A DNA stretch of 63,886 nucleotides, filler included, from Reclinomonas americana ATCC 50394 (Eukaryota): the NCBI GenBank assembly GCA_048213135.1. It is 6 parts of 5 records of this genome, joined end to end, with 100 filler letters (N's around TTAATTAATTAA, not from the genome) between each part and the next. Parts side by side here need not be neighbours in the genome. Positions count along the whole stretch, not along the records: positions 22,639 to 54,367 come from PS015217.1; 5 more parts are not named here. The stretch is one strand, 5' to 3'. Below, piece after piece: positions 1-63,886 of the stretch (its first letter is position 1; the number at the start of each line of letters is the position of its first letter). Under the pieces are notes generated by a model. That model saw nothing but the letters and a program-made list of their open reading frames with translations. It was not told where the DNA came from and did no database searches. The translations under genes were made by a program, and so were the position numbers.

Positions 1-224
1 AAGTGGACTCGCGGTGCCTTGCCGAGCTGGTGCTGCGCTGTTTCATTGTTGAGGATGCCGAGGTCGTGGTGTTTCGGCGGCCGTGGGAGGTGTAGATATG
101 AATGAATTTGGAAAGTGAGGCATGGAGAGCAACTGTCGTACTGTTTGGCCAAGTGCAAGAAAATTGCAATAGCTTGGCAGCACAGAAAGCAAACAGTGCG
201 AACATAGCGTTTACTGTCATCAGC

Positions 225-3200
225 TCACTCGGCACCATCACCTGCAGTCGCCACCGGCTTCGCGAGTGCGCCTCGCAACGTTGTCGAGCGCTGCAGGCGC
301 GGCATTCCATCACCAACACCGCCATCACCACCTCCCACAGCAGTCGCCACCGGCTGCGCGAGCGTTGCCCGCATCGTCGTCGTGCGCTGCAAACGTGGCA
401 TTCCATCACCAACACCGCCAACCCCACCAACACCAGCGGCAGTCTCCACCGGTGCCTGCACAAGTGACGAATGGGAGGTCGTCGTGCGTTGCAATCGCGG
501 AATACCGTCACCGCCACCCACAGCTGTCGCCACGACAGACACTTGTCGCTGCAAGCGCGGCATTCCTTCGTTACCTCCCACTGCTGTCGCCACCGACTGC
601 GCCAGCGACGAGCGGGAGGTTGTCGACCGCTGCAACCTCGGCGGCGGCGGAGCTGCTGTTCCCCCAATGTCCGCACCAGGCGCAGGTGGTGGCGGCACCG
701 TTGGCTGCACCAGCGCCGACCGCAGAGGCATCGTGCTGCGTGGCAACAATGAACGCGGCTCGTCGGCGGGTGGAAACGGTGATGCTTGTTGCGAGGTGGG
801 AGGCGGAGTGAATCCTTCCCCAGCTCCACCACCGTCGCCCGTAGGCTCCGCCAATTTTACGACACGCGCACTGGCAGCACGCGGAATGGCGGGCGGGCGA
901 GGTGGAGCGTCTGCGTCGGCGCCAGGAAATGTGCGAAACACCGAGGCCATTTGCACTGGTGGGGTCACTGGCGGTGTCGGTGGCTCCGGAGCGTACGACA
1001 TGAGGTGGCCACCCTGCGTGCATGGACGGGACGTGATGAGTGCCACTATTTCCAAGCTTGATCTCTCCAGAGTGCATTCCACTCACCAGTGATGCAGGCG
1101 TCGGTGCGCGCACCAGCTGACATGGGCGACGCAGGTGAGCGCAAGTCAAAAAAACAACACCGTCGCACACATACCCGTTGCATTCGCTTCAATGAACCCG
1201 AGCGATTGAGTTGTGTATCGCTGAGCTGGCGACGCACGGCCACGGCGGGTACTCGACGAGTGAGTTCCTGTTTCGGTCGCAATCGCCTCGGCTGGTGTTG
1301 TTCGTTTAGGGAAGCAATGCTAGTAACAACGCTGTTTTTTACAGCAACAAACACTCACACACACACACCTGTAGCGGATCATCGGGAATCTCCGGCGCAA
1401 CCACCAAAAAGTTGCCCAGCGTGCCCATTCGTGTCTTCTCGTCTTTTGTCGGCGAATGGTCACAGTCGCCGGCGGAGGAACCCTGCAGAGCATGTGTGAG
1501 AAAGTGGCCAACAGAAATGAGATCAAGTCTCTCTATCAACGCACCTCAATGTTGCGCACAAACACCGGAACGCCATCTTGATCAAGCGGCAACCCCTCGG
1601 GCGATCGGCTGCACAGATGGGGACGAAAGATTCAGCGAGACGATGCGGCACTGCAGAAGGGACGTATGGCTGCGCGCACCTGAGAACGCCCGCCGCCACC
1701 GAGCTCTCCTCGTCGGCACTTTCGCGAATACGATCGGCAGCAGCAGCACCACGCGCCAGCTGCTCCCGTCGGAGGGCATAGTGCCGCAATCTGTGCGCCG
1801 CCGTGAGCACCCTAGCAGAATGGTATGACTTGCAAGAAAAGATGACGCACCGAGCATTGCGCTGCGGATCGCGCGGCAGCGGGCGACTGGCGGTGCGACT
1901 GTCGACAGCAGCAAATGCCACACCACGCATCCACCGATTCGACAGCAACTCGTTGCCACAGGCTGCATTGCTTTCCTCCACATCTTCGTCATCGGCATCA
2001 TCGTCGCCTTCATCATCATCATCATCATCTCCATCCCCTCCCTTGTTGCCGTCTGCATTGTCATTATCGGCGTCCGCATCGGCAGCTGCGACGCGCCACG
2101 GCATCTGCGCCAACACGGGCACTCGTCCGCGACGAAGAACTCGGACATGTCGCTGGAAAATGCGCATGGTAACTGCCTCCACAATGCGCCGCACGTGCAG
2201 TCCGGTGGACGACTGCGTGCGGGAGAGGGTTAGCAACAGAGGCTGACGGCGACTCCCCTCCGCACCCCGTCTCACCATGGCACTGCATTCCACGTACGGC
2301 ATGTCAGAGGTCTCGTCAAGACTCTGCGCGGCCTCCTGTGCCACCTCCATCGGCACACCGCCAAACGACACGAAGTGTACCGGCGCAGGTGGTTGCGGCG
2401 GTGGCTCTTGCCCATTGGCGGCGGCGTCGTCATTGCCATCGTCAACAGAGATTATGTCGGCCGTCTCGACACCGTCATCGTCCTCGTTCTCCTCCTTGCC
2501 CTCCTGTTGCTCACCATCCTCGTGGTCGTCTTCCCTGCCTGGTGTTGCGCCGACATTTCCACTCGGTTCGCCATCCATGGCCACTCGATGCACCATCACG
2601 GAGCCGTCCACATCCAGCATTCGCAGGTCACGCTAATGGGAGAACTCAGTTGCTAATGTAACGACACACTCTCTCACACACATACACTGCTCACCTTGCA
2701 GCCGACGAGCGCACGGACAAAAGTGTCGTCCGCACCTGGCGCGTGATACTTGTTGGCACTTGTAAAGTGCCGCCCGACACGACCAAAGCTGGACTGGGCG
2801 GGGAACAGGGTGCTGTACGTCTCGGAACTGCGACAACAATCAACAAGTGATGGGGAATGCAATGCAGTGCACAACAGCGAACCAATCAAAGCACACAATC
2901 ACGCCGTCCGCATGAGCATAATAGTGATCAGTGAGGTCGTCGAAGAGAGGGTGACCGTTTTTCTCCAGAAGCTGCAATCAATCGTCATGAGGGAGAGGCG
3001 GAAGAGAGAGAGAGAAGGAAGCACGCACCTGCACTTCATGCACAAAGCCGTCGCGTTGGAAAACATAGCGCGCCATGTAGGTTCCCATACTCGAGTGCGT
3101 GTATGGTAGCGGGCGAGGATTGTCGAGGAGCGGCTGACCGAGCAGGCTATTGATGAAACTGGTTTTCCCCACGCGGCTGTCGCCGGCCACAATAATCTAC

Positions 3201-3658
3201 AGGCGACACGAATGAGTCACTGGAGGCCATAGCAAGAGACGAATGAGTTGAGTGCGGTCGCGAACCAAGTACTCGAGCGACAAGGCAAATGGTGGTGGCG
3301 GTTGCAGTCGCGGCTTGAGGATGTGGTGATCCAACGGCGAGGGTTGCAGGTTGGGGTTCGAGGCGTCGAATGCCATGGAGCGGAGACGGCGACGAACTGC
3401 GGTGCGGTCGTCCAACAGCTTTGCCGAGAGCGAGTGAGAGGGGGAGCATACATGAGAGGACCACATGACTGCCGAACACACACACACACACACCTCGTCA
3501 GCTCCCGACTCCGTGGATGATAGCTGGGCAGTGGAGGGTGAGCGAGAAGAAGGAACGGAGAGAGAGAGAGGAGGGACAGGTGACTTAGAGCTGACCGAGG
3601 AGCGCGGTGGAATGGATGACGGGTTCCGCAGATATCGCAACTGTAGCGGCGAGGTGGA

Positions 3659-3702
<44 letters not shown>

Positions 3703-5416
3703 CACACGACAGCTGACAGTTGCTCTGCCGCTGCACAGCTCCGACACTTACTCCGACAACGAGAGGTGCGCAAGAGACGAAAACTCCCAACTTCTGCTTC
3801 TACGAGAAGAGAAAAATGACGACAACTCCCACTCTCCTCTTTCGGTTTGCATCTCTCACGCATTCTCAAGATGAGGAGTGTGCAAGTGACGACAGCTCCT
3901 TTCTCTCTCCTCTAAGAGTCTGCATGTTTGTTCCTCCTTTCCCTGCATCCCTCGCACACAGAGACAGAAGGACATGAGCAAGCGCTCCCATCACAATCCT
4001 CCTCCGGTCTGCAAGCTAGATCCTCCGCTTCTATGCATCTCTCCACGACGAGAGGAGTGCAGGCGACGACATCTCCCATCGCTCTTCTCTTCCAGTCTGC
4101 ATCTCTCTCACACACAAGAACAAGTGAGGAAAACTGCCTTTGCTCTCTTCCTTCAACCTTTCCTCGGCTACTCTCCGTCTCTCTACGAGGAGAGGCGTGC
4201 CTTTAGCTCTCCTCTTCGAGTCAGCATGTTTGCCCCTCGCTTCCCTGCACCTCTCCCCCACTGTCAATCGATGACAACTCCCCTCCCTCTCTCCTCCTCC
4301 TCCCTGCAACACCCACCCACAACAAGCCCGGCTCCAGCNNNNNNNNNNNNNNNNNNNNNNNNNNNNNNNNNNNNNNNNNNNNNNNNNNNNNNNNNNNNNN
4401 NNNNNNNNNNNNNNNNNNNNNNNNNNNNNNNNNNNNNNNNNNNNNNNNNNNNNNNNNNNNNNNNNNNNNNNNNNNNNNNNNNNNNNNNNNNNNNNNNNNN
4501 NNNNNNNNNNNNNNNNNNNNNNNNNNNNNNNNNNNNNNNNNNNNNNNNNNNNNNNNNNNNNNNNNNNNNNNNNNNNNNNNNNNNNNNNNNNNNNNNNNNN
4601 NNNNNNNNNNNNNNNNNNNNNNNNNNNNNNNNNNNNNNNNNNNNNNNNNNNNNNNNNNNNNNNNNNNNNNNNNNNNNNNNNNNNNNNNNNNNNNNNNNNN
4701 NNNNNNNNNNNNNNNNNNNNNNNNNNNNNNNNNNNNNNNNNNNNNNNNNNNNNNNNNNNNNNNNNNNNNNNNNNNNNNNNNNNNNNNNNNNNNNNNNNNN
4801 NNNNNNNNNNNNNNNNNNNNNNNNNNNNNNNNNNNNNNNNNNNNNNNNNNNNNNNNNNNNNNNNNNNNNNNNNNNNNNNNNNNNNNNNNNNNNNNNNNNN
4901 NNNNNNNNNNNNNNNNNNNNNNNNNNNNNNNNNNNNNNNNNNNNNNNNNNNNNNNNNNNNNNNNNNNNNNNNNNNNNNNNNNNNNNNNNNNNNNNNNNNN
5001 NNNNNNNNNNNNNNNNNNNNNNNNNNNNNNNNNNNNNNNNNNNNNNNNNNNNNNNNNNNNNNNTCGAGCAGAGGCCTTGTCGAGAGAGTGTGTGTGAGAT
5101 AGGGAGAGAACAGCAAGAGGCTGAGGGTGCGTGTGCTCACCGCATCCTTTCGTCGCACTGAGCACCGCACTTTTCTCAGCTCCTCTGTCGCCTCATGTCG
5201 CATCTCTTCGTCGTCGTCGTCGTCATCGTCGACTCTGAGCACAAACCCTTCCTCCTCTGAATCATCATCCGCAAAGTCCTCTCCTTCTTCGTCTTCTGAA
5301 TCGTTCTCTTCTTCAGCGTCGTCCTCTCGGCGACGTCGGCGTGGCACTGGTTCGATTGTGGCCTCAAACTGTCGCGGAGGGCCGGGAGTGGTGTCGGCGC
5401 AAAACACATTACCCAT
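225..5416 (-). CDS. Atypical large Ras/Rho-superfamily GTPase, multi-exon; the link to the putative 5' exon (MGNVFC, 5416) crosses an N gap and is tentative
   Basis: Spliced minus-strand exons give IIVAGDSRVGKTSFI (P-loop, ~3160-3196), LLEKNGHPLFDDLTDHYYAHADGVIVCFD (G3/switch II region), LVGCKRDLR (G4, split by an intron near 2696/2633) and MPYVECSAM (G5). In-frame GT-AG junctions continue through ORFs 1523-2620, 1320-1526, 1046-1354 and 225-1082. Confidence 0.7.
230..660 (-). repeat. Coding tandem repeat, five copies of PRLQR(S/T/Q)xx...VATAVGG
   Basis: Directly visible in ORF 225-1082 and as repeated DNA such as 'gctgca..cgcggcattcc' and 'gtcgccaccgg'. Confidence 0.85.
3815..4290. repeat. 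Degenerate intronic minisatellite
   Basis: Recurring gacgaca(a/g)ctcc...tgcatctctc / gtc(tg)catgtttg..cctc..ttccctgca..cacacaga units. Confidence 0.55.
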
Positions 5417-5957
5417 CGGTGGATTTCGCGAGCAAGGCAAATAAGGATGGTTTGTCCTTGATATGAAGTCATGTGCCAGTCCGAAGCTCTGATGCAGGAG
5501 TTTTGAAAAGCAACTGCCAGGCTGCCGGATATATGCTAAACCAAGGTCGCGACGAATATCCCACAGGAATGCAGAGAGACAGCAAGAGGTCACGTTGAAA
5601 CCAGCAGAGTCCAGAAAGGAGCAGAGATTCGAGAAGGGGTTGCTGCAGCAACCACGGCTCGTGACTCCAAATAGACAAGCTAAACGACAGAAAGAGGTGG
5701 TGCCAGAAGTCACAAAGAAGCCAACCGAGTTCGGAAAGGAGGAGAGATACAGACGAGTGGTTGCTGAGCCACGACTCGTGACGAGTCAAACTCCAAACAG
5801 AATGAAGAAAGACATGCAGTTGAGTCCGACAAGCAGTCCTAGCAGTGGCTGTTGTTGCTCAAGCCAAGGCTCGCATGATCAGAAGTCATCACAAAAACCA
5901 TTCTCGCTGTCGTGCACGCCAAAGTAACAGCAAACATCTGTAGACTACATTCGATTC

Positions 5958-6799
5958 TCAGTCAGAGAGGTCCTCATCTCGAGCTGCGGAGAACGCTGCA
6001 CGTCAGTTCGCCAGCATATGCAGCCACGCTTGCATACACACGCACCTCGGAACAAGAACTCCATGATTGAATACGAGAACTTGGCGACCAGCTGCTGGCA
6101 GAACTCGGCGCCGCGTGCCGACACACCGCCGTGCTCCTGCAGCATGGGACTGTACACCGCAATGCCCATGGTGTTCGGCACCACCATCTGCGGATTGACA
6201 CGCAGGTGAGAAGATGGCACAAACGAGGCGCATGCTCAACCACGCGCGCACACGCACCCACACCGCGCCCGAGATGCCTCGACACGCCGGCACTCCCACC
6301 GTGTAGGCCCACTCGCCACTGAGTTCGGCCATGCCACACAGGAACATGACCTGAAGCGAGTTCTTGGCCACCTTGGTGTCCAGCACGCGTCTGCGCCACG
6401 CACGTATGAGAAACTTACACGCACACACACGTCTCCACACCCATACTGACGCAACTCAAGAGTCGTGGGACACACGCCGCCATTGGCCAGCGTGCCGGCA
6501 ATGTTTGCCAAGCCCTGCACCGTGGTCTGCGTCGAGCATACTTGAAAATAAAAGTCGAGTGTCTCCAGCAGCCGCGAGCGATCGAGTCCCTTGACATCGT
6601 GGCCGTCCTGAATCGCCGCCAAGCGATGAGAGCGTAGAACTAATAGCAATGAGCAATCGAGAAATGATTACCATGTAGTACAGCAGCGCGCGACTGCGAT
6701 CATTGTACTCCTTCTCCGACAGGTACGTCCGTTGTGAGAAGGTGAGTGGTACGCCGCCCGACATGTCCATCAGCCGCTCCACCACGTATGCGAAGCGCT
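5958..6799 (-). CDS. Glutaminase-family protein, C-terminal exons, divergent
   Basis: Exons read MSGGVPLTFSQRTYLSEKEYNDRSRALLYYM / LLETLDFYFQVCS...ANIAGTLANGGVCPTT / VMFLCGMAELSGEWAYTVGVPACRGISGAVW / VVPNTMGIAVYSP...SARGAEFCQQLV, collinear with GLS-type glutaminases. Stop TGA at 5958-5960. Confidence 0.9.
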
Positions 6800-6882
6800 C
6801 TGTCAAAAGGCACACGAGGATCAGCTGGGTCGACGCAACAAGACCGGCGGCAATCTCTCTCANNNNNNNNNNNNNNNNNNNN

Positions 6883-6926
<44 letters not shown>

Positions 6927-7062
6927 CAGAAAGACAGACGATAATACCTGCAGACAAAGACACACAGAAGGAGGGCGGGAGGGAGACAGCAAGTCAGACA
7001 GCCAGCGCGACAACGCGACAGAGGAGAGGCTGAGGAAGAGAGAAGGAGGCAGGCAACGCAAC

Positions 7063-7690
7063 CGTGGATGCCGACGACGCCTCAGCAGTGAGCGGCGCCA
7101 CCACGTGACACTCGCTGTACGTTGAATCCCATTGCGGACGCCTCTCCAAATCACTCAGCAACTATCCACAAGGCACCAACATGAGCGCGCTGGGGGAGGC
7201 ACTCGAAGCACCATCCATTCTCATCACCGTAAACACAGCCGCCGGCGACACTCCCTCCAAGATTCCAAAGCCCTTGACCGTATGAATCGTGTTCCCATCA
7301 GATTGCTGCACGTATGATAAGCTCCTCCTTGCTCTCTCCCTTCGCACAGACTGATGATGACACACACACACACACCGTTCGCTGATACACGCGCAAATGA
7401 TCGCCCTCCGAGGCCACACACTGCCACTCTCCATCTCCCTCACCACTCGACGAAGGAGCAGCAGCAGACACAGCAGCAGACGCAGAAGAAGAAGACCACA
7501 ATGAGGAGAATCGACTGCGTGTTGTGGACTTTGGAGGAGGAGGAGGAGGCGGAGATGAGTCGTCGTCCTCATCTCCGTCGTCGACTGTGACTGCGGTTGA
7601 GGAGCTCAGAGCGATCAGTGCGGTTTCTTCGTCAAAGACGCGTTGCACTTCGGCTTCGGTGACGACGCCGTGTGAGTGATGAGTGCTCAT
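7063..7690 (-). CDS. START (StAR-related lipid transfer) domain protein, N-terminal half, on an apparently inverted contig
   Basis: ATG at 7690; GEWQCVASEGDHLRVYQRT / SDGNTIHTVKGFGILEGVSPAAVF / LERRPQWDSTYSECHVV match the START N-terminal pattern (W...VY.R, R..WD). Confidence 0.75.
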
Positions 7691-7933
7691 TGGTGTAATA
7701 TGAGGGGAAAGGGTGAAAGGTCACGCAGGACAAGTCTGATTGGAGAGAGGATGAAGAGCGCGCGAGGCTCACGGTCGTTGCGTAGGGCAGTGTGTAAGGG
7801 AGAGAGAGAGGGAAAGAGAGAAGGAAGTGAGTGAGAGTGAGTGAGAGTGTGTCTCTCCGTGTGTGTTGAGAGAGGCTGATTAGTGTTGACTAAGGCGCAT
7901 CTAAGTGTCTGTGTTGTGGACACTCACTGCCTG

Positions 7934-7968
<35 letters not shown>

Positions 7969-8234
7969 GTCACACACCTACACACACTGTCTGTCTCTCC
8001 GTGTGTGTGAGTGGGCTGTGTGAGTGGAAGAGGCTGATTAGGTGATGACTGATTGGAGACAGTGTTGTTGACTCTCTGTCTCTCATTCGCTCACTCTTTC
8101 TCTCTCTCTCTGTCTCTCACACTCACTCTTTCCGTGTGTATTGGTGTTTGTGATCGTGTGATGACTGGAGAAGAAAGAATGGTTCGCTCTCTATTAAGCT
8201 CTCACTTGTTCGTTTGTTATTCGTCTATGCGTAG

Positions 8235-8397
8235 GAAGCTGTCGACCTCGACGTACTTTTCTCGCGATGACACGGACCGGATGCTCTCGGATCTGTTGGC
8301 GAGGCGACAGCAGGAGATGCATCAGATGTTTGATTTGTTGGATGAGCATCGCACGGGCGCGGTGCCGATGCGCACAATGGAGGAGTTTTTGATGGCG
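8235..8397 (+). CDS. EF-hand-like exon, probably the 5' part of the glutaminase gene on the same inverted contig
   Basis: EMHQMFDLLDEHRTGAVPMRTMEEFLMA is an EF-hand-like helix-loop-helix, bounded by a TAG acceptor and a GTGAGG donor. GLS-type glutaminases carry an N-terminal EF-hand-like domain. Confidence 0.55.
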
Positions 8398-8518
8398 GTG
8401 AGGATGAAGGGGAAGAAAGGGGGAGGGAAGGGCGGGGAGGAAGGAGCAGAAGGTACAGTTGGCGATGGAGAAGAATGGATATCAAGAAGGTCGCCTTGAG
8501 AGAGAAGAATGAAAGAGA

Positions 8519-8605
<87 letters not shown>

Positions 8606-9240
8606 GCAGTCAATCACGACATCGGTGATGAGATTGACTGACAAAGAACGAGAGTGTATGAGAGTGAGAGTGTGTGTGAGAGAGTGAGNNNNNNNNNNNN
8701 NNNNNNNNNNNNNNNNNNNNNNNNNNNNNNNNNNNNNNNNNNNNNNNNNNNNNNNNNNNNNNNNNNNNNNNNNNNNNNNNNNNNNNNNNNNNNNNNNNNN
8801 NNNNNNNNNNNNNNNNNNNNNNNNNNNNNNNNNNNNNNNNNNNNNNNNNNNNNNNNNNNNNNNNNNNNNNNNNNNNNNNNNNNNNNNNNNNNNNNNNNNN
8901 NNNNNNNNNNNNNNNNNNNNNNNNNNNNNNNNNNNNNNNNNNNNNNNNNNNNNNNNNNNNNNNNNNNNNNNNNNNNNNNNNNNNNNNNNNNNNNNNNNNN
9001 NNNNNNNNNNNNNNNNNNNNNNNNNNNNNNNNNNNNNNNNNNNNNNNNNNNNNNNNNNNNNNNNNNNNNNNNNNNNNNNNNNNNNNNNNNNNNNNNNNNN
9101 NNNNNNNNNNNNNNNNNNNNNNNNNNNNNNNNNNNNNNNNNNNNNNNNNNNNNNNNNNNNNNNNNNNNNNNNNNNNNNNNNNNNNNNNNNNNNNNNNNNN
9201 NNNNNNNNNNNNNNNNNNNGTCGTCGTCGTCGTCGTCGTC

Positions 9241-9319
<79 letters not shown>

Positions 9320-9786
9320 GAACGCCATCTTTCGTGCTCCCTTCGCAAATGCTGCCCGCCTCGAGATCCATGATCGCCTTTCACTGTTCTTTCTTCCGAC
9401 TGCCGCCGTCCATTCTACACTGTTTTTTCTCTTCTCTCTCTCTCAGTCACTCAGTTTGTCTCTGCCTCTCTGTCTCTTGTCTCTGCCTGTCTGGCTGACT
9501 GGCTGTCTCTCTGCCTCAAAGTCTCTTTCTTTCTTCCTCTTTGTGTCTGCCTCTCTGTCTGATCACTCACTCACTCTGCATCTCCTCCGAATGCCATCTG
9601 TGGTGCTCTTCACAACAGTCGAGATCCATGATCGTCTGTCCTTGTTTCTCTCCTGACCGCCGCCGTCGCTGTGTTGTCCATTCTACACTGTTTCTCTCTC
9701 TCTCTCTCCCTCCCTCCCTCCCTCCCTCCCTCCCCCTTTTTCCTCCCTCCCTCCCTTCCCTCCCTTCCTCATGTGATTCTGTACAG

Positions 9787-10398
9787 GCGCCCTCCGACGT
9801 GCAATGCTTCCCCGACGACGTGATTTACAGTGTGGCGCCGTCGCCGGCAGCCATGCTGGTGGCACCCCGTGATTTTGTGCAGCAGCGTGTGCGCCGGATA
9901 TATTTTGCAGAGGGCGGCAGTGGGTATGAAGGGGCAAGGGGCTCCTTCTCTGTTTCTCTCGGTCGCCGCTCATTCATTGTCGCAGGGACGACCGGATACC
10001 ATCGGCGTATCTCATGCTGTACAAGTCGTGCACACACCCAAAGTGCCCGTCCAGGTCAACACACCATCCGTCGTCTTCTTGCGATGTGCTGTCATCTCAC
10101 ACGCCTGCTTGTGCGTCAGATCGGGTTTCGTGCGGGCACACACGGACATTGGGGCGTACGTGTTGAGACCAGGTCCACGAGAGAACACCACCCGCGTGTT
10201 CCTGATCTCCAATGTCGATGTGGGGGTTCGTCCGTCACGTGCACACCCACTCGTGAAGAAGCTTATGACTAACGTCGTCGCTGCATGCAGGGCAAGGTGC
10301 CAAAGTGGATCGTCAATCGCCTCCTGGGCACTGCACCGGGCAAGTGGTTCAAGACCGTACAACGAGAATGCCTAAAGATGAGCCACGCGCGACTGTAA
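9787..10398 (+). CDS. START domain protein, C-terminal half
   Basis: DVIYSVAPSPAAMLVAPRDFVQQR / GFVRAHTDIGAYVLRP..ENTTRVFLISNVDVG / GKVPKWIVNRLL contain the typical PRDFV, G.VRA and D.GG..P.W.VN motifs. TAA at 10396-10398. Confidence 0.85.
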
Positions 10399-10666
10399 AC
10401 AATGATAGTAGTGACTCGAAGCTCCGACTTGTCTGTCCCACAACCTCGCCCATTCTTCGCCCGCCAACCTCTCCTCCTTGTCTCCACTTTCCACGCTGCC
10501 TCTCCTCTCCTCCTTCTCCTCCTCTCGCCTCCACTGCGCGTGGTTTGCTGGTCCGGCACGGCACTTGCGCACTGGATTGTCTCTGCTGGCCCTCCTCTCC
10601 TTTGCCACTCTCTGCACAGCCGCCACTGCGCCTCTGGTCGACTCTCCCGCACACACTCGTACATTC

Positions 10667-11149
10667 ATGGCGTGGCAGTTGCGCTTGAGCGAGCGAGTGA
10701 GCGATTGAGTGTGTGAGAGATTCTCTCCTCACACACTCTGATCGCAGCTGTTCGGCGCATTCGAACGCGGACCTCGCCCGTAACTTGAAAGGTATTGTCC
10801 TCTGTCTCCATTGCCTTTCCTCGACTCACACACACACCTTGCGTCCAGCTGGTCGCCTGTACTCCAACGCGCGAGTCGGCGAAGCTCTGTTGGCCACCGA
10901 TCGCGGTTACTACACGTCGTCATCGCCGTATGAGGATTCTCCGCAACCAATCGGCTACAATGCCACCAGTTGCGCTGTCTTCTCTCGTCTCTTCCGCTGG
11001 TACCTGATCGTCTTGCTGATCATGGAGGGAGAGAGGAGCAGTCTCTGCGCCGCATATGCACGCAATGTGCTTGGAGGCACTGGAGCCGTTCTTGCAGCCG
11101 GGAGCACGGGCACTGGATGTCGGTTCTGGTGCGTTCCGCCTCCTTGCGC

Positions 11150-11181
<32 letters not shown>

Positions 11182-11749
11182 GAGCGTGGGGTCGCACAGG
11201 AACCGGGTATCTGACTGCGGCCATGGCACGCATGGTGGGCGAGTCGGGCAAGGTCGTTGGCGTGGAGCACATTCCCGAGCTGGTGGAGATGTCGCTGGCC
11301 AACGTGCGTCGCGACGATGCCTCGCTGTTGGAGACCGGCCGGGTGGTCATCTCAGGTGAGACGCGCTTCACAGTTTGGTTCTTTTCGCATCTTGCTGGAT
11401 GGATGCCAATCTCGACGGGTGGCATGCAGTTGGCGATGGCCGTCTCGGGTACGAAAGCGAGGGGCCGTACGACGCGATCCATGTGGGCGCGGCCGCGCCA
11501 GGTGACGCACGCACTGTGCTCTTCTCCTTCTACAAAAGAGATGCTTACGTTGATGCGCACAATACAGCCGTCCCCAAGGCGCTCCTGGAGCAACTCAAGG
11601 CTCCCGGTCGCCTGATTATTCCAGTCGGTGACTGGGCGCAGGATTTGCTGCAGATCGACAAGGATGCCGACGGCAACATCACCGAAAAGTCCATTTGCGG
11701 CGTGCGCTACGTCCCTCTCACCGAGCGCGAGAAGCAGTGGCGAAGCTAA
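10667..11749 (+). CDS. PCMT1: Protein-L-isoaspartate(D-aspartate) O-methyltransferase, 7 exons
   Basis: Fully spliceable model: [13 protein letters not shown]...[19 protein letters not shown]...ALDVGSGTGYLTA...[11 protein letters not shown]...VGDGRLGY...[11 protein letters not shown]...[16 protein letters not shown]...VRYVPLT. TAA at 11747-11749. Confidence 0.97.
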
Positions 11750-11865
11750 TGCCAGACTCCGCCAATCCTGTACAGCTGCACCACTCCATTGTCACAAAAA
11801 GAAGTAGTAAATTTGAAACAGTGGCATAAAGAGAGCTCCTGTTCCCACAATTTTCACTCCCGTCG

Positions 11866-26765: not shown

Positions 26766-27050
26766 ATGGTGTTCATCTCGATTGAAGGCAGCAACATCAG
26801 CACCACGGTGAGCACACACACGCACCTACACAAAAAATGAAGAAGTTCATCACTGCGAGAACTTTTCACCAGTGGTGCGCTCACACGTGCACTTGCTCTC
26901 TTACACACATGCACACAGATCACGCAAGAGCCGAGCTTGCCGTACAACTTGACCCCGCAGCAGGCGAGCACGGAGCAGGGCAGTGGCATGCCGTTGATGC
27001 CGTTTGGCGCCTTTGTGGGCTACATGACGGAGAATGGATGGTGGCCGTAA
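26766..27050 (+). CDS. Microprotein family member 1 (57 aa): MVFISIEGSNISTT|ITQEPSLPYNLTPQQASTEQGSGMPLMPFGAFVGYMTENGWWP
   Basis: Exon 1 26766-26807, GTGAGC...CAG intron, exon 2 26919-27050 (TAA). Clear paralogy with three other copies. Confidence 0.9.
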
Positions 27051-27598
27051 GCATCCCGGAGGAAGAAGTGCGAGAAAGGGTGGGGCACAAGATGCACAGG
27101 CAGATTGAAAAGCCTCTGTCGGTTTGTATGTGGAGATCATCTTGCCTTTCTCGTGTCGCAATTGTTCGTCGTTGGTTTGTGTTGAGTAAGGAGGAGAGGT
27201 GCGGAAGAAGGAGAGGGGCGCAGAAGCATGCACACAGTGCACACAGAGTGCTGCTTCCTTGTCGGTTTTTGTGTGTGGAGATCATTGTGTCTTGTGTTGC
27301 ATTGTTCATTATTGGTTTGTGTCTTGGGTGAGCTTGCTGGAAGGAAGCATGGATCCTTTGCGATGACTAAGTCCAACCATATCAAATGCTTTTCTGTTTC
27401 TGTTGATAGTGACTTCACAAGATCGTTGAACACGAGACAGGGGGGCCAAGGGACAGTGAGAGAACCAAGAATAAAAAGAATGACAGGCAAATGAGTGCGC
27501 AGATTAATGAAGGCGACCGCAATCAGTGTGTTCTCCGAACTCCGCGAGGTTGTGGCTTCTGGCGCCGCTCCATGAGCCAGTATGTGAGCAGGTTCCCA

Positions 27599-28448
27599 TC
27601 ATACAGGTCCTGGTGCTCCAGGCCTGCGCATGTAAGGTTGCCCATTGGCGCCTCTATTCTCAATGCCGTTCCCTTCGCCATATGCATCGCTGTCGTCATT
27701 ACGGGCAGCGGCATCACGCGCGCGTGCACCCTGGGCGCCGCCATCAAGTGCGGCACCAACTCTGTCAGCAGCGCGAGCGCCGGCCTTGTCCCTTTCGTCA
27801 CTATCGTCGAAGCAACCCGCTGTCGTCGGTATGCGTAGCGCAGTGAGCAACAGTTTTTCATGGCCAGACTTGCGATTACAAAGTACTGCACGCGTGCTGC
27901 GGTGTTCCACGTACCACAGGCTAGGAGGCTAACGACAATGTCCAGAATGAACGCCGCAGCCTGCAAGCCAATGCTGACCATCGACAGAATCACCGCAACG
28001 CGTATGCGAGCGTCCCAATCGTCACTGATTCCGAGTGTGCCAGACTTAAAAAGGGCGACCAGTGACGTCAATCCGTGCAGTGTATTCCAGATCGCTTGCA
28101 GAACGGGAGGCCAATCGTGAATGTTGAGCGGCGTTCGACTGCGCTCGAAGGCATCGATGTCTTGCTTGGCGATGGCAGCTGCTGACTTGCGTGCACTCAT
28201 CTTACCCATGATGATGTTGTCGAGAGGGCCGGCGGTGATTGCCGGCAATGCCACGGAGAACTGTGCAGTGATGATGGAGAGTGTCATGTCGCGAGGGAAG
28301 GCGAGATTGAACATGTTGATCGTGATGGTGGCAATGTAGCTAATGTAGTAGCTCAAGGCGCCTGCACTGACGTGGTTGCACCAACTGCACTTGCCCTGCG
28401 TGTTGACAAGCACGTGCACATGTACACGAAGACACACAATCGACAGCA

Positions 28449-28490
<42 letters not shown>

Positions 28491-28595
28491 GCCGAACGAA
28501 ACCGAACACCACGACGTCAGCAACGTATCCGCATCATAGCGGAGTGTGAGCGTGCGTGCACATGGTGCTCTCCAAACCTTGAGAGCTGCTACCAT
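27599..28595 (-). CDS. Uncharacterised multi-pass membrane protein
   Basis: Large exon with 3-4 hydrophobic segments (YYISYIATITINMF, LSIITAQFSVALPAI, VAVILSMVSIGLQAAAFILDIVVSLL). A GTACGT...CAG intron leads to a hydrophilic tail ending GAPGPV*. Start codon uncertain. Confidence 0.6.
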
Positions 28596-29274
28596 GGATG
28601 CCTGGTTTGCTCTTGAGTGGTGCGGGGCAAATTGAGTTGAGGACAGACTTCCATGTCCTCCCCTTCTTCTCGTCATGTATACCACCTTGTCGGCACTCTG
28701 CCGCAGAAACAACTCACCACGGACCCGCTGAGATCTGCAAAGCGGCGCGAGGCGACCCACGCATTGCGCCTGACTTCGAAATTGCGCATGCGACGTCGAC
28801 ACAAATGCGGATCCGGACGGCGCGTGACCGTCAGCGAGACACGCAATCCCGATCCCGACAAGTCTGTCTTTTAATGATCAGAGCTTGTCACGAGCAGTGG
28901 TTCCTTGCACACCCCAGCATTTGGACAATTTTCGACTTTTTTCTCCCGTTTTGCTTCCAAAGATGTCTTCGTTTCCGGTGATCCCACTCAAGACGATGAT
29001 CATCTTGCCGCTTTGCGCCATCAACGTTCTCGTTGTGTTGCTGTACACCAATATCGACGACCAATATCGAAAATTTTAATTACTCTTGCTGCACACGCCA
29101 CGTTGAATGACACAAGCGCATTCCAAACAACGCCACTCACCACTCCATAGCCCCTTCTACTGCATAAGAATACCACACTCTGCATTTTCGGTAACTCCGG
29201 CTGATACACTACGTGTAACGTCACGCTGCGGCCACACACATTGATTGTCATCTCACATCTCACACGCGCGTGCA

Positions 29275-29875
29275 ATGAACACGCCCGGTCTCATCGTTCC
29301 TCCACCCGACGACGGCGGCACCGACATCAACTCGCGCCCATCCACTCCACGCAACAGCACTGATCATCACATCAACAACAACAACACGCGATCCTTCTCG
29401 TCGTCCATTGCATCAGACATTGTTGTGGTCGAAGATGTGGACTCCGATGCATCAGTGCCTCCATTGCCGCCTCCTCCACTGGTGACTGCGCGATCAGCAG
29501 CTGCCACGCCCTCTGCAGTGCGCATCACTGTTGACAGTAATGGAGAGGCTGGAGGCCTTGGAGGAGGAGGAGACGCGCATCGTCATGTGTCGCACACTGG
29601 CTCGGAGATGAAGCTGATGGGAGTGACAGCGACGGACTCTGATGAGATCACTGATCATGTGCGAAAGGGCAGGTCAGTTTGTGCACACTCTCCTTTTTTA
29701 ATATGTTCAGCTTGTGTTGTTGTGTTCGCTGTCCATCCTCTCTCTCTCTCTATCTCCCTCTCTCTCTCGCAGTTACTCATCTGTCACTGCCTCATTCTCT
29801 TTCTGACGCTGCCAGTGTATTCGAACCCGTCACTCACTTGTCTCTCACTTCTCTCTTTTTCTTCTTGTTTCTCTC

Positions 29876-29916
<41 letters not shown>

Positions 29917-31958
29917 GTCACTCATCAGTCCCTGCCTTCCTCTCTTTCAGACGCTGCCAGTGTATTCGAACCCGTCACTCAGTTGTCTCTCACTGCTCTC
30001 TCTTCTCTCCCCCTCCTCTCTCTCTCTCTCTTGCTCACTCTCTTCAGTCAGTGGCTTCTTTCTCTCCAAGACGCTGCCATTGTCGAACCGGTCACTCACT
30101 TGTCTCTCACTGCTCTCTCATTGCTCTCTCTCCCTCCCTCCCACCCTCTCTCCCAGTCATTACTCATCATCCGGTTGCATCTTTTTTCTTTTTCAGTCTC
30201 TCGCTCTTGCAGTCCTCGTCGCTCTCTTGTATGTCGATCTTGCTGCTCTCACTCAGCTTCCTCTCTCTCCCACTGACACTCTTTATTCCAGCCTCTCTTA
30301 TTCAGCCTTTCGCTCTTGCAGTCCCTCGTCGCTCACTTCACTCAGCTTCCTCTCTCTCCCACTGACACTCGTCTCATGATCTCTCGTCGCCCAATCCCTC
30401 ATGGTTGCTATCGTCCTTCTTCACTCACTATCGTGCTTGTCTCTCATCATCAGCTTCTTGCGACCCGTCACTCGCTCATGGCGATTGGGACCGTTCCGGT
30501 ACGATAGCAGGTTGTACTTGTGGTTTTACCGGCTGGCGGTGTTCACTCACTGCTTGTTTTCCAGGTACGATGCACGAAGTGGGCGATATGAGGGCATTCA
30601 CATTCCCGTGGTGTTTGATCTGGTGATGAATCGAGTGTGGACGCGATGGCTGTGTTGCGTTTCTCTCACGTCGTTTTTTCGCCACTACTCGTTCGTGAGG
30701 CTGCTGACGACGGTGTCGTTCGTCCAGTTATCTCGCTGTTCACTGGATTCCTTGCCGTGCTGCTGTACATTCTCGTGGGCCCCGTGCTGCGCGATCCCAC
30801 GTTGCAGGTGTGGTGTTGCTCGGCGCGAAGCACATGTCGATCTCCCTCCTCCTCCTTCTCAATTTTTGCTCCTCCGTCCTCGTACCTCTCCCCTCTCCTC
30901 TCTCCTTCCCCCTCCCTTCCCCCTCCCCTCCCTCCCTTCCCCCCATTCGCCCCTCCCTTCCCCCTCCCTTCCCCCATTCACCCCCTCTCACCCCCCCTCT
31001 CCAGAGCCGCGCCTCGAGCACCGTCGGCTCCCTCTCCCTCAGCTCCTTCCCCTCCTCGGGTGCCTACGGCACCACCCTCGTCCCTCCACCATCCGTCGTG
31101 ATCACCAGCCTGGACGGCAGCCCGCTTGTCGGCGTCACCGTCACCGTCACAGCCGTCGCCGACCTTGAACGCCTGGGCCCGCTCGAGTTCCCACTCGACT
31201 ACGCCGCCCAGCCCTGCAACGCCCCTCTCCTGCGCGGCAGCACCGCCGTCGTCACCAAATACGGCGGCGTGGCCACCTTCTCCGACCTTACCATTGCCGC
31301 TGGCGACTGCGGGCGCACCACGTGGACCGACTACAGCACCATGGACGCGTACAGGTCGCGTACCATGGTGCAGACTCCTTCTATTTTCCCCCTCGTGAGC
31401 GCTCATATCCTGCGACAGACTCGTGTTCTCCGCCGGAAACGGGGCCGCCAGCTCCCAGGTTGTCGTCCACATGGCCTCCGCTGTCGCCAAGGTCGTGGTC
31501 ACCAACAGCGCTGACGTGCGACTGGCCAGGAGCGAGATAGGCGTCGTACGTTCTTGCAGAATCAAGTCAGTCTTCCTCGCTCGCAGGACGACTCACACAC
31601 TCTGCACGCAGCCCTTTGTCTCTCAGCCCGTGGTGCAAGTCCTGGACGCCAATGACCAGCCGCTATCTGGACGATACGTGAGCGCCGCCGCCGTGCCACG
31701 CTTGTTGGGCTTTGGTTGCGTGATTGACGTGTCTCGTTCTTGTCGGGATGTTTCCCTTGCTGACTCCTCGCCCACCCACACACAGCGGCGCCCCTGGCTA
31801 GCAAGCTTGGTGAGTCTCTCTCTCTCTCTCNNNNNNNNNNNNNNNNNNNNTCTTCGGGTCGGTGTTCCGTTTCCGTTCCTTCGTACGTACCTCCGTCCCG
31901 ACCCCACCCACCACCACACGGCGGCCCGTCCGGTCCGTCGTCGACGACTCGTTGTGTC

Positions 31959-32008
<50 letters not shown>

Positions 32009-35000
32009 CGTCGTCTCTCTCGCTTCCCTTCTCTTCCCCTTCTCTCTCTCAGTCTCTCTCTCTCTCTCTCGCTGTCTGCCTGTCTGTCTGTGTCTCTCGT
32101 TCTTCTTCCGTGTCCTCCTCCCCCCCGTCTCTCTCCCTCTCGATGCACGCCTGTCCCTCACGTCTCCTCTCATTTCTCTCCCCCCTCTTCCCCCTTGCCC
32201 CCCTTCTCCCTTCTCTTCTCCCTCACTTCTCCTCTTCGTCGACAGTCACCCTGGCCAACTACCGCGTCGGACCGACCAACTCCACCGGCATTGTCGAGTT
32301 CTCCAACCTCACCCCCCTCGGCACCAACACGCAGACCGCCTTCATCTCGCTCAGCGTTGCGTGTGCCACTCCCCCAGCGCCGCCGTCATTCAGCGCTTCA
32401 TTCTCCTCTGTTGTCATGAGCGCAGTGCGAGGGAGTGGCCACATTGTGGGGCGTGGAAAACAACCAGAAGCAGCTGGCGGTCGGCTTTGTCAGCCCCGTG
32501 ACCAAAGTCGTCATTCAGGTGCAGCCCTCGTCGACTGTGGTGGAGGGCAGTGTACTCGACCGGCAGCCTCGCATGCAGGTGGTGGACGTGTCGGGCTTGC
32601 CGGTCTCCGGGCGTATTGTGTATGCTATGCTGTCGATGCTGGGTGCGTGGACGAAGAAGGGGGAACGGTGACTGCGTGATCCTCGTTTGCTTCTCCTGTC
32701 GGTCTCGCCCTCTCCTACTCTCTTCCCTTCTCAAGCTCTCCGAGTTGGCGACACGATTCTTGCTTCTCCCCTTCGTCAGCACAGTGCTCCAGATTGTCCT
32801 TGGGGCTTCCTTTTCTATGTTCACTCGTTTGAGCACGAGCGCACACCGTTATGGTGATCGTCAATGTTGTCGACGCGCGCTTCGCCACAATCATCCTTCT
32901 CGTCATGCCTGATCCCGCGCGTTCCCCTCAATATTTTCCTCATTCCGTTCCACCATTGAGTCGTTCTCCGCTGTGCTGTCATTTTTCAGAGTCCCTTTTT
33001 CATCCATGTCATTTACCATCAGACTTCTTACCCTCTTTCCTCTCCACCTCTTCACTTTCTGTTCTCCTTCCTCTTGCTCTCGCCCTCTCCCTTCCTCTGT
33101 CTCCCTCCCCCTCTTTCCCCTATTCCCCTCTCTCCCTCTTCCCCTCTCTCCCTCTCCCCTCCCCGCTCTCCCCCCTCCCCCCTGTCTCCCCCTTCCCCCC
33201 CCCTCTTCCCCCACTAACCCCCCTCCCCCACCACAGAGGGCGCCAAAACCTACCGTCTGAACACCGTCTCGAAGAGCCTGCGCACGAGCAACTTCAAGAC
33301 CCTCACCTCCTTCACCGCCACCACCGACAACAACGGAATGGCCACATTCACTCAACTGGGCTTCTCCAATCACGGCAACGCAGGCGAGTTCGAAATCACG
33401 TTCTATTGCGACGGCATTGCGTCGGTGCGACGCGCTCTCTACGCCACCCTGCTATATATTTATTGCAACTCACTACGCATCTTTCTCTTGCTGCAGCCCC
33501 CGTCCAGCACCATCACGGTGCAATCACTGGGTGCGTGTGCCCCTGTTTCCCTATCGCCTCACGTGATGCGTCTTCTCATACGCATGTGTAGCCACCCAGC
33601 TGCTGCTGACATACTCTGGCGACACGGTCACCATCTCCAACGGAGAAGGGCCGTGGAGCTTTGGCGTGACGTCGTTGCAGGTGTACGACGCTGACGACCG
33701 ACGTGCGTGTCTTCATTATTCTGCCCACCCAACACTTTTCTTTTTCTCCTCACACTTGCTCTTTCACAGCGCTGGTCGGCAAAGTGCCTGGTGCGTGTTG
33801 CACTTCACTCTTCTGTGTATCTCCGTGAGTGATTCACCTCTCCGCCTGCGTGCAGTGTTCTCGCTGTTCCCCATTGGACACAGCGGCAATGCCTTCCTGC
33901 GAGCCGCCAGACCAACGGGCCTGTACACCGAGTTGAGTAACCGCTTGCCGTTCTCTTTCCCCGCATGTGACTGCACGTCTCATGTTCCGTACACAGCTCC
34001 TCCGGTCTCGCACTGGCTGTCCTCCAGCTGGCCGCCGCCGCGCCTGGTCAGTATCGCCTTAGCGCCACTCTCGACGGCTTGACTGCCACAGCCGCCAACC
34101 CGCTGACAGTGGTCAACACCGCCTCATCGTCAAGTACCACATGTCAGTTTGTCAGATTTGTCAGAGGACCTCCATCCACTGTGCCGCTGTACACGGGCTT
34201 CTCGCAACCGATTGTGTTGCAGGTGCGTGTTGTCCAGGTAGAGGACATGTCAGTCATTGCTCTTCTCATTTTGTCTTTCTTTCCGGCAGGCCGTGAACTC
34301 GTACGGCAATGCCGTGGCGGGTGTCGCGCTCAGTCTTGCAGCAGTCGACGTGCAGGGTATTGGCATCAATTTTCATCCGTTGCGTTGATAAGCAGATCTC
34401 AGTCGGAAGGGGGGCCGCGGGAGCGTGTCACTTTGCACAGTCGAGTTTCCTGTTCATGTGCTTTCTGTTGTGGTGTGTTTTTCTTCCTGCAAGTCTTTTG
34501 CCCTCGCCTCCCCTTGTCAGCATGGTTCCTCCATCGCTTTCTCACATCGCTGAGTCTTTCTCACTGCTTCCTTAGTTTTTCGGTTCGTCTTCCTTTCCAT
34601 TCCTGCAAGTACTTTGCCCTCGCCTCCCCTTGTCAGCACTGTTCCTCCATTGCTTTCTCACATCGCTGAGTCTTTCTCACTGCTTCCTTTGTTTTTCTGT
34701 TCGTCTTCTTGCCATTCTTCACCCTCGCCTCCCCTTCCTCCAGATGTCGTTTCTCACAACTCAGAGTCTCTCTCACTACTTCCTTTGTTCTGGTTTGTTT
34801 TTCTGTTCGTCTTCCTTTCCCTCGCCTTCCCTTGTTGATACTGATCCTCCAGGTATCGTTTTCTCACCATCCTGAGTCTCCGTCACTGCTTCATTACGCA
34901 CTGCTCCTCGATCCACCATTCATCTTCTGCCTCTTTTTCATGTTCTTCTTGTTCTCCTTGTCCTTCTTGCTTCCGTGCTCCCTCCTCGCTCCTTCTTTCT

Positions 35001-38000
35001 CTCCCTTCATCTTCTTCTTTCCCGCCTCCTCCTCGTCCTCTTTGTTCTCGTGATGTATCTCGTTATTCTTCTCACGATTGTGTTATCTGTCTTCACTTGT
35101 TTCCTTTCCCCCTTCCCCCTTCTCCCTTCCTCACATCCTCTCGTCCCCTCCCGTCTTCCCATTCGCCTTTTCTTTCCCTTTGTCTTCCTCCTTCCCCTCA
35201 CCCGTCCCCTTCGCTCTTCCACCTCCCAGAGTGCAGCCCACGCTCACCGACTCCACTGGCCTCGCCACTATCACGGGCGTTCAAGTTGTTCGAGGTCATT
35301 TTTCGTTGGTATTCCCATCTCTGCTCATCAGCCGATCCTAACCGTCTCTCCCGTTTTCAGCCCTCAGCAATACGATCTTCATGACGGCAGCACAGGTGGG
35401 GAGCTGCCGCGCCGACGAGACCGTCGGTCCAGCCATCACCATCACCGGCGACGGTACTTTGAGTCTTCATTCAGCGCCACAATCTCATTCTTCTCTTCAA
35501 TTCACTTGATCGTGTCGCCCCCCACAGCCACACAGGCACGCTTCGCCCAGCAGCCGGCGTGTTCGTCCAGCGGTTCTGCACTTTCCACACAACCCAAGGT
35601 TCGTTATACCCAACACTCAATCCTCTTGCGCCTCATCAAATCCACATCGTTGTGCACAGGTCTGTGTCGCCAACGCAGATGGCAATCCAATCGTCGGCAT
35701 GCCGCTTGTGCTGGGTCTCGACTTGAGTGGTTGCGTACCTCTGCCTGTTCGCCTCATCGCCTGCGAAGTACCCGCTGATGTGTGTGGCAGTCATGTCGAC
35801 GATGTTCGCCATGCCGGATTCATGGCTTGATCCGGTCCTTGGCTTCGGCTCGCCGCTCATTCCACAGCCTCTGTTTGTGTTTGGACATGTTGCGTGCCAC
35901 TGTTGCTTGCATATCTCCGCTCTTCCGGCTTCCTCTTCCTCTCCTTAATTTTTCATTGTCTCTGCCTTTCTCTTTATCGCTCCCCTTCTCCTTTCCATCT
36001 CGCTTCCCCTTTCCTCCACCCTCCCCCTTCACATTCCCCCTTCTCCTTCTCTCCTTCCTCCTGCCTCCTTCTCCCTTCCTGCCTCCCTCTCTCTCTTCTC
36101 CTATCTCCCTCTCCTTCTCCCCTCCCCCGCTTCTCCTCTTCTCCCTCTCCTCTCCCCTTCTGCTTCTCCTCCTTCCCCCTCCACCCTCCCCCCTTCACCC
36201 TCCCCCTTTTCCTCCCTTCTCCTTGCACGTTTCTGCACTCACCCGTCACTCCGCTCGCAGCAATTCTTGACCTCGCCGTCCACCTTGGCCGTGCCGACGT
36301 TCCACCTGCGTGACAATAGTTTTTCGATCTACACGGCAATCATGTCACCATCTCCCACCGACAGCGAAGGTGATGCTCGTCTCGCAATATACCTTTCCGT
36401 GGGATGGTCGCGACAGCTAATTTGTGTGTGCGATGCAGGATGCGCAACATTTGACATCCGAGTGGCGCCAGGCTTTGGTTTCCCCATGTCAATTATCCCG
36501 ATTGCTGGCGGCCGTTTCTTCAGCAACTCTGACATTTTCCAGTGCACCACCAAGGGTGAGCAGCACGTGTCGCGTTGTGCTACGCTATGCTTGTCTGCTG
36601 AAGCCTGCTCTTCTCTCGTGTGCGCAGCCGCCAGCATTCGCATCGTTCAGCAGCCGCCTGCCAATGTCGAGATTACGACGCCACTGACGACGCAGCCTCG
36701 GGTGCGGGTGTTCGACGCCATGAATGTGCCGGTGCCGTACGTGTACGTGACGCCATTGGTGAACGGCGTGCGAACCAACTATCGTTGCTCGTCTGAACCA
36801 ACACCTCTTGCTCTCAAGTTGCGATGGCACTCCATGTGAGTCGTACTTTGGAGTTGCTTGTGCTGATTTTCTCCCACAGTGACCAAGTGGTGCAGGCGGA
36901 CGCCGACGGCTTCGTCACCTACACAAGTGAGCTCTCTACTTGCCCCCTACCTCCTCCCTCCCTCTCTCTCTCTATGTTTCACTCATCCGTGCGCTCCTCA
37001 GCTCTCACCCTTTACGAATCCGGGCCTGGTGACAATGCAATGGCGTTTGCCAGCTTCTTTTCCGGAGCAACCTCATTAATTAGTGATGTGAGCAACGACT
37101 TTGTGGTCTCGAACCCCGTGGACTCGGTGGTGTCCACGTGGCCGTCAAAGGTGCCGGTGACTGCCACTGGCCAGTTCCCTGCAAATCTGCAGCCCGTCGT
37201 GCGCGCCACCTTGACAGTGGGCGCAGCGCTGCCGGCGGGATTCGACCTCAGCAACATTAGTGTCAGCGCCTGCTTGTACTCGGCGGTGGTGCAGGCCACT
37301 CAGTTGTCACGGTCAGTGCTCAACGACTCGCTCAAAATGGACAGCAACGGGTCGGCGGCCTACACGTCGTTGGGCATTGTCGGACCGGTTCTGTAGTTGT
37401 TTTCCGCTCCCGCCTTGCCGTGCTGCGCTCTGACTCGCTCGTATCATGTGCAGGTGGGCTCGTACAGCTTGCTGTTTTGCACCCTCGGCGTGTGTAGGTT
37501 TGACCTTCGAGCTCGCAATCCTTGCTCGTCTCTCCTTTCCCCTCATCACTCCTCCCACAGCTCGGCCTCCCCGCAACTTCGCCTCACGCAAACTCCTTCC
37601 TCGATAACTGTGGTCTCCACCCCGTCGTCGGCCCTCGTTGGCTCGCCCTTCTCCTCTCCGCCTCTGTGCATCTACGCTGGCGCAGCATCCGGTGCCCCCA
37701 TCGGCAACATTAGCGTGTCGGTCGCTGTTGCCACGTCGGTGAGAGTGCATGATGTCGACGATGCTCCACTCGTATGACGCACGTGCTGACTCCCACGCGC
37801 AGTTCTTCACGAAAACCGACAATGTGTTGCTGGAACCGAGCAACCTTGAGGCCGTGACGGACGCAAATGGCGTGGCCTGCTTCCGCACGTTTTTCATTAG
37901 TGCCCCTTCCGGTGCGGTTCTCTCTCTTTCTCTCTCTCTTTTGTCCCCTCTCTCTTTCATTCTTTTTCTCTGTATTTCTCTCACACCTTCTTTCTCTCAC

Positions 38001-41000
38001 TCTTTCTCTCTATCTTTCTCTCTGTCCTTCTTTCTTTCTCTCTCTCTCTCTCTCTCGTTAACCTTTTCTGCCATGGTCAGGTTCATACAAGCTCAAGTTT
38101 TCCTTCGGAACGGTGACGGCCACGAGTGCGCCCATTCAAGTGGTCAACGAGGTTGATTACTTGCAGATTCTGCAACAGCCGGCATCTGACGCGGTACTCG
38201 GCGTGGCGCTGTCGGCGCAGCCGGCGGTGAAAGTGGTGGGACTCGGTGGAGGTCTGGCACGGCGACTGGTCATTGCTTGGGCTGCGGGTGGTGACACGCG
38301 CCTGAATGGCAATGTGCGTCGCCTTCCCGTTCCCGCTTCATGTCTCTCAGCAGTGGCTGACATGTTTTTTGCAGTTTGAATTCACCGACGCGAATGGAGT
38401 GGCCACGTTTACCGATTTGACCATCGTGGCCGGCCCAACCGGCGCAGTGAAACTGTTCTTCACATGCCAGGGTATTCTCAGCAACAGCACGCAGACCGTC
38501 AATTTTGTCAACAATGCCCAGCCCGACACGGAGAAGCTGTCGAAGGTGTGTCGGCTTGATTGTTGACTGCCTCTCACATCCACTTGCTCACGCACGCTGC
38601 TAGATGGAGCAATACATTTACATCTCGGTGGCATTCGCGGTGCCGTTGTTCCTCGGTGCCGTCTCGGTCAACTGGGGCGTTCTCATGGGCTGCTCCATGG
38701 GTATCGTGGTATTCGCCATGGTCCTGCTCTTCCGTGCGTGGCGTGGCTGGGTCGCCTCGGGTGACGGACTTGTATTCGTGCGTTTGTTTTCGTGCACTGC
38801 AAATCATCGTCGTTCACCATGATTGATTGTTGTTCGTTGTGGCGCAGTACTCACGTGACAAGTACGACGGTGTCATCTCCACGCTGGTGGCGTACTATCT
38901 GGTCTACTTGGCGATCCTTATTATTGGTGCGCGAGGGTAGAAATGCTACAAGCAGATGGAGCACAACTCACCGCGCGCGCTCCTCAACGCAGTTCACTTT
39001 GTCTTGTGGGTGACACGCTGGCTGCAAAGCCACAAGTTCTCGCGCAGCCGAGATGCTCAGTACAGGGAACTCACACGACGACTGGTGACCGCCGAAGTGA
39101 AGCTCGATGCGGAGATGGGTGTCGATCCGTTTTTGCCACCGCCGGCGTACCCCTGGTACCGCAAATGTTTCGTGTGTGTGTGTGCCTGTATTCTGTTGCA
39201 CACCTGGCCTTGTGCTTATCAGCGACTCACAGTGTGGAACCTCGTGTCGCCGCCTCAAACCGGCGACCAGCGCCGATTCCAGACCGTGGGCTTCTTTTAC
39301 CCACTGCGACTGATGGTGGTGCCAGCTGGCACCGTCGTTCTTCTCTTGTTCCTCGTTGCGTTACCTCCGTTTGCGACGCACTCATGATGCGCACTCTTCG
39401 CATTTGCTCACTTTCCCGACGCAGTATGTGGCGCTTGCCGTCGGCCTCGACTGGCTCAATGTTACCTACCGAGACGCGGTTGGATCGGCACTGGGCTTCT
39501 TCGAGAAGCAGCAACAAAAGGTGGTCAACGCGTACCAGACGTTCCTTGTGCAGAATGCGAACTTTGCAGTGGCCTTTGACAGCGCCGCCGCCACGGTGTC
39601 CTCCTTCCTGCAACTCAATTCGGGGCCGTCTCTCGCCGCCGCCGGTGAAGGTTCGAGAATTGACCTTGCGCGCGTGTGTGTGTATCTGCCGTGGATTCTA
39701 ACGCGGCGTGAGTGCAGCGTTGCAATCGTTCAACATTGCCACGTCGTTGAGCACATTCCTGGCCCAGGATTCGGACTTTTCTGTGCTCAACTCGCTGAAG
39801 TTTGCCGTGTGGTTTGTCGTGCCAGTTGCGTGACTAACTGCAGAAACTCAGCATTGTCGCTCTGTCGTCTTACCTGTTGTGTGTCTTTTGCAGATTGTCA
39901 CGATTGCCGTGGCGGTGAATCTTTGGTTGATGATGCGCTCGTACCGCAAGTCGGTGAGTGGCGAGGAGTGAAGAGAGGAGAAAGTACCGAATGAGGTGAC
40001 AAACAATTCTCGGGGGCTCGCAGATCTATCAACTTCGACGCGGACATAATACTGTACGCGTGCTGGGCACAAATCCTGCACAAGGTTTGTTACACTCGAT
40101 TCTCTATTGCTTCTGCTGCGATCGTCTCACAGCGTCTTTTGCATGGTGCAGCTGTGTTTTATGTAGCAATGCATCTATACTGTACGTCGTCAGCCTCGTC
40201 ATCTGCCGTCGACTCTTTGTTGTCGCTAACAGCTTTGTTTTCCTCTTGCAGCGGTGTTGATTGCCTTTGTCATACTCCAAGTGCTGCTGACAGCAGTCAT
40301 TTTTGTTCTCGGTACGGCGCTGCATGTACCGAATCTTCACTGTATACGTAGTTGTGTGCCCATTGTGATTCGTCTTCAGCCTGGGAGCCGTCACGCTCGT
40401 TCCTTTGGCGAGTGCTGAAGAAGGTGTTCATTGCACTGCTGTCGATCAAGCTCGGAACGAAGATCCTCTACATTATGTTGCGTGATGGGGGAATGCAAGG
40501 CTGCATGAATTCGAAGGGCGGATCCGGAGATGCTTACATGCACTTGCGCTACCGACGCAGTTTTGCCAATTGCATAGTCGTGCGCCGTGGCAAGATCGTC
40601 CATCCGCGCGGATTCATGCTGTTCGACTCGGTGTACACCATCATCACCTTGTTTCGTCATCGGCGTCGTCCTGGCCACACAATACACGTCTCCCCTCACT
40701 TGTCCGTGCCCGCAGTGTGGTTGGCCCGCTGAGCGCATTGACGCGTTTGATCATTGCCTTTGCACTGCAAGTGCTCGGCCTGATGCGCTTCGATGTCCCC
40801 ACGTCAGCCGACATTCTGGGCCTCGACAGCTGTGCGTTGGGTGTGCGCGGACGCTGCCATACGATGTGTCTTGTAAGCCAACATGAGTGTTCCCCCGTGC
40901 AGGTCACGACAGCTGGCGTGCGATGCTGCACGTGGACCATCAATTCAACAACCCGCTAATGCATGTGTTCTGCAAGCTGCTTTACCAGCGTTGCGTTTCT

Positions 41001-41635
41001 CTCGATTCCTGCACCCATTCTTGCGCTCACCCACTTGAGCAGCGATCTTGGCGCGCCGAAAGGCCACAGAGTGCCTCAACCCAGAGTACCCAGTGGGCGT
41101 ATGTCAGTCCATCAAGTTGCGCAATCTTCCCCTGCAGTGCCTCGTCTTCAAGAAGCTCACTGGTATGCGCAGGATCGACATGAATCACCCTCCGTCGGTG
41201 CTTGTGCCGACCGAGCACGAAATCAGGGCCAAGGAGGTGTGTGCTCCCGTGCAACGATCTCCATTAGCCACCACGCTCATCGACCTCGTTCTGTGTGTGT
41301 TTGTTACTGTGTGCGAGCAGGCCGCTGTGCGTCGACGTCGCGCACTGAACCGGTGGAAACTGGCCATCACCCTCATGCGCAATCCCAGCCTCCAGGAGCA
41401 TCGTTTGCATGCCATCGAGGCCCGTAAGGCGGAGGAGTTTGAGCGCCAGCAGCAATTGCTCGAGGAGCAGAAGGTGACGTGGCGTCAGACGGTGCGAGAT
41501 GTGGCGGCCGGACTTCGACCACTGGCGACACAGGCAATGCCGCTGTCACGAGTTGCACGACGAGGGTCAGTAGTGCAACCGTTGCCGCAGACCCTCGGCG
41601 ACATGATGTCGAAGACTCACGAGATGGAAGTATAA
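29275..41635 (+). CDS. Large membrane protein: N-terminal cytosolic tail, TM segment, about ten Ig-like repeats, then a STRA6/RBP-receptor-like multi-TM domain
   Basis: Repeats of QP.V.V.D..G.P..G...TD..G.A.F (31.1-38.4 kb). The C-terminal motifs FFYPLRLMV, YRKSIYQLRRG, FNNPLMHVFCKLL and ALNRWKLAITLMRNPSL parallel STRA6 motifs. TAA at 41633-41635. Confidence 0.85.
29770..30370. repeat. Intronic tandem duplications (three copies of gacgctgcca.tgt..tcgaacc.gtcactca.ttgtctctcact; two copies of cactcagcttcctctctctcccactgacactc)
   Basis: Direct reading inside intron 1 of the STRA6-like gene. Confidence 0.8.
34500..34900. repeat. Intronic ~100-115 nt tandem repeat, about four copies
   Basis: cctcgcct.ccct....tttctcaca..(g/c)tgagtct.tc..cactgcttc recurs near 34502, 34618, 34723 and 34820. 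Confidence 0.8.
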
Positions 41636-42632
41636 TGTACATAAAAGGCAACCACCGTGTGACAACTCCCACAGCTCTTCACTCTGATCAAGGCCACCAA
41701 GCAGTGTTCGCTGCTGCCGGCGCCGCGCGCTCCCGTTCGCTATCAACAACAATTCATTCACCAACAAACAGGCAAAGAAAAACACTTCATTCACCACATT
41801 CCACTAATGCGACAAATGTCCACAAATCCCTTGCCGACGATGACGAGGCCGGAGGAGGAATTCGAATTCGAAGAGGCCGGGGCGATCGCGAACACCGGTA
41901 CCGCCACGGCCGGCCCCACCACCTGCAAGCTGTGATTTCGCGCGCGCGCGATAGTTTGTGTGCATAGCCTTGACTTGCACTATTTCGTTCACTGCGTGCA
42001 TCCACGCTGCGATCAGATCGTAGCGCTGCGGTTGGTTGAAATGGTGCGCGAATTCAATCCAGATTTCCACTGTTGGAATATCATGGTTTCATAAAGTGAA
42101 AATACGATCGGAGTCTTACACACTCCTCTTGTTTTTCACTTTCTTTCCTGTTGAGACTCCCGTCATTGTGTTGACTCTGATCGTTCACTGTTGAAATTGC
42201 AATTTCAACAAGCTCGAGATGATGAGCACAAGGGAACTGGCCTCTCCTGCTCCTGCCTCGCCTGCAACTCCGCAACATCAGCTTCCGACCGTGCATGCTC
42301 AGCAGGTGTGCACACACGCGCACACGCACAGAGAACATCGAACAGAATTCTTCAAAACTACTGGGTAGTTGCTCATCATTCGTGGCGTGCACGTGCATGT
42401 GTTCTGTTCTGGAATTGTCGGAGCAGTTGTTCGCGACTGCACAGCACTCTCGCGTGTCGTGTGCCTGGTGTTGTGAGACACGCTGTATTGACAACATGGC
42501 GGACAGAGTATCTGTCTCCTGTTTGTGCATCGGCAGATCTTGGTTCACTGCACATCGTCTAGGTTCTTGTCAGGAGTACTCCTGTGCCCATTCGCTTCCT
42601 CCTCGCTGCAGCACGCATGCGAGCACGTAGAC

Positions 42633-43086
42633 ATGGTAGTGCGCAGCGTTTTGTACGCGTGTGGTTGCAGTTGACCTCACATCACGACTTGCGCAGGGCG
42701 CAACGATGAGGAGGTCTAAAGTGGACCGCGTATTTCACGACAAGTACTGGTTCCACCACTACTGCACTACAGGCGTTGCAAAATGTACGAACGCGTGCTT
42801 CAGCGCATTCGGCTATTGGAGCGTCATCCTCTTGTTTCCGGTACTCATGGTGGTGCCGGCACTGGTTGTTGCTCTCGACCTAATCCTGGTTCCCCTCACC
42901 TATCTCGTGTGGGGCATCTGCAAGTGCCTCACCTGTTGCTGCGAGTGCTGCTACTACGATGAACCGATACCCGAATTCCAGGAGGTGACGGTTACAGAGA
43001 TGGAGGTTCCCGTTCCCAAGGCCGATCTCGAGGCTGGCGATTCATCGGCGCCGACACCGGGAGCACCTGTGGCCGTGCGAGCGTGA
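42633..43086 (+). CDS. Small Cys-rich membrane protein
   Basis: Long hydrophobic stretch (WSVILLFPVLMVVPALVVALDLILVPLTYLVWG) followed by ICKCLTCCCECCYY and an acidic tail. Exact 5' structure is uncertain. Confidence 0.65.
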
Positions 43087-43755
43087 ACTTTGTATCGAGC
43101 GAGGGCACTGTTATTTCCGCGCGCGATGGCGATAGAGACAGAATGAAAACGACCTTTCTTTCGCTGGACAGTCAATTGCAAGAACACGAACGCGCACACC
43201 TGCCTATTTGTTGATACCTGCCTGTTGTTGTTGTCCATCCGAGCTTTGGACCCTTAAGCTTCCTTTAAGCTTCGCGCAGTTGCGTACAATCCAGTACGTT
43301 CACTCATGTACTGCAGCACCCAGCTTAAACGAGTTCAGCGTCTACGCACAGGCAGTGAAAAGCCACATGTACATTCTCGGTTTCTCATCTTGCCTTTCTT
43401 GCGTGATCATGACATTGTTCGCACCTCCTCTCACTGAGATGGGCATGTGCTGCGGTCCAGTGGCTCACGCTATTCTAGCGTCACAGCCACGCTGGGGAGC
43501 ATTCAGAGGAGTGGCACGACGCGCACTGCAGCTACAATGCCATCTGGAAGTGGGCTGCAGCTGCGAAGTTGGGTGCGTGTCGGTGATTCGCGCGCAAGTC
43601 GTGTGATCTGTGTCAGCGCTCTAGCCCTGGACTCGACCCGCGGCGCTCCCATCGACCCAGCACGTGCACGACGTCAGCAGGTTAGCGGTCGTCCTGCGCA
43701 CGTGATTAATATTCCAAGATCAAGACCAAGCGCAATCGAGACGCGAGGGGAGAAC

Positions 43756-44046
43756 ATGGTGTTCATTGCGATTGACGGAAGCAACATCAATACCACGGTG
43801 AGAGCGAGGGAAGGAAAGAGAGAATCAAGCGTTTGTGTGTGATAACTGGCAGCTCAGTGAGTGCGAGAAGATGCGGCTCACTCTGACTCTCTCTCTCTCT
43901 CTCTGCGGCAGGTCACGGTCACTCTGCCGTACGGCCTGACGCAGCAACAGGCAGCCATTGAGCAAAGCCAGGGCATGCCTCTGCAGCCGTTTGGCGAGTT
44001 TGAGAATACGATGCAGGTCATTGAGCAGATTAACCTGGGAATCTGA
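43756..44046 (+). CDS. Microprotein family member 2 (58 aa): MVFIAIDGSNINTT|VTVTLPYGLTQQQAAIEQSQGMPLQPFGEFENTMQVIEQINLGI
   Basis: Exon 1 43756-43797, GTGAGA...CAG intron, exon 2 43912-44046 (TGA). Confidence 0.9.
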
Positions 44047-44050
44047 TCAT

Positions 44051-44153
<103 letters not shown>

Positions 44154-45371
44154 GAGTANNNNNNNNNNNNNNNNNNNNNNNNNNNNNNNNNNNNNNNNNN
44201 NNNNNNNNNNNNNNNNNNNNNNNNNNNNNNNNNNNNNNNNNNNNNNNNNNNNNNNNNNNNNNNNNNNNNNNNNNNNNNNNNNNNNNNNNNNNNNNNNNNN
44301 NNNNNNNNNNNNNNNNNNNNNNNNNNNNNNNNNNNNNNNNNNNNNNNNNNNNNNNNNNNNNNNNNNNNNNNNNNNNNNNNNNNNNNNNNNNNNNNNNNNN
44401 NNNNNNNNNNNNNNNNNNNNNNNNNNNNNNNNNNNNNNNNNNNNNNNNNNNNNNNNNNNNNNNNNNNNNNNNNNNNNNNNNNNNNNNNNNNNNNNNNNNN
44501 NNNNNNNNNNNNNNNNNNNNNNNNNNNNNNNNNNNNNNNNNNNNNNNNNNNNNNNNNNNNNNNNNNNNNNNNNNNNNNNNNNNNNNNNNNNNNNNNNNNN
44601 NNNNNNNNNNNNNNNNNNNNNNNNNNNNNNNNNNNNNNNNNNNNNNNNNNNNNNNNNNNNNNNNNNNNNNNNNNNNNNNNNNNNNNNNNNNNNNNNNNNN
44701 NNNNNNNNNNNNNNNNNNNNNNNNNNNNNNNNNNNNNNNNNNNNNNNNNNNNNNNNNNNNNNNNNNNNNNNNNNNNNNNNNNNNNNNNNNNNNNNNNNNN
44801 NNNNNNNNNNNNNNNNNNNNNNNNNNNNNNNNNNNNNNNNNNNNNNNNNNNNNNNNNNNNNNNNNNNNNNNNNNNNNNNNNNNNNNNNNNNNNNNNNNNN
44901 NNNNNNNNNNNNNNNNNNNNNNNNNNNNNNNNNNNNNNNNNNNNNNNNNNNNNNNNNNNNNNNNNNNNNNNNNNNNNNNNNNNNNNNNNNNNNNNNNNTG
45001 GTGGGATACCGAGTACTCTTTCGTGTCGTCGCGATGTACAGTACACTGTCGTTCCTTGCGAAGGTCACTGTGCAAGTCGCACCTCACTGACAACCACAGC
45101 GTTTCTCTTCATTGTCGGCAAGGGATGTGTGGGCGTACTGGAATGCGGTGAATGATCATGAAGTGTTTTGTTTGTTGTTTGATTGAGACAGTTCATCGCA
45201 CGCGGATCTGGAAAGAATACGTATACCATGCAACACTGTTCGGCACACAGTTATCATAATTACCCCTGCCTGCCTCCCTTCTCCATGACAGGAAAGCCTC
45301 CAACAGTGCACGATGAAGTCCAGCCGATGTCCTGTTCACGGCATTCTTTGCATAGCAGCAAGCACACAGCC

Positions 45372-45641
45372 ATGGTGTTCATCTCCATCCAAGGCAGCAA
45401 CATCAACACCACGGTGAGCTCACAGTGACGCGCATGCAGTGTGTGCTCATGGCGAGTGCGAGAAGTTTTCGACTCACACACACACATCTCCCTCTCACAG
45501 ATCACGCAGGCAGCGAGTGAGCCCTTCAACCTCACTCCGCAGCAGGCGAGTGTGGAGCAGAGCAACGGCTTCCAGCTGATGCCGTTTGGCGAGTTCGTCC
45601 ACCTCCAGTACATGCAGGAGGAGTTTGCCTTCAACTACTGA
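45372..45641 (+). CDS. Microprotein family member 3 (60 aa): MVFISIQGSNINTT|ITQAASEPFNLTPQQASVEQSNGFQLMPFGEFVHLQYMQEEFAFNY
   Basis: Exon 1 45372-45413, GTGAGC...CAG intron, exon 2 45501-45641 (TGA). Confidence 0.9.
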
Positions 45642-45783
45642 GAGAGAGAGAGAGAGAAGAGAGAGTCAGTCACAAACAAAGAGAGGGAAAGCGCAGCCAT
45701 TGGCATGCCCTTTGTTTTTTTGTTTTGTTTTGTGAAGGCCGTCCTCGTGTCAATAACACACTCATTTGCAACATATCAACAAC

Positions 45784-46227
45784 ATGGTGCTCATTGTTGT
45801 CCAAGGCAGCAACATCAATACCACGGTGAGTCTTACGCAAAGCAATGTGCACTGCTCTTCTTTCACGAGCTTGAGTGGAACCTCACATGTGCGCCAGTGA
45901 GTGCGAGAACTTTTCAGTGTGCGCCTCTCATTCTTGTGTGTTTGCGTGTGCGTGAGAGAGAGAGAGAGAGAGAGTGAGTGAGTGTGTCAAAACCACACTG
46001 CTCTTGCACGCTTGAGAAACCGCATGCAAACAATGTGCGTGAGAGCTATTCAATAAGTTTGCTCCTCTCCCTCTCTCCCTCTCTGTCTGTGCATGTGTGT
46101 GTATGTGTACGCGTGTCATATCACAAACCACAGTGCACTTCTCTTTCATGCTTGAGAAAGCACATGCAGACAATGAGAGTGAGAACTCTTCAGTGCCTCT
46201 CTCTCTACCTCTCCCTCTCCCTCTCTC

Positions 46228-46274
<47 letters not shown>

Positions 46275-46677
46275 NNNNNNNNNNNNNNNNNNNNCTCTCT
46301 CTCTCCTCTCCTCCTCCTCTCTCTCTCTCTGTCTCTCTCTCTCTCTCTTCTCCCTATCTCTCTCCCTCTGTGCATGTGTGTATGTGTACGCCTGTCAATA
46401 CCACGAACACCACTCTGCACTGCTCATTCATGTACAACAAGAGTGAGAACTTTTCCGTGTGTTTATGTGCGCTTCTCGCTCACCTTTCTCTCTCTCTCTC
46501 TCTTCTCCCTCTTCGCGTGTACAGATCTCTCAGCCCGTGAGTGAGCCATTTGGCTTGACTCCGCAGCAGGCGGCCTTTGAGCAGAGCGCTGGACTCGGGC
46601 TGATGCCGTTTGGCCAGTTTGAGTTCATTGTCACGAGGGATAATGAGATGGCGAGTGGGTTTTTCTGCGGCTGCTGA
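45784..46677 (+). CDS. Microprotein family member 4 (64 aa): MVLIVVQGSNINTT|ISQPVSEPFGLTPQQAAFEQSAGLGLMPFGQFEFIVTRDNEMASGFFCGC
   Basis: Exon 1 45784-45825, GTGAGT donor, an expanded intron containing a 20-N gap, exon 2 46525-46677 (TGA). Confidence 0.85.
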
Positions 46678-46988
46678 GCTCGAGCAGAGGAAGTGCGTGT
46701 GTGAGGGAGATGCAGACATGCTGCACGCGGTTTCACGTGCAGTGAACGATCTCATGCTGTCTGTTCTCTGTTTGATCGGCTTGTATCGCGTGTGTGCTTT
46801 TCTCTCGTTTCGTCAGACAAGGATGCGCGAAGCTTCTGCACGAACCACTGTATCTGTTTCTCGATCCTTCTTGTTGGCTCGAGCTCCCTTCCTCGCGGCG
46901 AGTGGTCACTGTCAGTGTTGCTCTGAAGAGACATATGCATGGACTCGAGGTTTGTGTGCCAACCAGCCATCCAGATTCATCATGGCCA

Positions 46989-47027
<39 letters not shown>

Positions 47028-47638
47028 GCACGTACAGCTGCCGACTTGCGCAAGAGGACGACAGACTGCGTTCTCTCCACTCTCCTCCCCACTTGGTCTC
47101 CGGATCCTCCCAGCCGTCAGCTCGCGAATCGATCGATATCAACATTGCGTTAGCTCCTGCATGTCAACCTGTGCGACCAACTTGAGGAGGGTAACATACT
47201 GCGTGTTTCCACTGTCCTGCTTGGTCTGTGCCTCCACAGTTCACTGTGGCCAAGCTGTGCCCTCCAGTATCGATATCGATCAATATCTTGCTGCGTGATC
47301 CAGCGAAACCATCGCTGACGACTTGGACTGGCTTGGAGAGGACGATGAGATACGTGCTTTCCACCACCCAAGTTGCCCTCTGCCTTCTTGCAGCCATCAA
47401 CACTGTCCCGTATCAATATCGGGTTCGAAAACTATACTTCGACTCTTCTCGCTCCCTCACTGCTGGCGACGCTCTTCTGCATGTTGCACTCAATGCAAGT
47501 CGCAGGCATCTTGTCTCTAGTCTGCTTCCAGGTGAACAAAGTGGCAGACGTGGCGTGCATTTTCGATGCAATTCAGCACACATTGTACAGTTGTCCACCT
47601 CAGTCCCCTTTTCGTCTTTCTCTCGTCCTCTCACGCCA

Positions 47639-47893
47639 ATGGAAGCCAGCAGAGAGGAGTTCAACGCAGAGGCATACTGTGCACACGCTGTGGAGGCGCT
47701 CATTGATCACATTGGCGCAGTGGTCGCAGATGACGAGGATCAGGATGATTGTGTAAGTGGTGTTGTGTGGACGCGGGCGTGTGTGGAGCGCGCGAAACGA
47801 GAGTGGAACTTGCGTGTGGTCACCTCGGTGTGCTTGAATGAGCGGGAGAAGTGGGCGGTGGAGGGGGAGGAGGGGAGAGCAGGTTTGTTGAGG

Positions 47894-47941
<48 letters not shown>

Positions 47942-48677
47942 GGAGGGGAGGGAGGGAGGGAGAGAGGAGGGAGGGAGGGAGGTGGTGCGAGAGAGAGAGA
48001 GAGANNNNNNNNNNNNNNNNNNNNNNNNNNNNNNNNNNNNNNNNNNNNNNNNNNNNNNNNNNNNNNNNNNNNNNNNNNNNNNNNNNNNNNNNNNNNNNNN
48101 NNNNNNNNNNNNNNNNNNNNNNNNNNNNNNNNNNNNNNNNNNNNNNNNNNNNNNNNNNNNNNNNNNNNNNNNNNNNNNNNNNNNNNNNNNNNNNNNNNNN
48201 NNNNNNNNNNNNNNNNNNNNNNNNNNNNNNNNNNNNNNNNNNNNNNNNNNNNNNNNNNNNNNNNNNNNNNNNNNNNNNNNNNNNNNNNNNNNNNNNNNNN
48301 NNNNNNNNNNNNNNNNNNNNNNNNNNNNNNNNNNNNNNNNNNNNNNNNNNNNNNNNNNNNNNNNNNNNNNNNNNNNNNNNNNNNNNNNNNNNNNNNNNNN
48401 NNNNNNNNNNNNNNNNNNNNNNNNNNNNNNNNNNNNNNNNNNNNNNNNNNNNNNNNNNNNNNNNNNNNNNNNNNNNNNNNNNNNGAGAGAGAGGGGGGAG
48501 GGAGGGAAGGGGAGAGAGAGGGAGGGAGGGAGGTGTGCAGCAAGAGAGAGAGAGAGGTGAGACAGTGGACTATTGATTTTCCGAGTTGAAGGCACTCTGT
48601 CTCCCGAGTGTTCCCGTCCTCTCGCATGCTCTTATTCTTCTTCCGCCTGTCCCTTGCGCCTTTGCTCTTTTCCAGAG

Positions 48678-48713
<36 letters not shown>

Positions 48714-51700
48714 GCGCTTCTCCCTTGTGTTTCCTTGTTCTTCCCCCTTTGCTCTCGCTGTACTGCTCTCCCTTGGCTCTCTCCCTGTGCTCCTTCGCTC
48801 CTCCAATCCCTTCCCCTTTGCTTTTCTCTCTTTGCTCACCTTTTTGCTCCCTCCCTATGTTCCTCCTATCGCTCCTCTCGCTTCCGCTCTTCCCCTTTGC
48901 TCTTCCCCCTTTGATCTCTCTTCGCCCCCCCCCCTCTTCTCTCTCTCATTTCCTCTATGCTCGTCTCCCGGCTCCCTCCATGTGCTGTCCCCCTGGCTGT
49001 TTACTGTCTCTCTCTCTCTCTCTCTCTCTCATCTTCTTCCTTCGTTCTTCCCCACGCACTCCTCCCTCCCTGTGCTCCTCTCCCTCCGTCTTTCCCCAGT
49101 TCCTTCCCCTTAATCCTCCTTCCCCTTCATCCTCCTGCCCCCTCACCTCCTCCCTTCCACAGCCCCCCGCGTGCAATTCACCCAACTTGCCTGCGTCGAG
49201 CAACACGAATCGTTTCGTCGCTCACAATCCCCTTCTTCTCCCCTGTCGGCACCCTCACTCTCACATGCAGTGGCGCCTGCGGGTACTACGCCCTGCACAA
49301 CGCCCTCCTTCTGACACACTTGCCGGATCCGCGACTCTCCGTATTCTCGTTGCGCCCTTTTGTCGTCTTTTCCCCCGCCCTCCCTCCGCTCACCCTTACC
49401 GCAGTCCGGTCAACGCCCTCTACCTGTCGGCCACGCTGCGCGATGTGCCACTCTTCTACAGCACCTACGTGCGCGTGAAGCAGCTGCTGCGGCACGAGTG
49501 TGACGTGCGGCGCAGAGCACGCCGCCACGAAGTCGGACTGTTGCCGTCGCCAGGTTCATTCTCACGCACGTATACTTGTTCACCTGTCGTCCATCTCATC
49601 CTGTGCGAAACCAGATGCCGACATGCATTCCGCACTGCTGCGCTCGATGAGTGAGGCCGAACGCGAGGGTGCGTTGATCTCTGTTAGAATGTGCATCGCG
49701 GAGAGCGTGTGCACTATTGTAAAGAGCTTTCGGAGCCAGACAAGGATAGGAGACGTGCAGATGGAGCCAGACAAGGGGAGGGATGTGCAGACAAAGATAG
49801 GAGACGTGTAGATGGAGCAAGTCACGCGTAGGAGACGTGTAGATGGGGCTAGACATGGATAGGAGACTAGTGTATGGAGACAGACAAGGAGAGAAGATGT
49901 GTAGATGGAGCTAAGCAAGGGTAGGAGACGTGTAGCTTGAGCCAGACAAAAATAGAAGATGAGATAGAGCCAGATAAGAGTAGGAGACGTGTAGATGGAG
50001 CATAACAAGAATACGAGACGTGTAGAGGAGCCATGCAGGGATAGGAGACGTGAAGATGGAGCTAGAGAAGGTTAGGAGACGTGAAGATTGAGCCAGTCAA
50101 GGCAAGGAGATGTGTAGATGGAGCCAAACAAGGATAGAAGACGTGTAAATATGGCCAGACAAGGGATGGATACGTGGCCAGACCAAGATAGGAGGCGTGT
50201 AGATAAAGCCAGACAAGGCAAGGAGATGTGTAGGTGGAGGCAGACAAGGAGAGTGTCGATGGAGCCAGACCAGGATAGGAGACGTGTGGATGGAGCCAGA
50301 CAAGGGAAGGATTTATATATGGAGCAAGAGAAGGATAGGAGATGAGTCGATGGTCTCCCATCCCTCGCCTCACAACTTACCCTTCAATGCAGAGGAGGAA
50401 GTCAACCTGTATCCGTGGGTGCGCCAGGCAATCTTGCACGCCGACATGGAACGGCCGCATCTCGACTTTTTGTTGTCGGCGGTGAGCCGCCTTCTCCGCG
50501 TATCTATCCGCTTTTGCCGCTCACCTTCACCGCCACAGGACGCACAATCACCTCCTCAGCCTCCCGGCGCTCTCCGTATGCTGCAAACGCTTCTGGCCTC
50601 CGCGTCGTCCGTGCCCGTCACCACTGTTCCCCAATTCGGCGTACAGGCTTTCACCACGGGCCAGTTGGTGGATTCGGAGAGTTGCGCTTGATCTCTCCTC
50701 CTCAATATGAGAGAGAGTGTATTAACACGCGTGCTTCTCTCTTACCAGTCGACGATCTGCACCGCACGTTTGCCAGGCTGCAGACGGGCCCGATGGGGAG
50801 TCGAGCGATTTTCATTGTCGGCGTGCACAATGTTCCGTCCCCTTTCCTTCTTTTCTCCTCTCCTCCTCCACCGCTGCGCATTCCTCACCTCCCGTGACAC
50901 AGCACTGGGTGACGGTGACGGCGTACAAGGTGGTGGATGCGGTGGAGCATGACGACCGGGGAGCGTACGAGGTCACGCTGCTCAACTCACACAACTACCC
51001 AGTGGTGTGCCAGGATGCCGACTCGCGCGCAGTCATTGTGGTTTGTCCTCAACTTTCCTGTTCGCTTTCTCCACCGGCACGACAACTCATCTGTGCACAA
51101 AAGGACAAGTGGATTGATGAGTTGAAGCGAACCAAGGCGCAGCGACCGCCAGCGGCGGCAGCAGCCGAGGATAGCCGCGCCAACATGCTCGAGGGTCTCA
51201 GCTCGATTGACGCAGCGTGTCGCTTGGTGGGTCGCCTGTGCGCCGAGCCCATCTACATTTACCGGTTTGTTGACACCCGAAAGCCTCGTAGCACACGCTC
51301 ACTCACTCACTACTCCTTCTTGCCAGACACTACGTGGAGTGTGTGGTTCTCGGCCTCTTTTCGTCGTTCAACCAGTGGGTCGTCACCAACACCGAGGCTC
51401 GTTTGCACACTTGCCATGCAAGACAACTCGCAACTCACTCGCGTCTGTGCGCAGTTCCGCGGCGACGATCCAACTGTTCCGTGGGGTCCCATGGATGTGG
51501 CGCTGTGGTTGACGGCTGGCTACCTCCCGCCCCAAATCCAAGAGTGCGTGGTGCGACGAGTGCTCCAGTACGGCGCCAAGAAATGCGTGTCGCCGGCACT
51601 GGCTCGCCGCCTGCTGGAGTGGTCGGCGGAGATCCGCAGTCGGGTGAATCTGGAAGACGACGACCTGGCTGACACATTCGGCGACATGCCTGCACGCTTT

Positions 51701-51766
51701 GTGCCGGTGCTTGCAGCACTCGAGGCGTTGGCACGATCCGCACTTGTGGAAGACGAGGAGGAGTAA
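47639..51766 (+). CDS. Putative papain-fold (Josephin-like) cysteine peptidase, multi-exon
   Basis: Spliced EQHESGACGYYALHNA (Q-x5-C, ~49198-49303), IFIVGVHN|HWVTVTAY (His, ~50903) and VTLLNSHN (Asn, ~50985) give the Cys-His-Asn order of papain-like folds. TAA at 51764-51766. The 5' exon link crosses a gap. Confidence 0.6.
49731..50345. repeat. Intronic ~30-nt minisatellite, about 20 degenerate copies of GGATAGGAGACGTGTAGATGGAGCCAGACAA
   Basis: Direct reading; head-to-tail with no unique spacers. Confidence 0.9.
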
Positions 51767-51812
51767 AGCATGTTGTTATCATTAAATGAGTCGCGGTCCT
51801 TCTCCTTGCCAG

Positions 51813-51943
51813 AAGAGTGCGTGGTGCGACGAGTGCTCCTGTACGGCGCCGAGATATGCTTGTCGCCGGCACTGGCTCGCCGCCTGTTGGAGTGCTCGGC
51901 GGAGATCCACGGTCAGCGTGAATCTGGAAGACGACGACCTGGC
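51813..51943 (+). pseudogene. Degenerate partial duplicate of the peptidase last exon (51540-51669)
   Basis: Near-identical DNA (ECVVRRVLLYGAEICLSPALARRLLE) with a frameshift before VNLEDDDLA. Confidence 0.85.
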
Positions 51944-52040
51944 CGACCTCGAGACCTTGTCACGAGCTGCACTTTGTGGAGTAAAATGAAATGAAGCAGC
52001 ATGCCACAGGTACACATAATAGTATTCTTTTTCATAATCA

Positions 52041-54225
<2,185 letters not shown>

Positions 54226-54269
54226 CTGCCGATTGGAGAAGGGAGGGAGAGAGAAAGGGGGAGAGAGAG

Positions 54270-54367
<98 letters not shown>

Positions 54368-54467
54368 NNNNNNNNNNNNNNNNNNNNNNNNNNNNNNNNN
54401 NNNNNNNNNNNTTAATTAATTAANNNNNNNNNNNNNNNNNNNNNNNNNNNNNNNNNNNNNNNNNNNN
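54368..54467. other. Artificial scaffold linker
   Basis: N44-TTAATTAATTAA-N44. Confidence 0.95.
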
Positions 54468-54798
54468 GCACGATAGATAAGCACCAAAGCAAGGAGGAGG
54501 AAACAGAAGAGGGGGAGGGAAAGAGAAGAAGGAAAGAAGAAGGAGAAGGAGGAGGAGGAGGAGGAGGAGGAGAAGGAGGAGAAGGAGAAGGAGGAGGAGG
54601 AGAAGGAGGAGGAGGAGAAGGAGGAGGAGAAGAAGGAAGAGTAGGGGAGAGAGAGAGCAAGGAGGAGAAGAAGAAGAAAGAGAAGAGCATGCAAGAAGAA
54701 GAAGAAGAAGAAGGAGAAGAGCATGCAAGAAGAAGAAGAAGAAGAAGGAGAGAAGACGACAAAGAAGGAACAGAAGGGGAAGCAGCAGTGGGCGCAAC

Positions 54799-55578
54799 AG
54801 CGGGGATGAGCGTCGGAGGCAGACCGAGTTGTGTAAGGCGATTTGAAAGCACAGTGCGCGCGACTTGATCCTTCAGACTGCACACACACACACACACACA
54901 AAACACAGTACAAAAAACGCAAGACACGCACACCACAGAGAGAGAGCGCAAGTCACACCTGACAGACTCGCCACGCGGTTTGTTGTACAAAAAGAGCTGC
55001 AAAGTGTTGAGAACCGCCGGATCCCACTGCCCAAATGCCACCGGCCCCGCATCCACCTGCACCTCACAATATGAGACAAGGACAGANNNNNNNNNNNNNN
55101 NNNNNNNNNNNNNNNNNNNNNNNNNNNNNNNNNNNNNNNNNNNNNNNNNNNNNNNNNNNNNNNNNNNNNNNNNNNNNNNNNNNNNNNNNNNNNNNNNNNN
55201 NNNNNNNNNNNNNNNNNNNNNNNNNNNNNNNNNNNNNNNNNNNNNNCACACACACACTAAAGAAGAAGAAGAAAAAAACGCAACTCGGCGACCGTCCAAC
55301 TCAATCACGCTACTCGGCGCCACATAATGCACCGGAGTTGTGACCAGCTGCCCATCCACGCGCACTCTGCCCTCCTGAATCGCCATCTCCGCCAGTCGCC
55401 GCGAGGCCACTCCCGCACGCGAGAGGTACTTGGTCAGACGCACAAAGCCCAGCTGCACAGACGGATGCTCCTGCTGCTCCTTGGTTGCCTCCACTGCTTG
55501 TGTAACGCAACTACGCGCACCAAGCAGCGCAGGCCATGCGCGCGAGACAGGCGACAGTCGCGCCAAACAAGCCAGCAT
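54799..55578 (-). CDS. RsuA/RluB-family pseudouridine synthase (S4 domain), 5' part, with a probable mitochondrial presequence
   Basis: VRLTKYLSRAGVASRRLAEMAIQEGRVRVDG (S4 domain), LYNKPRG, then LIPA| just before the expected VGRLD. The N-terminus is Arg/Leu/Ala/Ser-rich and lacks acidic residues. Confidence 0.85.
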
Positions 55579-55653
55579 GCAAAAAGAGTAAGCAGAAAAG
55601 AAAATTCACGGTAGGGGTAACGAACGTTTCTATTTGTTGACTTTTCTCGCGCA

Positions 55654-58619
55654 ATGCTTGAGGACGGTGATAGTGAGGCCGGCGGCATGTTTCCGATGCT
55701 TGTTGGTCTGGGACACGCGCCCACGCGACACCACCGTGGCGGCGGCGGCGGTCACCAGCGACCGTCTCCTCCGCGCAAGAAGGCGCGCGCAGGAGCACCA
55801 CCACCGGCAGTTGCCGCTGGCCACAACAAGTCCTCGTCTTCTCCGTCACTGGTGGATGCGTTGACGGTGTCGGTGTTGGCGGCGGCGGCGTCGCACTTGA
55901 CCATGGCGAGCGAGGACGAGTTTCGGCGGCCGCCGGGCTTTGAGAGGAAGCGATCAGTGTCGGTGGCGGCGAGACCGCGCATCGACAAGCAGGCGTCGGC
56001 TCGCCAGTTGCACAGTAGTAGTGTGAGCCCGTCGCCACGCGCAAGCTCATCGCGCACGTTGCGTTCGGCGTCAGGCGTTGCGCGCGTATCGTTTCATGTG
56101 ACTTATCATGTGGCGTCTTGCAGTGGTGGTGGTGGGGGAGCGTTGCCGCCGCTGGAGTTGCCGGCGCCTGTGAGCACGGTGCCGAGGTTACAGCCGGGCA
56201 TCACGGCGGGGTCGACGGCGCGAGCGGTGCGATCGTGGTTGCAGGAGAACAAAAACCTGCCGGTGTCGCTGCTGGTGCCGCCGCCGCTGTATGTGCCGCG
56301 GCATGCGTCGTTGAAGGTGGATCCGGCCGCTGTAGCCGCGCATCAGGCCGGACTGAAGCAGCGGCGCGCTCATGTGGCTGCGCAGTTGCGTCGGCATCAT
56401 GAGGTGAGACCACTGGAGATGTCGCCGTCGCCGTCGCCACAGCCGCTGCCGCCCTCGTACACGCCGTTTGCGGAGGATCCAGTGGCAGAGGCACCGCCGG
56501 CTGTCGGCGACAGTCATGACGACGATCGCCTCGACGAAGGGGACAGCGTGGGGACCGTACCGCGAATAGTCNNNNNNNNNNNNNNNNNNNNGTGTGCCGA
56601 GTACTCACCGAGGTCCACCTGCAGCACCTCAATGGTGGTGTTCAGGGCAATCGCCCCTGCAAATGCGCTGATGCGCGGCCGCGATAGCAGCACTCGACTC
56701 GCTACGGCCGGAATTAAAAGTGAGATACTTTAAGAAGACATTAAGCACTCGCGGCGACCACCGGACATACCAGTGACATCGAGTTCGCGCGTGTGACACG
56801 CCGGTGTGCGAATGGCTTCGCACACTTGCTTGAACACGGAGTTTTCGAGCCGTCGCTCGCCCAAGTGGACGACGCCAATCTGCTCCTCGGCCGACAGCTG
56901 CTGTCGGACCATGGCGAATGCGCGTCGCGTAGAGTCGGCCACCACAGGTAAGAGGAGGCTGTCGGCCGACAGCGACTGATCGGGTGCGGGGAGCGTGGGA
57001 CCTCGGGGCAAGCCCGTGTCGGAAATGAGCGCCACCACCAGATCCTCACTCTCCGCCGACTGCATCAAGTAGGGCAATCGCTGCAGCAGTGATTCGCGAC
57101 GACGCTCAAGATCGGCCGAGTGCACCAGCGTCGACAGCATGTACGACTCGTCGGGTATCTGGTGCAAGTGGTACTGCATCGACACCGGATCGAGGGCCAC
57201 CGACTCGCGATGTCGAGCCGCAATCCCCGCCGGCGCCCCAGGCAATTGCAGGAATCCACCGCGCTTGTCGATGCCACTCAACACCGTCACCCTCTCCCCA
57301 GCATTCTCCATCTCGTAGCGATCGTCTGGCGGCTCNNNNNNNNNNNNNNNNNNNNTCGTTCTCTCTTTTTTCGGATGCACGAATAACTCACCGATCTGTG
57401 TTCGTGCGTCGCCAGAGGGGCTGTCACTGCCGCTGGTTCAAGACTTTGCGATTTCACTGGCCATGATCCTCCAGCACAACCACGCCCTCTGTGCTGTTTA
57501 CCTGAAATGTGCAGGTTTGCTGATGGAGTTGTCTCTGCAGCCTCCTGTCTCTCCCGCTTGCTCACACCTGCCACAGAAATGCTGCTCACCAGCTCGATTG
57601 CCGAGTGCCTCTTTTCGGCCTTGTCGCACAATCGGTCGCTGCGCGAGTTGTCGATCAGTGGACCACTGGTCGTGCAAGACACGAATTTCGGTGATGCCTA
57701 CAACAGCACCGGCACCGGGAGACGAATGGCCGAGCTGAACTGGGTGAATGCACTGAGCAAGCTGTTCCGCTACAACCGCACACTGCACCGGCTCGGCATC
57801 GGCGGCTCCTTCTGGCAGCACGCCCTGCCAGACTGTGCCACGGCACTGGCGCACCACAATCGCACCCTACACTCGCTGTCGTTGGCTCGTGGCGATTTCT
57901 TCGCCACCGGCAACGAATTCCTGCTGGCCTCGTGCATCGAGCGGCTGCTCGCCGGCAACTTGGTGGAGTTGGATCTGTCGCACAACCGCCCATTCGAGGA
58001 GAGCGTCATTAGTGCGCTGTGCACGGCACTGCCGGGCAACAGCACACTGCGGGAGTTGAATTTGTCGTCGTGCGGTCTGGGATCGTCGGCGCTTGCACGT
58101 CTCGGCGAAGCCATTGCAGCGCTGCCGCCAACGTCGTCGTTGTGTCGCGTGAATATTGCGCACAACGCGGCGCCGAGTCGGCCCTTTGAGCTGGCGTGCG
58201 AGGCGGCTCTCGACCTGACATTCGAGCGGCTGGAGCTGGAGCGTGCACTCGGCGTGTGGAATGGTACGACAGCTTCTTGCAGGATAGGAGGGCCCCATTA
58301 TTGTGTTTGCTCACCCACGCGCGCAGCCTCGGCCGACGAAATGGACGAGCACGTACAGCGCCTGTGGACGGGCCGAGTGGTCGGTGGCGGCGGCGGCACG
58401 ACGGCGGGCGGTGTGGGAGGCAGTGGCACGGGCCACGACGATCACAACACGGGCATTCGACTGGATCACGTGGACATGCTGCGACGGAGGTACCTGGAGG
58501 CGCGCAGCGCAGCACAAACATGGCGCACCATCTTTCCCAGTGTCATCGACGTGGTGCAGAGGCAGACGGTACGATTGCGGAGAGCGGCCGGCAACGCTCC
58601 CGTCGCCGCGCCATCATGA
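55654..58619 (+). CDS. Ribonuclease-inhibitor-type LRR protein; the middle part (56592-57335) is on the opposite strand in this assembly
   Basis: ALSHNRSLRELSISG, NRTLHRLGIGG, NRTLHSLSLA, LVELDLSHN and NSTLRELNLSSCGLG in 57507-58619. The inverted contig carries TRELDVTG and LNTTIEVLQVD. Start codon uncertain. Confidence 0.75.
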
Positions 58620-58762
58620 CACACCTGCAGTGAACCGCACAGCAACACATACTGCGAACTGCGTGGGGAAAGCAAAAGCACACAGCCGTTCGTTCACTCG
58701 CAACGCCGCGCACTTCCTTCTGATGTACATCCATTTTCTTCTCCGTCAATCAATCAGTCGCG

Positions 58763-59372
58763 TTACGTCAGCGCTCCACTGCGACGATAGAAGGAGCTCT
58801 CCACCAGCTTCTGGCGGTTGAACTTGCCCGCCTGTGGCTCCACTCCCGTGGCACGCCATCTGCGCACACACAGAGAGAGAGAGGGCGGTGAGACACACAC
58901 CATCATCATCAGGGAGGATGACGGTTGACGCAACCCAATCTCCTGCGACGAGGTCTGCATGGTCCCATAGCGCTCCTGAGGCGACGCCTTCTTCTGATGC
59001 TTCAAGTACGCCGCACGACCCTCACCCTGTGTGCGTGCGCGCGCGTGCGTGTGTGAGAGAGAGGCACGCGTGCCAGCCAATCAGGCGGAAGAACACAGAC
59101 CTCCTTGGAGACGCCCTGCGTGAGAATGTCCTTCTCGGGGCGACTGTCAATGGTGGGTCTCGCCAGCAACTCCTCATCGCGATAGGCGCGCGCCAGGTTC
59201 TCCTGGTTCTTCGCCACCACATCCTTGGCATACATGGTCTGCCACTTCTTGATCGTCCGCTGCTCGGACTTGATCATTTGCTCAAAGGCCATAGCTGTGC
59301 ATGAGTGAGTAAGCGAGTGTGAGTGGAGAGCAAGCGGGTATGATGAAGGAGAGGACCTTCATGCGCGTCCAT
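58763..59372 (-). CDS. SPMIP1/ATP6V1FNB-like ciliary microtubule inner protein, 4 exons
   Basis: Spliced MDAHEAMAFEQMIKSE...GVSKEGEGRAAYLK...PQERY...TSSQEIGW...VESSFYRRSG* resembles the family pattern G.S.EG.GR..YL...P...Y...SS.E.GW...FYR..G (recognised from memory). Confidence 0.65.
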
Positions 59373-59611
59373 GATTGGCAGAGTGGTGAAACGGCTCCGT
59401 CGTCGATCGAGTGGACGGTGGATTATCGAGCGGTCTCTCCTTCAGAAGAAGAGTACCTCGGGCCCTCGCTTTTTTGTCGTGTTTTTCATTTGGATCCCTG
59501 TTGCGGAGCGGAAGCAATCCACACCTCCCCTCTCTTTGCCTATTCTCTGTTGGTCTCTCTCCACTGTTGTGTGTGTGTGTGTGAGACACTCGCCGCCTCA
59601 TCTTCGCCGCC

Positions 59612-60205
59612 ATGCAAGACGACGGACCATCGGTAAGTGTGTCGCAACTGACGCACACGCAGATCGCCGACTCTTCCACTCTCCGTCTTTGTCTGTCTCT
59701 CTCTCCTTGTGTGTGCGTGCATGCGTACACATTCGTGTGTGCGCGCGCGTGCGTGCGTGCTTTCTCTCTCGTCGCCATGCTTGANNNNNNNNNNNNNNNN
59801 NNNNNNNNNNNNNNNNNNNNNNNNNNNNTTAATTAATTAANNNNNNNNNNNNNNNNNNNNNNNNNNNNNNNNNNNNNNNNNNNNGACACGAATCAGCTGG
59901 CGGCGAAGCGCAATGCCGGCGTCATTTCGGTGGACCTCATGTCGCTGACGCAGTTGCCGGCGGTGACCAAGCCGAATGGTCGTGGTGCGGCGGTCCCGCC
60001 CGCCTCGCGATCTGCCACCATTAGTCCCCGACATCACTCGGACATATCTGCCGGCGCCTTCCGCTCTGCCCGCACGACGGCGCCATCGACCGTCAGCCGC
60101 AGTCCGTCACCGACAATTTCCGACAAACCCGGTGGTCGCAGTCGTCTCGCCAGCAGCGGGCAACTACCACTCATCGGCAAGCCCACGTTCGGCTGGGACA
60201 GATAG
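59612..60205 (+). CDS. Unknown gene fragments: first exon (MQDDGPS|GTAAGT) and a Ser/Arg/Pro-rich last exon on either side of a linker
   Basis: Strong donor at 59633; open frame from 59885 to 60205 ending FGWDR*. Whether the two pieces are the same gene is unproven. Confidence 0.4.
59785..59884. other. Artificial scaffold linker
   Basis: N44-TTAATTAATTAA-N44. Confidence 0.95.
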
Positions 60206-60287
60206 GAGAAGAGACTGAGTGTAGCGGAAAACAGATCGAAAGTACAATAAGAATGTTGGTTAGTTACACAAGTGGCGGTGGCGTGTT

Positions 60288-61058
60288 TCATTCGCTGAGA
60301 AGACTTTCGACGAATTCAGACTCGAGCAGTCCTCGCAGCAACGACTCACTCAGTTTGTACAGTCGATGCCACGCTCTGTTGCACAACACGAATGAGCCGT
60401 CCTCCTCGTCACCCCTCCCTCCTATACACAAGCCGCGAGTGTGCCACGCAACTGATCTACCATGGCGTGAAATAGTGGGGCATAGCCGACGATCATCGGC
60501 AGAATGACATTCCGAAGCGTCAGCAGCGCCCACGGGTACGCCAGAGCGGCCCACTTTACACCGCGCCGTGCAACATCGGCCAACGTCATGAACACATCGC
60601 CAGCGCGCCGCGCCGCTCGACGCAACCGTGGATGCGCTCGCACAAACCGTTCACACAGGCGCGCCATTCCAACCCCGACGCGCGCAGCTTGCACCAGGGT
60701 CGACGACGATCCGCCAGCAGCGGCAGGGTCGCCAAACACCTCCTGCTCAAACTTTTTCGCAGCGCGCGACCACCTCACACTTGCGTCGGCGCTCAGCTCC
60801 AGCAGCAACTCGCTGCGCACAAATGAGCACCAACGATCGGCGGCAGGAAGGAAGGTCGATCAAAAAAAGAAGAGAGCTCACCGCAAAAAGTTTAACCGTC
60901 GATGCACCGAGATCGACAGAGCGTACACGGCGGCTGACGACACGCGGAGCACGAGCAGAATCGAATCGGCGACAAAGAGCGATGTGCGCATGCCGAGTGT
61001 CGGCAACACGGCGAACAGACGCACAAAGCGCGATCGTTTCGTCGCTGCAGCTGCTGTT
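60288..61058 (-). CDS. Unknown protein, 3' exons
   Basis: Open, protein-like frames joined by GT-AG introns, ending SEFVESLLSE*. Confidence 0.5.
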
Positions 61059-61158
61059 NNNNNNNNNNNNNNNNNNNNNNNNNNNNNNNNNNNNNNNNNN
61101 NNTTAATTAATTAANNNNNNNNNNNNNNNNNNNNNNNNNNNNNNNNNNNNNNNNNNNN
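61059..61158. other. Artificial scaffold linker
   Basis: N44-TTAATTAATTAA-N44. Confidence 0.95.
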
Positions 61159-61212
61159 GTTGAACGTTGCACGCATTGGTTGTCGTGTTGTCCCCGCCAC
61201 ACACACACATCG

Positions 61213-62708
61213 ATGGAGAGTGTCAAAGAGCAGGTGTATGCACATGCAGTGCACACCGCTGTGCATGCCTTGATGCGTCTCCGAGAGGAAGCTGCGACGC
61301 CGAGCGACATGCATGGCGATCGCCTGTTGCATGGTTTGCTATCGCGAAGGGTGCGACTGGAGCAGGTGTGCAGCGAGCACACGCAGGTTGGTGTGGGGGT
61401 TGGCATGATCAGTCTCTGCTGCGCATGCCCCTGAGAAGCGTACGGTGCGTGTGTGTTACAGCGCTTTCTGGATGCTGCAGCGGTGCTGGATCGCGTGCAA
61501 GCCAAGCAGCATCTCATCAGTACACAGCTGGCCGACGTGTACTTGCTGCGACGACGTCTGCAACAATGTCAGGTGTGCGCATGTGCATGGCTGATGGGCA
61601 GGCTGCACTTCGTCATCGTGCGTGTTGATGTGTTATTGTGTGCAACGCATGCAGGCGCAGGTGGCAGCCGATCCAGGGTGGCGCGGACCCGACGACATTC
61701 TCCAGCTGGTCGTCAGTGGCGACTACTACGATCAGTGCTTGCGAGTGCGCTTCCTGCGGCAGTGTTCGCGTCTCTTTGCACACAGACCGACCGCAGACGT
61801 CGCATTCTTTCGTCGCACTCTGCGCTCGGTGTACGTCTTTGTGCACACATGGACACAGTTTCTGCTGTCGCGTGGCGTGTTTCGTGAAGAGAGACCACAC
61901 GTATGGGTGCGTGAGCTGGCCTCGTTTCTTCGACGCATCCTCTGGCGCGCCGTTCCCCGCCAGGAAAAGGCCGCTGCCGCTGCCGATGAATCCGACGGCC
62001 ACGATCGGCACCGCCGCTTGCTTCTCTTGCGACGACGCATGGAGCGCCTTATCGATGCCGCCGACGCGCCTCTTCCACTCGATGCAGGTGAGGCGTGCGT
62101 GCGTGTGTGTATGTGCATGTTTGGTGACACCCGCACACCGGCTTGCGTAGGTGAATCGAGTGTGACAGGCGAGTGGCGTGGCTTTCGTCGCGTGGTGGAG
62201 ACCGTGTGCGGCCGACGCGTATCGATTCACATCAAGGCCGCAACTGCATCGCCTCCAGCTGTAGGGTGAAGTGGAACTCACAGTGTGTTGGTGGCATCAG
62301 CTGGCGACACTGACATGTGTTGCTTGGTTGCAGAACCGTGCGATTCAATGCGCCACTACCCAACGGTGCGCACCTTCCGTTGGAGTCGTGGTGCACTCGA
62401 GAGACGACAGCAAGGCCACCCGCCAGTGGGTCGTCGACGTCGACGAATGCTAGCGCCATAGTCCACGAGTGGAATCGCTTGGCCGCACAGCGAGTCGCCC
62501 GTGATCGCGTGTTGCAGGAGATGCAGCTGAGCGAAGACGACATGCTGACGGTGACACGCCAAGAGGCTGCGCCGGAGCCGATGCTGCCTACGCCGCCGTC
62601 ACCACGTCAATCGTTTGCCGACTTTCTGCAGCACATGATGGCCGGTGGTCAAGGACTGCCTGGGAGTGTTGCGAGCACTCTGTCGGCGGGTGGTGGTGCT
62701 TCGACAGC
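61213..62708 (+). CDS. Unknown helical protein, multi-exon, 3'-truncated
   Basis: ATG 61213; successive protein-like exons with GT-AG introns near 61387, 61573, 62087 and 62264. Confidence 0.55.
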
Positions 62709-62808
62709 NNNNNNNNNNNNNNNNNNNNNNNNNNNNNNNNNNNNNNNNNNNNTTAATTAATTAANNNNNNNNNNNNNNNNNNNNNNNNNNNNNNNNNNNN
62801 NNNNNNNN
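62709..62808. other. Artificial scaffold linker
   Basis: N44-TTAATTAATTAA-N44. Confidence 0.95.
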
Positions 62809-62907
62809 GGGCCGGGTACCGGGTACGGGTACGGTACGGTACGGGTACGGTACGGTCGGTACGTAGTGTAGTAGTAGTAGTAGAGAGAGAGAGAGTAGGT
62901 ACGGTAC

Positions 62908-63024
<117 letters not shown>

Positions 63025-63349
63025 CAATTGGAAAGCGCGTGATCATGATATCATGAATTTGTGACGATATTGATGCTGCGTGTGTGTGAGCATCGTGTTC
63101 CCCGCGTATATCTCAGCACCTATGCTGCCTCAGTTGTTGGAGGTGTGGTGCATTGCTCATTCTCTTCTCTCTATGCGTGCGTGTGTGTGTGCAAGAGAGC
63201 AAAAAGGAGGAAGGAGAGAGAGAGAGAGAGAGGGGAGAGAGAGAGAGCGAGAGAGTGGAGAGAGAGCGAGTGGAGAGAATGAGAGAGAAGAGAGCAACAA
63301 TGCGCTCACAACACTCCTCTCCCCTCACCCCTCCCTCTCTCTTTCTCAG

Positions 63350-63684
63350 GACGCATGATTCCTCCCTCTGGCCACGGCTTCTCGCTCATTCGCAGCACAC
63401 CCGAGCTCTGTTACGTAGACAAAACCGCTCAGCTCCTCGCGTGGCTTCGCCCGCCAAGCGTATCGCCCTTGATCTATGTGCGCCCGCGTCGCTTTGGCAA
63501 GAGCCTGCTGCTCGACACACTCGCCAACTACCACGACATTAACAATGCGCTGCCTCCCGGGAAGCGCTATGCACACCGTTCAACCATGGAGGAAGTGCAT
63601 GAACAAGCCGTGTCGGCGTTGCACGCGAGGCTGCTCAGCGGGCGTGTCTCGCACGGCGAGAGTGCGTTTGAGCAGGTGTTCCAG
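63350..63684 (+). CDS. Bacterial-type AAA-ATPase-like domain exon (YVDKT...RPRRFGKS family)
   Basis: FSLIR...YVDKTAQL...YVRPRRFGKSLLLDTLANY, bounded by a polypyrimidine-CAG acceptor and a GTGGGT donor. Confidence 0.85.
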
Positions 63685-63791
63685 GTGGGTGTGAGTATGA
63701 GTGTACGAGAGGAGTGATGGCGACAGCAAAGATCCTGGTACAGCACCTTGCAGAGAAGAGGAGAAGGAGGAGATGCCATGGTGGAAGTAGG

Positions 63792-63886
<95 letters not shown>

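Follow-up and report, generated by a model that had tools for sequence, protein, structure and literature searches.

A predicted intron-rich eukaryotic gene joining an Ig-like repeat array to a membrane domain with a STRA6-family C-terminal signature

Does the DNA between positions 29275 and 41635 encode a single protein in which Ig-like repeats precede a membrane domain of the STRA6 family? Positions are counted along the window, which is the whole stretch of 63,886 nucleotides that was analysed. The locus was read as an intron-rich + strand gene encoding, in order, a hydrophobic N-terminal segment, an array of Ig-like repeats and a multi-pass membrane region. These three parts had been described in a first-pass annotation, and each was found where that annotation had placed it, between an ATG at 29275 and the TAA stop codon (41633-41635, + strand) that closes the last exon.

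The provisional gene model contained about 45 exons and roughly 2,100 codons. Its exon boundaries were home-made and the model is a reading aid, not evidence: the exon finder (dynamic programming) worked without coding-sequence discrimination, and with the same parameters the reverse-complement control outscored the forward strand (1932.1 vs. 1562.7). We infer both these boundaries and the single transcript that they imply. In total, 30 of 48 modelled introns were 56-88 nt long, and donor-like GT[GT][CGT]G[TC]G?T motifs occurred 29 times on the + strand and 6 times on the - strand. In the neighbouring PCMT gene, an intron defined independently through homology was 66 nt long (CAG/GTGACG...ACAG/). 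Some exon parses included a 45-nt "intron" that deleted the stop at 41633; it was shorter than the usual introns and was rejected. An Rfam search of the window gave no match.

Two starts were considered. Putative exon 1 (29275-29672, + strand) is a low-complexity, N-terminal (cytosolic) stretch of 132 codons, open from the ATG at 29275 and ending at the donor CAG/GTCAGT at 29673; its membership of the gene is uncertain. The intron that follows is 781 nt long, atypically long and CT-rich, and holds a 145-nt tandem duplication. Both exon 1 and this intron are atypical. The alternative start codon is the ATG at 30626, which opens the N-terminal hydrophobic segment (30626-30807, + strand). This segment is split by a 74-nt intron (30654-30727), and its core, encoded at 30730-30807, reached a Kyte-Doolittle peak of 2.46 in a 19-residue window. 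A signal sequence (signal anchor or signal peptide) is suggested by the order of elements here, in which basic residues come after the ATG at 30626 and precede the hydrophobic core.

The repeat array occupied 31005-38545 on the + strand, in about 27 exons, and was modelled as an ectodomain of about 1200 aa built of some ten diverged units, each of about 100 aa and Ig-like (an MG/Big_1-like beta-sandwich). Motifs of the TD..G.A.F type begin at 33323 (with its D at 33326) and at 38384 (with its D at 38387). A seed profile of three units retrieved six further units from the provisional protein (i-E 4.5e-7, 0.0038, 0.0074, 0.073, 4.8e-7 and 1.1e-6). When a profile of seven units was run over all six-frame ORFs of at least 20 aa from the entire window, 13 rows had an i-E < 0.05, training units included. 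All 13 rows lay on the + strand within 30708-38563, and none was found outside this interval or on the - strand. On the spliced model the seven-unit profile gave 10 domain rows, seven strong (<= 8.5e-22) and three weak (9e-7, 0.016 and 0.041), which agrees with the earlier count of "about ten" repeats. The rows, all on the + strand, fell at approximately 31020-31328, 31522-32458, 32498-33457, 33924-34099 (row 4, C-half only), 34148-35386, 35539-35701 (row 6, N-half only), 36552-37081, 37205-37588, 37589-38157 and 38149-38512. DNA-level repetition between units was not found. Judged from sequence, the repetition is more than chance.

The kind of domain repeated here was addressed with an AF2 model of the sole unit contained in a single exon. 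The model was all-beta and of moderate confidence (pLDDT 65.9). In a VIA fold search it matched complement C4/C5 MG4 with Z 8.3-8.5 (18-26% identity over about 90 residues), invasin 1cwv_A with Z 7.1 (rmsd 2.5 over 80 residues), and InvD, FdeC and intimin with Z 6.3-6.8; the MG4-invasin difference lies within the tie zone, and a Z of about 8 is the level of the tool's common-arrangement warning. Foldseek returned no match at E <= 0.001 for the same model, the best being a macroglobulin MG domain (E 1.4e-2). Atlas leads for the repeat unit were Ig_SMCHD1_6th, Big_1, MG4 and Invasin_D3 (scores 0.81-0.89), and the repeat alignment profile gave a single weak row against the PDB (3e8v_A, E 0.81). 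A second AF2 model (37130-37387, built without the last strands) had a pLDDT of 55.1 and was set aside.

At the level of families, Pfam Big_1 (PF02369) matched one of 17 repeat-exon translations (15.1 bits, E 0.025; E 0.068 within the longer ORF translation), and none of the 17 reached its cut-off of 34.9 bits. The model comparisons point to Ig-like beta-sandwiches nearest to macroglobulin MG4, with invasin slightly lower and within the tie zone. The repeats had earlier been called invasin-type Ig-like; the Ig-like fold is supported, whereas the invasin assignment falls short of the Big_1 cut-off and MG4 scored slightly above invasin. Likeness to bacterial invasin, intimin, InvD and FdeC lies in the tandem domains of about 100 aa forming a long surface stalk (Z 6.3-7.1), in the weak Big_1 match of one exon and in the presence of Big_1 and Invasin_D3 among the Atlas leads. 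Unlike those proteins, the predicted product has neither a beta-barrel anchor nor a C-type-lectin-like tip; it is encoded by a eukaryotic gene rich in introns, and its array would be anchored by a polytopic helical domain. Complement C3/C4/C5, alpha-2-macroglobulins and TEP1 share the best fold matches (MG4, C4/C5). In contrast to them, the 49 ORF translations of 29245-41964 contained no match at E <= 0.1 to the thioester, bait-region, CUB, anaphylatoxin or receptor-binding Pfam families.

The membrane region followed at 38604-40831 (+ strand) in about 15 provisional exons, and searched exon by exon it gave no detectable match to any family. Hydropathy of the provisional model showed 9-10 hydrophobic segments over about 470 aa (38604-40803). 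Two exons near the end of the gene matched the RBP_receptor family PF14752. The exon at 40890-40988 (+ strand) matched profile positions 514-543 (E 7.8e-5, 22.0 bits; E 5.4e-5 for the ORF 40887-41180), and the first 29 or so residues of the last exon (41321-41632, + strand) matched positions 579-604 (E 1.4e-3, 17.9 bits). After this match the last exon encodes a charged tail of about 75 aa, probably cytosolic. Each exon alone lies below the curated gathering cut-off of 25 bits; the summed score is 39.9 bits, above the cut-off if both exons belong to one protein. No family other than PF14752 was matched by two exons next to each other, and the two matches were in profile order. Altogether, it matched two of 13 membrane-region exons and two of the 49 ORF translations of the region, as against none of 117 ORFs in the rest of the window.

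The second match contains a segment of particular interest for STRA6. At 41333-41398 (+ strand), inside the 579-604 match, phmmer weakly aligned residues 5-26 with the same residues of 5k8q_B, a 29-aa zebrafish STRA6 peptide (12.9 bits, E 1.1). This peptide, crystallised with calmodulin, is the CaMBP2 of STRA6, which begins at residue 554 of the zebrafish protein, according to an excerpt of PMC7154012. In the model, 566 residues separate the first membrane exon from the CaMBP2-like segment, whose profile position is 579 of 605. The segment is a candidate calmodulin-binding helix, and the resemblance to the calmodulin-binding region of STRA6 proposed at first pass is supported in that the signature includes this segment. 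The C-terminal strings quoted at that time are present in the frames 40887-41180 and 41039-41632. We take the STRA6-family signature at the C-terminal end of the gene, the segment corresponding to CaMBP2 included, to be real as far as sequence comparison can indicate.

Coverage of the PF14752 profile was confined to the last 90 or so of its 605 positions (514-604). The membrane region might instead belong to another or an as yet unnamed family. Its likeness to STRA6 would then be limited to a short tail motif, juxtamembrane or calmodulin-binding-like, that arose by convergence or came in with a shuffled module. In keeping with this, nothing matched upstream of PF14752 position 514; the zebrafish STRA6 chain gave no match to the 40887-41180 translation in a PDB sequence search, the solved structure being matched only through the 22-residue peptide; and Atlas recognition of the 89-aa exon at 40382-40648 was low (1272), with no usable match. 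Against this reading, one family among 24,736 was matched twice, independently and in colinear order, and the region fits STRA6 both in total length (566 aa) and in how many hydrophobic segments it has. The absence of PF14752 matches at E <= 10 from the other 11 membrane-region exons concerns fragments of 20-89 aa, which have little power for divergent membrane helices. We consider a different family unlikely. Other PDB matches of 40887-41180 (CEA and others) were confined to an intron-translated part and were rejected.

Whether the array and the membrane domain belong together turns on the 58 nt between them. The junction intron (38546-38603, + strand) is a GT..AG intron with donor AAG/GTGTGT and acceptor TAG/ATG, and it joins the two parts in phase; the repeat array and the membrane domain are therefore likely one gene, and the fusion of Ig and membrane parts put forward earlier is most simply read in this way. 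With the intron retained, the frame of the array would close at a stop codon (38564-38566), which leaves 37 nt to the ATG at 38604. The locus could then hold two genes, one for an Ig-repeat surface or secreted protein ending at 38564-38566 and one for a separate STRA6-like membrane protein starting at ATG 38604, the two perhaps forming an operon-like pair that is trans-spliced at the AG immediately preceding this ATG. Such a pair would account for the first membrane exon opening exactly with an ATG straight after an AG, and for a preceding frame that runs into a stop 18 nt beyond the proposed donor. However, 37 nt between stop and ATG could not accommodate a promoter and UTRs in a genome that has 12-kb genes, and the interval is in the correct phase, has a GT donor and an AG acceptor and, at 58 nt, is of modal intron length. 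STRA6 also requires its N-terminus outside, which the fusion supplies. Two genes are judged quite improbable, and the single-gene reading is retained below.

Decay of the locus to a pseudogene, or its mis-assembly as a chimera spanning scaffold gaps, was also weighed. An assembly gap of 20 N (31831-31850) lies inside repeat unit 2, and sequence may be missing there. Several putative introns are long and CT-rich (197-848 nt), and exons may be hidden in them. Uncertain stretches of the exon model are 34300-36300 and 39950-40250, and two alternative exon solutions exist around 39954-40251. Yet across 12 kb the frames of the repeat and membrane exons stay open and their splice phases agree, the units are diverged but intact, and the sole gap within the gene is short. 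Decay or mis-assembly is on this evidence very unlikely.

With moderate confidence, we favor a single + strand gene encoding a signal or anchor, an Ig-like ectodomain of about ten domains and, contiguous with it, a STRA6-family membrane domain with a CaMBP2-type helix. Its product would have three parts: an N-terminal signal or anchor segment; an extracellular array of about 1,200 residues with about ten Ig-like beta-sandwich domains; and, directly after the array, a membrane domain of about 570 residues whose cytosolic tail retains the CaMBP2-type helix. STRA6 has nine transmembrane helices and a horizontal intramembrane helix, with the N-terminus outside and the C-terminus inside, as described in excerpts of PMC7154012 and PMC8595884. 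Because of this orientation, an ectodomain ahead of a STRA6 domain would stay outside.

The predicted product resembles vertebrate STRA6, the retinol-binding-protein (vitamin A) receptor (zebrafish structure 5SY1; CaMBP2-calmodulin 5K8Q), and STRA6L/RBPR2 in the signature at PF14752 positions 514-604, including the CaMBP2-type helix. Vertebrate STRA6 is further matched by the approximately 570 aa before that helix, by the nine or ten hydrophobic segments and by a compatible N-out/C-in topology. It differs in having neither the Ig-like ectodomain of about 1,200 aa nor the N-terminal signal or anchor, both of which are in the gene here. The first 85% or so of the PF14752 profile has no detectable match in this gene, and the organism is non-animal in look, judged by one neighbouring gene (PCMT). 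STRA6 forms a dimer with an outer hydrophobic cleft. Its soluble carrier (RBP) is bound on the extracellular loop between helices VI and VII (excerpt of PMC8595884).

By analogy with STRA6, the membrane domain may be a conduit through which a small hydrophobic ligand moves passively and in both directions, with an extracellular carrier or surface on one side and the membrane or cytosol on the other. In this scheme the Ig-like array would substitute for the docking of the vertebrate soluble carrier, capturing or positioning the source of the ligand (a particle, a cell surface or a carrier protein), and Ca2+/calmodulin bound to the tail might modulate transfer. The topology, ligand, calmodulin binding and direction of transport in this scheme are predictions, as are the roles in Ca2+/calmodulin regulation, lipid uptake and adhesion suggested at first pass. 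A wider proposal, which we offer tentatively and regard as doubtful, is that the STRA6 fold predates animals and the use of retinol and RBP. In a non-animal eukaryote it would work as a self-contained "capture and transfer" receptor. A long Ig-like arm would attach to a source of lipid outside the cell (prey, a partner cell or a carrier protein), and the STRA6-type domain, controlled by Ca2+/calmodulin, would carry the hydrophobic cargo into the membrane or through it. Vertebrate STRA6 would be a trimmed descendant with capture outsourced to soluble RBP.

The architecture is probably new within the STRA6 family. STRA6 is described as animal-specific in an excerpt of PMC5977736, and one of PMC7154012 states that its sequence resembles that of no other transporter, channel or receptor; the invertebrate members treated in the literature are the Stra6l-like genes of amphioxus and cnidarians (excerpt of PMC3184775). 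Among the papers listed by a literature search, none was found to describe an Ig array combined with STRA6, and InterPro or EukProt domain tables may already list such proteins. A STRA6-family member from a lineage other than the well-sampled ones (animals, fungi and plants) would be an outgroup for the role of the fold before retinol-binding protein, and the large ectodomain of its own would be a natural example of ligand capture built onto a passive transfer domain.

Word-based protein searches, which covered proteins of up to 2,000 aa (the product of this gene being about 2,100 aa), found no relative for 39314-39991 or, at E <= 10, for 40887-41009. The last 198 aa (41039-41632) had no genuine relative among 1.84 billion representatives; the single match (E 4.5e-4) was a low-complexity match to a retroelement-like protein (Exo_endo_phos_2) and was rejected. 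Metagenome scans with 41039-41632 and 38375-38545 likewise gave no relative.

No close relative was found for the nearby PCMT gene fragment, which was 42-54% identical to fungal, animal and plant sequences and to one MMETSP transcript. From identities of no more than 54% it follows only that the organism is unlikely to belong to a well-sampled clade. The high score of the top match in the PCMT search was due only to a tandem PCMT duplication in the matched protein.

Within the window, an intron-rich eukaryotic stretch with scaffold gaps totaling 4,690 N, three-frame translation of positions 29200-41700 revealed + strand coding pieces with repeated frame shifts from piece to piece. The spacers between them were short, apart from some long CT-rich low-complexity stretches. 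The gene proposed here, an Ig-like repeat array fused to a membrane domain resembling STRA6 (the vertebrate retinol-binding-protein receptor), extended on the + strand from an ATG at 29275, which opened a 132-codon frame, to a TAA at 41633-41635, which ended the last frame. The 132-codon exon may be part of the gene. Starting from an ATG at 30626, basic residues and then a hydrophobic core would together form a signal sequence of the conventional type.

A provisional spliced model, used as a reading aid only, came from a compact exon finder based on dynamic programming, which scored codon log-odds and GT..AG sites, kept track of phase, and was trained on eight coordinate-defined seed segments and then iterated. 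The model contained approximately 45 exons and 2,100-2,250 codons, with alternative exon solutions at 34300-36300 and 39954-40251. Under identical parameters, the reverse complement outscored the forward sequence (1932.1 vs. 1562.7); the reversed sequence scored 344.6. The donor-like motifs GTGCGT, GTTGCGT, and GTTCGT occurred 29 times on the + strand and six times on the - strand, despite the + strand being G-poor. Modeled intron lengths fell at 56-88 nt in 30 of 48 cases, a cluster that was missing from the reverse-strand parse. An independent example of the short GT..AG introns of this genome was found in the protein-L-isoaspartate O-methyltransferase (PCMT) gene (approximately 10701-11746, + strand; Pfam PCMT, up to 85.7 bits), where homology to other PCMTs set the borders of a 66-nt intron at 11502-11567 (CAG/GTGACG...ACAG/). 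The donor asymmetry, the intron-length cluster, and the PCMT intron are signs that the + strand reading of the gene is right. Across 29275-41635, modeled donors favored GTGCGT, GTTGCGT, or GTTCGT over GTAAGT or GTGAGT and acceptors were CAG nearly throughout, a preference that may point to lineage.

The repeat array (31005-38545) was composed of units of approximately 100 residues. A profile of three units picked up six others in the model protein (i-E 4.5e-7 to 0.073). A seven-unit profile gave 13 rows at i-E < 0.05 in the 64-kb window, training units included, all on the + strand at 30708-38563; no row at this level was found elsewhere in the window or on the - strand. Run on the patched model, the same profile returned ten domain rows, of which seven were strong and three weak, in agreement with the roughly ten repeats counted in the first-pass annotation, and the T of its TD..G.A.F signature was located at 33323 and 38384 as that annotation had placed it. 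Altogether, the ectodomain arm of the model comprised approximately 1,200 residues with seven N-glycosylation sequons and 16 cysteines. The array is old, because its units were 17-45% identical to one another and shared no DNA-level repeat.

The DNA repeats present were only CT-rich tracts and two tandem duplications, each inside an atypically long intron: 29739-30028 (145 nt twice, 86% identity) and 34484-34708 (109 nt twice, 94% identity). Long (CT)n or C/T-rich tracts also lay within the gene's atypically long introns. Skew on the + strand was pronounced at 30001-38000 (GC skew -0.24 to -0.31, AT skew -0.32 to -0.44); within the gene it was limited to the repeat array, fading across the membrane-domain portion. 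A very strong skew of opposite sign (GC +0.45, AT +0.55) occurred at 18001-20000, adjoining a 20-N gap.

Pfam recognized none of the units; the Big_1 profile matched a single one of the 17 exon translations, with 15.1 bits vs. a cut-off of 34.9. The only unit contained in a single exon (31005-31352) was used as the fold query, with the other units as the alignment. The resulting model, all-beta, was moderately confident (pLDDT 65.9, pTM 0.51). Foldseek with this model gave no match at E <= 0.001, the best being the MG4 domain of complement C5 (E 1.4e-2). Among 48,161 chains searched with VIA-align, five reached Z >= 8, all of them complement C4/C5 MG4 (Z 8.3-8.5), followed by alpha-2-macroglobulins (7.1-7.5), invasin (7.1), InvD and FdeC (6.8), and intimin (6.0-6.4); filamin repeats also matched. 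Atlas leads agreed, namely Ig_SMCHD1_6th, Big_1, MG4, and Invasin_D3, at 0.81-0.89 and all below the 0.9 line. A second unit model, with its last strands missing, was too poor (pLDDT 55.1) and was set aside. It is a safe statement that the repeats are predicted Ig-like beta-sandwiches of the MG/Big_1 kind. Of the earlier label "invasin-type Ig-like," the Ig-like part was thus kept and the invasin-type part was not, as Big_1 fell below its cut-off and MG4 scored slightly above invasin in Z, within the tie zone.

From 38604 onward the model protein contained 9-10 hydrophobic segments within approximately 470 residues. Two adjoining exons on the same strand matched the STRA6 family profile (RBP_receptor, PF14752) in profile order: 40890-40988 (E 7.8e-5, 22.0 bits, profile positions 514-543) and 41321-41629 (E 1.4e-3, 17.9 bits, positions 579-604). 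Both matches were also seen at the ORF level, and PF14752 had no match in the remaining 117 ORFs of the window. Neither exon alone reached the PF14752 cut-off. Corrected for the approximately 196 translations scanned, the first match remained significant (7.8e-5 x 196 = 0.015), and chance is very unlikely to bring up this family, one of 24,736, a second time in the adjoining coding exon. The sole PDB sequence match of the second exon was 5k8q_B (12.9 bits, E 1.1), a 29-residue zebrafish STRA6 peptide crystallized with calmodulin and described as CaMBP2, the region of most extensive calmodulin contacts (PMC7154012). In the model, the CaMBP2-like segment started 566 residues past the first membrane exon; in zebrafish STRA6 the peptide starts at residue 554 (PMC7154012). 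The two C-terminal strings of the first-pass annotation were found in frames 40887-41180 and 41039-41632, and its STRA6-like C-terminus held for the two matching exons; the other 11 membrane-region exons had no relevant Pfam match even at E 10.

The last repeat exon ended at 38545 and the next exon began at 38604, leaving a 58-nt spacer that starts with GT, ends with AG, has the modal intron length, and keeps the phase. Were the spacer retained, the frame of the repeats would end at a stop at 38564-38566, leaving another protein to begin 37 nt downstream. Given gene size in this genome, 37 nt is too close for separate promoters, and two genes are conceivable only with operon-like trans-splicing. 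Topology also favors fusion. STRA6 is described with five extracellular and four intracellular segments (PMC8595884) and so has its N-terminus outside; a preceding ectodomain led by a signal/anchor (30626-30807) is therefore consistent with a fused protein.

In the literature searched, STRA6 is regarded as animal-specific (PMC5977736) and the homologs discussed are animal ones only (PMC3184775); no paper found there described a non-animal STRA6 member or an Ig-array fusion. With moderate confidence, the Ig-like array joined to a putative STRA6-family domain would be a new architecture within the family. STRA6 is described as transferring a hydrophobic ligand passively and in both directions, with a large extracellular hydrophobic cleft and calmodulin regulation at the C-terminal tail (PMC8595884, PMC7154012). 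The proposed fusion shares this tail signature, preceded by a polytopic domain whose size fits; unlike STRA6, it puts the Ig-like arm in front. By analogy, the most economical reading is that the product would be a receptor-transporter bringing its own capture or adhesion arm.

Elsewhere in the window, genes for a glutaminase, the PCMT, and an LRR protein could be recognized, together with a fragment of the AAA-ATPase_like kind. The PCMT fragment showed 42-54% identity to one MMETSP transcript and to fungal, animal, and plant proteins in the top 120 of its 1,721 hits, which speaks against an organism from any densely sampled clade; a protist is plausible, though by exclusion alone. Two ORF pieces on the - strand (6006-6667) matched Pfam Glutaminase with 45.0 and 33.2 bits at profile positions 160-261 and are probably exons of a glutaminase gene. 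An LRR_6 match lay in a 410-aa open frame at 57387-58616 (+ strand), and the AAA-ATPase_like fragment (PF09820, a mainly prokaryotic family) lay at 63283-63714 (+ strand, 40.1 bits).
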